A stretch of DNA of 64,000 nucleotides from Bacillus subtilis subsp. subtilis str. 168 (GCF_000009045.1 NC_000964.3:1178001-1242000), one strand, 5' to 3'. Shown: positions 1 to 64,000, counted from the first letter of the stretch. A program made the numbers and translations. The notes: generated by a model from the sequence alone, not told the origin.

Positions 1-213
1 AAGGCCGATAGAAGTAAGACGGCCAAACAAAAACAAGCCGATGCAGGAAATAATATCACCGCTGACATTTTGATAACCGAAAAAGCGTCCCTGCTGAACA
101 AGCAGTTTCAGCTCTTGTTCGCCATAATCCGGCCACCCGGCTTGCCCGCAAAGCCGCAATAAGCCGGAAACGTGTTCTTCATGAAGCTTAATCAGTTCAT
201 CTACTACGTCCAT
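1..213 (-). CDS. yitH: GNAT-family acetyltransferase, 5' part only (runs off window start)
   Basis: Hand translation from ATG at 213 (SD GCAGGTG): MDVVDELIKLHEEHVSGLLRLCGQAGWPDY..., open to position 1; directly downstream of yitI. Confidence 0.75.
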   Translation of the reverse strand, partial: MDVVDELIKLHEEHVSGLLRLCGQAGWPDYGEQELKLLVQQGRFFGYQNVSGDIISCIGLFLFGRLTSIGL

Positions 214-217
214 AAGA

Positions 218-667
218 TCACCTGCTTGTTCTAAGTGTTTTGTACATGACAATATGATTGCCAATGCCGGGAATGTCAAATGGTTCGCCAAGTTCCTTCC
301 AGCCAAGCTTGGCATAGTAGCCCTTGACATGGTGTCTTGCGTTGCACCATACCGCCTGAACGCCGCTCTCCGCCAGTTTGTGCTCCGCGTGTTTGATCAG
401 CGTGCTTCCAGCTTTTTGATCGCGATATCCCTCGAGCGTTGCCATGCCTCTCAGCCGATACGCAGAGGCTTCCGTTAATAAAGGCTGACTTTGCGGGGAA
501 AAAGAAGCGATGCTGATCAGCGTTCCATCATAAAACACGCCGAGATGAAAGGAGCCTTCTGCGTGATCCTCTTTATATTTGCATTGTTCGATGGATTGAT
601 GGGGACGCAGAATGCGATGCCGGATTTCATATGTATCTTCCACGGAAATGGTTTTGACTTCGAGCAT
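218..667 (-). CDS. yitI: GNAT-family N-acetyltransferase (149 aa)
   Basis: ORF 218..706; start moved to ATG 667 (SD GAGGAGG, 6-nt spacer); motif LRGMATLEGYRDQKAGSTLI. Confidence 0.88.
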   Translation of the reverse strand: MLEVKTISVEDTYEIRHRILRPHQSIEQCKYKEDHAEGSFHLGVFYDGTLISIASFSPQSQPLLTEASAYRLRGMATLEGYRDQKAGSTLIKHAEHKLAESGVQAVWCNARHHVKGYYAKLGWKELGEPFDIPGIGNHIVMYKTLRTSR

Positions 668-756
668 AATGTTCCTCCTCATGATTGTTTTTCTATATCG
701 TAACACGAATCTCGTTGAAAAAGACTGCCCGATTCGATCAGGCAGTCTTTTGGAAA

Positions 757-2595
757 TTAATGCAAAAAGATATTTTGGCGCTGCTCATCTTTTTGCTGAA
801 TATATGATGTGAGCTCAGCGGTTAAGTCAGATCTGAGGAAAGGCGTTATCAAGTAGATGCCGTTAAACAGCTCGCATGCCGTATCCAGCAGGGAGCGTGC
901 AATTGCAAGGCCTTCCGCCTTTTGCTTTTCTTTATCTTCACCGGCATGGGCCATTTTTTCGCGAATCGTATCAGACAGCTTAATGCCGGGAATTTCATTA
1001 TGGATGAATTCGGCATTCCGGCTGCTTGTCAGCGGCATGATGCCGATATAGATCGGCGTCTTCAGATGTTTTGTTTCGTTATGGATATCGACAAGCTGCT
1101 GCTCGGAATAGACAGGCTGAGAAACAAAATAATCTGCGCCGCAATCTATTTTTTTCTCAAGCCGTTTTACCGCTTTATCCAGATGGCGGACGTTAGGATT
1201 AAATGCGGCGGCAACTGAGAAATTCGTTTTCTTGCCGAGCGGTTTTCCAGACAGAGACAGACCTTCATTGAATTGTTTGATCAGCCTGATTAAATCAAAA
1301 GATGTTAAATCATATACAGACGTCGCCCCAGGAAAATCCCCGATTTTAGAAGGGTCACCTGTAATAGCAAGCACGTCATTCAGCCCTAACGTATCAAGGC
1401 CCATTAAATGTGACTGTAAGCCGATAATGTTACGGTCACGGCACGTAATATGGACAAGGGAACGCATATCGAGCTGCTGCTTGACAAGGGCGCCGCAGGC
1501 AACATTGCTGATCCGCGGGGTCGCCAAAGAATTGTCGGCGAGTGTCAGGGCATCGATTCCCGCTTCTTTTAATTCAGCAGCAGCGGACAGAAATTTGTCA
1601 AAGCTTAGTTTTTTCGGCGGGTCCAGCTCTACGATAATAGAGCGTTTTTTCGCTGCGATCTCATCCAGGCCGGGCTCGGTTCGCTCGTGATGAACAGAAA
1701 TGAATTCTTTCGCCCGGGTTTTGACTTCTTTTTCCGTAATCGGAGCCAGCCCGCCAACCGCTTCCGCCATCGCCCTGATGTGATTCGGCGTTGTGCCGCA
1801 GCAGCCGCCGATAATCCGCGCACCTTGCTTACGGAATTCTGACGCGCTGTTTTGAAAATACGTGTCGTCTGTTTCATAGACGAGCCGTCCCTCTTCAAGC
1901 GAAGGAAGACTGCTGTTCGGATAAACGGATAAGAATACGTCATCAAAAATCGGCACTTCGCTTAGCGCTTCAATCATGTGATAAGGGCCGAGGCGGCAGT
2001 TAATGCCGACAATATCAGCTCCGAGATCCGCAATCGAGCGCAATGCGTCAGAAAGCGGCGTTCCGTCCTGCAATACGCCTTGCTCGTGCATGGAGACATT
2101 GAGCATAATCGGAAGATCAGTCTCTTTGCGCGCGATTTTCAGCACTTCACGGGCTTCTTCCAAATCATAATATGTTTCTAACAGCAAGCCATCCGGCTCT
2201 TCATGCAGCAGCAGATACAGCTGCTCGCGGAAGCTGCGCTTAATTTCGTCAAGACTGTATGCGTTTTTATTAAATGTGCGTATGCCGCCCATCGTTCCAA
2301 GCACGTATGCATCGCCTGCTGAAGCCCGCGCGATCTTTACGGCCTCCTGATTCATTTTTTTGATGTCATCCTCAAGCCCGTGTCTGGATAATTTAATATA
2401 GTTGGCTCCGTACGTATTCGTTTGAATAATGTTGGCTCCCGCTTCAACGTACGCTTTATGTATGCGCTGAATTTCCTCCGGCTTTGAAATATTGAGCTCC
2501 TCAAAACACCTGTCAATGCCATAGGAGTAGAGGAGCGTCCCCATGGCGCCGTCACCGATTAACACCTGTCTTTGCAAATCTTCTAAAAGTCCCAT
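757..2595 (-). CDS. yitJ: Bifunctional homocysteine S-methyltransferase / 5,10-methylenetetrahydrofolate reductase
   Basis: 612 aa; DGAMGT, GINC and GGCCGTTP Zn-thiol motifs in the N-domain; MTHFR-like C-domain ([20 protein letters not shown]); SAM riboswitch upstream. Confidence 0.95.
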
Positions 2596-2635
2596 TGTCT
2601 GCCTCCTTTATTCACATCAGCAAGGAAAAAAGAGA

Positions 2636-2808
2636 AATAAAAAAAGTCCTCTTAAGAAGAAGACTTTGTCAGTGATTTTGTCTCTTCTTATCTTCCAAGC
2701 TGTTCGAGCTTGCTGGATTTAGCACCTTGGTCATGGCTGATCGCCATTACACCGGTTGCTGAAGCTTCGTCGGGCCAGTCCCTCTGCTTCTCTTGATAAG
2801 AACGGATA
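2636..2808 (-). promoter_or_regulatory. SAM-I (S-box) riboswitch with intrinsic terminator, yitJ leader
   Basis: Minus strand TTCTTATCAAGAGAAGCAGAGGGACTGGCCCGACGAAGCTTCAGCAACC...GGTGCTAAATCC...GATAAGAA; P1 halves at 2795-2802 and 2685-2692; terminator AAAGTCTTC..GAGGACTTTTTT at about 2636-2667. Confidence 0.97.
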
Positions 2809-2908
2809 TGAAATTTTCGTGTCAGGAAGTGCCAAAAGATATCTGGCGTTTTTCCCTTTCTCCAAATTTACCGAAAATAAAGACAATAATCAATAGGAAT
2901 CAGAAAAT

Positions 2909-3400
2909 TTATCTGAAATTTATAAATTGAACGTCAATTGGCAGATCTGCTCCCCGTACAGCTGAGATAATCTGCTGCAGGTCATCTTTGTTTTTTCCGG
3001 TGACACGCACTTGATCATCCTGCACCTGAGACTTTACTTTCAGTCCGGAGTTTTTGATGATCGTATTGATTTTTTTTGCGTTGTCCTTGTCAATGCCTTG
3101 AACAAGCTTTGCACGCTGGCGCACCGTTCCGCCTGACGCGTTTTCAACCTTGCCGTAATCAATGTTTTTTGTCGGTACGTTTCGTTTAATCAATTTGCTG
3201 ACCAGCACATCTTTCAGCTGGCTTAATTTGAATTCGTCATCGGAAACGAGGACCAGCTCCTCTTTATCTAAAGAAATGTCGCTTTTGCTGCCTTTAAAGT
3301 CATATCGGGTACTGATTTCCTTCAGTGCGATTTGGATTGCGTTTTGCACTTCAGGCAATTCCACCTTGGATACAATATCAAATGAACTTTCTTTTGCCAT
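2909..3400 (-). CDS. yitK: YajQ-family nucleotide-binding protein
   Basis: 163 aa; [29 protein letters not shown] YajQ signatures. Confidence 0.92.
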
Positions 3401-3434
3401 ATGAAAACCTCCATAACATTTAACTTATGTGTTG

Positions 3435-3463
3435 ATTATAGTAGAATAAAGAGAAACTTCCAA
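3435..3463 (-). promoter_or_regulatory. sigma-A promoter for yitK
   Basis: Minus strand TTGGAA-N17-TATAAT. Confidence 0.55.
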
Positions 3464-3546
3464 CAGAACAAAGAATCAATTTGTGATGATTGGAAAAAAT
3501 GTTAACAAAATCCGCAGAGAATAAGCGGAACAGGAAGGACGATAGC

Positions 3547-4395
3547 ATGAGACCAGGGCAGCAATTAACCTTGAGTATAGATCACCAAACCGACTTCGGT
3601 TACTTTTTAACCGATGGGGAAGATACGATTCTCTTACATAACAGTGAAATGACTGAGGATATCGAGGACAGAGACGAAGTAGAAGTCTTTATATACGTAG
3701 ACCAGCAGGAAAGGCTTGCGGCCACGATGAAAATTCCGATCATCAGCGCGGATGAATATGGCTGGGTTGAAGTGGTGGATAAAGTGGAAGATATGGGCGT
3801 TTTCGTTGATGTCGGTTTATCGAAGGACGCACTAGTCGCAACTGAGCATTTGCCGCCGTACGAAGATGTCTGGCCGCAAAAAGGGGACAAACTTTACTGT
3901 ATGCTGAAGGTGACGAACCGGGGGCGCATGTTTGCGAAACCAGCGCCGGAAGATATCATCAGCGAACTGTTTACCGACGCTTCAGAAGATCTGATGAATA
4001 AAGAGCTGACAGGTACGGTGTACAGGCTGATCGCATCGGGTTCATTCGTGATCACGGATGACGGTATCCGCTGTTTTATTCACCCGTCAGAAAGAAAAGA
4101 GGAGCCAAGACTGGGTTCAAGAGTCACAGGCCGGGTGATTCAAGTGAAAGAAGACGGTTCAGTCAACTTGTCGCTGCTTCCGAGAAAACAGGATGCAATG
4201 TCAGTTGATGCTGAGTGCATTCTAACGTATATGAGAATGAGAAACGGTGCCATGCCGTACAGTGACAAAAGCCAGCCTGACGATATCAGAGAACGTTTTA
4301 ATATGAGCAAAGCCGCCTTTAAACGCGCGCTGGGCCATTTGATGAAAAACGGAAAAGTGTATCAGGAAAATGGATGGACATACGAGAAAAAATAG
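3547..4395 (+). CDS. yitL: CvfB-family S1-domain RNA-binding protein
   Basis: ORF 3490..4395; ATG 3547 follows AGGAAGGA (upstream ATG 3499 also possible); repeated S1-like segments and C-terminal SKAAFKRALGHL winged-helix. Confidence 0.88.
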   Translation: MRPGQQLTLSIDHQTDFGYFLTDGEDTILLHNSEMTEDIEDRDEVEVFIYVDQQERLAATMKIPIISADEYGWVEVVDKVEDMGVFVDVGLSKDALVATEHLPPYEDVWPQKGDKLYCMLKVTNRGRMFAKPAPEDIISELFTDASEDLMNKELTGTVYRLIASGSFVITDDGIRCFIHPSERKEEPRLGSRVTGRVIQVKEDGSVNLSLLPRKQDAMSVDAECILTYMRMRNGAMPYSDKSQPDDIRERFNMSKAAFKRALGHLMKNGKVYQENGWTYEKK

Positions 4396-4399
4396 CATG

Positions 4400-4444
4400 A
4401 AAACGGCTCGCCTGCAGCAGACTGCGGAGCGAGCCGTTTTTTTA
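4400..4444. terminator. Bidirectional intrinsic terminator between convergent yitL and yitM
   Basis: AAAACGGCTCGC...GCGAGCCGTTTTTTT hairpin. Confidence 0.85.
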
Positions 4445-4447
4445 TGT

Positions 4448-5032
4448 CTAGTTTAATTCATCAACCAGCGTTCTGATTGCCATTTCGCGATCCACATTGT
4501 CTGAAATCGCAATCGGCGTAATATCAATGGCGAGAATGATCAGAATCAGGGCACCTGCTGCAGCAACATAAGAAACATAATAGAAATAGTTAGCGGTATC
4601 AACAGTGTTGACAAGCTCGGCCTGAACTCTGGATGTATCATCCTTAGAAGCGGCGATTTCCTTTGCAGCTTCTACTTTTTCTTCAACGATTTGACCTGCT
4701 TTTTTCAGCAGTTCATCCACTTTCAATGCATCTTTGCTGTAAACAGCTTTCTTCAGGTTATCAAAAAAGTCAGCATCCTCTTTTTTAATATCAGCGACAA
4801 CCTGATTGGCAAAAGCCTTTGCCTGTTTTGTGTTGAGTTTGTCTGTCATCGCTTTATTAAAGACCTCTGGAAGCTGTTTGCCAACTTCCCCTTGGGCAAA
4901 CACAAAGCCTTTAAAAATTTCCTCACCTGAATACTCAAGCTGCTTTGCCTGTGCCACACTTTCTTGCTGCTTCACCAAAAACACAGTCGTCACCAATACA
5001 ACCGACAAAAATACTAGAAACGCCTTCTTCAA
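4448..5032 (-). CDS. yitM: SdpC-family secreted peptide-toxin precursor (YIT toxin)
   Basis: 194 aa, TTG start with SD GAAGGGAG; signal peptide (VAQA/K); SGEEIFKGFVFAQGEVGK resembles the SdpC pro-region; hydrophobic C-terminal core; TTG overlaps the yitO TGA. Confidence 0.9.
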   Translation of the reverse strand: MKKAFLVFLSVVLVTTVFLVKQQESVAQAKQLEYSGEEIFKGFVFAQGEVGKQLPEVFNKAMTDKLNTKQAKAFANQVVADIKKEDADFFDNLKKAVYSKDALKVDELLKKAGQIVEEKVEAAKEIAASKDDTSRVQAELVNTVDTANYFYYVSYVAAAGALILIILAIDITPIAISDNVDREMAIRTLVDELN

Positions 5033-5958
5033 ACTGAAACCTCTCCCTTCTTGTGTTTTTTATTCCACAACAGTCTGCGAATATATGTAAATTGAATCGT
5101 GGAATCGATAGGAGTGAGATACAATATCAAAATGCCGGCCATGATAATCGAAAAACTGATGAGGCCCAGCATGACTGCAAAAATCTCATGCATAAAAACA
5201 GCGATGATCAAAATCAATCTCCAATGCTTCTTCGGCGCAAACAGTGCCGCGAAGATGACAATTTGAACCAGCAGCGTCCCCCATGTCGGAATCACCACGA
5301 ACGGACTTGTTACAATTGGCTTCGTTAACGCCTGAAAAAAGCCGTTGAAGCCAATGGTTTTTTCCTGGGCGAAATAATAGACGGCCGTTCCGTCCACCCA
5401 TTCCTGCTGAGATAGCTTAGCGACGGTAGAGTGAAAATAAAGCACCGCCACTTGGATTCTGATCACAAAATAAGAAATAAAAGCTGTTATTTTTCCAAGT
5501 GTTCTTTTGCCCTCTATAGGTCTCGTACTCCAATGCCATTTTCTCGGATCGGTCAGCGTGATGGGAAGCAATAAAAAGGTCATGACTGCTGCTGCCTGCT
5601 CGCCTCCGTCGATGACGATCAGCGATGACTGCAGGCTGTAACTGACATACCAATGCAGAACCCCGGTGATTCTGGGGCGCCAGCCAATGACAACAAGCAC
5701 CAGAATGGCAATGCAGACCCATCTGAAAAGATTTAACATCATATAGTTATTTTCGCCGAGACAAAAGAGACTGAGATTCATTTTACAAGCTGGATAGCTG
5801 CTGATCCCGCTGGCTGGCTTCATAATGAGGCTCGGGTGATTGATGAGCAGCGTCAGCAGGCTGGATAGCGCAATGATGCTTCGCGCGAGGCCATATACAT
5901 TTGTCCACGGGTTTCTTTCGTCCCATCTGGTGATGGTCTGTTTTATGTTTTCGAGCAT
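5029..5958 (-). CDS. yitO: SdpB-family membrane maturation protein (HTTM / vitamin K-dependent carboxylase-like)
   Basis: 309 aa multi-TM; IDGGEQ and YFHSTVAKLSQQEWVDG motifs. Confidence 0.88.
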   Translation of the reverse strand: MLENIKQTITRWDERNPWTNVYGLARSIIALSSLLTLLINHPSLIMKPASGISSYPACKMNLSLFCLGENNYMMLNLFRWVCIAILVLVVIGWRPRITGVLHWYVSYSLQSSLIVIDGGEQAAAVMTFLLLPITLTDPRKWHWSTRPIEGKRTLGKITAFISYFVIRIQVAVLYFHSTVAKLSQQEWVDGTAVYYFAQEKTIGFNGFFQALTKPIVTSPFVVIPTWGTLLVQIVIFAALFAPKKHWRLILIIAVFMHEIFAVMLGLISFSIIMAGILILYLTPIDSTIQFTYIRRLLWNKKHKKGEVSV

Positions 5959-6479
5959 GAGATCACAACCTTGACTATGCTTTTTACCTGATAAGACGAA
6001 GGGGTATATTTAGAATAGCTCCAAGGAACAATATCCTCTTTCGTCAAATAGTAGCTGCCACAAAGCAGCGGGCGGGGAGCGGGTGTTTTTAATTGCACGG
6101 TTTTGGCTTTGCTTTTGCATGCGCCGAGGTCCTTTTCTTTACATGCTGTCCACTGTTCCTTGCCGACTTGGCTGTAGATCACGCCCATTTCAACGCCTTG
6201 TGACCGCCCATACCGATACAGGCCGAATAGGTTGTCAGCCCTCATATTGGGCCATCTGACCTTGGCGCTGGCATTTTCAGCCTCATATAAGCCGATTGCA
6301 GTATCACGCGGATTTTTGCTAAAAAAGCCCCAGCCCTGAGGGAGGATGCTGGACATGAGAAATTTGGAGTCCTTTGTCAGCGGAATCGGGGTTGTCCCTA
6401 AGCTGCCAATAATAGAAAACAGAAATAGCGAACCCCAAAGGATTGAAAAAATGACAAAAAATGATATCGATTTCTGCAT
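5943..6479 (-). CDS. yitP: SdpA-family maturation protein (178 aa)
   Basis: Start moved to ATG 6479 (SD AAAAGGAG); N-terminal TM, PQGWGFFSKNPR motif; overlaps yitO start. Confidence 0.88.
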   Translation of the reverse strand: MQKSISFFVIFSILWGSLFLFSIIGSLGTTPIPLTKDSKFLMSSILPQGWGFFSKNPRDTAIGLYEAENASAKVRWPNMRADNLFGLYRYGRSQGVEMGVIYSQVGKEQWTACKEKDLGACKSKAKTVQLKTPAPRPLLCGSYYLTKEDIVPWSYSKYTPSSYQVKSIVKVVISCSKT

Positions 6480-6656
6480 TCGACTGCTCCTTTTAACCTG
6501 AAGAATCGTTTTTACACTTTTCATAATATAAAAACATTTATGTAATAAAAAGGTTAAAAAGTATGAGAAATTCCATTTTTGTTAAAAGGAAAAACAGGAC
6601 ATTTTACACTGCTATATGTGATTGATATATAGTGTTTTTTTCGATATATTTAAACC

Positions 6657-7004
6657 ATGAAAACGAATCAAGTTAATGACCGCTGGATTGTTCAATTTCG
6701 AAAAGGGATTTTCGAGCTGGCCATCCTATCCCTTCTGCGTTCTAAACCGATGTACGGTTATGAGCTGACGTCATCCTTAAAAACCACCTCGGCGCTGGCT
6801 ATTTCAGAGGGAGCGATTTATCCGATTTTGAAACGTATGACCGAGAAGGGATGGATCGAATTTTTTTGGGAAGATTCACTGGACGGCCCGAAAAGAAAGT
6901 ATTACAAAATGACGCAAAAAGGAGAAGAAATGTTAAAAGAACGGCTGGAGAAATACCTGGAAACCCATCAAGCCTTACTGTCTTTATCGGGGGATTTGCT
7001 ATGA
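6657..7004 (+). CDS. yizB: PadR-family transcriptional regulator
   Basis: 115 aa; [39 protein letters not shown]; ATGA overlap with yitQ; no obvious SD. Confidence 0.9.
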
Positions 7005-7588
7005 ATGGACAGCTTATCATTGACCGATACATGGAGGAACTAAATGCAGAGCTGGCGAATATGCCTGATGTAGAGAGAGAAAACGCTATCGACGAATTAA
7101 AGGGGCATATCACCGCTTTCGTTCAAGACAGAATCAAAGCCGGCCTTAGTGAAGAGGAACTGCAGGAAGCTGTTGAATCTGAATTTTCTCATCCGAAGGA
7201 GCTTGCCGAATTGATGATGGGTGATGGGGGAGAGACGAAAAGGAGGAGGTCTTTATTGGGCAAAAGCTGGATTTCGGTCCTTCTCATTGTCACGATTATC
7301 GCCCTGCCGCTGCTGCCGTCCGACTTCAGACATCTGCCGCTGGCTGTTTATTTAATGGTGCTCGCCGGATATGTATGGAAGCGGAAAAAATTGGTGATGT
7401 TTGCAGGTGTCAGAAAAAACAAAATGCGCTCTCAAAAGGAGATTGTCAAGATTTCGCGAGTCGGTGCGGTTTATCTGCTGTTTTTAGCAGTGGTGCTCCT
7501 TTTGAGCCCGTTCCTCAATGCGCTTGTCGTCCTGCTGCTGATTGCAGTAAGCTGCGCCGCTTTTTTTCTTTTTCTTAACATCAAGTAA
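7001..7588 (+). CDS. yitQ: Membrane immunity protein: N-terminal HAAS-like helical domain plus about 4 TM (195 aa)
   Basis: Start at ATG 7001 overlapping the yizB stop; [12 protein letters not shown]...AIDELKGHI...GLSEEE...[10 protein letters not shown] followed by hydrophobic segments. Confidence 0.85.
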
Positions 7589-7607
7589 TCTTGTAGGAGG
7601 CTGTAAG

Positions 7608-7901
7608 ATGGAAATCAGCATCAATTATCTATTAATTGTCATCGCGCTTTTATTCTTTGTGGTTGCCTATTTTGTCGGAATCAAAAAACAAACCTGGATG
7701 TTGGCTGGGTTTAACGAGGCGCGTATACGGGATAAAGATCGGCTGGCCAGAATAGCAGGCTACTTTTTCTTGAATTCCGGTTTGTTCATTTTGCTGAATA
7801 GTTTTATCTCATTTCAAGGTCAGGAGCAGCTCATACCTCCGCTTATACTGGCATATGGAGCAGGGGTTATTATTTATGTCAATAAAAAATTAGTAGAGTA
7901 G
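7608..7901 (+). CDS. yitR: Small 3-TM membrane protein (DUF3784-like)
   Basis: 97 aa, SD AGGAGG; WMLAGFNE resembles the DUF3784 LIAGYN motif. Confidence 0.85.
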   Translation: MEISINYLLIVIALLFFVVAYFVGIKKQTWMLAGFNEARIRDKDRLARIAGYFFLNSGLFILLNSFISFQGQEQLIPPLILAYGAGVIIYVNKKLVE

Positions 7902-7942
7902 AAAAAGAAGGGCAGAGCGAAATATCTCTGCCCTTCTTTTTT
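7902..7942 (+). terminator. Intrinsic terminator of yizB-yitQR
   Basis: AAAAAGAAGGGCAGAG-N8-CTCTGCCCTTCTTTTTT. Confidence 0.85.
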
Positions 7943-8036
7943 GGGAAAATAAGAACGAAGCACCACATACAAGTTTTTGTATTTTTGATAGGATGAAGAA
8001 AAATGGTAGATTCCAAAATAGGAAGGATGTGGTGTT

Positions 8037-9653
8037 TTGCGCAACTTGACCAAGACATCTCTATTACTGGCCGGCTTATGCACAGCGGCCCAAATGGTTT
8101 TTGTAACACATGCCTCAGCTGAAGAAAGCATCGAATACGACCATACGTATCAAACCCCTTCATACATCATCGAAAAGTCACCGCAGAAGCCGGTACAAAA
8201 CACAACCCAGAAAGAATCGCTATTTTCCTATCTTGACAAGCATCAAACGCAGTTTAAGCTCAAAGGGAATGCGAACAGCCATTTTCGCGTTTCGAAAACC
8301 ATAAAGGATCCAAAGACAAAACAAACGTTTTTTAAATTAACGGAGGTTTACAAAGGAATTCCGATTTACGGCTTTGAACAAGCGGTCGCGATGAAGGAAA
8401 ACAAACAAGTGAAAAGTTTCTTTGGAAAGGTGCATCCGCAAATCAAGGACGTCTCCGTCACACCGTCTATTTCTGAGAAAAAAGCAATACATACAGCAAG
8501 GCGTGAGCTCGAGGCTTCCATTGGAAAAATCGAATATCTTGATGGGGAACCAAAAGGCGAATTATATATCTATCCACACGACGGTGAATATGATCTCGCC
8601 TACCTTGTGAGACTCTCGACATCTGAACCTGAGCCTGGCTATTGGCATTATTTCATCGATGCCAAAAACGGAAAGGTCATCGAGTCCTTTAATGCCATTC
8701 ATGAAGCGGCAGGTACAGGAATCGGCGTGTCAGGTGATGAAAAAAGCTTTGACGTCACAGAACAAAATGGGCGCTTTTATTTGGCTGACGAAACAAGGGG
8801 AAAAGGGATCAATACATTTGACGCGAAGAACCTGAACGAAACCTTGTTTACGCTTTTGTCTCAACTGATCGGGTATACGGGCAAAGAAATAGTCAGCGGC
8901 ACGTCCGTATTTAATGAACCTGCGGCTGTAGACGCACACGCAAATGCGCAAGCCGTTTACGATTATTACAGCAAGACATTTGGCCGTGATTCTTTTGATC
9001 AAAACGGAGCAAGGATTACGTCTACCGTGCATGTCGGCAAACAATGGAACAATGCTGCGTGGAACGGTGTCCAGATGGTATACGGGGATGGAGACGGTTC
9101 GAAATTTAAGCCGCTGTCTGGATCGCTCGACATTGTCGCGCATGAAATCACACACGCAGTCACACAGTATTCCGCCGGTCTTTTATATCAAGGAGAACCC
9201 GGTGCATTAAATGAGTCCATTTCTGACATTATGGGCGCGATGGCTGACCGTGATGATTGGGAGATCGGCGAAGATGTCTATACTCCTGGTATTGCAGGAG
9301 ATTCATTGCGGTCATTGGAGGACCCATCTAAGCAGGGAAATCCAGATCATTACTCGAACCGCTACACAGGAACAGAGGATTATGGCGGAGTCCATATCAA
9401 TTCGTCCATTCACAATAAAGCAGCTTATCTTCTTGCAGAAGGAGGCGTGCACCACGGTGTACAGGTTGAAGGGATTGGGCGTGAAGCAAGTGAACAAATT
9501 TACTATCGGGCTTTAACATATTATGTAACGGCATCTACAGATTTCAGCATGATGAAGCAAGCGGCGATTGAAGCTGCCAATGATTTATACGGTGAAGGCT
9601 CGAAGCAATCAGCTTCAGTCGAAAAGGCGTATGAGGCTGTCGGCATTCTATGA
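8037..9653 (+). CDS. nprB: Extracellular neutral metalloprotease B (M4/thermolysin family preproenzyme)
   Basis: 538 aa; signal + FTP/PepSY propeptide; NNAAWNG, HEITH, GALNESISD, GGVHINS. Confidence 0.97.
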   Translation: MRNLTKTSLLLAGLCTAAQMVFVTHASAEESIEYDHTYQTPSYIIEKSPQKPVQNTTQKESLFSYLDKHQTQFKLKGNANSHFRVSKTIKDPKTKQTFFKLTEVYKGIPIYGFEQAVAMKENKQVKSFFGKVHPQIKDVSVTPSISEKKAIHTARRELEASIGKIEYLDGEPKGELYIYPHDGEYDLAYLVRLSTSEPEPGYWHYFIDAKNGKVIESFNAIHEAAGTGIGVSGDEKSFDVTEQNGRFYLADETRGKGINTFDAKNLNETLFTLLSQLIGYTGKEIVSGTSVFNEPAAVDAHANAQAVYDYYSKTFGRDSFDQNGARITSTVHVGKQWNNAAWNGVQMVYGDGDGSKFKPLSGSLDIVAHEITHAVTQYSAGLLYQGEPGALNESISDIMGAMADRDDWEIGEDVYTPGIAGDSLRSLEDPSKQGNPDHYSNRYTGTEDYGGVHINSSIHNKAAYLLAEGGVHHGVQVEGIGREASEQIYYRALTYYVTASTDFSMMKQAAIEAANDLYGEGSKQSASVEKAYEAVGIL

Positions 9654-9701
9654 GCAAACAAAAACAGTCAGGACACAGAGTCTGACTGTTTTTGTTTGCT
9701 C
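9652..9701. terminator. Bidirectional terminator nprB / yitS
   Basis: GAGCAAACAAAAACAGTCAG...CTGACTGTTTTTGTTTGCTC. Confidence 0.8.
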
Positions 9702-10551
9702 ATTTTCTTAAAAAGAATATCGCCAATGTACCTGGACCGGCATGCGAGCCGATGGCTGAACTGATTGGATGCATAATGATTTCTTTCGGCTTGAACGCTT
9801 CCTCAATCAGGTGTTTCATATCCGTGGCTTTTTCTTTGTTCGCGGCGTAGCTAATCCCGACGGTTTGATTGCTCCAATCATCCCCGCGCTCTTTCATAAG
9901 CTCGATGATCCGTTTGAAAAGTTTCTTCTGTCCGCGAATTTTTTCCAGAGGCACAAGCTTGCCGTCCTCCATCTGAAGCAGCGGTTTAATATTCAACAGG
10001 CCGCCGACAAAAGCGGACGTTTTGGATATCCGGCCGCCCCTCGCGAGATATGTTAAATCATCAACGGTAAAAATGTGTTCAAGCTGGCTGCAAAAGTTCT
10101 TTACAGACGTTTCAATTTCTTGTATTGTATTCCCGTTGATACAGAGATCGGCAGCATGCCGGACAGCCAGACCGTATCCTAATGAAGCGCATTTGGAATC
10201 AATGACCCGCAAATCGAAATCGGGGAATTCCTCCTTCACTTCATTGGCGATCATTACAGCTGTCTGATACGTGCCGGAGAGACCTGAGGAAAAGGCAATG
10301 TAAAGAGCGGGATCACCTGTTTCGGCATATTGCAAAAACACATTTTTAATCGTTTGCGGTGAGGCTTGGGACGTCTTAGGCGTTTCTCCATTTTGCATCG
10401 CTTCAAATATTTGATCCGCATGAATTGTGACTGCATCTTCGAATTCTTTATCGCCGAGAGAAACCCTGAGCGGAATAAAGCCAATGCCTTTTTCTTCAAA
10501 ATAAGAACGAGGCAAATCAGTGGCGCTGTCAGCGATGAGATGAACTGTCAT
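9700..10551 (-). CDS. yitS: DegV-family fatty-acid-binding protein (283 aa)
   Basis: Start ATG 10551 (SD GAAGGGA); [28 protein letters not shown]. Confidence 0.92.
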
Positions 10552-10629
10552 ATTGCTTCCCTTCTTTCCGTTATCGCTCGTTATCATGAGAGTTAAGCCA
10601 ACTATATCATATTAATTTGCCAAAATCGT

Positions 10630-10654
10630 GTTCAAATATTTGTTTTAAGGGAAA
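10630..10654 (+). promoter_or_regulatory. sigma-B-type promoter for yitT
   Basis: GTTCAA-N13-GGGAAA. Confidence 0.6.
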
Positions 10655-10688
10655 ACATAATAAAGAAGAAAGAGCGGAGGAACATGCC

Positions 10689-11531
10689 ATGGTACTAGAT
10701 CAAACAAAAAAATTACTCATCGTCATCATCGGCGCTTTACTCAATGCTGCCGGGCTGAACTTATTTTTGATACCTGCAGATGTATATGCCAGCGGATTTA
10801 CAGGTGTTGCCCAGCTTTTATCAAGCGTCGTTGATCAATATGCCCCCTTTTACATATCGACGGGAACGCTCTTGTTCCTCTTAAACATTCCGGTCGGTAT
10901 TTTAGGATGGCTGAAGGTCGGCAAATCGTTTACAGTGTACAGCATTTTAAGTGTCGCACTCACTACTCTGTTTATGGGGATCCTGCCGGAAACAAGCCTG
11001 TCACATGACATTTTGCTGAACGCGGTGTTCGGCGGCGTCATTTCCGCAGTCGGTATCGGCTTAACATTAAAATACGGAGCTTCGACAGGCGGGCTTGATA
11101 TCGTCGCCATGGTACTTGCAAAGTGGAAGGATAAACCCGTCGGCACGTATTTCTTCATTCTGAACGGGATTATCATCTTGACGGCAGGATTATTGCAAGG
11201 TTGGGAGAAAGCATTATATACCCTGGTTACACTATATGTGACAACGAGGGTGATCGACGCCATTCACACTCGCCACATGAAGCTTACGGCAATGATTGTG
11301 ACGAAAAAAGCGGACGAAATCAAGGAAGCCATTTACGGAAAAATGGTGCGCGGCATCACAACTGTTCCGGCAAAAGGAGCATTTACGAACGAACAGAAAG
11401 AAATGATGATTATCGTCATCACGAGGTATGAACTGTACGATTTAGAAAAGATCGTCAAAGAAGTTGATCCAAAAGCATTTACGAACATCGTTCAAACGAC
11501 AGGGATTTTTGGTTTCTTTAGAAAAGACTGA
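10689..11531 (+). CDS. yitT: YitT-family membrane protein (DUF161 + DUF2179), 280 aa
   Basis: Start ATG 10689 after GCGGAGG; GFTGVAQ, STGGLDI; C-terminal DPKAF domain. Confidence 0.92.
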   Translation: MVLDQTKKLLIVIIGALLNAAGLNLFLIPADVYASGFTGVAQLLSSVVDQYAPFYISTGTLLFLLNIPVGILGWLKVGKSFTVYSILSVALTTLFMGILPETSLSHDILLNAVFGGVISAVGIGLTLKYGASTGGLDIVAMVLAKWKDKPVGTYFFILNGIIILTAGLLQGWEKALYTLVTLYVTTRVIDAIHTRHMKLTAMIVTKKADEIKEAIYGKMVRGITTVPAKGAFTNEQKEMMIIVITRYELYDLEKIVKEVDPKAFTNIVQTTGIFGFFRKD

Positions 11532-11549
11532 CGAAAGCAGGTGGAAGTC

Positions 11550-12005
11550 GTGAAACGGCTGCTTGTGATGCTCCTCCCCGTGCTGCTTTTGATAGGCTGC
11601 GGGAAAGATGAGCAGACAGAACCCGATAAGGAGGTATCAGGCGGAATGGAGAATCAAGAGGTTGTTTTATCTATTGACGCAATTCAGGAGCCTGAACAAA
11701 TCAAGTTTAACATGTCGCTGAAGAACCAAAGCGAACGTGCTATTGAGTTTCAATTCAGCACAGGGCAAAAATTTGAACTTGTCGTGTATGATTCTGAGCA
11801 CAAAGAAAGATACCGTTATTCGAAAGAAAAAATGTTTACGCAGGCTTTTCAAAACCTGACGCTTGAATCTGGAGAAACATATGATTTCTCTGATGTGTGG
11901 AAGGAAGTCCCTGAGCCCGGAACCTATGAGGTAAAGGTGACATTTAAGGGCAGGGCGGAAAATCTCAAGCAGGTTCAGGCTGTTCAGCAGTTTGAAGTCA
12001 AATAA
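11550..12005 (+). CDS. ipi: BsuPI proteinase inhibitor; long form with lipoprotein signal (GTG 11550, 151 aa) and short form (ATG 11646, 119 aa)
   Basis: [25 protein letters not shown] BsuPI motifs; both starts have an SD; lipobox LIGC at codons 14-17. Confidence 0.85.
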
Positions 12006-12006
12006 G

Positions 12007-12038
12007 AGGCTATGGCGAGTCGCCATAGCCTTTTTTTA
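12007..12038. terminator. Bidirectional terminator ipi / yizC
   Basis: AGGCTATGGCG-AGT-CGCCATAGCCTTTTTTT. Confidence 0.8.
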
Positions 12039-12233
12039 TTGCAGTTTGTCCAGCTGATTTTGAAATTGATGCAACTGTTGACGTTCCGCATCTGTCGAAT
12101 TGGCATACGCAGAAGATACAGCATTTTTGGCTCTCAGAATCGCTTGCTCCTGATCGCCTTCCTCAAAGCCGTTTGTCACCATGACCGCCTGTTGAACAAA
12201 TGATTTTGCCTGCTGAAACAGTTCATTTCTCAT
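12036..12233 (-). CDS. yizC: Small helical protein (DUF3813-like)
   Basis: 65 aa; AKNAVSSAYANST..ERQQLHQFQ; SD GAAAGG lies inside the upstream smORF. Confidence 0.8.
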   Translation of the reverse strand: MRNELFQQAKSFVQQAVMVTNGFEEGDQEQAILRAKNAVSSAYANSTDAERQQLHQFQNQLDKLQ

Positions 12234-12386
12234 TTAATATTCATACTGCCTTTCAGCCGAGTCTCGTGCCGCGGCATGCTGGTGAGCTTCTTCTAAAGTA
12301 GACCGATATGGAAATCTTGCGGCGTGTAGCCCGATGGAGTCTTTACCCTGCTGAATAAACCTTCTGGATTTGCTTCGTTTACCCAT
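12234..12386 (-). CDS. 50-aa small ORF absent from the ORF track, coupled to yizC
   Basis: MGKRSKSRRFIQQGKDSIGLHAARFPYRSTLEEAHQHAAARDSAERQYEY*; SD GGAAGGGGG at 12397-12405; TAA abuts the yizC ATG. Confidence 0.65.
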   Translation of the reverse strand: MGKRSKSRRFIQQGKDSIGLHAARFPYRSTLEEAHQHAAARDSAERQYEY

Positions 12387-12433
12387 TTTGAGACTGCCCC
12401 CTTCCATACTTTGACGAGATGAGTCGTCTTCAA

Positions 12434-12463
12434 TAGTATGGTGGGGTAAAGTAAGGTTTATGA
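12434..12463 (-). promoter_or_regulatory. Sporulation-sigma-type promoter (sigG-like) upstream of smORF-yizC
   Basis: Minus strand TCATA-N18-CATACTA. Confidence 0.5.
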
Positions 12464-12489
12464 GTGGGAAAAATTAATACGGACCTTCT

Positions 12490-13302
12490 TTAAAGTGAGA
12501 AATATTCTTTCAAAAACCTTGCCACGCCGTCCTCTTCATTTGTGGCCGTAGTTCGGTTGGCAATCTGCTTGACCGCGTCAATTCCATTTCCCATTGCAAC
12601 GCCGCAGCCTGCAAATTCAAGCATTTCCAAATCGTTATCCTCATCTCCAAAAGCAATGATCCGCTCCCTCGGCACGCCGTAATAATCGCTGATTTTCTGC
12701 AGGCCGACCGCTTTATTCATGCCGCTTTTGATAATTTCAATGACATGCCAAGGAGCGGCCCATCTTCTATGGTCGATCACCTCGGCATGCACATCCGATA
12801 AATATGAGCGTATTGCCGGCACATCCTCTTCCTTTGCATGTATGAGTACGGACGTCACATCTTCACCGAGATTTTCCCGCAAGTCTCCGACCGTTACATT
12901 TGTTGTGTTCATGTTAAAGGCATCTATCAGGTGCTCATCATGGTAATGAAAGTATACGTCGTCAATCACTTCAGCAAGCACGTTATGTACGTTGTAGCTC
13001 TCGCTGATATCCACGAGCTGTTTGACAACATCAAGCGGCAGTGACGTATGATACCGTCCCCAGCTGTCGTCTTGCGGATGATGGACAAATGCTCCGTTAA
13101 AATTGACAATTGGCGTTGTCAGCTCCATCTGCTGGTAGTACATGGAACTTGAACGATACGGACGGCCTGTTGAGATGCAGACATAATGCCCGTCATCTTT
13201 TAGGCGCTGTATCGTATGAAGGGTGTTTTCAGATATGGTTTTATCATCCTTTAATAATGTTCCATCTAAATCTAATGCGATTAAATAGGGTTTTGTCTCC
13301 AT
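12490..13302 (-). CDS. yitU: Cof-type HAD-superfamily phosphatase
   Basis: 270 aa; DLDGTLL, STGRP, KAVG, FGDEDND. Confidence 0.93.
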   Translation of the reverse strand: METKPYLIALDLDGTLLKDDKTISENTLHTIQRLKDDGHYVCISTGRPYRSSSMYYQQMELTTPIVNFNGAFVHHPQDDSWGRYHTSLPLDVVKQLVDISESYNVHNVLAEVIDDVYFHYHDEHLIDAFNMNTTNVTVGDLRENLGEDVTSVLIHAKEEDVPAIRSYLSDVHAEVIDHRRWAAPWHVIEIIKSGMNKAVGLQKISDYYGVPRERIIAFGDEDNDLEMLEFAGCGVAMGNGIDAVKQIANRTTATNEEDGVARFLKEYFSL

Positions 13303-13422
13303 GAAAAGCTCCTTTAACCTTAGATTTTGCTTGTTTTGCCTTACTTACAGTGTAGCTTTTTACCATCTTTATTGTCTACATGTTACACTTATGATTATGG
13401 TTATCCTAAGGAGGGGCACATT

Positions 13423-14190
13423 GTGATACAAATTGAGAATCAAACCGTTTCCGGTATTCCGTTTTTACATATTGTAAAGGAAGAGAACAGGCACCGCGCT
13501 GTTCCTCTCGTGATCTTTATACATGGTTTTACAAGCGCGAAGGAACACAACCTTCATATTGCTTATCTGCTTGCGGAGAAGGGTTTTAGAGCCGTTCTGC
13601 CGGAGGCTTTGCACCATGGGGAACGGGGAGAAGAAATGGCTGTTGAAGAGCTGGCGGGGCATTTTTGGGATATCGTCCTCAACGAGATTGAAGAGATCGG
13701 CGTACTTAAAAACCATTTTGAAAAAGAGGGCCTGATAGACGGCGGCCGCATCGGTCTCGCAGGCACGTCAATGGGCGGCATCACAACGCTTGGCGCTTTG
13801 ACTGCATATGATTGGATAAAAGCCGGCGTCAGCCTGATGGGAAGCCCGAATTACGTGGAGCTGTTTCAGCAGCAGATTGACCATATTCAATCTCAGGGCA
13901 TTGAAATCGATGTGCCGGAAGAGAAGGTACAGCAGCTGATGAAACGTCTCGAGTTGCGGGATCTCAGCCTTCAGCCGGAGAAACTGCAACAGCGCCCGCT
14001 TTTATTTTGGCACGGCGCAAAAGATAAAGTTGTGCCTTACGCGCCGACCCGGAAATTTTATGACACGATTAAATCCCATTACAGCGAGCAGCCGGAACGC
14101 CTGCAATTTATCGGAGATGAAAACGCTGACCATAAAGTCCCGCGGGCAGCTGTGTTAAAAACGATTGAATGGTTTGAAACGTACTTATAA
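13423..14190 (+). CDS. yitV: Alpha/beta-hydrolase (putative esterase), 255 aa
   Basis: GTG 13423 after AAGGAGGGG; HGF, GTSMGG elbow, HG..D..VP, C-terminal His. Confidence 0.9.
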   Translation: MIQIENQTVSGIPFLHIVKEENRHRAVPLVIFIHGFTSAKEHNLHIAYLLAEKGFRAVLPEALHHGERGEEMAVEELAGHFWDIVLNEIEEIGVLKNHFEKEGLIDGGRIGLAGTSMGGITTLGALTAYDWIKAGVSLMGSPNYVELFQQQIDHIQSQGIEIDVPEEKVQQLMKRLELRDLSLQPEKLQQRPLLFWHGAKDKVVPYAPTRKFYDTIKSHYSEQPERLQFIGDENADHKVPRAAVLKTIEWFETYL

Positions 14191-14253
14191 AGCACTAAGT
14201 TATTAACAAGAGCTGAATTTACGTTATACTGTAGAAAAAAGGAGTGAGGGAAC

Positions 14254-14562
14254 GTGGAAGAAGCATTAAAAGAAAACATCATGGGCGCCCTGGAACAGGT
14301 TGTCGATCCTGAGCTTGGCGTTGATATCGTGAACCTCGGCTTGGTATATGACGTTGATATGGATGAAGATGGCTTGACGCACATCACCATGACGCTAACA
14401 TCAATGGGATGCCCTTTAGCGCCGATTATCGTGGATGAGGTGAAAAAAGCATTAGCGGACCTTCCTGAAGTGAAAGACACAGAGGTTCACATTGTATGGA
14501 ATCCGCCTTGGACTAGGGATAAAATGTCCAGATACGCAAAAATTGCGCTTGGCATTCAATAA
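14254..14562 (+). CDS. yitW: DUF59/SufT-family Fe-S cluster assembly factor
   Basis: 102 aa; DPELGVDIVNLGLVY, TSMGCP, NPPW. Confidence 0.93.
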   Translation: MEEALKENIMGALEQVVDPELGVDIVNLGLVYDVDMDEDGLTHITMTLTSMGCPLAPIIVDEVKKALADLPEVKDTEVHIVWNPPWTRDKMSRYAKIALGIQ

Positions 14563-14565
14563 AAC

Positions 14566-14603
14566 AAAAAAGGACAGCCTGACATGTGAGGCTGTCCTTT
14601 TTT
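14566..14603 (+). terminator. Intrinsic terminator after yitW
   Basis: AAAAAAGGACAGCCT-N6-AGGCTGTCCTTTTTT. Confidence 0.8.
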
Positions 14604-14626
14604 ACAGCTGAAAGGAGTGAAAGGAA

Positions 14627-14797
14627 ATGATGTACCTGCTGGCAGTTTTATGCCCGCCGCTTGCTGTTTTGTTTTCGGGAAAACCGTTTCAGGCCTTGCT
14701 GAATCTCATATTGACCTGTATCTTTTGGCTGCCGGGCGCGATTCACGCCTGCTTTATCGTCGCCGACCGCCGTGCCGAAAAACGGGCAAGAAGATAA
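14627..14797 (+). CDS. 56-aa Pmp3/YqaE (UPF0057)-family membrane proteolipid, absent from the ORF track
   Basis: MMYLLAVLCPPLAVLFSGKPFQALLNLILTCIFWLPGAIHACFIVADRRAEKRARR*; SD AAAGGAGTG, 7-nt spacer; PPLAV...WLPGAIHA signature. Confidence 0.85.
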   Translation: MMYLLAVLCPPLAVLFSGKPFQALLNLILTCIFWLPGAIHACFIVADRRAEKRARR

Positions 14798-16287
<1,490 letters not shown>

Positions 16288-16288
<1 letters not shown>

Positions 16289-16827
16289 TGGGGAAAAACA
16301 AATTAAAATGGCTGACATTATCACAAAGCAGCGTGTTTTTCGCAAGCAGCTTAATCTTTCCGTTTTATATTCTGTTTGTGAAAAATATCGGCTCAAGCTA
16401 CACACAGTTCGGTTTTTCCTACGGATTGTTCGGGTTGAGCGGAGCGCTTATTTACCCGCTCCTCGGACGGCTGTCTGAAAGGTTTGACAGCCGTTATTTT
16501 CTGCTTCTGAACTCGTGGGGGATGGCTGTTCTGCTTTTATATGTCCCGCATATCGGAAGCGTCGTTCAAGTGTATATCGTCCAAGTGCTGTTAGGGCTCT
16601 TTGGAGCGATGCAAAAGCATGGAGAAAAAGTGCTGATCGCTAATTTTACAGACAGTGGAGAGCGTGGAAAGAAGATCGGGAATTACCATTTTTGGACAGC
16701 TGTCTTTTCAGCAGCAGCCATTATGCTCGGGGGCTTTCTCGCTGACTTTTTCACAGTGCAAATGATTTTTTATGCAAGCTCTATTCTATATTTTTTGAGT
16801 GGATTGATGATGATGAAAACAGGCTGA
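16288..16827 (+). CDS. yitZ: Half-size (6-TM) major facilitator superfamily protein
   Basis: 179 aa; TAATG overlap with yitY; MFS motif A GRLSERFDSR; ends after TM6. Confidence 0.75.
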
Positions 16828-16847
16828 CGCGGTCAGCCTGTTTTTTT
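16816..16847 (+). terminator. Intrinsic terminator overlapping the yitZ stop
   Basis: AAAACAGGCTGAC-GCG-GTCAGCCTGTTTTTTT. Confidence 0.85.
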
Positions 16848-16940
16848 ATGCGGCTGAAATGCGGCACCGCATCAACGTTTTTGTGCTGGAGTCGTGCTGA
16901 TTTTTTTTGAGCGGAATTCCCATTGAACAGAAAATTTATA

Positions 16941-16994
16941 AATGAATAAAAATATTAAATATACGATTGAATTAATTTTTATTCATGTTATAAT
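16941..16994 (+). promoter_or_regulatory. argC sigma-A promoter with overlapping AhrC (ARG) boxes
   Basis: AATGAATAAAAATATTAA and AATTAATTTTTATTCATG; -35 TTGAAT 16967-72, extended -10 TGTTATAAT 16986-94. Confidence 0.8.
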
Positions 16995-17033
16995 GTTAAA
17001 TAATTTCACAAAGACCAAGAGGGTGAACTTGTT

Positions 17034-18071
17034 TTGAAAATAGGAATTGTAGGTGCTACAGGATATGGAGGCACCGAACTTGTCAGGATTCTTTCGCATC
17101 ATCCTCATGCAGAGGAATGCATACTTTATTCATCCAGCGGAGAAGGGAATGTCTATAGCGAGGGTTATCCTCATCTTACCGGCTTAGCGGATCAGCAGCT
17201 GAAGCCGATTGATATGAATACGATCAAACACGAAATAGATATCATGTTTCTCGCTGCGCCGCCCGGAGTATCAAGTGAATTGACTCCAAAGCTGGCAGAC
17301 GCGGGAATTACGGTTATTGATCTGTCAGGTGATCTGAGGATAAAAGAACCGGCTGAATATGAAAAATGGTATAAACGGACAGCGGCACCGAAGGCGGTGA
17401 TTCAAGAGGCGGTATACGGTCTGGCAGAACTGAATCAACTGCAAATTCAACAGGCGAAACTCATTGCCAATCCAGGCTGTTTTCCAACAGCTGTTTTGCT
17501 TGGCCTCGCGCCATTGGCTCAAAAGAAACTGCTCGATGAATCTTTCGTTATCGTTGACGCGAAGACCGGTGTTTCCGGAGCGGGAAGAAAAGCATCCATG
17601 GGAACTCATTTTTCTGAGCTGAACGACAATTTTAAAATTTATAAAGTCAATGAACATCAGCACACGCCGGAAATTGAGCAGGCGCTGAATGAATGGCAGC
17701 CAGGTCTCGGGCCCATTACATTTTCGGCTCACTTGGTTCCGATGACAAGGGGCATCATGGCGACGATGTATACCAGATTAACCTGTGACCTAACCGCAGA
17801 TGACCTGCATGATTTATATTCGGAATTTTACCAAGATTCATATTTTGTGAGAGTGAGGCCAAAAGGTCAGTACCCGCAAACGAAAGAAGTGTACGGCAGC
17901 AATTTCTGTGATATCGCCGTGACCCTCGATGAGAGAACGAACAGAGTCACGATCGTCTCGGTAATCGATAATTTAATGAAGGGTGCCGCCGGTCAGGCAG
18001 TGCAAAACTTTAATTTGATGAATGGCTGGAATGAAGAAACTGGACTCACCATCACGCCAATTTATCCATAG
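17034..18071 (+). CDS. argC: N-acetyl-gamma-glutamyl-phosphate reductase
   Basis: 345 aa; [20 protein letters not shown]. Confidence 0.97.
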
Positions 18072-18090
18072 AACGGGAGAGAATCGAACC

Positions 18091-19311
18091 ATGATTCAGT
18101 TAAGTGAAGATCAAATTGTAAAAGTAACAGGTGATGTATCCTCGCCAAAAGGGTTTCAGGCAAAGGGTGTGCATTGCGGACTGCGCTACTCGAAAAAAGA
18201 CCTCGGCGTCATTATCAGCGAGACACCGGCCGTGAGTGCAGCAGTTTATACCCAAAGCCACTTTCAGGCTGCTCCGATCAAAGTGACACAAGACAGCTTA
18301 AAGCACGGACCGACACTGAAAGCCGTCATCGTCAACAGCGCCATTGCCAACGCCTGCACGGGAGAACAGGGCTTAAAGGACGCATACACAATGCGGGAGA
18401 GCTTTGCTTCACAGCTTGGCATTGAGCCGGAGCTTGTCGCTGTTTCATCAACGGGTGTCATCGGCGAGCATTTAGACATGGAAAAAATCCACGCGGGGAT
18501 CGAACTGCTGAAAGAAACACCTGCGGGATCAGGCGATTTTGAGGAAGCGATTTTAACAACTGATACGGTGATCAAGCAGACGTGCTATGAACTGGCAATC
18601 GGCGGCAAAACAGTCACGATCGGCGGAGCGGCCAAAGGCTCTGGGATGATACACCCGAACATGGCCACGATGCTGGGATTTGTGACAACTGACGCGGCAA
18701 TCGAAGAAAAAGCGCTGCAAAAGGCGCTTCGGGAAATCACTGACGTTTCATTTAACCAAATCACAGTTGACGGAGAAACATCCACGAACGACATGGTATT
18801 AGTTATGGCGAATGGCTGCGCCGAAAACGAGTGCCTGACAGAAGACCATCCAGACTGGCCGGTCTTTAAAAAAGCGCTCTTGCTCACTTGTGAGGATCTA
18901 GCTAAAGAGATTGCCAGAGACGGAGAAGGCGCGACAAAACTAATTGAAGCCCAAGTACAGGGAGCGAAAAACAATCTTGATGCAAACGTCATTGCCAAAA
19001 AGATTGTCGGCTCAAATCTTGTAAAAACGGCAGTATACGGAACAGATGCCAACTGGGGGCGGATCATCGGAGCCATCGGACACTCCGCAGCACAGGTGAC
19101 GGCAGAAGAAGTAGAGGTTTATCTTGGCGGCCAATGCCTGTTTAAGAATAACGAACCTCAGCCATTCTCTGAATCTATCGCCAAGGAATACCTTGAAGGA
19201 GATGAAATCACCATTGTCATCAAGATGGCTGAAGGGGACGGAAACGGGAGAGCGTGGGGCTGTGACCTGACCTATGACTATATCAAAATTAACGCGAGCT
19301 ATCGCACGTAA
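18091..19311 (+). CDS. argJ: Ornithine acetyltransferase / N-acetylglutamate synthase (406 aa)
   Basis: ATG 18091 after GGGAGAG; KGSGMIHPNMATML, VDGETSTND, GCDLTYDYIKINASYRT. Confidence 0.97.
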   Translation: MIQLSEDQIVKVTGDVSSPKGFQAKGVHCGLRYSKKDLGVIISETPAVSAAVYTQSHFQAAPIKVTQDSLKHGPTLKAVIVNSAIANACTGEQGLKDAYTMRESFASQLGIEPELVAVSSTGVIGEHLDMEKIHAGIELLKETPAGSGDFEEAILTTDTVIKQTCYELAIGGKTVTIGGAAKGSGMIHPNMATMLGFVTTDAAIEEKALQKALREITDVSFNQITVDGETSTNDMVLVMANGCAENECLTEDHPDWPVFKKALLLTCEDLAKEIARDGEGATKLIEAQVQGAKNNLDANVIAKKIVGSNLVKTAVYGTDANWGRIIGAIGHSAAQVTAEEVEVYLGGQCLFKNNEPQPFSESIAKEYLEGDEITIVIKMAEGDGNGRAWGCDLTYDYIKINASYRT

Positions 19312-19325
19312 TAAAGGGGAGCGAA

Positions 19326-20102
19326 ATGAAGAAAACAATCGTTTTTAAATGCGGGGGAAGCGTCATCCGTGAGCTGTCGGAGGAATTTTATCAAAATCTG
19401 AAAGAGCTGAGGGCGTCAGGCTGGAAGCTGGCAATCGTACATGGCGGGGGACCGGAAATCACAAATATGCTGAAACGGTTAAATATCAAGACAGAGTTTT
19501 CGGGCGGACAGAGGAAAACAACGAAGCCGGTGCTGGAAGTGGCGGAAATGGTTTTATCCGGTTCTGTCAATAAATTTTTCGTTGCTGAGCTTGCCAAACA
19601 CGGACTGCGAGCCGCGGGCATTTCTGGTAAGGATGGCGGTCTTTTGGAGGCTGATTATCTAGATCCGGAAACATACGGAGAAGTGGGAGAAATCAAAAAA
19701 GTCGATGCGTCCATGGTGAACGCGCTGATGGAAAATGGCATCATCCCCGTTATTGCGCCGCTGTCTATGACAAGCGACTGCAAAACGCTGAATGTAAATG
19801 CTGATCTGGCTGCTTCAGCAGTCGCCGGAGCGCTTGAAGCCGATAAGCTGATGTTCGTCACGGATGTCGATGGAATCATGAAGGAAAAGCAGCGTCTGGA
19901 CGTCCTGACCCCTAAGGAGATTCAGATGCTGATCAAGCAGGAAGTGATCACAGGAGGGATGATCCCGAAGGTCAATTCAGCCTTGTCAGCTTTATCAGAT
20001 CAGGTGTCTGAAGTCATGATCGTAAACGGTAAAGGATCATTCTTCGCAGAACAAACCTTTCAAGGGACAAAAATTGTCAAAGCAAAGGAGGCTGTTTCAT
20101 GA
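19326..20102 (+). CDS. argB: Acetylglutamate kinase
   Basis: 258 aa; [24 protein letters not shown]. Confidence 0.96.
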
Positions 20103-21256
20103 GCAGCTTGTTTCAAACCTACGGCCGTTGGGATATTGACATCAAAAAAGCAAAGGGAACGTACGTTGAGGATCAAAACGGCAAAACGTACCTTGATTTC
20201 ATTCAGGGGATTGCGGTATCAAATCTAGGACACTGCCATGAAGCGGTGACAGAGGCAGTCAAAAAACAGCTTGACAGCGTATGGCACGTATCCAACCTGT
20301 TTCAAAACAGTCTCCAAGAGCAAGCGGCGCAGAAGCTGGCAGCGCATAGTGCGGGAGATCTTGTCTTTTTCTGCAACAGCGGCGCGGAGGCGAATGAAGG
20401 TGCGATAAAGCTTGCCAGAAAAGCAACTGGAAAAACAAAAATCATCACTTTTCTTCAGTCGTTCCATGGCCGCACGTATGCAGGGATGGCTGCGACCGGA
20501 CAGGATAAAATCAAAACAGGCTTCGGCCCGATGCTTGGAGGCTTTCACTACCTGCCATACAATGATCCTTCTGCTTTTAAAGCTCTTGGGGAGGAAGGCG
20601 ATATTGCCGCGGTGATGCTTGAAACAGTGCAGGGAGAAGGAGGAGTCAATCCGGCGAGTGCTGAATTTTTATCAGCCGTACAGTCGTTTTGCAAGGAAAA
20701 GCAAGCCCTTCTCATTATTGATGAAATCCAGACCGGCATCGGACGGACGGGAAAAGGCTTCGCATATGAGCACTTCGGACTCTCACCGGATATCATCACA
20801 GTCGCCAAAGGATTGGGAAACGGCTTTCCGGTCGGCGCTGTCATCGGAAAGAAACAGCTTGGAGAAGCGTTTACCCCTGGTTCTCACGGAACGACTTTCG
20901 GAGGAAACATGCTGGCGATGGCTGCTGTGAATGCCACATTGCAAATTGTATTCCAGCCTGACTTTTTGCAAGAGGCTGCTGACAAAGGGGCGTTTTTAAA
21001 AGAACAGCTTGAGGCAGAGCTAAAGAGCCCTTTTGTTAAACAAATCCGAGGTAAAGGATTAATGCTTGGAATTGAGTGTGATGGCCCGGTTGCTGACATT
21101 ATTGCTGAATTGCAGACATTAGGCTTGCTTGTATTGCCGGCCGGCCCGAACGTGATTCGGCTGCTGCCGCCGCTCACCGTGACTAAGGATGAAATAGCAG
21201 AAGCCGTCAGCAAGCTGAAACAGGCAATCGCTCATCATTCCGCTGTAAACCAGTGA
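20099..21256 (+). CDS. argD: Acetylornithine aminotransferase
   Basis: 385 aa; [29 protein letters not shown]. Confidence 0.96.
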
Positions 21257-21326
21257 TTTTTTTTCGATATAAAGGCATAAAAATTCATTTTTATAATTAA
21301 TTATTCATCAAGAGGTGGGCTGTTAG

Positions 21327-22388
21327 ATGGAAGGTTATTTAGTGTTAGAAGATGGGACATCGTTCAGCGGCGAGCTGGACGGTCATGAAAACTGCACGGG
21401 AGAAGCTGTTTTTTTCACAGGAATGACAGGCTACCAGGAAGTGCTGACAGATCCATCATATAAGGGACAGATTATTGTATTTACCTACCCGCTGATTGGC
21501 AACTACGGCATAAATGAAAAGGATTTTGAAAGCAAGAAACCGCAAGTAAAAGCCGCGGTTGTCTATGAGGCGTGTGATCACTTTTCTCATTATGAAGCGG
21601 TATACAGCCTCAAGGAGTATCTACAGAAATGGAATATTCCGCTGTTAACCCATGTTGATACGAGGGCTGTCGTGAAGAAAATCCGGGCAAACGGGACGAT
21701 GGGTGCGACAGTCACAGCCTCTAAAGAAGGAGCTGAGATTGCCCTTCAACCAGAGAATGTGGCAGAGCAGGCTTCCGCCCAGGAAATCAGCACATTCGGC
21801 GACGGGAATAAACATATCGCTCTCATTGATTTTGGCTATAAAAAGTCAATCGCATCATCACTTGTCAAACGAGGCTGCAAGGTTACCGTGGTGCCATACC
21901 AGCAAATGGAGGCCGTATACAACATCAAACCCGATGGAATTGTGCTATCGAACGGACCTGGAGATCCGAAAGCCATTCAGCCATATTTAGGAAAGATCAA
22001 AAGCATCATCAGCCGCTTTCCGACTCTAGGCATTTGTCTCGGACATCAGCTGATCGCGCTCGCGTTTGGAGGGAATACTTTTAAGCTGCCATTCGGGCAC
22101 AGGGGAGCTAATCATCCGGTCATCGACCGTAAGACGAAACGGGTCTTTATGACAAGCCAAAACCACAGCTATGTGGTTGATGAACAGTCGATTAATGAAG
22201 AAGAGCTCACCATCAGGTTTCATCATGTCAATGATACGTCAGTTGAAGGGCTTGCCCATAAAAAACTGCCTGTCATGAGTGTTCAATTCCACCCGGAAGC
22301 CCATCCCGGACCTGCGGAAAGCGAATGGATTTTTGATGATTATCTAAAGAATGTGATACCAGCAAGGAGAGAAATCGCGCATGCCTAA
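21327..22388 (+). CDS. carA: Arginine-specific carbamoyl-phosphate synthase small subunit
   Basis: 353 aa; SNGPGDP, GICLGHQ, QFHPE triad. Confidence 0.96.
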   Translation: MEGYLVLEDGTSFSGELDGHENCTGEAVFFTGMTGYQEVLTDPSYKGQIIVFTYPLIGNYGINEKDFESKKPQVKAAVVYEACDHFSHYEAVYSLKEYLQKWNIPLLTHVDTRAVVKKIRANGTMGATVTASKEGAEIALQPENVAEQASAQEISTFGDGNKHIALIDFGYKKSIASSLVKRGCKVTVVPYQQMEAVYNIKPDGIVLSNGPGDPKAIQPYLGKIKSIISRFPTLGICLGHQLIALAFGGNTFKLPFGHRGANHPVIDRKTKRVFMTSQNHSYVVDEQSINEEELTIRFHHVNDTSVEGLAHKKLPVMSVQFHPEAHPGPAESEWIFDDYLKNVIPARREIAHA

Positions 22389-25300
22389 AGACACCAGTAT
22401 TTCAAGCATATTAGTAATTGGCTCAGGCCCGATCATCATCGGGCAGGCGGCAGAATTTGATTATTCAGGCACTCAAGGGTGCATCGCGCTGAAGGAGGAG
22501 GGCTACCGGGTAATTCTCGTCAACAGCAATCCGGCGACAATTATGACTGATGAAGCCTTCGCTGATGAAATTTATTTTGAGCCTCTGACAGCAGAAAGCC
22601 TGACAGCCATCATTAAGAAAGAACGGCCTGATGGGCTTCTTGCCAATTTAGGCGGTCAGACCGCGTTGAATTTAGCGGTGGAGCTTGAAGAAACGGGTGT
22701 TTTAAAAGAGCACGGCGTCAAACTCCTCGGCACATCCGTTGAAACGATACAAAAAGGAGAGGACCGGGAAAAATTCCGTTCGTTAATGAATGAATTAAAA
22801 CAGCCTGTGCCGGAGAGTGAAATTGTTGATAACGAGGCCGATGCCCTCCATTTTGCGGAATCCATCGGTTTTCCTGTTATTATCAGACCAGCTTACACAT
22901 TAGGCGGAAAGGGCGGAGGAATCGCCCCTGATAAAGAAGCCTTTACAGCTATGATTAAGCAGGCGCTATTAGCAAGCCCGATCAATCAATGCCTTGTCGA
23001 AAAAAGCATTGCCGGCTTTAAAGAAATTGAATATGAAGTCATGCGTGACAGCAATAACACATGCATTACCGTCTGCAATATGGAAAATATCGATCCGGTC
23101 GGCGTGCATACAGGTGACTCTATCGTTGTGGCGCCGTCACAAACATTGACAGACGAAGACTATCAAATGCTGCGGACAGCAAGTCTGACGATCATCTCAG
23201 CACTTGATGTTGTAGGCGGCTGCAACATTCAATTCGCGCTTGATCCATTCAGCAAGCAATATTACGTCATTGAAGTGAATCCGCGTGTAAGCCGGTCATC
23301 GGCTCTCGCATCTAAAGCGACCGGTTATCCGATTGCGAAGATGGCCGCGAAACTGGCAGTCGGATACACTCTTGACGAGCTGAAAAATCCGCTCACAGGC
23401 TCGACTTACGCAAGCTTTGAACCGGCACTGGATTATGTGATCGTCAAATTTCCGCGCTGGCCGTTTGATAAATTCAAAAACGCAGACCGCAAGCTTGGCA
23501 CAAAAATGAAAGCCACCGGTGAAGTGATGGCGATTGAACGGAATTTAGAAGCGGCGATACAAAAGGCAGCCGCGTCGCTTGAATTAAAAAATATCGGGAC
23601 ACACCTTCCAGAGCTCAGCGGGTTGTCAATTGATACGCTATGGGATTTGGCAATCACTCCGGATGACCGCAGATTTTTCGTTGTCATGGAGCTGTTGAGC
23701 CGCAGCGTCTCGATTGATGACATCCATGAAAAAACAAAAATTGATCCGTTTTTCCTTCATACCTTTGACAACATCATCAAATTGGAAAACCGCCTGATGG
23801 AAGCAGGGAGCGATCTCTCTTTTGAATTATTGAAGAAAGCAAAGGAAAAGGGATTCTCAGACGCAACGATTGCCTCGCTGATCAGCAAAACAGAAGAAGA
23901 GGTGCGCGCGCTTCGCAAGGAGATGGGCATTACGCCTTCCTTTAAAATCGTAGATACATGCGCGGCAGAGTTTGATGCGAAAACAAACTATTTTTACTCC
24001 ACATATTTCGGAGAGACCGATGGAGACATCAGCCGCAAAGAGAAAAAACGCGCGCTCATTATCGGATCAGGCCCGATTCGGATCGGCCAAGGCGTTGAAT
24101 TTGATTACAGTGCTGTTCACGGTGTGCTGACACTGCAAGAGCTTGGGTTCGAAACCATCATGATTAACAATAACCCGGAAACTGTCAGCACCGATTATGA
24201 AATTGCGGACCGCCTGTATTTTGAACCGATGACAACGGAGCATATTGTAAACGTGGCGGAGCAGGAAAATATTGATTTTGCAATTGTGCAATTTGGCGGT
24301 CAAACTGCAATCAATGCTGCTGAAGCGCTCGAAAAAGCCGGCATTACTCTTCTTGGCACATCATTTCAAACGCTCGACGTGTTAGAGGATCGGGATCAAT
24401 TTTATCAGCTTCTTGACGAGCTGGGATTGAAGCACGCAAAAGGAGAAATTGCTTATACAAAAGAAGAAGCCGCTTCAAAAGCGAGTGAGATCGGCTATCC
24501 GGTGTTAATCCGCCCATCTTACGTTATCGGCGGAATGGGCATGATCATTGTTGACTCGCAAGCCCAGCTTTCTCAGCTGCTGAATGATGAGGACAGCATG
24601 CCATACCCGATTTTAATTGATCAGTATGTGTCTGGAAAGGAAGTCGAAATTGATTTGATTTCCGACGGCGAGGAAGTCTTTATCCCGACATATACCGAGC
24701 ATATTGAACGGGCAGGTGTCCATTCAGGGGACAGTTTTGCCATTCTTCCCGGACCGTCCATCACGAGCGGGCTGCAGCAGGGCATGAAAGATGCGGCACA
24801 AAAAATTGCCCGAAAACTTTCATTTAAAGGCATCATGAACATTCAATTTGTGATCGACAATGGAAACATACTCGTTCTTGAAGTGAATCCGAGAGCGAGC
24901 CGCACGGTTCCTGTCGTCAGCAAAGTAATGGGCGTTCCGATGATTCCGCTCGCCACACGTCTGCTGGCGGGAGCGTCCTTAAAAGATCTAAATCCGGCAG
25001 TTCAAAATCATCATGGAGTTGCCGTGAAGTTCCCTGTTTTTTCTTCTCATGCGATCCAGGATGTGGATGTCAAGCTTGGACCGGAAATGAAATCAACGGG
25101 AGAAGGCATGTGTGTCGCATATGATTCTAACAGCGCCTTGAAAAAAATCTATACAAGAGTCTGGAGTCAAAAAGGAAGCATTTATTTGCAAAACGTTCCG
25201 GAAGATGTGAAGGAGTTAGCAGAAAACGCAGGTTTTACAATACATGAAGGAACATTTGCCTCATGGATGGAACAGGAAGGAAACTCGCTCCACATTAATC

Positions 25301-25473
25301 TGAGCGGTTCTGAAGAAGCACGCAAAGAACGTTTGGAAGCCATGACGCACGGCATCCCCGTCTTTACAGAAGAAGAAACTGTGCGGGCGTTTTTACAAAG
25401 CGGTTCAGGCCATCCGCAGCCTGTATCTCTCAAAGACCTCTATAAAAAGGAAGTGGCATCATGCACACAGTGA
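22381..25473 (+). CDS. carB: Arginine-specific carbamoyl-phosphate synthase large subunit
   Basis: 1030 aa; two ATP-grasp halves ([19 protein letters not shown] / EVNPRASR). Confidence 0.96.
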
Positions 25474-26420
25474 CGCAAACCAGTTTATACGGAAAAGATT
25501 TATTAACGTTAAAGGACCTTAGTGAAGAAGATATAAACGCCTTGCTCGCAGAAGCCGGTGAGCTGAAACAAAACAAAATTCAGCCTATATTCCATGGCAA
25601 AACCTTGGCGATGATTTTTGAAAAATCATCAACGCGGACCCGTGTTTCATTTGAAGCGGGCATGGCGCAGCTGGGCGGGAGCGCCCTCTTTCTAAGCCAG
25701 AAAGATCTGCAGCTGGGGCGCGGTGAGACTGTCGCTGATACGGCAAAAGTGCTGTCAGGCTATGTGGATGCCATCATGATCCGGACCTTTGAACATGAAA
25801 AGGTGGAGGAACTTGCCAAAGAAGCTGACATTCCGGTGATCAATGGACTTACCGATAAATACCACCCATGCCAGGCGCTGGCGGATCTCTTGACGATTAA
25901 GGAGATAAAAGGGAAGCTTAAAGGCGTAAAAGTCGCGTACATCGGTGACGGAAATAACGTGGCGCACTCCTTGATGATCGGCTGCGCGAAAATGGGCTGT
26001 GATATCTCGATCGCTTCACCAAAGGGATATGAAGTGTTAGATGAAGCAGCTGAAGCGGCAAAGACATATGCACTTCAATCCGGCTCTTCTGTCACGCTGA
26101 CAGATGATCCGATTGAAGCTGTAAAAGACGCGGACGTGATTTATTCTGATGTGTTTACAAGCATGGGGCAGGAAGCGGAAGAGCAAGAACGTCTTGCTGT
26201 CTTTGCGCCTTATCAGGTGAATGCGGCGCTGGTCAGCCATGCCAAGCCTGACTATACATTTTTACATTGTCTCCCTGCGCATCGCGAGGAAGAAGTGACT
26301 GCGGAGATTATTGACGGGCCGAACTCTGCAGTGTTCCAGCAGGCGGAAAACCGTCTTCATGTGCAAAAAGCACTGCTGAAGGCCATTTTATATAAAGGGG
26401 AATCATCAAAAAACTGCTGA
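25461..26420 (+). CDS. argF: Ornithine carbamoyltransferase
   Basis: 319 aa; STRTR, HPCQ, HCLP. Confidence 0.97.
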
Positions 26421-26441
26421 GCCAAACTCAGCAGTTTTTTT
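26409..26441 (+). terminator. arg operon terminator
   Basis: AAAAACTGCTGA-N7-TCAGCAGTTTTTTT. Confidence 0.85.
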
Positions 26442-26505
26442 GATGGCAACATATTCACAGCCGCTTAGGCGCATACTACAGCAAAAAGGAAAAGGAGGAA
26501 AAACA

Positions 26506-26685
26506 GTGGGACAGCAGCACCAATTCCGGCCCGGACAGAAAGCGCCTAATAACGGTGTCTACGTAGAAATCGGCGAGACAGGGAGCATGGTTAAAAACCC
26601 TCAAAAGGTCCATCTGTCAGCAGGGGAAATGTTCCCCGAAACATCAAACCACAACCGGCTGTGGACCTACAAAAGAAAGCCGTGA
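26506..26685 (+). CDS. yjzC: YjzC-family small protein (59 aa)
   Basis: GTG 26506 after AAAGGAGG; FRPGQKAPNNGVY...GEMFPETSNHNRLW; CATACTA -10 at 26472-78. Confidence 0.85.
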   Translation: MGQQHQFRPGQKAPNNGVYVEIGETGSMVKNPQKVHLSAGEMFPETSNHNRLWTYKRKP

Positions 26686-26690
26686 CCACT

Positions 26691-26724
26691 AAAAAACCCA
26701 AAACAATAAATGTTTTGGGTTTTT
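26691..26724. terminator. Bidirectional terminator yjzC / yjzD
   Basis: AAAAAACCCAAAACA...TGTTTTGGGTTTTT. Confidence 0.75.
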
Positions 26725-26730
26725 GGCTTT

Positions 26731-26916
26731 TTAATGCTGGCTTGCATTTTTGTTCATAGGCATGATTTCTGCTAAAACCATGATTAAGACATACAGTACA
26801 ACAGCAATGACAGATGATGTTTTGAAATTATACGTAACGCTGTTCATGCTTGCAACCAAGTAGCATGCCATATGTGATAAAAGGAACGTCCAAATAAAGG
26901 CAATAATATATCGCAC
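26731..26916 (-). CDS. yjzD: Small 2-TM membrane protein (DUF2929)
   Basis: 61 aa; MRYIIAFIWTFLL...YLVASM. Confidence 0.82.
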   Translation of the reverse strand: MRYIIAFIWTFLLSHMACYLVASMNSVTYNFKTSSVIAVVLYVLIMVLAEIMPMNKNASQH

Positions 26917-27164
26917 GTTTCCACCTCGTCCTTCTCATTCTATTCTAAAAGTTATCATACCATACAAAAAGCGAAGGGGGAATCCAATTTTAGCAGAAAG
27001 TGAGGTGACAAAAGAGTCTGATTCGTCACACTTTAATGGTAAAATATAAAACGTCAATCAGTATAATAGCCAAAAATGTAAAAGGCTAGGACTTTACCTT
27101 ATTCGTTTCTTTTCTATTTACATAAGATAGCGTGAGATGAAGTGTGAAAGGAGGCGGGCAAGCG

Positions 27165-27899
27165 ATGGGAATAACGGAAAGATACTTTCAACTGGGAACG
27201 GAGCATAATGTCATTCATCTGCCCTATCGCCCGAACGGCTTCGGCATCTTTATCTTGGGGGACAGAACCCACTTTGTCGGACATGATTCAAGCTTTTGGC
27301 AGCAGCATTATGGCAGAAATCAGCTTCTGAGCATGTTGATGAATGAAGGATACACTCTTTTTAACAGCAATCTGTTCGGAAGGCATTGGGGGGCGGAAAA
27401 AGCAGTCACCTATGCCAAACAGCTGATACATTCTGTGCTGAAGCAGGAAATCCTCAATCCGAAGATTCATATTTTAGCAGAAGGCATGGGTGCTCTCGTG
27501 GCCGATGAACTGCTTCGTTTTTCCCCGGATCATATCCGCTCAGCCGCAATGTTGAATCCTTGTCTCGATCTTCAGGCACATTATGAATCGGAAAAAGAAA
27601 ATAAATTTTTCTATAAGCAATTTTTGAAAGAAGTATCGAAAAGCTACGGAATTTCTGAAAAAGAAGCGGAAGCGATTCGTTATAAAACAATTCAAAGCTA
27701 CCCGAGCGGCGTACCGGTTCATATATGGCAGCGTATGACCGGAGCTCCATATCCCTACAGCGTACATGCGGAAGTTTTCAAGGAAAAACAGCAAAAGCAA
27801 GGCTCACCGGTCGACATGACATTTCATTTATTTGAGCATCCAAGCAGAATTTATGCATCAATTTGCAAATTCTTTCATAGTCATGAAAAAGAATTATAG
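27165..27899 (+). CDS. yjaU: Alpha/beta-hydrolase-fold protein of unknown function (244 aa)
   Basis: ATG 27165 after AAAGGAGG; [11 protein letters not shown] elbow-like motif without the usual Ser. Confidence 0.8.
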
Positions 27900-27980
27900 A
27901 GAATATAATGACAACAGCCTTCTCTTTTGCGGAGGCTGTTTTGTTTTGGGAAATGAAAAACCGGAAGGGCGGCAGATGCA

Positions 27981-28538
27981 ATGGAATCAACGCTGATTGT
28001 AGGTGCGGACGAATTTTTCGGCCTTTCATTATGTGAGCGAATGATGGATGAAGGCATACATGTTGACGTTGTTCTGGCGGAAACAGAAGATAAAATGAGA
28101 CAAATGTACTTAGAAGAAAGACTCATGTGGCTTGGGAGAAATGAACTCTTTCGCCAGCTTGAACACATTGGAGACCAAAATTATGATACAATTTGTATCC
28201 AGTTCGGAAGTTTTTTGCCTTTAGACCAATATGATTCTCCTTATATTTTAGTATATGAAGAAGACCGAAAAGAATGGGATAAACGTGAAAAAACAGGCTC
28301 GGAAAAAACCGTGATCCTGCCGAAAATGTACGGGCCATGGAAAGAAGAAACAGAGGAAGACGGCTATTACACAAACGACGTGGCTGACGAGTTGCTGAGA
28401 TTCCTGTTAGAACCAAGCCGTCATAGCAAAGATCAGCTTTTTGAATTGCAAGTCACAGAGAAAACCTCAAAAGAAGAAGCAAAAACAAAAATTATCGAGT
28501 GGAAAAGACAATTTTCATCAATTTTCGACAAATATTAA
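27981..28538 (+). CDS. yjaV: Hypothetical protein with degenerate SDR/epimerase-like N-terminus
   Basis: 185 aa; TLIVGADEFFGLSLCERMMDEG. Confidence 0.8.
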   Translation: MESTLIVGADEFFGLSLCERMMDEGIHVDVVLAETEDKMRQMYLEERLMWLGRNELFRQLEHIGDQNYDTICIQFGSFLPLDQYDSPYILVYEEDRKEWDKREKTGSEKTVILPKMYGPWKEETEEDGYYTNDVADELLRFLLEPSRHSKDQLFELQVTEKTSKEEAKTKIIEWKRQFSSIFDKY

Positions 28539-28628
28539 GAAAAACCTTCCATGTTTCGAGTTTTCTAGATACAATAAACGTATAAAAATAATACATGTTA
28601 TAGCTTGTCAAAAGGAGTTGAACATGAC

Positions 28629-29582
28629 TTGATCACAAGGCTTGTCATGATCTTTTCTGTCCTCCTTTTATTGAGTGGATGTGGACAAACTCCGTTCAAA
28701 GGAAAAATTGAGAAGGTCGGCATGCTCTTTCCTGATACGATTAATGACCTCGTATGGGGCACAAAAGGGTATAAAGGATTACTGAATATACAATCCAAAT
28801 ACAATGTGGACGTCTATTATAAAGAAGGCGTTAAAACAGAAGAAGATATCATAAATGCGATTGAGGATTTTCATAAGAGGGGCGTCAATCTGCTCTACGG
28901 CCATGGGAGTGAATATGCTGAGGTGTTTAACTTGGTCGGCGAAGATTATCCAGATATGGAATTCGTCATTTCCAATGCGAAAGCGAAAGCTGATAATGTA
29001 ACAAGTGTCCATTTTAGCGGGGAAGCAATGGGCTTTTTTGGAGGAATGACTGCTGCCCATATGTCGAAAACGAATCAGGTCGGTGTAATTGCTTCCTTTA
29101 CGTGGCAGCCTGAGGTTGACGGTTTTATCAAAGGGGCCAAGTATGAAAATCCGGATATAGAGGTAAATACGAAATATACGGATCATTGGGATGATGATAC
29201 AACAGCAGTAAAGCTTTATCAGAAAATGAAGAACGAAGGCGCGGATGTTGTGTATCCCGCCGGAGACGGGTATAATGTTCCTGTTATTCAGCAAATCAAA
29301 AAAGACGGTCTTTATGCCATAGGCTACGTCACAGATCAATCGGATCTGGGCGAGAATACCGTATTAACCAGCACGGTGCAAAATGTGGACAAGGCCTATG
29401 AAATCATTGCTGAACAATTTAATAAAGGCACCCTTGAGGGCGGCGATCATTACTACGACCTGAACACGGGAGTCGTTGAGATGGGAACATTCAGCCCGCT
29501 CGTCGATCAAGACTTTCAGCAAAGAATCGCCAAGCTGATCAAAACATACAACAAAACAGGCGAGCTGCCAAAAAACGAGTAA
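28629..29582 (+). CDS. med: BMP-family lipoprotein Med (317 aa)
   Basis: TTG 28629 after AAAGGAG; lipobox LSGC; BMP fold (GHGSEY, GFFGG, AIGYVTDQ). Confidence 0.92.
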   Translation: MITRLVMIFSVLLLLSGCGQTPFKGKIEKVGMLFPDTINDLVWGTKGYKGLLNIQSKYNVDVYYKEGVKTEEDIINAIEDFHKRGVNLLYGHGSEYAEVFNLVGEDYPDMEFVISNAKAKADNVTSVHFSGEAMGFFGGMTAAHMSKTNQVGVIASFTWQPEVDGFIKGAKYENPDIEVNTKYTDHWDDDTTAVKLYQKMKNEGADVVYPAGDGYNVPVIQQIKKDGLYAIGYVTDQSDLGENTVLTSTVQNVDKAYEIIAEQFNKGTLEGGDHYYDLNTGVVEMGTFSPLVDQDFQQRIAKLIKTYNKTGELPKNE

Positions 29583-29596
29583 TGGAGTGACGTCAC

Positions 29597-29788
29597 ATGC
29601 AGCACGAAAAATCACTTGAATTCTTGCAAATTGCCATGAAATATCTCCCTGAAGCGAAAGAACAGCTTGAGAAATCAGGCATTGAGCTCTCAATGGAGGC
29701 CATCCAGCCGTTTATGAATCTATTTACAACGGTAATGGCGGAAGCTTATGAGCTTGGCAAGTCTGACGCTAAATCTGAAACAGAATAA
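29597..29788 (+). CDS. comZ: ComZ competence regulator
   Basis: 63 aa; MQHEKSLEFLQIAMKYLPEAK. Confidence 0.92.
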   Translation: MQHEKSLEFLQIAMKYLPEAKEQLEKSGIELSMEAIQPFMNLFTTVMAEAYELGKSDAKSETE

Positions 29789-29817
29789 GAAGAAGCCACT
29801 TTTTTGAAAGTGGCTTT

Positions 29818-30057
29818 TCACATGATTTTCTTTTTAATAGCGGAGAGCATGGGCGCAAGCTCCTTTAAAGCGGGCTTGATTTGATCAAGAGAGTTCATAA
29901 TTGAACCGATTTGGTCCATAATATGCATGTAATTAATCGTCTCTTCGTCGTTTGTCTGAGAAACCTGAGAAACTTCCTCTTGCTGTTCCTCCTCCTTCTC
30001 TTCTGTTGGTTTTGCTGCATCGCCGAACATCATTCTTGAAAACACATCCAACTGCAT
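29818..30057 (-). CDS. yjzB: Small acidic spore-associated protein (79 aa)
   Basis: ATG 30057 after AGGAGG; MQLDVFSRMMFG, E/Q-rich middle. Confidence 0.8.
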   Translation of the reverse strand: MQLDVFSRMMFGDAAKPTEEKEEEQQEEVSQVSQTNDEETINYMHIMDQIGSIMNSLDQIKPALKELAPMLSAIKKKIM

Positions 30058-30147
30058 ACGCCTCCTTTCCATATACCATACTCTATGAGTAAGATGAACT
30101 GATAGTTTAGACGAATATATTGCCATGTGAAAAAAAATAGGATAGAA

Positions 30148-30164
30148 TTAGTACCTGATACTAA
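30148..30164 (+). promoter_or_regulatory. FapR operator of fabHA-fabF
   Basis: 17-bp palindrome TTAGTA-CCTGA-TACTAA. Confidence 0.9.
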
Positions 30165-30221
30165 TAATTGATCACAACCTGATTGATCTTCTAAATTTAA
30201 GATATAAAGGAGTCTTCCCTA

Positions 30222-31160
30222 ATGAAAGCTGGAATACTTGGTGTTGGACGTTACATTCCTGAGAAGGTTTTAACAAATCATGATCTTGAAAAAATGGTTG
30301 AAACTTCTGACGAGTGGATTCGTACAAGAACAGGAATAGAAGAAAGAAGAATCGCAGCAGATGATGTGTTTTCATCACATATGGCTGTTGCAGCAGCGAA
30401 AAATGCGCTGGAACAAGCTGAAGTGGCTGCTGAGGATCTGGATATGATCTTGGTTGCAACTGTTACACCTGATCAGTCATTCCCTACGGTCTCTTGTATG
30501 ATTCAAGAACAACTCGGCGCGAAGAAAGCGTGTGCTATGGATATCAGCGCGGCTTGTGCGGGCTTCATGTACGGGGTTGTAACCGGTAAACAATTTATTG
30601 AATCCGGAACCTACAAGCATGTTCTAGTTGTTGGTGTAGAGAAGCTCTCAAGCATTACCGACTGGGAAGACCGCAATACAGCCGTTCTGTTTGGAGACGG
30701 AGCAGGCGCTGCGGTAGTCGGGCCAGTCAGTGATGACAGAGGAATCCTTTCATTTGAACTAGGAGCCGACGGCACAGGCGGTCAGCACTTGTATCTGAAT
30801 GAAAAACGACATACAATCATGAATGGACGAGAAGTTTTCAAATTTGCAGTCCGCCAAATGGGAGAATCATGCGTAAATGTCATTGAAAAAGCCGGACTTT
30901 CAAAAGAGGATGTCGACTTTTTGATTCCGCATCAGGCGAACATCCGTATCATGGAAGCTGCTCGCGAGCGTTTAGAGCTTCCTGTCGAAAAGATGTCTAA
31001 AACTGTTCATAAATATGGAAATACTTCTGCCGCATCCATTCCGATCTCTCTTGTAGAAGAATTGGAAGCCGGTAAAATCAAAGACGGCGATGTGGTCGTT
31101 ATGGTAGGGTTCGGCGGAGGACTAACATGGGGCGCCATTGCAATCCGCTGGGGCCGATAA
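30222..31160 (+). CDS. fabHA: 3-oxoacyl-ACP synthase III
   Basis: 312 aa; AACAGF, PHQAN, GNTSAAS. Confidence 0.97.
30299..30324 (+). promoter_or_regulatory. Internal sigma-W promoter inside fabHA
   Basis: TGAAAC-N16-CGTA exact consensus. Confidence 0.85.
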
Positions 31161-31182
31161 AAAAAGGTGAGGTGCACACAAG

Positions 31183-32424
31183 ATGACTAAAAAAAGAGTA
31201 GTTGTTACAGGACTTGGAGCATTATCTCCACTTGGCAACGACGTCGATACAAGTTGGAATAACGCAATCAACGGTGTGTCCGGAATCGGTCCGATCACTC
31301 GTGTTGACGCTGAAGAATATCCGGCAAAAGTTGCCGCTGAATTAAAAGATTTTAATGTTGAAGATTATATGGATAAAAAAGAAGCCAGAAAAATGGACCG
31401 CTTTACACAATATGCGGTTGTGGCTGCGAAAATGGCGGTTGAAGATGCAGATCTTAACATTACCGATGAGATCGCGCCGAGAGTCGGTGTTTGGGTAGGC
31501 TCCGGTATCGGAGGACTTGAAACACTAGAGTCTCAATTTGAAATCTTCTTAACAAAAGGCCCAAGACGGGTAAGCCCGTTTTTCGTGCCAATGATGATTC
31601 CTGACATGGCGACAGGCCAGATTTCTATTGCATTAGGAGCAAAAGGGGTGAACTCTTGTACGGTTACAGCATGTGCTACAGGAACGAACTCCATCGGTGA
31701 CGCGTTTAAGGTTATTCAGCGCGGTGATGCAGACGTGATGGTCACAGGCGGAACAGAAGCGCCGCTGACAAGAATGTCATTCGCCGGCTTTAGTGCCAAC
31801 AAAGCGCTGTCTACTAATCCAGATCCGAAAACAGCGAGCCGCCCGTTTGATAAAAACCGTGATGGCTTTGTCATGGGGGAAGGTGCAGGGATTATCGTTC
31901 TTGAAGAACTTGAGCATGCCCTGGCCCGCGGCGCTAAAATTTACGGAGAAATTGTCGGCTACGGCTCAACCGGAGACGCTTATCATATCACAGCGCCGGC
32001 CCAAGACGGTGAAGGCGGAGCGAGAGCGATGCAAGAAGCCATTAAAGATGCAGGCATTGCACCTGAAGAAATTGATTACATCAATGCTCACGGGACAAGC
32101 ACGTATTACAACGACAAATACGAAACAATGGCGATTAAGACCGTTTTTGGCGAGCATGCGCATAAACTTGCGGTAAGCTCTACAAAATCGATGACAGGCC
32201 ACCTCTTAGGAGCAGCCGGCGGTATTGAAGCCATTTTCTCTATCCTGGCCATTAAAGAAGGCGTGATTCCGCCGACAATCAATATTCAAACACCTGACGA
32301 AGAATGTGATTTGGATTATGTGCCTGATGAAGCCCGCAGACAGGAACTTAATTATGTTCTCAGCAACTCATTAGGATTCGGCGGACACAACGCAACATTA
32401 ATCTTTAAAAAATATCAATCATAA
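31183..32424 (+). CDS. fabF: 3-oxoacyl-ACP synthase II
   Basis: 413 aa; [26 protein letters not shown]. Confidence 0.98.
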
Positions 32425-32431
32425 TCAAGCC

Positions 32432-32467
32432 AAACCGGCTGCCCTTAAAGGGTAGCCGGTTTTTTTT
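32432..32467 (+). terminator. fabF terminator
   Basis: AAACCGGCTGCCCT-TAA-AGGGTAGCCGGTTTTTTT. Confidence 0.85.
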
Positions 32468-32499
32468 GTGTGCATAGGATTAAAAGAGGAGGCGATCAC

Positions 32500-33285
32500 A
32501 TGAGTGTAGAACAAACATATAGCTGGCTCAGGAAGGCCGGTTCAATAGATGATTTGGCGCATTACATTATCCCGCTTTTTTCAGGTGCGGAGAAAAAGAA
32601 CTGGAAGGGCATTCTGGGGCATCTTCAGCATCATGGGATGTTTAAAAACATAAAAGAGGGTATTCAGACGGTTTCCAAGCTGAAGGAAAAAGGTTTTTAC
32701 GGACATATCCAAAAGGAAGAACAGTACCTCAAAAACAAATGGCAAGGTCCTGATGTACCAATTGTTACGCTGCCGGTTGATGAACGAAACAGGAGAATCC
32801 GTTTAGAATTCGGATCAAAATCAGGACTCGCCTTTCAAGACAAAATGTTCCTTTTTCTTTCGTCAGATTTAGATTTTGGGTCGGTATCTGCCCTTATGAC
32901 GCATGAGTATCATCACGTTTGCCGGTTAGGTCATCTGACAAAAGAGGAAAAGGATGTCACATTACTTGATACAATCATCATGGAAGGGCTGGCGGAATAT
33001 GCTGTTTATGAGAGGTTCGGCCGAAGTCAAACGGCTGAATGGACGACTTGGTATACACCGGAACAGCTTCAGGCTTTATATGAAAAAAAGATTGCGCCCC
33101 ATCGGGATATCAAACGGGATAATCGATTATTTCCCCAGCTGTTATTCGGCAAAGGATATCAGCCAAAAATGCTTGGATACGCAGTTGGATTCAATATTGT
33201 AAAAAAATATTTAACCGCCAGCAAGGCAAGCACCGCAGACGGGCTGTCCATTCCTGCTGAGACCTTTTTGGATGCAATGCTTTAA
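32500..33285 (+). CDS. yjaZ: DUF2268 putative Zn-dependent peptidase (261 aa)
   Basis: ATG 32500 after GAGGAGG; HEYHH plus MEGLAE. Confidence 0.85.
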   Translation: MSVEQTYSWLRKAGSIDDLAHYIIPLFSGAEKKNWKGILGHLQHHGMFKNIKEGIQTVSKLKEKGFYGHIQKEEQYLKNKWQGPDVPIVTLPVDERNRRIRLEFGSKSGLAFQDKMFLFLSSDLDFGSVSALMTHEYHHVCRLGHLTKEEKDVTLLDTIIMEGLAEYAVYERFGRSQTAEWTTWYTPEQLQALYEKKIAPHRDIKRDNRLFPQLLFGKGYQPKMLGYAVGFNIVKKYLTASKASTADGLSIPAETFLDAML

Positions 33286-33476
33286 AAGGATAAAATAATG
33301 GAATTTCATTAATAATATTACATTTATCCTAAAAAATTCTTGATTTTGCAAAATGATTGTAATAATATACAACTATAAAATTTTTCGATAATTCAATATT
33401 ATTTATTATTTCTGAATAAAGGGATTGCTTTCTCTTGAAAACGTTTGACAACAAGAGGGGGGAAAGGGGAGCTAGC

Positions 33477-34463
33477 ATGAGCACACTTTTAGAAGTGAAT
33501 AATTTAAAGACTTATTTTTTCAGGAAAAAGGAGCCGATCCCTGCGGTTGACGGAGTCGATTTTCACATCAGCAAAGGCGAAACCGTCGCGCTTGTAGGTG
33601 AATCGGGCTCCGGAAAAAGCATTACTTCTTTATCAATTATGGGCCTCGTCCAAAGCTCAGGCGGAAAAATCATGGACGGCTCTATTAAACTCGAAGACAA
33701 AGACCTCACCTCATTCACTGAAAACGATTATTGCAAAATCCGCGGTAACGAAGTATCCATGATCTTTCAGGAACCAATGACCTCCCTTAATCCGGTGTTA
33801 ACAATCGGAGAACAAATTACCGAAGTGCTGATTTACCATAAAAACATGAAGAAAAAAGAAGCCCGTCAACGAGCTGTTGAACTCTTGCAGATGGTCGGTT
33901 TCTCCCGGGCGGAGCAAATTATGAAGGAGTACCCGCATCGGCTGTCCGGCGGTATGAGACAGAGGGTGATGATTGCCATCGCACTGAGCTGTAATCCTAA
34001 ACTGCTCATTGCTGATGAACCAACGACAGCGCTGGACGTGACAATACAAGCCCAGGTGCTGGAGCTCATGAAAGATCTCTGTCAGAAGTTCAATACATCG
34101 ATTCTTCTCATCACACACGACTTAGGTGTCGTGTCTGAAGCTGCCGATAGAGTGATTGTCATGTACTGCGGACAAGTCGTAGAAAACGCCACTGTTGATG
34201 ACTTATTTTTAGAACCGCTTCATCCGTATACAGAAGGCCTGCTTACGTCAATTCCTGTTATAGATGGAGAGATTGATAAATTAAATGCGATTAAAGGCAG
34301 TGTGCCTACACCGGATAATCTGCCGCCGGGGTGCCGTTTTGCCCCAAGGTGCCCGAAAGCTATGGATAAGTGCTGGACAAATCAGCCTTCGCTTTTGACA
34401 CACAAAAGCGGAAGAACGGTGAGATGCTTTTTATATGAGGAAGAGGGTGCCGAACAATCATGA
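33477..34463 (+). CDS. appD: Oligopeptide ABC transporter ATP-binding protein AppD (328 aa)
   Basis: [24 protein letters not shown]. Confidence 0.95.
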
Positions 34464-35449
34464 CAGCAGCTAATCAAGAAACAATCTTAGAGCTTCGTGA
34501 CGTAAAAAAATACTTTCCGATCCGGTCAGGCCTTTTTCAAAGAAAAGTCGGTGATGTAAAAGCGGTGGATGGTGTTTCATTTTCGTTAAAAAAAGGAGAA
34601 ACACTCGGAATCGTTGGAGAGTCGGGCTGCGGAAAATCGACTGCCGGCAGAACGATGATCAGACTGTACAAACCGACAGAGGGCCAAATTCTTTTTAAAG
34701 GGCAGGATATTTCCAATCTGTCAGAGGAGAAGCTGCGGAAGAGTGTCCGCAAAAATATTCAAATGGTTTTCCAAGATCCATTTGCTTCGTTAAACCCGAG
34801 AAAGACCCTGCGTTCCATCATAAAGGAGCCGTTTAATACGCACAACATGTATACCATGCGTGAACGAAACGAAAAAGTTGAAGAGCTGCTTGCAAGAGTA
34901 GGGCTTCACCCGTCGTTTGCCGGCCGTTATCCCCATGAGTTTTCAGGCGGCCAGCGTCAGCGGATCGGCATTGCCAGAGCACTCACTTTGAATCCAGAGC
35001 TGATCATTGCAGATGAGCCGGTTTCCGCACTTGATGTATCCATTCAGGCCCAAGTGATTAACTTGATGGAGGAATTACAGGAAGAATTTAATCTTACGTA
35101 TCTATTTATCTCTCATGATCTGAGTGTCGTCCGCCATATCAGCGACAGAGTCGGAGTAATGTATCTTGGCAAAATGATGGAACTGACCGGCAAGCATGAG
35201 CTTTATGACAACCCGCTTCACCCATATACCCAAGCGCTTTTATCCTCCGTTCCGGTTACAAGAAAAAGAGGTTCTGTCAAACGTGAACGCATTGTCCTGA
35301 AGGGAGAACTGCCTAGTCCGGCCAACCCGCCAAAAGGCTGCGTATTCCACACAAGATGTCCTGTTGCAAAACCGATATGCAAGGAACAAATACCAGAATT
35401 TAAAGAAGCTGCTCCCAGCCACTTTGTGGCTTGTCACCTTTATAGCTAA
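34460..35449 (+). CDS. appF: Oligopeptide ABC transporter ATP-binding protein AppF
   Basis: 329 aa; [16 protein letters not shown]; ATGA overlap with appD. Confidence 0.95.
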
Positions 35450-35536
35450 TGTTGCCCGCACAGCTTTGAGAGGGGGTATGCACACTACATAAACAACAGC
35501 CTAGAAGAACGAACATTTCAAGAGGGGGAATATCTA

Positions 35537-37167
35537 ATGAAAAGACGGAAAACCGCACTGATGATGCTAAGTGTATTGATGGTTCTGGCCATCTTTTTAT
35601 CAGCCTGCTCGGGATCAAAATCAAGCAACAGCAGCGCGAAAAAATCAGCAGGCAAACCGCAGCAAGGCGGGGATTTGGTTGTTGGTTCAATCGGAGAACC
35701 CACACTTTTTAACTCTCTGTATTCTACCGATGACGCAAGTACGGATATTGAAAATATGCTGTACAGCTTTTTAACGAAAACGGATGAAAAACTAAATGTG
35801 AAATTGTCACTCGCTGAAAGCATTAAAGAATTAGACGGCGGCCTTGCATATGATGTGAAAATTAAAAAAGGCGTTAAGTTTCATGACGGAAAAGAACTGA
35901 CTGCAGACGACGTCGTATTTACGTACAGTGTCCCTTTAAGCAAAGATTACAAGGGAGAACGCGGTTCAACATATGAAATGCTGAAATCCGTAGAAAAAAA
36001 GGCGATTACGAAGTCTTGTTTAAGCTGAAATATAAAGACGGTAATTTCTACAACAATGCGTTAGACAGCACAGCTATTCTGCCGAAACATATTCTCGGTA
36101 ATGTTCCGATTGCTGATTTAGAAGAAAATGAGTTTAACAGAAAGAAACCAATCGGTTCAGGACCATTTAAGTTTAAGGAATGGAAGCAGGGCCAATATAT
36201 TAAGCTCGAAGCGAATGATGATTACTTTGAAGGAAGACCGTATTTAGATACTGTGACGTATAAAGTCATTCCTGACGCAAATGCTGCCGTTGCTCAGCTG
36301 CAGGCAGGCGATATTAATTTCTTTAATGTGCCCGCCACTGACTACAAAACGGCTGAAAAATTCAACAACCTAAAAATCGTTACTGATTTGGCATTAAGTT
36401 ATGTGTACATCGGGTGGAATGAAAAAAATGAATTATTCAAGGATAAAAAGGTTCGTCAAGCGCTAACAACCGCTCTTGACCGCGAGTCAATCGTCAGCCA
36501 AGTATTAGATGGAGACGGCGAGGTAGCTTACATTCCGGAAAGCCCTTTATCTTGGAACTATCCTAAAGATATAGATGTTCCGAAATTTGAGTACAACGAG
36601 AAAAAAGCGAAACAGATGCTTGCAGAAGCCGGCTGGAAAGATACGAACGGTGACGGCATTCTGGATAAAGACGGAAAGAAATTCTCGTTTACCCTTAAAA
36701 CGAACCAAGGAAACAAAGTCCGTGAAGACATCGCTGTCGTCGTTCAGGAACAGCTGAAAAAAATCGGCATTGAAGTGAAAACCCAGATCGTTGAATGGAG
36801 CGCTCTCGTTGAACAAATGAATCCTCCGAATTGGGATTTTGATGCAATGGTCATGGGATGGAGTTTATCCACATTCCCGGATCAATATGATATTTTCCAT
36901 TCAAGCCAGATTAAAAAGGGTTTGAACTACGTTTGGTATAAAAATGCCGAAGCGGATAAACTCATGAAAGATGCAAAATCAATCAGTGACAGAAAGCAGT
37001 ATTCAAAAGAATATGAGCAAATCTATCAAAAAATTGCGGAAGATCAGCCGTATACGTTCTTGTATTATCCTAACAACCATATGGCAATGCCGGAAAATCT
37101 TGAAGGATACAAATATCATCCGAAACGTGATTTGTATAATATTGAAAAATGGTGGCTTGCAAAATAA
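35537..37167 (+). pseudogene. appA: AppA oligopeptide-binding lipoprotein, frameshifted by a missing A in an A-run
   Basis: ORFs 35537..36028 (lipobox LSAC) and 36016..37167; A7 at 35994-36000; A8 would read VEKKGDYEVLFKLKYKDG in one frame. Confidence 0.95.
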
Positions 37168-37242
37168 ATTTCCCTTAAAGGGGAGGGAGAGCGTTTTCTC
37201 CCTCTTCTGTTTTTAATAAGGAAAGTAAAGGGGGACAAGTAT

Positions 37243-38193
37243 ATGGCTGCATATATTATCAGAAGAACCTTAATGTCTATCCCGATTTTATTGGGAATTA
37301 CGATTTTATCATTTGTTATCATGAAAGCCGCGCCCGGAGATCCGATGACATTAATGATGGACCCGAAAATCAGCCAGGCTGACAGAGAGCAGTTTATTGA
37401 AAAATACGGTCTGAATGATCCTCAGTACGTTCAATATTTAAAGTGGCTAGGCAACATGGTGCAGGGTGATTTCGGAACGTCTATTGTCAGAAAAGGAACG
37501 CCTGTTTCAGAATTGATTATGGCAAGACTACCCAATACGCTCCTGCTGATGCTGGTTTCAACGATTTTGGCTCTTATGATTTCTATTCCGTTCGGTGTCC
37601 TGTCGGCAAAGCGGCCGTATTCAAAAATCGACTATGGCATTACATTTACCTCGTTTATAGGCCTGGCTATTCCAAACTTTTGGTTTGGATTAATTTTGAT
37701 TATGGTGTTATCGGTAAATCTCGGCTGGTTTCCAACTGGGGGTGTCGAGACACTGAATACCGAATTCAATATATTTGACCGGATTCATCATTTAATTCTG
37801 CCTGCATTCGTTCTAGCTACAGCTGACATGGCCGGACTGACGAGATACACGAGATCCAATATGCTTGATGTATTAAATCAAGATTATATTCGCACAGCGA
37901 GAGCAAAAGGATTTAAAGAGAACAGAGTGCTATTTAAACATGGATTGAGGAATGCATTATTACCCGTCATTACAATTTTCGGTTTGATGATTCCTTCATT
38001 TATCGGCGGATCTGTCGTTGTCGAACAAATTTTCACTTGGCCGGGATTAGGAAAGCTGTTTGTCGATTCAGCATTCCAGCGCGATTATCCGGTTATCATG
38101 GCAATGACTGTGATCTCGGCGGTTCTTGTCGTTGTCGGAAACCTCATTGCAGACATCCTTTACGCGATTGTTGATCCGCGGATCGAATATTAA
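37243..38193 (+). CDS. appB: Oligopeptide ABC permease AppB
   Basis: 316 aa; [13 protein letters not shown] loop. Confidence 0.95.
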
Positions 38194-38209
38194 AAGGAGG
38201 GAAACAGAG

Positions 38210-39121
38210 ATGTCAGAGCTGCAAACAACTCCCTCGCCGGAGATCAGGCTGAAAGAAAATATTTCGAAAAAGCCAGAAACAATGACAAAGATTTTCTGGG
38301 AAAAATTCTCGAAAAACAAACTGGCCATTTTAGGTGCCGTTATTCTTTTTATCATTATTATGTCTGCTGTTTTCGCCCCTTTAATTGCACCTTATCCCCA
38401 AGAGCAGCAAAGCCTGCTTGATAAATATAAGGCGCCGGGCCTTGAACATCTGATGGGAACGGATAAATTTGGACGTGATATTTTCAGCCGGATCCTATAT
38501 GGAGCGCGTGTCTCTTTATTGGTTGGATTTGCGTCCGTAGTCGGTTCGATTTTGATCGGAACGGTTTTAGGAGCATTAGCCGGATATTTCAGAGGAATAG
38601 TGGATGCTGTCATTATGCGTGTAGTTGACATTGTGTTATCCATTCCTGATATTTTCTTGTTGATCACGCTGGTCACCATCTTCAAGCCGGGTGTGGACAA
38701 ATTGATTTTAATTTTCTGTCTCACAGGATGGACCACAACAGCACGATTAGTAAGGGGAGAATTCTTGTCGCTCCGTTCAAGGGAATATGTTCTTGCTGCT
38801 AAAACAATTGGAACAAAAACGCACAAAATTATTTTTTCTCATATCCTGCCCAATGCGTTAGGGCCGATTATCGTGTCAGCTACGCTGAAAGTTGGGTCTG
38901 TTATTCTAGCTGAATCGGCGCTAAGCTACTTGGGCTTTGGAATCCAGCCGCCAATCGCTAGCTGGGGGAACATGCTTCAAGACGCACAGAATTTCACAGT
39001 AATGATTCAAGCATGGTGGTACCCGTTATTTCCCGGGCTATTTATTTTAATGACCGTTTTATGCTTCAACTTTGTCGGTGATGGCCTGCGGGATGCGCTT
39101 GACCCGAAAAATATTAAATAA
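38210..39121 (+). CDS. appC: Oligopeptide ABC permease AppC (303 aa)
   Basis: ATG 38210 after AAGGAGG; [18 protein letters not shown]. Confidence 0.95.
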
Positions 39122-39325
39122 AAATGAATATCATATCTGTTATAAAATATCACCAAATCAGAAAAAAGCAGGTCTCCTTTAGTCAGAAAATATACAAAGA
39201 GATCTGCTTTTTATGATTCTTACATAAACCCAGTGATTCCAGATTTCCTCAATCTCTTTGGAATAATTTCTCTATCCCTTGCCTATACTGTGGACAACAG
39301 TTTTTATAAAAGTGAGGGGTTAGAG

Positions 39326-40078
39326 ATGTTATTTCTTCATGATGTGTGGGTCAATTGGTTTGAAGGGGAAGAAAATGGCTACAATGTATGCCACTTTCAC
39401 GAATGGCGCAAGGAAGATACGGTTGAGCTTTTGGATCAGGTGCCGCTGTTAAGGGTGCCGTCAGTACTGTTTCATTACATAGAAAACGATTTGTCAGAGC
39501 TTCCGAAAGGTTTGCTTGAAGACGTACATCAGAAATCGTACATTCGAAAAAATCATGAGCGGACAAAGCTTGAGTATTGTTTTGTCGTAACAGACGGAAT
39601 CGGCATTTTAGCTGTTGACACGATCGGCTACACGATCCCTGTCAGAAAAAGCCGTCTAATCCCAAGACAGGAGCAGCTCGTTTATGAAATGGTAAAAGAT
39701 GTAGAGCCTGAAACATATGAATTTGAGCCAAAGAAGCTGGAATCCTCCAAGGAATATCACATCTTATCATTAGCACCAGAACATGTCAGAGGACTGACAA
39801 GAAAAGAACGGCAAATTAAGCAGCTGATGTTTATGGCGCTTGACCAATTAAAAGGGCTGAAAAACCGAGCGGAAATTGGCTACTGGTACACAGAGTGGAA
39901 TCCGCATATGTATGAACAAATCAAAAGGATGAGCTTTGAAGAGATTTGGGACATGCTGTATAACGAAACAATTGAAGGCTGGTCGGACAAACACCTAGCT
40001 TTTTGCGAAAACCTAATAAAAGGACAGCCTTTTTTCGAAAAGCTTTGGGAAATGGAAAACGAATCAAAGGTCAACTGA
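39326..40078 (+). CDS. yjbA: Conserved hypothetical protein (250 aa)
   Basis: ATG 39326 after GAGGGG; [27 protein letters not shown]. Confidence 0.85.
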
Positions 40079-40110
40079 AAAAAACCGCTCTTTGCAAAGA
40101 GCGGTTTTTT
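40078..40110. terminator. Bidirectional terminator yjbA / trpS
   Basis: AAAAAAACCGCTCTTT-GC-AAAGAGCGGTTTTTT. Confidence 0.85.
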
Positions 40111-40112
40111 GA

Positions 40113-41385
<1,273 letters not shown>

Positions 41386-41848
41386 GATTGCTTCATTATA
41401 AATCAATTATAACCAATTGTCATCATGAAAAAACATTCTTTTTTCCAGTAAAATTGTAATAATATAAATAACACGAGTGCTGTAAAATCCTTAAATGATA
41501 ACTGCTATCAGCGTAAAAACAGGCAGATATTATATGTAAAAAGCAATATGGGCAGAAAACACATGAAAAAGTTTTTAATCAATTTATGCTTTAAATGGTA
41601 GAAGGATATTATGTTCATGGAAGAAAAACTAACGAAGTTTAAATATTTTAAATTGATAAAATAATATTGCAATAAATTATTTGTTTCATTATAATGAACT
41701 TGTTCACTCTATTGTTACAGCTTTTTTACAAAAATAATCAGAAAAGACGGAACAGAATAAAAGTTGTGGAAACTCAGGTTCATTTGTCTGATATTTCTGA
41801 GGATTTAGCCGTAAGGAGCTGAAAATTATTATTAGGGGGTTTGCGAAT

Positions 41849-43486
41849 ATGAAAAAACGTTGGTCGATTGTCACGTTGATGCTCATTTTCACTCTCGTGC
41901 TGAGCGCGTGCGGCTTTGGCGGCAGCGGATCAAACGGTGAAGGGAAAAAGGACAGTAAAGGAAAGACGACACTTAACATTAATATTAAAACTGAGCCGTT
42001 CTCCTTACATCCGGGATTGGCAAATGATTCAGTATCAGGCGGTGTTATCCGTCAGACTTTTGAAGGATTGACACGTATCAATGCAGATGGTGAGCCTGAA
42101 GAAGGCATGGCTTCTAAAATTGAAACGAGCAAGGACGGAAAGACATATACATTTACCATTCGTGATGGTGTGAAATGGTCTAATGGAGACCCTGTAACTG
42201 CACAAGATTTTGAATATGCTTGGAAATGGGCGCTTGACCCTAATAATGAATCACAATACGCTTACCAGCTCTACTACATAAAAGGTGCTGAAGCGGCGAA
42301 TACCGGAAAAGGCAGCCTAGACGATGTGGCAGTAAAAGCTGTGAATGACAAAACGCTGAAGGTTGAATTAAATAACCCGACTCCATATTTCACTGAATTA
42401 ACTGCGTTCTATACGTATATGCCGATCAATAAGAAAATTGCAGAGAAAAATAAAAAGTGGAATACAAATGCCGGAGATGATTATGTATCAAACGGGCCGT
42501 TCAAAATGACGGCATGGAAACACAGCGGCTCTATTACTCTCGAAAAAAATGACCAGTATTGGGATAAAGACAAAGTCAAACTGAAGAAAATCGATATGGT
42601 TATGATCAACAATAACAATACGGAACTAAAAAAATTCCAAGCTGGCGAACTTGATTGGGCCGGTATGCCGCTCGGACAGCTTCCGACAGAATCCCTGCCG
42701 ACCCTGAAAAAAGACGGTTCTTTACATGTTGAGCCGATTGCAGGAGTGTATTGGTACAAATTCAACACTGAAGCTAAGCCATTAGACAACGTCAATATCC
42801 GTAAAGCTTTAACATATTCGCTTGACCGTCAGTCGATTGTTAAAAACGTTACGCAAGGAGAGCAAATCCCGGCAATGGCTGCAGTGCCGCCTACAATGAA
42901 GGGATTTGAGGATAACAAAGAAGGATACTTCAAAGACAATGATGTCAAAACAGCAAAAGAATACCTTGAAAAAGGCCTAAAAGAAATGGGCTTAAGCAAG
43001 GCATCTGATTTGCCAAAAATCAAATTGTCTTACAACACTGATGACGCACACGCGAAAATCGCTCAAGCAGTACAAGAAATGTGGAAGAAAAATTTAGGCG
43101 TTGATGTTGAGCTTGATAACTCAGAGTGGAATGTCTATATTGATAAGCTCCACAGCCAAGATTATCAAATCGGCCGTATGGGCTGGCTCGGCGACTTCAA
43201 TGATCCTATCAACTTCCTTGAATTGTTCCGCGACAAAAACGGAGGAAATAACGATACAGGCTGGGAAAATCCAGAATTCAAAAAGCTTCTGAATCAGTCA
43301 CAAACTGAAACAGATAAAACAAAACGTGCAGAGCTGCTGAAAAAAGCAGAAGGTATTTTCATTGATGAAATGCCGGTTGCCCCAATCTATTTCTATACTG
43401 ATACTTGGGTACAGGATGAAAACCTAAAAGGTGTTATCATGCCAGGTACTGGTGAGGTTTATTTCAGAAACGCATATTTTAAATAA
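41849..43486 (+). CDS. oppA: Oligopeptide-binding lipoprotein OppA
   Basis: 545 aa; lipobox LSAC; WSNGDPVTAQDF; family-5 SBP. Confidence 0.97.
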   Translation: MKKRWSIVTLMLIFTLVLSACGFGGSGSNGEGKKDSKGKTTLNINIKTEPFSLHPGLANDSVSGGVIRQTFEGLTRINADGEPEEGMASKIETSKDGKTYTFTIRDGVKWSNGDPVTAQDFEYAWKWALDPNNESQYAYQLYYIKGAEAANTGKGSLDDVAVKAVNDKTLKVELNNPTPYFTELTAFYTYMPINKKIAEKNKKWNTNAGDDYVSNGPFKMTAWKHSGSITLEKNDQYWDKDKVKLKKIDMVMINNNNTELKKFQAGELDWAGMPLGQLPTESLPTLKKDGSLHVEPIAGVYWYKFNTEAKPLDNVNIRKALTYSLDRQSIVKNVTQGEQIPAMAAVPPTMKGFEDNKEGYFKDNDVKTAKEYLEKGLKEMGLSKASDLPKIKLSYNTDDAHAKIAQAVQEMWKKNLGVDVELDNSEWNVYIDKLHSQDYQIGRMGWLGDFNDPINFLELFRDKNGGNNDTGWENPEFKKLLNQSQTETDKTKRAELLKKAEGIFIDEMPVAPIYFYTDTWVQDENLKGVIMPGTGEVYFRNAYFK

Positions 43487-43512
43487 GGCTACGTCTGAAA
43501 ATAAAAGACCTC

Positions 43513-43548
43513 AAGGTATATGGGGAGAAAAGCCCCATATACCTTTCT
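43513..43548 (+). terminator. Intra-operon stem-loop after oppA (partial terminator or mRNA stabiliser)
   Basis: AAGGTATATGGGG-N7-CCCCATATACCTTTCTT. Confidence 0.7.
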
Positions 43549-43593
43549 TACTGATGGAGTATAAAAATGTAAAAACCATGGAGGTGTTCCCCC

Positions 43594-44529
43594 TTGCTAA
43601 AATATATCGGAAGACGCTTAGTCTATATGATTATCACACTATTTGTGATTGTAACTGTGACATTCTTCTTAATGCAAGCAGCACCGGGCGGGCCATTTTC
43701 AGGTGAGAAAAAGCTTCCGCCTGAAATTGAAGCAAATTTAAATGCGCATTATGGCTTGGACAAGCCGCTGTTTGTACAATATGTCAGTTATTTGAAATCA
43801 GTTGCAATGTGGGATTTCGGACCGTCATTTAAATATAAAGGTCAGAGTGTTAACGACCTGATCAGTTCAGGTTTCCCCGTTTCATTTACTCTTGGAGCAG
43901 AAGCTATTCTCCTCGCTTTAGCGTTAGGTGTATTGTTTGGGGTCATTGCAGCCCTTTACCATAATAAGTGGCAGGATTATACCGTCGCGATTTTAACGAT
44001 ATTTGGTATTTCGGTTCCGAGCTTTATCATGGCGGCTGTTCTGCAATATGTGTTCTCCATGAAGCTTGGGCTGTTTCCGGTCGCGGGGTGGGATTCCTGG
44101 GCATACACCTTTTTGCCTTCCATCGCACTTGCTTCCATGCCGATGGCGTTTATTGCCAGACTTTCCCGTTCAAGCATGATCGAAGTGTTAAACAGTGATT
44201 ATATCCGCACAGCGAAAGCGAAAGGGCTTTCCCGCCCAGCGGTTACAGTGCGGCACGCCATTCGAAACGCACTTTTGCCGGTTGTTACATATATGGGCCC
44301 GATGGCCGCACAGGTCTTAACGGGGAGCTTCATTATTGAAACCATTTTTGGGATTCCGGGGCTTGGTGCACACTTCGTCAACAGTATTACAAACCGTGAT
44401 TATACGGTCATTATGGGTGTAACGGTGTTCTTCAGTGTCATCTTGCTATTGTGTGTATTAATCGTAGATGTGTTATACGGCATTATTGATCCAAGAATCA
44501 AGCTTTCCAAAGCAAAGAAAGGAGCCTAG
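43594..44529 (+). CDS. oppB: Oligopeptide ABC permease OppB
   Basis: 311 aa, TTG start after GGAGG; [10 protein letters not shown]. Confidence 0.96.
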
Positions 44530-44532
44530 GCC

Positions 44533-45450
44533 ATGCAGAACATTCCAAAAAACATGTTTGAACCAGCCGCAGCGAATGCCGGCGATGCAGAAAAAATAAG
44601 TAAAAAGAGCCTTTCCCTCTGGAAAGATGCGATGCTTCGCTTCCGCAGCAATAAGCTTGCAATGGTCGGGCTTATCATTATCGTACTTATTATCCTTATG
44701 GCAATTTTTGCGCCGATGTTCTCAAGGTATGATTATTCAACTACTAATCTCTTAAATGCGGATAAGCCGCCTTCAAAAGATCACTGGTTCGGAACAGATG
44801 ATCTTGGACGGGACATTTTCGTCCGTACATGGGTAGGGGCGCGAATCTCAATCTTTATCGGTGTTGCAGCTGCTGTTCTCGATTTGCTGATCGGCGTCAT
44901 TTGGGGGAGCATTTCAGGCTTCCGCGGAGGAAGAACAGATGAAATCATGATGCGTATCGCTGATATCCTTTGGGCAGTTCCTTCATTATTAATGGTTATC
45001 TTACTGATGGTTGTTCTTCCGAAAGGTCTATTTACGATTATTATTGCCATGACGATTACAGGCTGGATTAATATGGCCAGAATCGTGCGCGGACAAGTGC
45101 TGCAGCTGAAGAATCAGGAGTATGTGCTTGCTTCACAGACACTGGGTGCAAAAACATCCCGTCTTCTATTTAAACATATCGTGCCAAACGCAATGGGTTC
45201 TATTTTGGTCACGATGACACTGACAGTTCCTACTGCGATTTTTACAGAAGCCTTTTTAAGCTATTTGGGACTTGGTGTTCCGGCTCCGCTGGCAAGCTGG
45301 GGAACGATGGCTTCTGACGGATTGCCTGCATTGACCTATTATCCGTGGCGTTTATTCTTCCCTGCCGGATTTATCTGCATTACAATGTTTGGTTTTAACG
45401 TTGTCGGCGACGGATTAAGAGACGCATTGGATCCTAAGTTACGTAAATAA
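44533..45450 (+). CDS. oppC: Oligopeptide ABC permease OppC
   Basis: 305 aa; GTDDLGRD, EYVLASQTLG. Confidence 0.96.
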   Translation: MQNIPKNMFEPAAANAGDAEKISKKSLSLWKDAMLRFRSNKLAMVGLIIIVLIILMAIFAPMFSRYDYSTTNLLNADKPPSKDHWFGTDDLGRDIFVRTWVGARISIFIGVAAAVLDLLIGVIWGSISGFRGGRTDEIMMRIADILWAVPSLLMVILLMVVLPKGLFTIIIAMTITGWINMARIVRGQVLQLKNQEYVLASQTLGAKTSRLLFKHIVPNAMGSILVTMTLTVPTAIFTEAFLSYLGLGVPAPLASWGTMASDGLPALTYYPWRLFFPAGFICITMFGFNVVGDGLRDALDPKLRK

Positions 45451-45463
45451 GGGAGTGATACGG

Positions 45464-46531
45464 GTGACACGCCTATTAGAAGTAAAAGATTTAGCAATTT
45501 CATTTAAAACATATGGCGGAGAGGTCCAGGCGATCCGCGGAGTGAATTTCCATCTGGATAAAGGGGAGACGCTGGCCATTGTTGGAGAATCAGGTTCCGG
45601 AAAAAGTGTAACCTCTCAAGCGATTATGAAGCTGATTCCAATGCCTCCGGGTTATTTCAAACGCGGTGAGATCCTGTTTGAAGGAAAGGATCTGGTGCCG
45701 CTGTCCGAAAAAGAAATGCAAAATGTCCGGGGAAAAGAGATCGGCATGATATTCCAAGATCCGATGACCTCTTTAAATCCAACGATGAAGGTCGGTAAAC
45801 AAATTACGGAAGTGCTTTTTAAACACGAAAAGATCTCGAAGGAAGCGGCTAAAAAACGCGCGGTTGAACTGCTGGAATTAGTCGGTATCCCAATGCCGGA
45901 AAAGCGGGTGAACCAATTTCCGCATGAATTTTCAGGCGGGATGAGACAGAGGGTTGTCATTGCCATGGCGCTTGCAGCGAATCCGAAACTTCTGATCGCC
46001 GATGAGCCGACAACTGCTCTTGATGTAACGATTCAAGCGCAAATTTTGGAATTAATGAAGGATTTGCAAAAGAAAATTGACACGTCCATCATCTTTATCA
46101 CACACGATCTTGGTGTTGTGGCTAACGTTGCTGACCGGGTCGCTGTCATGTACGCGGGACAGATTGTAGAAACTGGTACGGTAGACGAAATCTTCTACGA
46201 CCCGAGACATCCGTACACTTGGGGGCTTCTTGCATCCATGCCGACACTGGAAAGTTCAGGAGAGGAAGAGCTGACTGCAATTCCGGGCACGCCGCCTGAT
46301 TTGACAAACCCGCCAAAAGGAGATGCTTTTGCCCTGCGGAGCTCTTACGCGATGAAAATCGATTTTGAACAGGAGCCGCCAATGTTTAAGGTATCCGATA
46401 CTCATTATGTAAAATCGTGGCTGCTTCATCCTGACGCGCCAAAGGTAGAGCCGCCTGAAGCGGTAAAAGCGAAAATGCGTAAACTGGCAAACACGTTTGA
46501 AAAACCTGTCTTAGTGAGAGAAGTTGAATGA
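45464..46531 (+). CDS. oppD: Oligopeptide ABC ATP-binding protein OppD
   Basis: GTG 45464 fits SD AAGGGAG (ORF track starts at 45455); [16 protein letters not shown]. Confidence 0.95.
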   Translation: MTRLLEVKDLAISFKTYGGEVQAIRGVNFHLDKGETLAIVGESGSGKSVTSQAIMKLIPMPPGYFKRGEILFEGKDLVPLSEKEMQNVRGKEIGMIFQDPMTSLNPTMKVGKQITEVLFKHEKISKEAAKKRAVELLELVGIPMPEKRVNQFPHEFSGGMRQRVVIAMALAANPKLLIADEPTTALDVTIQAQILELMKDLQKKIDTSIIFITHDLGVVANVADRVAVMYAGQIVETGTVDEIFYDPRHPYTWGLLASMPTLESSGEEELTAIPGTPPDLTNPPKGDAFALRSSYAMKIDFEQEPPMFKVSDTHYVKSWLLHPDAPKVEPPEAVKAKMRKLANTFEKPVLVREVE

Positions 46532-47450
46532 ATTGACTGAAAAACTATTAGAAATCAAACATTTAAAACAGCACTTTGTCACGCCGAGGGGAACGGTTAA
46601 GGCTGTAGATGATTTATCATTTGATATCTATAAAGGTGAAACATTAGGGCTGGTTGGTGAATCTGGCTGCGGTAAATCGACAACAGGCCGAAGCATTATC
46701 AGGCTGTACGAAGCAACCGATGGTGAGGTGCTGTTCAACGGCGAAAATGTGCACGGGAGAAAATCGCGGAAAAAGCTGCTGGAATTCAACCGCAAAATGC
46801 AGATGATTTTCCAAGACCCCTATGCATCCCTGAATCCGAGAATGACAGTTGCTGATATTATTGCTGAAGGCCTTGATATTCATAAGCTGGCAAAAACGAA
46901 AAAAGAGCGGATGCAGCGAGTTCATGAACTATTGGAAACAGTGGGATTGAACAAGGAACACGCGAACCGCTATCCTCATGAATTTTCCGGCGGCCAGCGC
47001 CAAAGAATCGGGATTGCCAGAGCGCTTGCTGTTGATCCGGAATTCATTATCGCGGATGAGCCGATTTCCGCTTTGGATGTATCCATTCAAGCGCAGGTCG
47101 TGAATTTAATGAAAGAACTGCAAAAAGAAAAAGGGCTCACATACCTGTTTATTGCCCACGATTTATCGATGGTCAAATACATCAGTGACCGCATTGGCGT
47201 CATGTATTTCGGGAAACTGGTTGAGCTTGCGCCGGCAGATGAGCTTTATGAAAATCCGCTTCACCCATATACAAAATCATTGCTTTCTGCGATTCCGCTT
47301 CCTGATCCGGACTATGAGAGAAATCGCGTTCGCCAGAAATATGATCCGTCTGTCCATCAATTAAAGGATGGGGAAACGATGGAATTCCGTGAAGTCAAAC
47401 CGGGACATTTTGTGATGTGCACGGAAGCCGAATTTAAAGCTTTTTCATGA
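46524..47450 (+). CDS. oppF: Oligopeptide ABC ATP-binding protein OppF
   Basis: [16 protein letters not shown]; TTG 46533 is an alternative start. Confidence 0.95.
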   Translation: MNELTEKLLEIKHLKQHFVTPRGTVKAVDDLSFDIYKGETLGLVGESGCGKSTTGRSIIRLYEATDGEVLFNGENVHGRKSRKKLLEFNRKMQMIFQDPYASLNPRMTVADIIAEGLDIHKLAKTKKERMQRVHELLETVGLNKEHANRYPHEFSGGQRQRIGIARALAVDPEFIIADEPISALDVSIQAQVVNLMKELQKEKGLTYLFIAHDLSMVKYISDRIGVMYFGKLVELAPADELYENPLHPYTKSLLSAIPLPDPDYERNRVRQKYDPSVHQLKDGETMEFREVKPGHFVMCTEAEFKAFS

Positions 47451-47456
47451 TTCATC

Positions 47457-47490
47457 AATCCTTCAAGAGATTTCTCTTGAAGGATTTTTT
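47457..47490 (+). terminator. opp operon terminator
   Basis: AATCCTTCAAGAG...CTCTTGAAGGATTTTTT. Confidence 0.8.
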
Positions 47491-47553
47491 TGCGTCTTCA
47501 TAGAAAGTGAGAATGATAACATTTACAATTAGAGGAAAAAGCGGAGGCGAAAT

Positions 47554-48774
47554 ACGATTCAATTTCTGCATAACAAAAATGTTTTTGCGCTATTGCTGTC
47601 TCAATCTTTTCAATCTTTAGCAGGAGTCCTCGTCACAATCGTTTTAATGGTCCGGATCTATCAAATGACTGACTCCGTTTTTTTGGCGGGCCTTATTTTA
47701 TCGTTCATGTCGTTTGCGAGTATAGCAGCAAGCTTTTGCGTCTCTCCGGTGCTTCGCATTCTCGGTTTTAAAAAGGTGCTTGCGGGAGCGAATCTGCTGA
47801 GAGCGGTCTTTATTATACTGATGGCATACAGCGTCACTCATCACGGACAGGCATTCTTTTGGATTACGCTGCTGTTTGTGTTTTGTTTTTCCTTCGCGGG
47901 CGCTTTTTTTCAGCCGGCAAGATTTGCGCTGCTGCCGATTATTGTTCCAAAGAAGCAATATGTAAAAGCGAATGGTGTGATCTCCCTCTCGAATCAATTG
48001 TTCTTAACAGCAGGCTGGGGCCTTGGAGGCCTTCTGACGTACGCCGTCCCTTTTGAACTCGTTGTCGGCGCTGCCATTTGCCTGTTTGTTCTATCGGGAG
48101 CTTCCATCAGTGTGCTGCATGTAAATGAAGAAGAGGCTGCAGGAACTGCTGAAACAGCATCTGTCAGAAGTATATGGAAGGATTTAATGATCATCCCTAT
48201 TGTAAGAGACATTACTGTAATGGACATGTTAGAAGCTTTGGCGGGTTCCGTATGGTCATCTGCTATTCTCCTCGCATTTACTGCGGCTGTTTTGCATGAA
48301 ACAGAGGTGTGGTGGGGGATGTTTAACGCTTCCTATTTTATAGGCGCAATTGTCGGCAGTGTGATTGCTATTCGTTTTTCTTCTTTTTTTGAGCGGAATA
48401 TGGGCTATGCCATTATGTTCAGCTCGCTTGTAATGTCGGCGCTGACCCTTTTGTTTTCATTTTCTCCAGTCCCATTTTTATGCGCTCTGGCTTGTGCTGC
48501 AATGGGGCCTTTTTATCAGGTGCGTGATATTTGCCAGGAAACCATGCTGCAGGAAGTTATTCCCGAGCAGAAACGAATCGGAATCATGGCTGCAAAAAAT
48601 GCGATTTTGACTCCTTGGTCAGGCGTCACCTACTCCATTATGGGGCTAGTGGCTGATGCTGCTGGTGCGAAAATAGCTTTTATCGCGGCTGCTGCATTAT
48701 ATATCATGACATTTCTGATTGCACTGGCGCAGCCCCGTCTGGTTCATTACAGGCGAGAAAATCGAGTTCAATGA
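47554..48774 (+). CDS. yjbB: MFS efflux-type transporter; start non-canonical (ACG 47554 or ATT 47557)
   Basis: About 12 TM; frame open back to TAG 47530-32; GGAGG at 47543-47; first canonical start (TTG 47593) has no SD. Confidence 0.8.
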   Translation, partial: TIQFLHNKNVFALLLSQSFQSLAGVLVTIVLMVRIYQMTDSVFLAGLILSFMSFASIAASFCVSPVLRILGFKKVLAGANLLRAVFIILMAYSVTHHGQAFFWITLLFVFCFSFAGAFFQPARFALLPIIVPKKQYVKANGVISLSNQLFLTAGWGLGGLLTYAVPFELVVGAAICLFVLSGASISVLHVNEEEAAGTAETASVRSIWKDLMIIPIVRDITVMDMLEALAGSVWSSAILLAFTAAVLHETEVWWGMFNASYFIGAIVGSVIAIRFSSFFERNMGYAIMFSSLVMSALTLLFSFSPVPFLCALACAAMGPFYQVRDICQETMLQEVIPEQKRIGIMAAKNAILTPWSGVTYSIMGLVADAAGAKIAFIAAAALYIMTFLIALAQPRLVHYRRENRVQ

Positions 48775-48826
48775 GAAACACTTCAAAATGAACGGAGCAG
48801 CTGGCTCCGTTTTGCTGAAAAAAAAA

Positions 48827-48895
48827 TGAAACCATGGCGGAAGTTCGCACGTCTTTATAGATGTAAGGCTGTTTAAACAAGAAGAAATGGGGTAT
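48827..48895 (+). promoter_or_regulatory. ECF (sigW/X/M) and sigma-B promoters of yjbC-spx
   Basis: TGAAAC-N17-CGTC (48827-48853); GTTTAA-N13-GGGTAT (48871-48895). Confidence 0.75.
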
Positions 48896-48937
48896 ATCTA
48901 AAAGTATGAAGACAACGAACTCATAAGGAGCAAATCA

Positions 48938-49516
48938 ATGAACTGGTATGAAAAGCTTAGCGAGTACTTTCCAATTGAAGAAATGAAATCAAAAGCGCAT
49001 ATGGAAGCTCTTCTGAAAGAGCGAAGCGATATTTATCATAAAGATGAAGGCAAACATCATATTTTAATGTTTGCGGAATTCGATTCTTTTATCTTCGTTG
49101 ATTATCTGTATGTGTCTAAGGATGCAAGAGGGCAGGGGCTTGGCGGCAAATTGATCGCGAAGCTGAAAAAGAAAAATAAGCCCATATTGCTCGAGGTGGA
49201 ACCTGTGGATGAAGATGATACTGATACAGAAAAACGCCTGAGGTTTTATCAAAGAGAGCATTTCAAGCATGCTCAGTCAATTGGGTACCGGCGCCGGTCA
49301 TTGGCTACGAATGAAGTAAACAAGATGGAGATTCTGTACTGGTCACCAAAAACAGAATCAGAAGAAGAAATTCTTGAAGCCATGAAACAGACATATGAAA
49401 ACATTCATACTTATAAAGATGAGAAATGGTACGGAGAATCGTACGAAAAAACGGATGAGGTCTTGGAAATCATCGATGAAGAAAAACAAAAAAATATTTT
49501 CGATCAGTTAAGCTAA
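48938..49516 (+). CDS. yjbC: GNAT-like stress protein
   Basis: 192 aa; VDYLYVSKDARGQGLGG, RLRFYQR. Confidence 0.88.
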   Translation: MNWYEKLSEYFPIEEMKSKAHMEALLKERSDIYHKDEGKHHILMFAEFDSFIFVDYLYVSKDARGQGLGGKLIAKLKKKNKPILLEVEPVDEDDTDTEKRLRFYQREHFKHAQSIGYRRRSLATNEVNKMEILYWSPKTESEEEILEAMKQTYENIHTYKDEKWYGESYEKTDEVLEIIDEEKQKNIFDQLS

Positions 49517-49696
49517 TTGAGAATAAGAACATATCATGAACATTAAAAATTTGCTGGATTGACACATTTTTTTCTTAGGATACTGTTCACACTTACTTTT
49601 TTATAGTATAATACCTGTAAAGATTCCTTTTTTAGAGTAATTTCAATTTAAGAATAAAATAGATGTTCATCCTACTAATTAGAGGAGTGAAGATGA

Positions 49697-50092
49697 ATGG
49701 TTACACTATACACATCACCAAGCTGTACTTCATGCAGAAAGGCGAGAGCGTGGCTCGAGGAGCACGAGATTCCATTTGTAGAAAGAAACATTTTCTCTGA
49801 ACCTTTATCAATTGATGAAATAAAACAAATTCTTCGAATGACTGAGGACGGAACAGATGAAATCATCTCAACCCGTTCAAAAGTATTCCAAAAACTGAAT
49901 GTGAACGTTGAATCTATGCCGCTGCAAGATTTGTACCGCTTGATCAACGAGCATCCAGGTTTGCTTCGCCGTCCGATCATCATTGACGAAAAACGTTTGC
50001 AGGTCGGATATAACGAAGACGAAATCAGACGTTTCCTGCCAAGAAAAGTTCGCTCTTTCCAATTAAGAGAAGCACAGCGTTTGGCAAACTAA
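49697..50092 (+). CDS. spxA: Thiol-stress transcriptional regulator Spx
   Basis: 131 aa; CTSC, RRPI, GYNEDEI. Confidence 0.97.
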
Positions 50093-50106
50093 TAGATCGT
50101 ATCATC

Positions 50107-50136
50107 AAAAGAAGGCTGAGTCATCAGCCTTCTTTT
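50107..50136. terminator. Bidirectional terminator spx / yjbE
   Basis: AAAAGAAGGCTGA-GTCA-TCAGCCTTCTTTT. Confidence 0.85.
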
Positions 50137-50791
50137 ATTTTTCAACCTGCTGGTAATAAATGCTCGCAAGGATGACAAACGCAACCGTCAAAATGGGGAG
50201 GAGCGTTTCGACTGTGCCGTGCTGCGCCATAAAAAGCGACAGCTTTTTGTCTCTGACAATCATTTCTCCGCCAGTATAAGCAAGCAGCCCGCTTCCCGCG
50301 TAAATCAGAAGCGGTATTTTCTCTAGTGCAATATGGATGAGTTTGCTGCCCCAAATAATAACCGGAACCGATACACACAATCCTATAACAACGAGAGAAA
50401 ACTCACCGTGTGAAGCTCCCGCAACTGCGATGACGTTGTCCAGCGACATAAAGAGATCTGCAAGCACAATCGTTCGTATCGCTCTCCACAGGGAGGTGCT
50501 GCTTTTAATGTGTTTCGTGTCTTTTTTTTCAATCAGCAGCTGATATCCTAAATACAGCAGGAAAATTCCGCCGGCGCACTGCAAGAACGGAATGTTCAAA
50601 AGATATACTGCTGCACTTGTTAATCCGATTCTCATGGCAACGGCAATAAATGTTCCGAGAATAATGGCTTGCTGTCTTTGCTTGTCCGGCAAATGTCTGC
50701 TGGCCATGGCAATAACAACCGCGTTATCTCCGCCGAGGATCAGGTCAATCCCAACAATGACGAGCAGAGAAATCAGATAGTCATGCTCCAT
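50135..50791 (-). CDS. yjbE: TerC-family membrane protein
   Basis: 218 aa; LGGDNAVVIA, ADLFMSLDNVIA. Confidence 0.92.
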   Translation of the reverse strand: MEHDYLISLLVIVGIDLILGGDNAVVIAMASRHLPDKQRQQAIILGTFIAVAMRIGLTSAAVYLLNIPFLQCAGGIFLLYLGYQLLIEKKDTKHIKSSTSLWRAIRTIVLADLFMSLDNVIAVAGASHGEFSLVVIGLCVSVPVIIWGSKLIHIALEKIPLLIYAGSGLLAYTGGEMIVRDKKLSLFMAQHGTVETLLPILTVAFVILASIYYQQVEK

Positions 50792-51067
50792 GAAGCGGCA
50801 CCTCGCTTTCAGTCCTTCGCTTGTACTACTACTATATGAGACAGGTCATATTTTATGATATCAGCCGCCTGATCTGCCGTTTTTTAGGCAAAGGTGCATT
50901 TTTATTTCTTTTGTGACTGTTTTATCATAAAATAGAAATACAAAGGAATTCACACTGGCCTTGGTTAAGGTTAAGATGTGGACGGAATGGGTAAAGTGTA
51001 GTAAAGTACAATTAATCGGGAGCTTAGATGTCCCTTCAACATCTTATATAGAAGGGAAGGTTGGCAA

Positions 51068-51724
51068 ATGGAAATTGAAAGAATTAACGAGCATACAGTA
51101 AAATTTTATATGTCTTACGGAGATATTGAAGATCGCGGTTTTGACAGAGAAGAAATTTGGTATAACCGTGAGCGCAGTGAAGAACTTTTCTGGGAAGTCA
51201 TGGATGAAGTTCATGAAGAAGAGGAATTCGCTGTGGAAGGCCCACTTTGGATTCAAGTTCAGGCACTGGACAAAGGATTAGAAATCATCGTCACAAAAGC
51301 CCAGCTTTCCAAAGACGGACAAAAGCTCGAACTGCCGATTCCTGAGGATAAAAAGCAAGAACCAGCATCTGAGGATCTTGACGCCTTGCTGGATGATTTC
51401 CAGAAAGAAGAGCAAGCCGTCAATCAGGAAGAGAAGGAGCAAAAGCTTCAATTTGTCTTGCGATTTGGCGATTTTGAGGATGTTATTTCTCTATCTAAAT
51501 TGAACGTTAACGGAAGCAAAACGACTTTATATTCGTTTGAGAACCGATATTATTTATATGTAGATTTTTGCAATATGACTGATGAAGAGGTTGAAAATCA
51601 GCTAAGCATCCTGCTGGAGTACGCAACTGAATCCTCAATCAGCATACACCGTCTTGAAGAGTACGGCAAGCTGATTATTTCAGAGCATGCTCTAGAAACG
51701 ATAAAAAAACACTTTGCATCATAG
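51068..51724 (+). CDS. mecA: ClpC adaptor MecA
   Basis: 218 aa; MEIERINEHTVKFY, EGPLWIQV, EYGKLII. Confidence 0.97.
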   Translation: MEIERINEHTVKFYMSYGDIEDRGFDREEIWYNRERSEELFWEVMDEVHEEEEFAVEGPLWIQVQALDKGLEIIVTKAQLSKDGQKLELPIPEDKKQEPASEDLDALLDDFQKEEQAVNQEEKEQKLQFVLRFGDFEDVISLSKLNVNGSKTTLYSFENRYYLYVDFCNMTDEEVENQLSILLEYATESSISIHRLEEYGKLIISEHALETIKKHFAS

Positions 51725-51725
51725 C

Positions 51726-51758
51726 AAACCGATTTCCTTCCGGAAATCGGTTTTTTTT
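51726..51758 (+). terminator. mecA terminator
   Basis: AAACCGATTTCC-TTCC-GGAAATCGGTTTTTTTT. Confidence 0.85.
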
Positions 51759-51884
51759 ATGCACGAAAATGCCATTTTAGAGATGTGAAAAATCAAAAAC
51801 ATATAGACAAGCAGAAAATACAGCGAACAGGAGTTGATCATCTTTTCCAGAAAGTATACTTCATCTGGAAAGGAGAGATGACAA

Positions 51885-53036
51885 TTGTTTAGTGCTGTGA
51901 CTGAAGACGGCCAAATGTTTCACCTTCTAGGCGCTCAGCAAAACCAGAAATTAAAGCGGAGACGGTTCTTCTGTCCGGTATGCGGGGGAGAGCTAGCTGT
52001 GAAGCTCGGACTTCAAAAAGCGCCGCATTTTGCCCATAAACAGAACAAGTCCTGCGCCATAGACATCGAGCCGGAAAGCGCCTACCACTTAGAAGGAAAA
52101 AGACAGCTGTATGTATGGCTGAAAACGCAACGGGCTTCACCAATATTGGAGCCGTATATAAGGACAATCAACCAAAGACCGGACGTCATGGCAAGAATCA
52201 AGGAGCATATGCTTGCTGTTGAATATCAATGCGCCACTATCGCTCCAGATGTCTTTCAAAAGCGGACAGAGGGCTTCAAACAAGAAGGAATCATCCCGCA
52301 GTGGATTATGGGATACAGCCGCTTAAAACGGACTGCTTCGTCCTTTTATCAGCTTTCAACTTTTCATTGGCAGTTTATCAATGCAAGTCCATACAGAGAA
52401 CTGATATGTTATTGTCCTGAAAGGCGTTCTTTTCTCCGGCTCAGCCACATCATTCCATTCTACACAAACCATTCTTATTCCTCAGTCCAAACGATCCCTA
52501 TCCATCGGGCAGGTGCAGGCGATCTTTTTTTCACTGAACCGAAACCCTCAATTCAATATTCAGGCTGGACGAAAGCGATTCACCGTTTTCGCCATAAACC
52601 CCATCGGTTTAACTCAAAGGAAACAAATCGCCTTAGGCTGCTGTTTTATGAGAAACGACAGACGCCTTTTTCTTTTCTGCCGACTGAAGTGTTTGTTCCT
52701 GTTAGAAAAGGGGCAGTTTTTAAGAGTCCGGTTTTTGTGTGGCAGGGGTTTCTTTATTTGTTTATGACGGATCTTGGAGGTAAACGTGCGCCAATTCGTT
52801 TTTCAGCCGTTTTGCAGCAGTGCAAACTGCACATTCATAATAAGAACATTGCACTCAGGTCCGAATGCAGCGAAGAGTGTCTTTCAGAAGCGGTTAAACA
52901 GTATATTGATTTTTTGTGCAAGAAGGGATTTTTAAGGGAGACTCAGAAAGAAGTATATGTGCTGAATCAGCCTGCAGGAGGCATACACTCCATGCAGGAT
53001 CTCATAGAAAGAGACCGCAGCTGTTTTATAGAATGA
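51885..53036 (+). CDS. coiA: Competence protein CoiA
   Basis: 383 aa, TTG 9 nt after AAAGGAG; CPVCG, PHFAH, ESAYH, QRPD..AVEYQC nuclease-like motif; single AAAA-N5-TTTT at 51766-78. Confidence 0.9.
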   Translation: MFSAVTEDGQMFHLLGAQQNQKLKRRRFFCPVCGGELAVKLGLQKAPHFAHKQNKSCAIDIEPESAYHLEGKRQLYVWLKTQRASPILEPYIRTINQRPDVMARIKEHMLAVEYQCATIAPDVFQKRTEGFKQEGIIPQWIMGYSRLKRTASSFYQLSTFHWQFINASPYRELICYCPERRSFLRLSHIIPFYTNHSYSSVQTIPIHRAGAGDLFFTEPKPSIQYSGWTKAIHRFRHKPHRFNSKETNRLRLLFYEKRQTPFSFLPTEVFVPVRKGAVFKSPVFVWQGFLYLFMTDLGGKRAPIRFSAVLQQCKLHIHNKNIALRSECSEECLSEAVKQYIDFLCKKGFLRETQKEVYVLNQPAGGIHSMQDLIERDRSCFIE

Positions 53037-53082
53037 GTTTGTCTTATTTGGCTCACCCTAAGACAAAGGTGGTGGGCAGGCT

Positions 53083-55095
53083 GTGAAAGGCACAAAAGGA
53101 AAGGTTTTTCGTGTTTTTACTGCTTTTTTGGCATTCGTTCTCTTCATTACTGCATATGATTTGACAAAAGGCAGTGAAAAACCGGAAGATATTCACAACA
53201 CAAGTTTATTGAGAAACAGCTGTTTTTTCAATTGGCTTGAATCAAAGAAGACGAGGGGGATCACCATGGCTGAGGAAAAAAAAGCAAACCAACTGCCTGA
53301 CAGAAGTGAGGTAAAGGCAGAAGACACATGGAGACTTGAGGATATTTTTCCTAGTGATGAGGCCTGGAATAAAGAATTTCAAGCTGTAAAAGAATTAATT
53401 CCGAATTTATCTAAGTATAAAGGAAAGCTGGCAGATTCAGCTGATCATTTATACGAGGCTCTTACGTATCAAGATAAAGTGATGGAGCGGCTAGGTAGGC
53501 TGTACACATATGCGCATATGCGCTCTGACCAGGATACTGGGAACTCCTTTTACCAGGGGCTGAATGACAAGGCGGGAAACCTGTATACACAGGCCGCAAG
53601 CGCGACAGCTTATTTGGTTCCGGAGATTTTATCCATAGAAGAAGACAAACTGCAGCAGTTCATTCTTGAAAAAGAAGAATTGAAGCTGTACTCTCATGCG
53701 ATTGAGGAGATTACAAAGGAACGTCCGCATGTGCTGAGCGAGAAGGAAGAGGCGCTGCTTGCTGAAGCCTCCGAGGTACTGGGGTCATCTTCAAATACAT
53801 TCAGCGTGTTAAATAACGCAGATATAACGTTTCCATCCATTAAAGACGAAGATGGGAATGAAAAACAGATCACTCACGGCAACTTTATTAATTTCTTGGA
53901 AAGTGAAAACCGTGAAGTCCGCAAAAATGCGTTTGACGCAGTGTATAAAACGTACGGACAATATAAAAACACAATGGCCACGACGCTAAGCGGCACTGTG
54001 AAAAAGGACAACTTCTACGCGAGAGTGAAAAAGTACAAGTCCGCGCGTGAGGCTGCGCTTTCTAACAACAGTATTCCTGAGGAAGTATACGATAACCTTG
54101 TTAAGACGATTAATAAGCATTTGCCGCTCCTGCACCGCTATATTGCGCTAAGAAAGAAAGTGCTTGAGCTTGATGAAGTGCATATCTATGACCTGTATAC
54201 ACCGCTTGTGAAAGATGCTGGGATGAAGGTGACATACGAGGAAGCCAAAGATTACATGCTGAAAGGCCTCGCACCTTTAGGGGAAGAATATGCCTCTATC
54301 CTAAAAGAAGGACTGGAAAACCGCTGGGTGGACGTTTACGAAAATAAAGGCAAACGCAATGGGGCTTATTCATCAGGAGCTTACGGCACGAATCCGTATA
54401 TTTTGATGAACTGGCATAATAACGTCAATAATCTCTTTACGCTCGTGCACGAGTTTGGACATTCCGTACACAGCTACTATACGAGAAAGCACCAGCCTTA
54501 TCCATACGGCAATTACAGCATCTTTGTCGCGGAAGTTGCCTCTACGACAAATGAAGCGCTCCTTGGCGAATATTTGCTGAACAATTTAGAGGATGAAAAA
54601 CAGCGCTTATATATTCTCAACCATATGCTTGAGGGCTTCAGGGGAACGGTCTTCAGACAAACGATGTTCGCTGAATTTGAACATCTGATTCATACAAAGG
54701 CGCAAGAAGGCGAGCCGCTTACACCTGAGCTTCTGACAAATGTCTATTACGACCTGAATAAAAAGTATTTTGGAGACGGCATGGTGATTGATAAGGAAAT
54801 CGGCCTTGAATGGTCGCGTATTCCGCACTTCTATTACAATTACTATGTGTATCAGTATGCGACAGGTTACAGCGCTGCCCAAGCATTAAGCAGCCAGATT
54901 TTGAAGGAAGGAAAGCCGGCGGTTGACCGTTATATTGACTTCCTGAAAGCGGGAAGCTCACAATACCCGATTGATGTCCTGAAAAAAGCGGGTGTTGATA
55001 TGACGTCTCCAGAGCCAATCGAAGCCGCGTGCAAAATGTTTGAAGAAAAACTTGATGAAATGGAAGAGCTGCTGATGAAAGTCAAGCAGTCTTAA
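53083..55095 (+). CDS. pepF: Oligoendopeptidase F (M3B); long 670-aa (GTG 53083) and short 609-aa (ATG 53266) starts
   Basis: HEFGH, FVAEVAS, YQYATG; both starts have an SD. Confidence 0.93.
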   Translation: MKGTKGKVFRVFTAFLAFVLFITAYDLTKGSEKPEDIHNTSLLRNSCFFNWLESKKTRGITMAEEKKANQLPDRSEVKAEDTWRLEDIFPSDEAWNKEFQAVKELIPNLSKYKGKLADSADHLYEALTYQDKVMERLGRLYTYAHMRSDQDTGNSFYQGLNDKAGNLYTQAASATAYLVPEILSIEEDKLQQFILEKEELKLYSHAIEEITKERPHVLSEKEEALLAEASEVLGSSSNTFSVLNNADITFPSIKDEDGNEKQITHGNFINFLESENREVRKNAFDAVYKTYGQYKNTMATTLSGTVKKDNFYARVKKYKSAREAALSNNSIPEEVYDNLVKTINKHLPLLHRYIALRKKVLELDEVHIYDLYTPLVKDAGMKVTYEEAKDYMLKGLAPLGEEYASILKEGLENRWVDVYENKGKRNGAYSSGAYGTNPYILMNWHNNVNNLFTLVHEFGHSVHSYYTRKHQPYPYGNYSIFVAEVASTTNEALLGEYLLNNLEDEKQRLYILNHMLEGFRGTVFRQTMFAEFEHLIHTKAQEGEPLTPELLTNVYYDLNKKYFGDGMVIDKEIGLEWSRIPHFYYNYYVYQYATGYSAAQALSSQILKEGKPAVDRYIDFLKAGSSQYPIDVLKKAGVDMTSPEPIEAACKMFEEKLDEMEELLMKVKQS

Positions 55096-55101
55096 AAAAG
55101 T

Positions 55102-55134
55102 AAGCCTGTGCGGAAATGACGCACAGGCTTTTTT
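55102..55134. terminator. Bidirectional terminator pepF / yizD
   Basis: AAGCCTGTGCG-N7-CGCACAGGCTTTTTT. Confidence 0.8.
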
Positions 55135-55300
55135 AAAACCCTTTAAAGGTTTTCCGGTGATTCAAGCGGTAGAGGGTAAACAAAATAGACAGAAACAGCA
55201 GAGGAGAGGTAATATAAAGCGGCAGCATATGCATCATGCCTAAGATATTCAAGCAGAAAAAAACAGCAATGCACACAATTGAGATCAAAGTAGACATCAT
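55133..55300 (-). CDS. yizD: 55-aa two-TM membrane peptide (absent from the ORF track)
   Basis: MMSTLISIVCIAVFFCLNILGMMHMLPLYITSPLLFLSILFTLYRLNHRKTFKGF*; SD AGGAGG (plus 55307-12). Confidence 0.85.
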   Translation of the reverse strand: MMSTLISIVCIAVFFCLNILGMMHMLPLYITSPLLFLSILFTLYRLNHRKTFKGF

Positions 55301-55428
55301 GGCGGTCCTCCTCGTCCTTTTTCCTTATAAGGATATGAGTGAATGCACTTCGTTATGTTTTGTGACAAAAATATGAACATTAAGCATAGAGGTTGTCAAA
55401 AGTCGACATCTTTTGTTATCATAAGGAT

Positions 55429-55543
55429 GTGAAATTGATCACAAACAAACATTACCCCTTTGTTTGACCGTGAAAAATTTCTCCCATCCCCTTTGTTGTC
55501 GTTAAGACATATGAAACCGCGCTTATCCCGGCGCGGTTTCTTT
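55429..55543 (+). ncRNA. roxS: RoxS (RsaE-family) small regulatory RNA
   Basis: Promoter TTGTCA-N18-TATCAT; Rex-like box ATGTGAAATTGATCACAA at the start; C-rich motifs at 55455-58, 55481-85, 55488-91; terminator GAAACCGCGC...GCGCGGTTTCTTT. Confidence 0.92.
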
Positions 55544-55613
55544 AGTGCTAAAAATGGAACGTACGTTTGGTTATGGCATAAAAAAACAGCCTCAAGCATA
55601 TGCACGCCTGCGG

Positions 55614-56513
55614 CTATTTTTCACATGATTGATATTCATCAGAATAAGTGCTGAGAGACTTCCAAAACATTCCGTGTTTGGCTTCCACTTTGGCAACCTT
55701 TTTAGCAAACGCCAGTTTTTTCATTTCTTTTTCTACCTCTTCAAGGCTCAGGTCATATACAAGAGCAATTTCCTTCGAGGCAACGAAGCGGAAATATTCA
55801 ATAAAACATTCTAAAGGCGGTGTTTCCGACGGCTTCGGCTCGTCGCCAAGCATCTCAAATAAAATTTCTTCATATACATCATATGAGTAGCTGCCAGGAA
55901 CTTTAAGCCCTTCATCCTCATGCTGCGTATTAAAAAACGTCAGTGTCGGATTAACAGAAACATCCATCTCGGCAGCAATTTTCATGTCACATTGAAGCGC
56001 CTTGACCGCGCTTTGAGAATGCAGATCTTTTTTGAATTCTTCAAGATCGAGACTTGTATTTTCAGCAATCTCCAAAAGCACGTTTTCATCCGTAATATTT
56101 TTCTTTGAAACAAATAGGCTCTCCTGCATATTTCTGAGAAATTGCATGCCGGCTTTTCGTCCTTGCAGTTCGGCTGCTTTAAAAGCGAGAGCAGCCATAT
56201 AAGGCGATGAAAGCGGCTGATCCTGTTCGAACCAGACATTGCCGTCACATGACATGCCAGAGCGGCTCGCGATCTTTTCCCATGCTTCTGCGAGAAGATG
56301 CTTTTTTCGCTTTTTATTTAAAGCGGTAAGGCTTGCGGAAGCGATAATGCGTAAGGTGAAAAAACGTCCGTATCTGATTTTCAGCTTTTTGATGACGGGC
56401 TCTAAGGACCAGCATTCAGGACATAAAGGGTCTACAAACATATAAATTTCAAGCGGTTTTTTTGGATGACCGTGGCAATGGGCGAAGTATAGCTCATGCT
56501 GATAGTTTGTCAA
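55614..56513 (-). CDS. spxH: ClpXP adaptor for Spx (DsbA-like)
   Basis: 299 aa; FVDPLCPECW; ATGA overlap with yjbI; also called yjbH. Confidence 0.93.
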   Translation of the reverse strand: MTNYQHELYFAHCHGHPKKPLEIYMFVDPLCPECWSLEPVIKKLKIRYGRFFTLRIIASASLTALNKKRKKHLLAEAWEKIASRSGMSCDGNVWFEQDQPLSSPYMAALAFKAAELQGRKAGMQFLRNMQESLFVSKKNITDENVLLEIAENTSLDLEEFKKDLHSQSAVKALQCDMKIAAEMDVSVNPTLTFFNTQHEDEGLKVPGSYSYDVYEEILFEMLGDEPKPSETPPLECFIEYFRFVASKEIALVYDLSLEEVEKEMKKLAFAKKVAKVEAKHGMFWKSLSTYSDEYQSCEK

Positions 56514-56908
56514 GATGATCGATCCTCCGCTTCCGTTTGATTCACCATATGCCTTGCTGTCAACTCCAGCCGGCCAAACAAAAACTCACGAATTTCGCCC
56601 TCCAGCCCTACATGGTCCATTGCGTCCTTCATACAGCTGAGCCACGCATCAGCTCTCTCGTTTGTAATTGGAAAGGGAAGATGCCTTGCTCTGAGCATAG
56701 GATGGCCGTGTTCCTCAGTATAAAGAGGAGGCCCGCCTAAATACTGAGTTAAGAATTGCTTCTGTTTCCTGGCGGTTTCTGTCAAATCGCTTGGAAAAAT
56801 CGGCTTCAGCAAAGGATGAGACGCGACACGCTCATAAAAAGTATCAACAAGTTGCGATAGAAGTTCCTCTCCAATCGCTTCATAAGGTGCGTTAAACGAT
56901 TGTCCCAT
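56510..56908 (-). CDS. yjbI: Group II truncated hemoglobin
   Basis: 132 aa; YLGGPPLY, HGHPMLRARHLPF, ADAWL. Confidence 0.95.
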   Translation of the reverse strand: MGQSFNAPYEAIGEELLSQLVDTFYERVASHPLLKPIFPSDLTETARKQKQFLTQYLGGPPLYTEEHGHPMLRARHLPFPITNERADAWLSCMKDAMDHVGLEGEIREFLFGRLELTARHMVNQTEAEDRSS

Positions 56909-57132
56909 GTTGACTACTCCTTTAAATATGGCTAATAGGAATCATAAATCCTATTGCAAAAAGTAATTTTCTGTATTTCATTGTTTCATCTAGATTTATT
57001 TTAGCAACAAGGCATCATTTCTACAAACAAACTGCCTTTTATGCGTTTGATGACTCATTTCGGCTGACAGCCGGGGTTTGTATTTCATATCATATCACAT
57101 AAAAATCAGGAATGCGTAAGATTTCACTTCGC

Positions 57133-57164
57133 AAAAAAACCAGAGGGAAAGAGCACCTCTGGTT
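57133..57164 (-). terminator. cwlQ terminator
   Basis: Minus strand AACCAGAGG...CCTCTGGTTTTTTT. Confidence 0.75.
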
Positions 57165-57897
57165 ACGCGTAATAAACTGAAGTTATTTTTTTTACATAGT
57201 TTTGCGTTTCTTGGAAAGGAGGAATGCCTCCGTATCGGTCAACATTCCCCGGTCCGGCGTTGTAAGCCGCTAATGCCATAGACACATTGCCGTCGTATTT
57301 ATCCAGCATTTGTTTTAAATATTTCGTTCCGCCCTCCACATTTTGCTGCGGATCAAGCGGATTGGAAACGCCAAGTGAGCTTGCTGTTGACGGCATCAGC
57401 TGCATGAGGCCCATCGCACCTGCTCCGCTGACCGCTTTTGCATTAAAGCCTGATTCCTGTTTGATGACGGCGCGGATCAGTTTTTCATCAACGCCATATT
57501 TATCAGCGGCTTTTTTAATCGCACTGTCAATAGAGAAGTCTCCCGAACGGATCTGATTTGCTTCATGTTTGTTTGAAGCTGAATCTGCAACAGCTGTTTC
57601 AGTGCTTTCTGCCGCTTTTGTGACTGAACCTGAATTGCTGCTCGTATATGAGTTAAGCCCATACGCTGAAAGCAGTGACGGCGCTGTTGTATTCGCGCTG
57701 TTCAGCATGCTGAGCGGGCTTGGCGATGAAGAAGGTGCTGATTGCTGAGATGTCAGACCGTTTGTATATTGGCTGAGCAAAGAACTGAAACTTGAAAGCG
57801 GGCTTTCCGTATTCTGAGTGTCCGAGCTGCTGCGTGCATTAGATATGGACTGTAATGCCTGAAGCTGAAGTAATGCTGCCCAATTCGTTACATTCAC
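57163..57897 (-). CDS. cwlQ: Soluble lytic transglycosylase CwlQ (YjbJ) with Ser-rich N-terminal extension
   Basis: 244 aa from GTG 57897 (SD AAGGTGG); [27 protein letters not shown]. Confidence 0.88.
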
Positions 57898-57911
57898 GAT
57901 GTCATTCCACC

Positions 57912-58484
57912 TTATATAGACTTTCGTTTTTCTTCATAAAAACGCAGAATTTTATTTTTGGTTTCGCGCTGAGGAATGCTGAATTGCTGAAGCAGCTTTT
58001 CGAAGGCTTGTCTGCCCTCATGCCAATCCGCCGCCTCAAATTCAATTTCATAGTCCTCTTTATTTAAATATCGGCTGTGGTCTAAAACTATTAAGCCTTT
58101 TTCTGTTTCTTTTTCCGCACGGTTTGTTGCTAAAGATCCAAAGTATTGTATGGCATCCGTATCGATCTGAAGCTTGTGCAGCTGGTCCTTCACAGGGCCC
58201 TCGGGAACTGAAAATCCAGCGAGATCTGATACCTCTGAAAGCTGCTGGTGCGTTTCCAGAAGCCCCACATCAGCCGGCTCCTTTAATGTAAGGACATACT
58301 TTCCGTTTTTTCTGCGGATACGAAGCGCAGCATGTTTTTGTTTCAGCGCGAAGCTGTCTGTATCAAAATAATGATTCTTTTGATCTGTAAAATCTTTTTC
58401 TGTCAGCTGGAGTGCCGATGCTATGTTTTTGAATTCTTGTTTGGTCAGCATGTTTTTAAATTCGATTTCAATCTCTTGGCTCAT
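57912..58484 (-). CDS. yjbK: CYTH / triphosphate-tunnel-fold protein
   Basis: 190 aa; EIEIEFK, ALRIRRK, DYEIEFE. Confidence 0.92.
58068..58094 (-). promoter_or_regulatory. sigma-D promoter for cwlQ, inside yjbK
   Basis: Minus strand TTAA-N15-GCCGATAT. Confidence 0.75.
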
Positions 58485-58608
58485 GATGCTCTTCCTTTCC
58501 GCCCTGTAAATCTTATTTTTACTATTATCTCTTTAGATGTTAGGTTTATCAATATCGAGCTCGATATGATAAAATGAATCTGTACTTTGTTTAAAAAAGG
58601 AGAGCATT

Positions 58609-58977
58609 ATGCAAAACAGAATCGAAATTTTGAATGCAACATTATCGGATGATCAGCTTCGCCTTGCCTGTCAGACAGAAGGAAACGAAGCGGAACGCAA
58701 GCCGTCAGGTCAAATGCTTGTTGATTCTGACCACTTTGCTTTTGTATACATACTTGAATTAGCTGATTCTTTTGAATATGTCATTATAAAGGAACATGTA
58801 TGGCCGGAACTGAAGCAGGCCCATGCACAAAAAATACCGGTTGTTTTAGAGGCAGGAGACCAAACAATTGAACTGGCAGGCCTGCATGAGGAGCTGGAAT
58901 ATCTTTTAGAAAATATAAAAGATAATGCAAACTATGGAGAAGAAATGGAAGAAAAAGTGAAACGCGTGTTTTTATAG
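58609..58977 (+). CDS. yjbL: UPF0738-family protein
   Basis: 122 aa, SD AAAGGAG; QMLVDSDHFAFVY, NANYGEEM. Confidence 0.82.
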   Translation: MQNRIEILNATLSDDQLRLACQTEGNEAERKPSGQMLVDSDHFAFVYILELADSFEYVIIKEHVWPELKQAHAQKIPVVLEAGDQTIELAGLHEELEYLLENIKDNANYGEEMEEKVKRVFL

Positions 58978-59002
58978 AAACTGGTTCGGAATTGGGGGAT
59001 GT

Positions 59003-59641
59003 ATGATGGATGACAAACAATGGGAGCGTTTTTTAGTGCCGTACCGCCAGGCTGTCGAAGAGTTGAAAGTGAAGCTCAAGGGGATCCGCACACTATATGA
59101 ATACGAGGACGACCATTCACCGATCGAATTTGTGACCGGACGCGTCAAGCCTGTGGCGAGCATACTTGAAAAAGCGAGACGGAAAAGCATACCGCTGCAT
59201 GAAATTGAAACCATGCAGGACATTGCTGGCCTTAGAATCATGTGCCAATTTGTCGATGACATCCAAATCGTAAAAGAGATGCTTTTTGCCAGAAAAGATT
59301 TCACCGTTGTGGATCAGAGGGATTATATTGCGGAACATAAAGAGAGCGGATACCGATCATACCATCTTGTTGTGCTGTACCCTTTGCAGACGGTATCCGG
59401 AGAAAAGCATGTTCTCGTAGAAATACAGATCCGTACACTGGCGATGAATTTTTGGGCGACCATTGAACATTCATTGAATTATAAATACAGCGGAAACATT
59501 CCTGAAAAAGTAAAACTAAGGCTTCAGCGCGCTTCTGAAGCGGCTTCCCGGCTTGATGAAGAGATGTCGGAGATCAGGGGTGAAGTACAGGAAGCTCAAG
59601 CTGCCTTTTCAAGAAAGAAAAAAGGAAGCGAGCAACAATAG
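59003..59641 (+). CDS. sasB: Small alarmone (p)ppGpp synthetase RelQ/SasB (YjbM)
   Basis: 212 aa; GRVKPVASI, QDIAGLR, SGYRSYH, EIQIRT..MNFWATIEH. Confidence 0.96.
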   Translation: MMDDKQWERFLVPYRQAVEELKVKLKGIRTLYEYEDDHSPIEFVTGRVKPVASILEKARRKSIPLHEIETMQDIAGLRIMCQFVDDIQIVKEMLFARKDFTVVDQRDYIAEHKESGYRSYHLVVLYPLQTVSGEKHVLVEIQIRTLAMNFWATIEHSLNYKYSGNIPEKVKLRLQRASEAASRLDEEMSEIRGEVQEAQAAFSRKKKGSEQQ

Positions 59642-59659
59642 GTAAAGGGGAAGAAGAGC

Positions 59660-60460
59660 ATGAAATTTGCCGTATCATCAAAAGGAGATCAAGTTTCTGA
59701 TACGCTGAAAAGCAAAATACAGGCGTATTTATTGGATTTTGATATGGAACTGGATGAAAATGAACCGGAAATCGTTATTTCAGTCGGAGGCGACGGAACG
59801 CTTTTGTATGCTTTTCACAGATACAGCGACCGTTTGGACAAAACAGCATTTGTCGGCGTTCACACAGGTCATCTGGGTTTTTATGCCGACTGGGTTCCTC
59901 ATGAAATTGAAAAACTTGTTCTTGCCATCGCGAAAACGCCGTATCATACAGTCGAATATCCGCTTCTCGAAGTCATTGTGACCTATCACGAAAACGAGCG
60001 GGAAGAAAGATACTTAGCTTTGAATGAATGTACGATTAAAAGCATCGAAGGAAGCCTTGTTGCTGATGTGGAAATCAAAGGGCAGCTCTTTGAAACCTTC
60101 CGGGGCGACGGCCTCTGCCTGTCAACTCCATCAGGCAGCACAGCCTACAATAAGGCGCTGGGCGGAGCGATTATCCATCCGTCTATCAGGGCGATCCAGC
60201 TTGCGGAAATGGCTTCAATTAATAACCGCGTGTTCCGTACGGTCGGGTCACCTCTGCTTCTCCCATCCCATCATGATTGCATGATTAAGCCGAGAAACGA
60301 AGTTGACTTTCAAGTGACGATTGACCATTTAACCCTTCTCCATAAGGATGTAAAGTCGATCCGCTGCCAAGTTGCATCCGAAAAAGTGCGGTTTGCGAGA
60401 TTCCGTCCGTTTCCATTTTGGAAAAGAGTCCAGGATTCGTTTATTGGAAAAGGTGAATAG
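59660..60460 (+). CDS. ppnKA: NAD kinase
   Basis: 266 aa; [18 protein letters not shown]. Confidence 0.96.
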
Positions 60461-60474
60461 AAAGAGGACATATC

Positions 60475-61374
60475 GTGGAGCATTTTTTTATCAGAAAGAA
60501 CATTACTTCCGCTGAGGACGGGATGACTGTAAAAGAATATGCCGGTGAACTGGGAATTTCGAAACGTCTGCTGACCGATATTAAGTTTGGCGGGGGAGAC
60601 CTGCAGATTAACGGTGAGCATGTGACGGTCAAATACGTTTTGAAAGAGGGAGATCTTCTTATCGTGAAGTTTCCTGAGGAGCAGGTGAGCGAGACGCTGT
60701 TGGCAGAGCCTGTTCCGCTCGATATCCTTTATGAGGATGAACATGTGCTTGTGATAAACAAGCAGCCGTATGTGTCATCAATCCCTTCGAGAGAGCACCC
60801 CTCCGGCAGCATTGCCAATGGAATTATTGATCATTATCAAACAACCGGAGTGAGGGCGACAGTTCATCTTGTCACCCGGTTAGACCGGGATACATCAGGT
60901 ATCATGCTTGTTGCCAAGCATCGATTTGCCCACTCCATTTTATCGTCTGCGCAAAAAAACGGCCTTGTGAAACGCCGGTATGCGGCAGTGGTTCACGGGC
61001 GGATGGCACAGATGGAGGGAACAGTCGATGCTCCGATTGGCAGACATCCTGACAGTATTATTGAACGGACGGTAACGCCAGACGGCCAGAAGGCTGTTAC
61101 TCATTTTTACGTCACATGTGCAAATGATGACATGACCTCGGTGGCATTGCAGCTTGAGACTGGACGAACCCATCAAATTCGTGTTCATATGAGCTATCTC
61201 GGGCACCCGTTGTGCGGCGATACACTGTACGGCGGAACGAGACAGGAAATTGGCCGGCAGGCTCTGCACAGCGAGCATCTTTCGTTTATCCATCCGCTGA
61301 CACAGGAGAACATGAGGTTTCATGCTCCACTGCCTCAGGACATGAGCAAACTGATAAAAGGAGAGAATCATTGA
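60475..61374 (+). CDS. yjbO: RluA/RluD-family pseudouridine synthase
   Basis: 299 aa; RLDRDTSG, LETGRTHQIR, GDTLYG. Confidence 0.93.
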   Translation: MEHFFIRKNITSAEDGMTVKEYAGELGISKRLLTDIKFGGGDLQINGEHVTVKYVLKEGDLLIVKFPEEQVSETLLAEPVPLDILYEDEHVLVINKQPYVSSIPSREHPSGSIANGIIDHYQTTGVRATVHLVTRLDRDTSGIMLVAKHRFAHSILSSAQKNGLVKRRYAAVVHGRMAQMEGTVDAPIGRHPDSIIERTVTPDGQKAVTHFYVTCANDDMTSVALQLETGRTHQIRVHMSYLGHPLCGDTLYGGTRQEIGRQALHSEHLSFIHPLTQENMRFHAPLPQDMSKLIKGENH

Positions 61375-61386
61375 TTCTCTCCTTTT

Positions 61387-62121
61387 TTATATGGGGCGAA
61401 ATCTTGATTCGTCGTAAGGCAGGGAGCTTGGAACAGAGACGGTTTCTATTTCTGGAAAGCGAAAGCCTGTCAGTTGATTTCCGAACACGCAGCCTGTATC
61501 AATGTTGATGGTGCGATTGACCTTCCGAGGCTCTTTCACAGGTGTATGACCGTATACCACCCAAGCCTTTCCGTTATAGGCTGCCGCCCAATCACGCCTG
61601 ATGGGTCTGCCGTCCGGATATGTTTCACCCGTCACGTCACCGTAAAGCACAAAGTCCTTCACTCTGCGGGTATATTTGCCGATATCGTCAGCTCTTATGC
61701 CAGCATGGGCGACAACTAATTCTCCATTATGTAAGATGTCGTAAAGCGGCGCTGTTTCGTACAGCTTCATAAACTGTTCGCTGACTGATTTTTTCTCATC
61801 TTTGGAAAGTTCCTCAAGCTCTGCCGCTGTTGTTTCGAGACCATGCATCACTTTTACCGGATTTCCTTTTAAGTAACGATATAATTTATTGCAATGGTTT
61901 CCCGGGACATAACGCACAGCGCCTTTTTCGTAAGCGCCGGCTACAAATCGGATGACCTCTATCGATTTGGGCCCTCTGTCAGTTAAATCTCCGGCAAAAA
62001 CAAGCACCCTGCCTTCTTCATGGACAGGTACTCCATTTTTGATTGTATAGCCAAGCTTTTGGATTAATGCAGTCATTTCGTCATAGCAGCCATGAATATC
62101 GCTGATGATATCGTAAGCCAT
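61387..62121 (-). CDS. prpE: PPP-family phosphatase / asymmetric Ap4A hydrolase
   Basis: 244 aa; SDIHG, GDLTDRG, GNH, GHTP, IDTG. Confidence 0.94.
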
Positions 62122-62355
62122 GCGGTCTCCTCCTTACCGATTGTTTTATTTATTATGAAGCAAAGTGTTGTGAGTCATCACAAGCTTTTATGTGCAAATT
62201 ATAGAAGAAGAATCATTTTCTAAACAGGATTAAGACCTTATCACTTTATTTTTCATCATCACCCTTGTTAAAATCGCGTTATGTTTTTTAAAAATGAGGT
62301 TTTGTTCTCTGAGTGAGAACTAGCATAACCCTGACTTAAAAAGGAGGTTCTGATT

Positions 62356-64000
62356 ATGGCGCATACATCTGTCGCATCTTTAGTTGTTGTACTTATCGTT
62401 GCATTTTTGACACCCATCCTTTTGCATCGGTTTAAACTCAGCATCCCGGTTGTTGTTGCTGAAATCATTATGGGGCTGATAATTGGGAAAAGCGGCCTTA
62501 ATTTAGTTGTGGAGGGTGACACCTGGCTCCAGACACTCTCTATGCTCGGATTTATCTTTTTAATGTTTTTAAGCGGGCTTGAAATTGATTTTTCGTCGTT
62601 TGAGAAAGGAAAGAAAAAGCAGTTCCTGCCGAATGGCAAGGAAGCGCCGAATACGTTTGCTGCGGCATCTGTTATTTTCGTCGGTATTTTTATTTTATCA
62701 TTGCTCTTGTCCTATGGGTTCGTCTTGGCCGGATTTATCCAAAATGCATTTTTGATGACCCTGATTATTTCAACGATTTCATTAGGCGTTGTCGTTCCAA
62801 CATTAAAAGAAGAACGGATCATGAATTCGAATATCGGGCAGATTATTTTGCTTGTTGCTGTTATTGCTGATTTGGCCACGATGATTCTTCTTGCTGTTTT
62901 TTCTTCTTTATACGGAGAGGACAGCGGAAACATGTGGCTCCTGATGATTCTGTTTGCGGCCGGAGTGGTGCTTTACTTTTTCGGCCGGGTCTTCAAACAT
63001 CGCTCTTTTGTTCAATCCATGTCAAAAGGGACGATCCAGATCGGGACGCGTGCCATTTTTACGTTAATCATTGTACTCGTTGCCCTGTCTGAATCACTTG
63101 GGGCGGAAAATATTCTCGGCGCTTTCTTAGCGGGGGTTCTTGTTTCCCTGCTTTCGCCAAACAAAGAACTTGTTCAGCAGCTGGACTCATTCGGTTATGG
63201 GTTCTTAATACCGATTTTCTTCGTGATGGTCGGTGTGAAGCTTGATATTTGGACTCTTTTCCAGGATAAAACAATTTTAATCATGATTCCGCTCCTGCTG
63301 CTTGCGCTGTTAGTCAGCAAAATCATTCCTGTCATGTACTTAAAGAAGTGGTATGATAACCGAACCATTTTCGCGTCTGGTTTCCTGCTGACATCAACGC
63401 TTTCGCTCGTGATTGCTGCTGCAACAATCGGCCAGCAGCTTCACGTGATCAGTACAAATATGTCAGGAGCGCTAATTTTAGTAGCCGTCATTGCAAGTAT
63501 TTTTACGCCGATCTGTTTTAAAAAATTATACAAACGGGAAGAGCAGCCGGAGGAGAAAAAGACGATTACGTTCATTGGCGCCAATCAAATGACTTTGCCT
63601 GTCACACTCGAATTGCCAGAGGAAGAGTATGACGTGCGTGTTGTACACGTCTACCAAGAGAATGCGGAGGAAAAGCTGTCAGAATCAGTGTTTGCTGTTG
63701 AAACAATTTCTGACTATGAACACGAGACGCTTGAATCACTCGGCATTTTTGAAACGGATATCCTCGTTGTGGCGACAGGAAATGAAGATATGAATGCAGA
63801 CATTGCATTACTTGCAAAAGATAAAGGCACAGAAAGAGTCATTGCAAGCGTAGGATCACCGGAGCATGAAGCAGCTCTGAAGGAGCAGGGAATCAGCATC
63901 TTTTCTATTCTGCTGTCGACAAAAACGCTGCTTCGCGCACTGATTGAAGCGCCTGGCGTCATGAAGCTGCTCACGAACCAAGAGTCTTCGCTGTATCAAA
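62356..64000 (+). CDS. yjbQ: CPA2-family cation/H+ antiporter with C-terminal TrkA-type domain, 3' end beyond the window
   Basis: ATG 62356 after AAAGGAGG; MAHTSVASLVVVLIVAF..., FLMFLSGLEID, LGAFLAG; absent from the ORF track because no stop lies inside the window. Confidence 0.88.
   Translation, partial: MAHTSVASLVVVLIVAFLTPILLHRFKLSIPVVVAEIIMGLIIGKSGLNLVVEGDTWLQTLSMLGFIFLMFLSGLEIDFSSFEKGKKKQFLPNGKEAPNTFAAASVIFVGIFILSLLLSYGFVLAGFIQNAFLMTLIISTISLGVVVPTLKEERIMNSNIGQIILLVAVIADLATMILLAVFSSLYGEDSGNMWLLMILFAAGVVLYFFGRVFKHRSFVQSMSKGTIQIGTRAIFTLIIVLVALSESLGAENILGAFLAGVLVSLLSPNKELVQQLDSFGYGFLIPIFFVMVGVKLDIWTLFQDKTILIMIPLLLLALLVSKIIPVMYLKKWYDNRTIFASGFLLTSTLSLVIAAATIGQQLHVISTNMSGALILVAVIASIFTPICFKKLYKREEQPEEKKTITFIGANQMTLPVTLELPEEEYDVRVVHVYQENAEEKLSESVFAVETISDYEHETLESLGIFETDILVVATGNEDMNADIALLAKDKGTERVIASVGSPEHEAALKEQGISIFSILLSTKTLLRALIEAPGVMKLLTNQESSLYQ

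Follow-up and report, generated by a model that had tools for sequence, protein, structure and literature searches.

The question raised by positions 4,448 to 9,653 of the window, a stretch of 64,000 nucleotides of Bacillus subtilis subsp. subtilis str. 168, is whether the genes lying there constitute one complete peptide-toxin system and what each of them contributes to it. An earlier note had described a translationally coupled trio of SdpA-, SdpB- and SdpC-like genes, a divergent operon for a PadR regulator and two membrane proteins with its own terminator, and a secreted M4 protease next door, all set in housekeeping sequence.

Organization and identity of the locus

All of these elements were recovered, and the seven open reading frames lie where the note had placed them (Table 1). 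The minus strand carries yitP, yitO and yitM, which belong to the SdpA, SdpB and SdpC families. The plus strand carries, in this order, yizB (PadR), yitQ (HAAS and membrane domain), yitR (DUF3784), a strong terminator and nprB. Housekeeping genes flank the locus: yitJ, yitK and yitL at one end, yitS, yitT and ipi at the other end. The encoded proteins are 99-100% identical to entries that their sources name as B. subtilis proteins.

Taken as a whole, the explanation of this stretch as the YIT toxin, immunity and protease locus of B. subtilis is considered highly probable. As the earlier note recognized, the locus is not new: it has already been published, with an identical set and order of genes (Kobayashi and Ikemoto 2019, PMC6818787), and the detail added here is modest, consisting mainly of YitR as a companion of YitQ. 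The same paper describes yitPOM as an sdpABC paralogue whose product is a secreted toxin and which is turned on by DegS-DegU in biofilms; immunity through YitQ and an action of NprB through the matrix, also given in the note, are both stated there. No later paper on YitM, YitQ, YizB or YitR was found in a literature search.

Table 1: Features of the locus and its borders, in positions of the window.
Feature	Positions	Strand	Description
Terminator yitL/yitM	4400-4446		Bidirectional intrinsic terminator, common to yitL (+) and yitM (-); fold -31.8 kcal/mol on the + strand (z -6.6), -26.7 kcal/mol on the - strand (z -5.4)
yitM	4448-5032	-	SdpC-family toxin precursor, 194 aa; TIGR04032 toxin_SdpC, 171 bits vs cutoff 99, 1.5e-50
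yitO	5029-5958	-	SdpB-family polytopic membrane protein, 309 aa; TIGR04033, 244 bits vs 178, 2.2e-72
yitP	5943-6479	-	SdpA-family, 178 aa from corrected start, one N-terminal membrane helix
Divergent control region	6480-6656		Between yitP and yizB; conserved in seven B. subtilis group genomes
Candidate YizB operator	6612-6632		21-bp imperfect palindrome CTATATGTGATTGATATATAG; overlaps -35 box TTGATA at 6622-6627
yizB promoter-like site	6622-6650	+	TTGATA-17-TATATT; scan, 10/12 matches
yizB	6657-7004	+	Short PadR-family winged-helix regulator, 115 aa; PF03551, 79.8 bits, 1.5e-22
yitQ	7001-7588	+	Immunity protein, 195 aa; HAAS 33.7 bits vs cutoff 27, 4.6e-8
yitR	7608-7901	+	Stand-alone DUF3784 membrane protein, 97 aa; PF12650, 52.9 bits vs 28.1, 4.3e-14, positions 1-92 of 94
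yizB-yitQ-yitR terminator	7901-7942	+	Fold -26.1 kcal/mol, z -5.5
nprB promoter-like site	7985-8012	+	TTGATA-16-TAGATT, extended TG; promoter scan
nprB	8037-9653	+	Secreted M4 (thermolysin-type) neutral protease B precursor, 538 aa; FTP, PepSY, Peptidase_M4 and M4_C
Terminator nprB/yitS	9653-9700		Between convergent genes; 20-bp stem, -34.3 kcal/mol, z -9.9

The toxin operon

The three adjacent toxin genes match the SdpA, SdpB and SdpC models above the curated cutoffs; for yitP the matches are PF17418 (1e-36) and TIGR04034 (218 bits vs cutoff 53, 4.9e-65), obtained with the reading frame 5943-6524. To judge from their stop/start overlaps (16 nt between yitP and yitO, and a TTGA common to yitO and yitM), the three genes are translationally coupled. 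The start of yitP is assigned to the ATG at 6479, not to position 6524, because a Shine-Dalgarno sequence AAAGGAG lies at 6493-6487, the interspecies indels in 6480-6524 have lengths not divisible by three, and the protein has 178 aa in public gene calls.

By its sequence, YitM is a Sec-exported precursor with a C-terminal hydrophobic segment as the predicted source of the toxin. It is laid out as a Sec signal peptide (residues ~1-28), a conserved helical N-domain, a hydrophobic core (~149-180) and a C-terminal tail (~182-194) that is conserved across the family. Hydropathy places the hydrophobic segments at residues 1-23 and 149-180, with the same layout in 11 family members, and in the AlphaFold2 model the N-domain (31-128) and the tail (179-193) are confident while the core scores below 50. 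The protein is under strong purifying selection (dN/dS 0.03). The secreted activity has been reported for yitPOM taken as a whole, and the toxin sequence is called "not yet determined" (PMC6818787), in keeping with the earlier note, which had listed the mature peptide as open; the limits given here are drawn from hydropathy and conservation only. By analogy with SdpA and SdpB acting on SDP, YitP and YitO would excise or mature the YitM core into a membrane-active peptide.

YitO may be a polytopic member of the HTTM/vitamin K carboxylase superfamily. The match is weak: the YitO/SdpB profile reaches the transmembrane domain of GGCX at E 3.3e-4 (query 133-275 against GGCX 172-305), which aligns the near-invariant K181 of YitO with GGCX K218. 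LMF1 scores 21 bits on YitO, under the cutoff of 27, and a precomputed HTTM match to the YitO homologue of L028, an unrelated low-GC contig, is likewise weak. Compared with vitamin K-dependent gamma-carboxylase, YitO aligns with the membrane domain but lacks the lumenal domain. We know of no evidence of carboxylation for YitO/SdpB. SDP itself has been described as a processed, unmodified peptide of 42 residues (PMC6818787).

The divergent control region

On the yitP side of the control region, a -10-like TATATT (6530-6525, minus strand) is preceded by a poor -35, and transcription of yitPOM is DegU-dependent (PMC6818787). On the yizB side, 6 nt separate the end of the -10 box from the ATG and a Shine-Dalgarno sequence is absent, which makes a leaderless yizB mRNA probable. 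The same promoter geometry is found in L007, L008, L010, L011 and L028. The palindrome overlapping the -35 box occurs as a single copy in the window, where the chance expectation is 0.01; it is kept in L001-L006 and L011, and related palindromes lie 5′ of the yizB homologues in Fictibacillus and L028. Through it, YizB would repress its own operon.

The immunity operon and its distribution

yizB and yitQ have ATGA in common, and the published 1.24-kb transcript (PMC6818787) is consistent with an end at the terminator behind yitR. YitQ is predicted to consist of an N-terminal cytoplasmic HAAS domain and a C-terminal DUF3784-like membrane domain, of which YitR would be a free-standing paralogue. 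The C-terminal half of YitQ aligns with YitR in hhalign at 97.4% (E 1.2e-11), values to be read in the knowledge that membrane proteins inflate profile scores, and pairwise BLASTP of the two proteins is weak (E 0.005). Pfam DUF3784 has no direct match on the YitQ of the window; YitQ orthologues match it over its full length at E 1e-3 to 1e-5, under the cutoff, the precomputed matches being labelled "weak", and the YitQ profile retrieves free DUF3784 proteins as well. YitQ is the fastest-evolving of the proteins (dN/dS 0.22-0.25).

YitQ confers specific resistance to YIT, without cross-immunity with the SDP system, and protection of the producer is due to YitQ with a contribution of SigW. YitQ alone protected partially, leaving "weak halos", and yitQ was the only gene tested for resistance (all PMC6818787). 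As a separate observation, the natto strain BEST195 keeps yitR, while yitPOM, yizB, yitQ and nprB are missing (PMC6818787), a retention at odds with YitQ and YitR being an obligate pair.

Synteny of the complete locus extends to six further species of the B. subtilis group. The six-gene module also recurs in other genera and lineages, namely Fictibacillus (three species), Bacillus sp. JJ1764, Melghirimyces, L028 and L031; yizB orthologues, ~60% identical, head the same operon in other genera. PadR, YitQ-like and YitR-like genes stand together in 11/11 lineages examined, four of which have no adjacent toxin genes. In a "complete system", YitR is to be counted as a constant partner of YitQ. Outside B. 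subtilis, the stretch 3′ of yitR holds genes for a DCC1-like oxidoreductase and a YhfC intramembrane protease, the YhfC-family metalloprotease lying there or beside sdpABC.

YitQ and YitR together would form a membrane receptor that neutralizes the peptide. YitR might instead be an unrelated small membrane protein that only shares the transcript, as the natto comparison and the restriction of the resistance test to yitQ might suggest. This alternative is very unlikely, considering that a DUF3784 gene lies directly 3′ of the YitQ-like gene in all 11 lineages, the four orphan operons included, that YitR appears paralogous to the YitQ membrane domain and shows very strong purifying selection (dN/dS 0.015), and that the protection given by YitQ alone was partial.

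The HAAS domain of YitQ, for its part, would link the state of the membrane to YizB, the two forming a HAAS-PadR dyad, and we infer that YizB and YitQ sense the toxin in this manner. It may be instead that YitQ gives passive immunity and YizB is an ordinary autorepressor answering to a signal other than the toxin (stationary phase or general envelope stress, for instance), with no toxin-sensing relay between them. In a degU mutant the yizB-yitQ-yitR transcript still rises in stationary phase while yitPOM is silent (PMC6818787); the toxin is therefore not needed for this induction, a result that speaks against a simple SdpI/SdpR-like circuit triggered by the toxin. HAAS-PadR dyads have, moreover, been proposed as general envelope-stress sensors (PMC11237479), and orphan PadR-YitQ-YitR operons occur in genomes without an adjacent toxin operon. 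These orphans, however, would profit from a foreign toxin as inducer, and the PadR and HAAS genes, besides their translational coupling, are inherited together with the toxin operon across genera. Parallel SDP-type loci use a repressor and immunity-protein pair; Ellermeier et al. in 2006 reportedly found that the SDP immunity protein sequesters the repressor. The passive alternative thus remains a serious contender, falling only a little short of an even chance.

A broader proposal is made tentatively and is judged somewhat more apt to fail than to hold: YizB, YitQ and YitR (PadR, HAAS/DUF3784 and DUF3784) would be a self-contained mobile immunity unit, with YitR as an essential co-receptor of YitQ, circulating alongside YIT-type toxin operons as well as in the form of orphan "immunity-only" operons. 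In its ancestral form the cassette would also have held an M4 protease of NprB type, together with a DCC1-like oxidoreductase and a YhfC intramembrane protease; of these, B. subtilis keeps the secreted protease only.

nprB and its linkage to the module

NprB is a thermolysin-type protease by its four Pfam domains and by the motifs HEITH at residue 369 and GALNES at residue 389, and is 99% identical to the NCBI entry "neutral protease NprB [Bacillus subtilis]". Its transcription is DegU-dependent, and it is required for the action of YIT in the biofilm matrix (PMC6818787). Adjacency of an NprB-like protease to the module holds for the B. subtilis group and L028 and fails, within 8-10 kb, in five other toxin-bearing lineages (2/7 overall).

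This distribution bears on whether nprB is a mere neighbour, that is, a general DegU-regulated exoprotease lying beside the module by chance. The gene has its own promoter-like site and terminator, the operon terminator separates it from yitR, and in Fictibacillus (three species), JJ1764, Melghirimyces and L031 the 8-10 kb around the module contain no M4 protease, the slot after yitR being held there by the DCC1-like and YhfC genes. Against chance stand the genetic requirement for NprB in biofilms and the absence of both nprB and yitPOM from natto BEST195 (PMC6818787), as well as L028, in which a YIT-type module has an NprB-like M4 protease ~650 bp from its sdpA homologue. In a tree of 28 sequences the two module-linked proteases are sisters (92/97), both on long branches, and the NprB relatives seen outside the B. 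subtilis group are at most 57% identical. Chance adjacency is accordingly improbable, and nprB is regarded as a lineage-restricted accessory of the cassette and not as a universal part, the linkage being real but not general.

Comparison with known systems

The YIT locus and sdpABC-sdpRI have in common the SdpA, SdpB and SdpC families, the precursor layout of signal peptide, conserved N-domain, hydrophobic core and C-tail, and, in corresponding positions, a membrane immunity protein paired with a small winged-helix repressor. They differ in that the YIT operons are divergent, in that YIT is under DegU and SDP under Spo0A, and in the nature of the pair: the repressor is a PadR protein, whereas SdpR is of the ArsR type, and immunity lies with a HAAS-DUF3784 protein plus a free DUF3784 protein in place of SdpI. 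SdpI (PF13630) has no match at E<=1 on YitQ or YitR; genuine SdpR/SdpI pairs occur in L012 and L013. A disulfide in SDP was reportedly described by Liu et al. in 2010. YitM contains no cysteine, core included, so that the C141-C147 disulfide of SDP is impossible and the cysteine pair of SDP proper is lacking; SDP spans C141-S182 of SdpC (PMC6818787).

Bacteriocin loci include intramembrane-protease immunity partners of Abi/CPBP type. The YhfC metalloprotease near YIT-type modules outside B. subtilis may be a counterpart of these; in the window YhfC is absent and the secreted M4 protease fills that slot.

In the HAAS-PadR dyad concept, a HAAS protein is encoded next to a stand-alone PadR winged-helix protein, and a relay of membrane signals has been proposed (PMC11237479). 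The arrangement here is the same: yizB lies directly 5′ of yitQ, whose product joins an N-terminal HAAS domain to a multi-pass membrane domain. The membrane domain, however, is DUF3784-like here and has a free paralogue, the canonical GxP kink is SHP in YitQ, and the dyad goes with a peptide-toxin operon and not with Psp/Lia envelope-stress genes.

Compared with the published locus of NCIB3610 (PMC6818787), the locus itself shows no differences, and the published transcripts of 2031 bp (yitPOM) and 1244 bp (yizB-yitR) fit the coordinates given here. What is added to it is the corrected yitP start, the domain architecture of YitQ, the constant linkage of YitR to YitQ, a candidate operator and the distribution of the module outside B. 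subtilis.

Organization of the YIT Locus

The segment comprising yitP, yitO, yitM, yizB, yitQ, yitR, and nprB is the locus described by Kobayashi and Ikemoto in 2019 (PMC6818787), and its products are 99-100% identical to proteins that the sources name as B. subtilis. According to that study, yitPOM gives rise to a secreted toxin, NprB is required for toxin action inside the matrix, and induction by DegS-DegU covers yitPOM and nprB and leaves out yizB-yitQ-yitR (PMC6818787). The published transcripts of 2031 and 1244 bp agree with the coordinates found here. The earlier note had read the locus as the YIT toxin system and as not new, which the same paper bears out: the finding is real, rightly interpreted, and already known. 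Two later papers just cite the YIT system, and a search by gene names from 2019 on returned no further study of YizB, YitR, or the peptide. The comparative additions described below are incremental but directly testable, and they make two questions left from 2019 simple to test, namely, the part of YitR in immunity and the signal of YizB.

The ORF list of the window reproduces the whole gene anatomy of the earlier note. The locus lies between two groups of housekeeping genes, yitJ, yitK, and yitL at one end and yitS, yitT, and ipi at the opposite end. The assignments of yitP, yitO, and yitM lie far over the curated NCBIfam cutoffs. Translational couplings can be read from the sequence: the yitO ATG is located 16 nt within yitP, TTGA is common to the yitO stop and the TTG start codon of yitM, and ATGA is common to the yizB stop and the yitQ ATG. 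The true start of yitP is the ATG at 6479, which is preceded by AAAGGAG and corresponds to the 178 aa of public gene calls; the 45 nt upstream of it carry interspecies indels that are not in triplets, and the alternative ATG at 6524 lies directly after a -10-like TATATT. The units are closed by three strong U-tract hairpins (4400-4446, 7901-7942, and 9653-9700; folding z -5.4 to -9.9). A consensus terminator scan, limited by its rules for loops and T-runs, overlooked those of yitM and yitR, which folding recovered.

Composition gives no clear island signal, GC being 0.37-0.49 across the locus versus 0.40-0.52 in the flanks. Within the B. subtilis group, dS is lower in yitPOM (about 0.30) than in the flanking yitJ, yitK, and nprB (0.46-0.58); interspecies recombination or codon bias could be the cause. 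In the B. stercoris D7XPN1 assembly (L001; 11633-12120, 8014-8376), yitK lies in two frames and the YizB C-terminus is divergent past residue 103.

Genes of the YIT locus in the window and related features of comparison loci
Feature	Locus	Coordinates	Strand	Product or family
yitM	window	4448-5032	-	194 aa; SdpC family (NCBIfam)
yitO	window	5029-5958	-	309 aa; SdpB family (NCBIfam)
yitP	window	5943-6479 (longest ORF to 6524)	-	178 aa; SdpA family (NCBIfam)
yizB	window	6657-7004	+	115 aa; PadR (Pfam)
yitQ	window	7001 (internal ATG)-7588	+	195 aa; HAAS (Pfam)
yitR	window	7608-7901	+	97 aa; DUF3784 (Pfam)
nprB	window	8037-9653	+	538 aa; full FTP-PepSY-M4-M4_C protease (Pfam)
Orphan operon, Bacillus massiliglaciei	L029	7643-8892		PadR/YitQ-like/DUF3784
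Orphan operon, Paenibacillus ginsengihumi	L030	5679-6950		PadR/YitQ-like/DUF3784
Orphan operon, uncultured contig	L032	6347-7723		PadR/YitQ-like/DUF3784
Orphan operon, uncultured contig	L033	7507-8760		PadR/YitQ-like/DUF3784
Accessory genes, Fictibacillus	L007	11961-13215		DCC1/YhfC
Accessory genes, Fictibacillus	L008	11954-13184		DCC1/YhfC
Accessory genes, Fictibacillus	L010	12266-13408		DCC1/YhfC
Accessory genes, YIT-type module	L028	6727-7920		DCC1/YhfC
Accessory genes, YIT-type module	L031	8928-10140		DCC1/YhfC
Accessory genes, SDP-type locus	L013	6825-8050		DCC1/YhfC
Accessory gene, SDP-type locus	L012	10576-10965		DCC1

Immunity Protein YitQ and Its Partner YitR

YitQ confers specific resistance, to which SigW also contributes, yet "weak halos" persisted (PMC6818787); the protection afforded by YitQ alone is therefore partial. 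In tblastn searches, the YitR query also matched the C-terminal half of YitQ homologues, and this half aligns with YitR in hhalign at 97.4% (E 1.2e-11). YitQ orthologues give DUF3784 matches that are full-length but sub-threshold. Searched against 1.84 billion representatives, the YitQ profile retrieves free DUF3784 proteins via its C-terminal half, and full-length relatives amount to only 13 clusters at E<=1e-30. On these alignments, YitQ is probably a HAAS domain joined to a DUF3784-like membrane domain, in a small family, with YitR as its free paralogue. A reading of YitQ and YitR as divergent SdpI found no backing, no SdpI match appearing at E<=1.

A DUF3784 gene lies directly 3′ of the YitQ-like gene in all 11 of 11 lineages, and dN/dS is 0.015 for yitR versus 0.22-0.25 for yitQ. 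Together with the partial protection by YitQ, this singles out YitR as the evident candidate for the remaining half of immunity. YitR had been set aside on the ground that natto BEST195 keeps yitR (PMC6818787). The published yitQ::cat allele could have had a polar effect on yitR. A natto-like "empty" site was also sought via the exact YitR protein, and all ten places returned were full loci.

Distribution and Mobility of the Module

Relatives were found by scanning genomes with the YitM alignment and then running tblastn with every window protein. Six species of the B. subtilis group besides that of the window show full synteny. Homologues of yitP-O-M together with yizB, yitQ, and yitR occur in three Fictibacillus species, Bacillus sp. 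JJ1764, and Melghirimyces algeriensis; all six genes share one strand in Fictibacillus and JJ1764, and the two operons are divergent in Melghirimyces, as in the window. The rest of the loci in the scan are SDP-type or belong to Bacteroidota. Context look-ups revealed toxin-bearing modules also in L028 and L031, as well as four orphan PadR/YitQ-like/DUF3784 operons with no toxin (sdpABC) genes nearby. These orphan immunity operons bear on who resists whom in mixed Bacillales biofilms.

At L028 the neighbors of the module are an integrase and a Tn3-family transposase, at L031 a resolvase, which argues that the YIT-type module is mobile. L028 (1108-11667, on a contig of 34% GC) has every part of a YIT-type module as well as an NprB-like M4 protease, DCC1, and YhfC and looks like transposon cargo. 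By these comparisons, YIT-type toxins are no B. subtilis peculiarity but a small family found in mobile contexts. L028 also holds a secreted 124-aa ORF between the protease and sdpA (2848-3222). In Melghirimyces algeriensis (L011; 9917-10488, 6237-6976), two genes, the homologue of yitM and that for YhfC, are split between two frames each, through either decay or an assembly error.

The earlier note had named a lack of co-conservation of nprB with the locus as refuting, and on this point the outcome is mixed: an NprB-like protease is found at L028, and no M4 protease lies within 8-10 kb of the module in five toxin-bearing lineages. Both nprB and yitPOM are missing from natto (PMC6818787), and among sequences retrieved from beyond the B. 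subtilis group, no NprB relative exceeded 57% identity. The reading that nprB is simply not co-conserved is softened by the L028 protease, which is 54% identical, stands about 650 bp from the sdpA homologue of a YIT-type module, and is the sister of NprB in a 28-sequence maximum-likelihood tree (UFboot 92, SH-aLRT 97), where both sit on long branches and the L028 composition is deviant. Our conclusion is that nprB belongs to the cassette as an accessory restricted to certain lineages, and not as a universal part.

Outside B. subtilis, genes for a DCC1-like thiol-disulfide oxidoreductase and/or a YhfC intramembrane metalloprotease come after yitR. Both are present in Fictibacillus, L028, and L031, DCC1 only in JJ1764, and YhfC only in Melghirimyces and the orphan operon L033; neither gene is found in the window. 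SDP-type loci show the same neighbors, L013 adjoining both genes and L012 DCC1 alone.

Toxin Precursor and Partner Proteins

YitM starts with a signal peptide, followed by a helical N-domain (31-128, confident in AlphaFold2), a hydrophobic stretch modeled at low confidence, and a C-terminal helix that is again confident (179-193), with an overall pLDDT of 63.6. Foldseek against the PDB gave no match (best E 4.6), and a PDB sequence profile search was also empty. The SdpC-family alignment of Bacillales and Bacteroidota displays a conserved N-domain motif, YSGEE(I/L)FKG, and a conserved C-terminal tail, (R/K)E..(I/V)(R/K)..(L/I), separated by a variable hydrophobic core. In the YIT type, core and tail are well conserved in Fictibacillus, Melghirimyces, and one uncultured lineage, and the dN/dS of yitM within the B. 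subtilis group (0.03) denotes strong purifying selection. The two conserved flanks may serve as recognition or chaperone elements, and the toxin would be excised from about residues 146-180. Unlike SDP, YitM has no cysteine, so that an SDP-type disulfide is impossible. Bacteroidota loci (L014-L017; Spirosoma, Riemerella, Xanthocytophaga, and Cyclobacteriaceae) carry SdpC-SdpA-SdpB homologues in C-A-B order, whose precursors share the conserved N-motif and C-tail.

The YitO profile matches the membrane domain of vitamin K-dependent gamma-carboxylase (E 3.3e-4). K181 of YitO (window 5416-5418), near-invariant in the SdpB family, aligns with gamma-carboxylase K218, the proposed catalytic base. 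The apparent link of YitO to the HTTM superfamily is thus weak but coherent. For YitP (AlphaFold2 pLDDT 72.9), neither Foldseek against the PDB (best E 0.38) nor a profile search of PDB sequences gave a match.

Regulation and Comparison with SDP

The promoter-like TTGATA-17-TATATT (from 6622) has a -10 box that ends 6 nt before the yizB ATG, and no Shine-Dalgarno sequence precedes yizB. This geometry is shared by Fictibacillus, Melghirimyces, and L028; counting lineages other than that of the window, four show the same -10/ATG spacing. On these grounds, the yizB mRNA is probably leaderless. A 21-bp palindrome (6612-6632; 8 of its 10 pairs match) overlaps the yizB -35 box and has no second copy in the window, where 0.01 would be expected by chance. 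The B. subtilis group and Melghirimyces keep it upstream of yizB, and Fictibacillus has related palindromes (GTATCATTGATAC/T); the 21-bp element is read as a candidate YizB operator.

In Fictibacillus (L007 7147-8241; likewise L008 and L010) and in L031 (2908-5470), the toxin operon is closely preceded by genes for Rap/RNPP-type TPR regulators, and in L031 an additional 60-aa ORF accompanies the regulator. Such neighbors suggest quorum-sensing control where DegU serves in B. subtilis. In Melghirimyces (L011 4194-5519), an HTH-TPR gene lies about 3 kb from the toxin operon, past the immunity operon.

In a degU mutant, in which yitPOM is not transcribed, the yizB-yitQ-yitR operon is still induced during stationary phase (PMC6818787). 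The toxin therefore cannot be the only signal for the operon and may be no signal at all, and a simple toxin-induced circuit in the SdpI/SdpR style has been downgraded on this Northern result. A published proposal casts HAAS-PadR pairs as an alternative to two-component systems (PMC11237479), and the SDP-type loci L012 and L013 hold an ArsR and SdpI pair that is analogous to yizB/yitQ. By this analogy and that proposal, a signal relay from YitQ to YizB is plausible.

Follow-up and report, generated by a model that had tools for sequence, protein, structure and literature searches.

The ipi locus

The window analysed here is a stretch of 64,000 nucleotides from Bacillus subtilis 168, and all positions are counted from its first letter. 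In this window the ipi gene follows directly on yitT and offers two in-frame starts, each preceded by a Shine-Dalgarno (SD) sequence: an upstream GTG, which opens a frame with a predicted lipoprotein signal peptide, and an internal ATG, from which the classical inhibitor Ipi is read (Table 1). Both starts, their SD sequences, Cys17 and the linker behind it had been placed here by an earlier reading made from the sequence alone (the sequence-only reading), and all coordinates of this anatomy were reproduced base for base.

The identity of the product is clear from structure and profile alike: residues 33-151 are identical to chain A of PDB entry 3ISY, 'Intracellular proteinase inhibitor' (E = 1.5e-74), and residues 40-136 match positions 3-100 of the 101 in the BsuPI profile (Pfam PF12690; E = 2.4e-32, 111 bits against a cutoff of 22.9). 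Ipi thus matches the BsuPI (MEROPS I42-like) family over the whole domain. Its sole cysteine is Cys17. A start still further upstream, GTG 11541 (MEVVKRLL...), was considered and rejected: it lies inside the SD sequence, and in four of five licheniformis-clade species a stop codon stands just before the conserved start. An Rfam scan at ipi matched no RNA family.

The upstream neighbour encodes a protein with YitT_membrane and DUF2179 domains (Pfam E = 3.5e-60 and 1.2e-18); its ATG at 10689 is preceded by GGAGG at 8 nt, and its orthologs measure 273-281 aa. On weak evidence from a consensus scan, the site at 10581..10610 is a candidate promoter for a joint yitT-ipi transcript. The predicted hairpin at 12004..12034 would end this unit.

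Table 1. Features of the yitT-ipi locus with their positions in the window
Feature	Position	Strand	Basis or remark
Promoter-like site TTATCA-18-TATCAT	10581..10610	+	Consensus scan, 9/12 matches; 5' of yitT
yitT, 280 aa from ATG 10689	10689..11531	+	Pfam; stop codon 11529-11531
Long-form SD AAAGCAGGTGG	11534..11544	+	Core AGGTGG 11539-11544, 5 nt 5' of GTG
Long-form start GTG	11550..11552	+	Opens reading frame of predicted 151-aa pre-prolipoprotein
Predicted type II signal peptide, residues 1-16	11550..11597	+	K2 R3, hydrophobic core, lipobox L-I-G
Cys17 codon TGC	11598..11600	+	Predicted Lgt diacylglycerol site; predicted new N-terminus after LspA cleavage
Polar acidic tether, 15 residues	11601..11645	+	Doubles as 5' part of the putative internal ribosome-binding region
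Internal SD AAGGAGGT	11628..11635	+	Codons K27-E28-V29; 10 nt to ATG 11646
Internal start ATG (Met33)	11646..11648	+	Start of classical 119-aa Ipi (MENQEV); 32 codons past GTG 11550
Short-form CDS, BsuPI Ig-like inhibitor domain, 119 aa + stop	11646..12005	+	Stop 12003-12005; domain common to both isoforms
Predicted intrinsic terminator hairpin, 14-bp stem + T run	12004..12034	+	Terminator scan; overlaps ipi stop; usable from both strands

Comparative material

Together with the B. subtilis window, 28 related loci make up a comparison set of 29. Sixteen loci come from species of the subtilis and licheniformis clades and were obtained by a contig scan with narrow peptide patterns; further loci were fetched protein by protein (B. 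gobiensis and two relatives, B. shivajii, the velezensis group, B. safensis and Evansella). The deepest are two Metabacillus loci, Bacillus sp. SJS, B. carboniphilus and one metagenomic relative (L025). For codon-level comparison 24 sequences were aligned and placed on a tree, which gave 96 columns with a conserved degenerate amino acid; synonymous variation within the subtilis clade was counted over 12 species.

Lipoprotein signal peptides were recognised by a PS51257-type rule (a positively charged n-region, an uncharged hydrophobic core and [LVI][ASTVI][GAS]-C with the cysteine at 15-35) after PROSITE and additionally by the Gram-positive pattern G+LPP. A profile search of 1.84 billion representative proteins yielded 2,931 members of the BsuPI family at E <= 0.001; lipoboxes were counted in the 67 proteins of at most 200 aa among the best 150 of these 2,931. 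In the locus of Bacillus stercoris D7XPN1 (about 2900-3133) the ipi ortholog carries a frameshift near codon 135, and the open reading frame extends to 210 aa (KVTFKAERKISS...); either the assembly is wrong here or the C-terminus is genuinely disrupted.

The upstream start and the signal peptide

The SD sequence of GTG 11550 forms a duplex of -13.4 kcal/mol with the 3' end of 16S rRNA, and a purine-rich SD (-8.5 to -13.4 kcal/mol) precedes the upstream start in all 24 orthologs that were scored. The start itself is GTG in B. subtilis and ATG outside the subtilis clade; B. atrophaeus has ATG, as do the licheniformis, gobiensis, velezensis and safensis lineages. A stop codon immediately before it fixes its position in four of the five species of the licheniformis clade.

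That the signal peptide should remain in frame in relatives was a point on which the sequence-only reading depended, and it is borne out: the frame is open and carries the lipobox cysteine in 28 of 28 other loci, so that this residue is invariant in the complete set (29/29) and in all alignments. All indels are multiples of three. The N-terminus of B. subtilis Ipi agrees with both the PS51257-type rule and G+LPP, with the cysteine at position 17 (L-I-G-C17); across 24 loci the former rule is matched by every sequence and the latter by 21. Many synonymous changes have accumulated in the signal peptide, where pN/pS is 0.30 (0.15 in the domain). Judged by this comparison, signal peptide and lipobox are under purifying selection.

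The wider family gives the same picture. Among the 67 small proteins, 57 have a full signal peptide with lipobox and another three resemble 5'-truncated versions of one (57-60/67). From the family profile, the lipoprotein is the normal state of BsuPI proteins and the upstream frame of ipi is no relic. Many members of more than 200 aa (P0030, P0183 and P0044 among others) fuse a lipoprotein BsuPI domain to other domains or repeats; partners include Gmad2 (PF10648), and up to 12 BsuPI repeats occur in proteins of 1,200-3,300 aa. Such fusions fit a family whose general role lies outside the cytoplasm. Proteins of 116-130 aa with a BsuPI domain and no signal peptide were also seen, in Metabacillus and relatives (P0060, P0077, P0102, P0126 and P0195; e.g. 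MSGNLEKKGFQLSV...), in lineages that also carry a lipoprotein copy. These may represent paralogs dedicated to the cytosol, or their genes may have been called from an internal start.

The internal start

The sequence-only reading had described the internal SD as perfect. It is indeed strong, but its spacing is somewhat long, and the adjective therefore goes too far: GGAGG lies 11 nt from ATG 11646, against 6-10 nt for the likely gene starts with an exact GGAGG in the window. The duplex of the internal site with the anti-SD has a dG of -12.5 to -13.4 kcal/mol, and only 1.1% of the 28-mers in the window reach -12 or lower. With the frame open in all 28 other loci, this makes the arrangement more than a coincidence. 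The gene thus has two in-frame starts, each with an SD at a workable spacing (the second at the long edge), and the internal SD and start are conserved beyond what the protein sequence needs.

This last point follows from the codon comparison. GGAGG, including both of its third-position G's, is unchanged in 24 loci, and AAG GAG GTA is fixed, third positions included, in the 22 loci that keep K/E-E-V. Residues K27, E28 and V29 account for three of only five columns (out of 96) without any third-position change; as a control, all 21 other conserved K/E/Q columns change between one and five times. Such invariance of the third positions in AAG GAG GTA cannot stem from selection on the protein. Codon 33 behaves similarly: it is ATG in 14, GTG in nine and TTG in one of the 24 loci, and its five changes on the tree all stay within the set of start codons. 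Valine occurs here only as GTG and leucine only as TTG. In the nine species with valine, 19 of the 21 four-fold columns use 2-4 codons; the only two with a single codon are V29 (GTA) and V33 (GTG).

Within the subtilis clade the constraint is wider. Codons 18-33 form the longest run without a synonymous change in the 12 species, in which 50% of codons vary synonymously overall; even against B. atrophaeus, where pS of the domain is 0.6, this run shows none. Codons 24-31 (11619-11642) are invariant in nucleotide sequence. The idea that the whole linker is frozen at the nucleotide level in this clade was narrowed: codons 19-23 change non-synonymously and only 24-31 are invariant. In the licheniformis and gobiensis clades the wider block is absent, and only the SD and the start are fixed.

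More distant loci retain the site in altered form. B. shivajii and Evansella have kept GGAGG and GTG with one codon fewer between them. In Metabacillus and Bacillus sp. SJS the SD is replaced by GAGGTG (GAA/AAA GAG GTG; dG -12 to -14 kcal/mol), with TTG, GTG or ATG 9 nt past it. The metagenomic relative L025 spells K-E-V as AAA GAA GTC, with a dG of -3.1 kcal/mol that equals background, and has CAA at the position of the start codon; by alignment, SD and internal start codon are lost together in this sequence. Because L025 keeps the residues without the SD, conservation of the K-E-V motif must be partly a matter of the protein. In B. carboniphilus the internal site is ambiguous: GTG32 follows a weak SD, and a strong one, GGAGGTG, stands 12 nt ahead of ATG37. 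Taken over the codon alignments, the internal SD and start codon are under selection at the nucleotide level across Bacillus, Metabacillus and Evansella.

No RNA structure that might switch between the starts was found: the fold of 11520-11700 does not stand out from that of shuffled sequence (z = -0.48). A CCUCC in codons 8-10 was considered as a pairing partner of the internal SD and rejected, as it is not conserved. With so unremarkable a fold, no mechanism that sets the ratio of the two starts was found.

Linkage with yitT

In 28 of 29 loci yitT lies directly upstream of ipi, down to about 30% identity of Ipi; the exception is B. carboniphilus. In the Bacillus loci only 13-18 nt separate the end of yitT from the long start. 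An upstream region of its own, 116-158 nt long, precedes the long start of ipi in B. shivajii and Evansella; promoter and terminator scans of these longer intergenic regions gave no informative signal. Between yitT and ATG 11646 of the B. subtilis window, a consensus scan revealed no promoter-like or terminator-like site. Given this lack of a separating element and the short gap, a single yitT-ipi transcript that carries both starts is the simplest model, and from gene order the two genes probably share an operon. The conserved pairing suggests that the membrane protein YitT and the lipoprotein form of Ipi are functionally linked, which would be the first functional lead for the uncharacterised YitT/DUF2179 family.

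The sequence-only reading had also raised the proximity of nprB as possibly relevant. This finds no backing in the relatives: nprB-type genes are absent beside ipi in B. gobiensis, the B. velezensis group, B. safensis and Metabacillus. We also count against such a link that metalloproteases are reported not to be inhibited by Ipi (PMC3901451).

One gene, probably two products

We consider it probable that ipi yields two isoforms from one mRNA by alternative initiation, namely a surface lipoprotein and a cytosolic inhibitor. Ribosomes would initiate at two in-frame sites, probably on a bicistronic yitT-ipi mRNA. Initiation at GTG 11550, aided by the AGGTGG core of its SD, would give the pre-prolipoprotein of 151 aa, expected to be exported by Sec, to receive diacylglycerol on Cys17 from Lgt and to be cleaved by LspA. 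The mature long form of 135 aa would then be anchored to the membrane's outer face through an acidic tether of 15 residues, and there it could meet exported proteases of the subtilisin type. Initiation at ATG 11646, from AAGGAGGT at a spacing of 10-11 nt, would give the 119-aa form, which has no signal peptide and should stay in the cytosol, where it may bind the intracellular subtilisin IspA. Both forms would contain the complete BsuPI domain. Attenuation could come both from the long spacing at ATG 11646 and from the use of GTG as the upstream start codon.

A broader proposal goes a step further and is put forward more tentatively, as something about which we are slightly more doubtful than convinced: Ipi would be mainly a surface lipoprotein, of which the preserved internal site diverts a fixed fraction to the cytosol across the Bacillaceae, so that the inhibitor guards two compartments against proteases of the subtilisin type and has an envelope function associated with YitT. 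If true, it would hold exported enzymes in check where membrane and wall meet and, within the cell, IspA or secretory proteases that fold prematurely.

Alternative explanations

It might be argued that only the lipoprotein matters. The 119-aa species would then be a proteolytic fragment, cut after Met33 and released on lysis of whole cells, and the SD-like sequence would cause an elongation pause during targeting of the signal peptide or merely encode K-E-V. Being a lipoprotein is, as seen above, the norm in this family. Moreover, N-terminal methionine excision leaves Met-Glu intact, as this pair is no substrate of methionine aminopeptidase, and methionine suits the P1 site of subtilisins, for which Met33 would make a good P1 residue. 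According to the account in PMC3901451, the inhibitor purified in 1986 from lysozyme lysates began at Glu34 and not at Met33. We counted this N-terminus for the two-start model; since Met-Glu retains its methionine, it fits a cut of the long form after Met33 equally well, and would otherwise require extra trimming of the short form, so that the classical protein evidence does not discriminate. The persistence of K-E-V in L025 without the SD bases and the longish SD spacing speak for the fragment as well. Both also count against the two-start model (the 11 nt between GGAGG and ATG exceed the spacing at likely gene starts in the window), as do the ambiguous site of B. carboniphilus and the unremarkable RNA fold. 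Yet a pause or a peptide motif needs no start-competent codon 8-11 nt downstream, and one is present in 24 of 24 loci; L025, which lacks the start codon, lacks the SD bases as well; and the third positions of AAG GAG GTA are held constant beyond the reach of protein-level selection. On balance we regard a lipoprotein with a mere degradation product as unlikely.

Two products might also arise through transcription, if a promoter within the 3' end of yitT or the region coding for signal peptide and linker gave a short mRNA for the 119-aa form only, and read-through from the yitT promoter supplied the long one. The block of constraint in the subtilis clade (codons 24-31 invariant, 18-33 without synonymous change) is in fact wider than an SD requires. 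Nonetheless, a consensus scan of 11400-11646 found no sigma-A-like promoter, a promoter in this stretch would lie so near the SD that hardly any leader remained, the wider block is missing in the licheniformis and gobiensis clades, and in B. shivajii and Evansella ipi has an upstream region of its own; we therefore hold this arrangement to be quite improbable. Hardly credible is the remaining account, that only the cytosolic 119-aa protein is made and the upstream frame is an untranslated open leader or a decaying lipoprotein relic. It agrees with the classical description and with the 119-aa models that persist in databases, and the internal site does have the stronger canonical SD and an ATG. 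A relic, however, is expected to gain stops or frameshifts and to lose Cys17, and not one of the 29 loci shows this, even at a divergence that reaches about 30% identity; the pN/pS of the signal peptide, the SD before the upstream start in every scored locus and the ATG found there in most lineages point the same way. Initiation at both sites of one mRNA thus remains the reading that we prefer.

Relation to earlier work

The idea of two Ipi products is not new. Rigden et al. 2013 (F1000Research 2:154; PMC3901451), who solved the 3ISY structure, printed the same 32-residue in-frame extension, which some strain annotations include, and proposed alternative initiation: Met1 would give a secreted or cell-surface form and Met33 the intracellular one. 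They also noted that many Ipi homologues carry signal peptides. Inhibition of subtilisin-type serine proteases by Ipi is described there as reported, with its specificity questioned. In several respects their account differs from ours. Using SignalP, they predicted type I cleavage at Thr23-Glu, and the word lipoprotein is absent from the paper; the upstream codon is called ATG, whereas the window has GTG; and the paper neither analyses SD sequences nor tests either start by comparing codons across relatives. In RefSeq, 151-aa models named 'BsuPI-related putative proteinase inhibitor' now stand beside older 119-aa models across Bacillus.

Consequently, the claim of the sequence-only reading that one gene yields an anchored protein of 151 aa and a cytosolic one of 119 aa gains strong comparative support for both starts, but has a published precedent. 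The core interpretation has been proposed for ipi itself (PMC3901451), and the mechanism is of a known class. Three points are added here to the published account: the reading as a type II (lipoprotein) signal, the SD details and the codon-level evidence for selection on both starts. Literature searches on Ipi, BSU11130 or yitT brought up no usable data on transcripts, the lipoproteome or ribosome profiling; searches for the long form of Ipi, for lipoproteome or labelling data that name Ipi, and for later experiments on its isoforms, lipidation or transcripts yielded nothing either.

The closest parallels come from E. coli, where a 5'-proximal in-frame internal start drops the signal sequence in speA, bamA, ivy and yghG (Meydan et al., bioRxiv 10.1101/520783). 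As in ipi, the primary start gives an exported protein and the second an isoform expected to be cytoplasmic, and in both cases reduced synonymous variation serves as supporting evidence (bioRxiv 10.1101/520783); ivy, like ipi, even encodes a hydrolase inhibitor. The E. coli starts were detected by initiation profiling (Ribo-RET), whereas the internal start of ipi is predicted here from sequence comparison. In ipi, unlike the E. coli set, what is exported is a predicted lipoprotein, the host is Gram-positive, and the historically described product is the short form rather than the long one.

Other in-frame dual-start genes are cheA, a classical example, and lysC of B. subtilis. The classical list further includes infB, clpB and mrcB (bioRxiv 10.1101/520783). 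All five resemble ipi in that an internal SD and start give a nested, N-terminally shorter protein from the same mRNA. In most classical cases the isoforms share one compartment and differ by a domain, whereas those of ipi would differ only by the targeting peptide and tether. Small inhibitors that protect the producer from its own or foreign proteases are known in the cytosol (staphostatins) and outside the cell (Streptomyces subtilisin inhibitor and ecotin). Their folds are unrelated to that of Ipi and each acts in one compartment; we know of none among them that covers two compartments from one gene.

Implications

Ipi is currently seen as a cytosolic regulator of IspA, and this view shapes how control of IspA is discussed. 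Should the bulk of Ipi be a lipoprotein tethered at the surface, the exported subtilisins AprE, Bpr, Epr, Vpr and WprA would become its likely partners, which would bear on protein quality control between membrane and wall and on protease-deficient production strains. The comparative result also makes the hypothesis of 2013 sharply testable, since it points to three synonymous codons and one start codon at which mutation should abolish just one isoform. If confirmed, ipi would provide a conserved Gram-positive lipoprotein example of signal-stripping internal starts, a class documented mainly in E. coli.

Other observations in the window

At 7242-7263 (+), within the open reading frame 6851-7588, lies AAGGAGGAGG, followed 6-9 nt on by an in-frame TTG, 164 codons into a frame of 245 aa. 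The C-terminal half encoded by this frame resembles a membrane protein. The site could be a further internal SD and start, or the result of chance. For the alpha/beta-hydrolase gene (Peptidase_S9/Abhydrolase) the listing of open reading frames starts at TTG 13327 (287 aa). The segment 13410-13425 (+) contains AAGGAGG 8 nt before GTG 13423, from which 255 aa are read; as this is the length of the orthologs in other species, GTG 13423 is likely the true start. Matches at Rfam gathering scores were obtained for a T-box leader at 41164-41378 (-) with 134 bits, the small RNA RsaE/RoxS at 55429-55543 (+) with 123 bits and a SAM riboswitch at 2685-2802 (-) with 98 bits.
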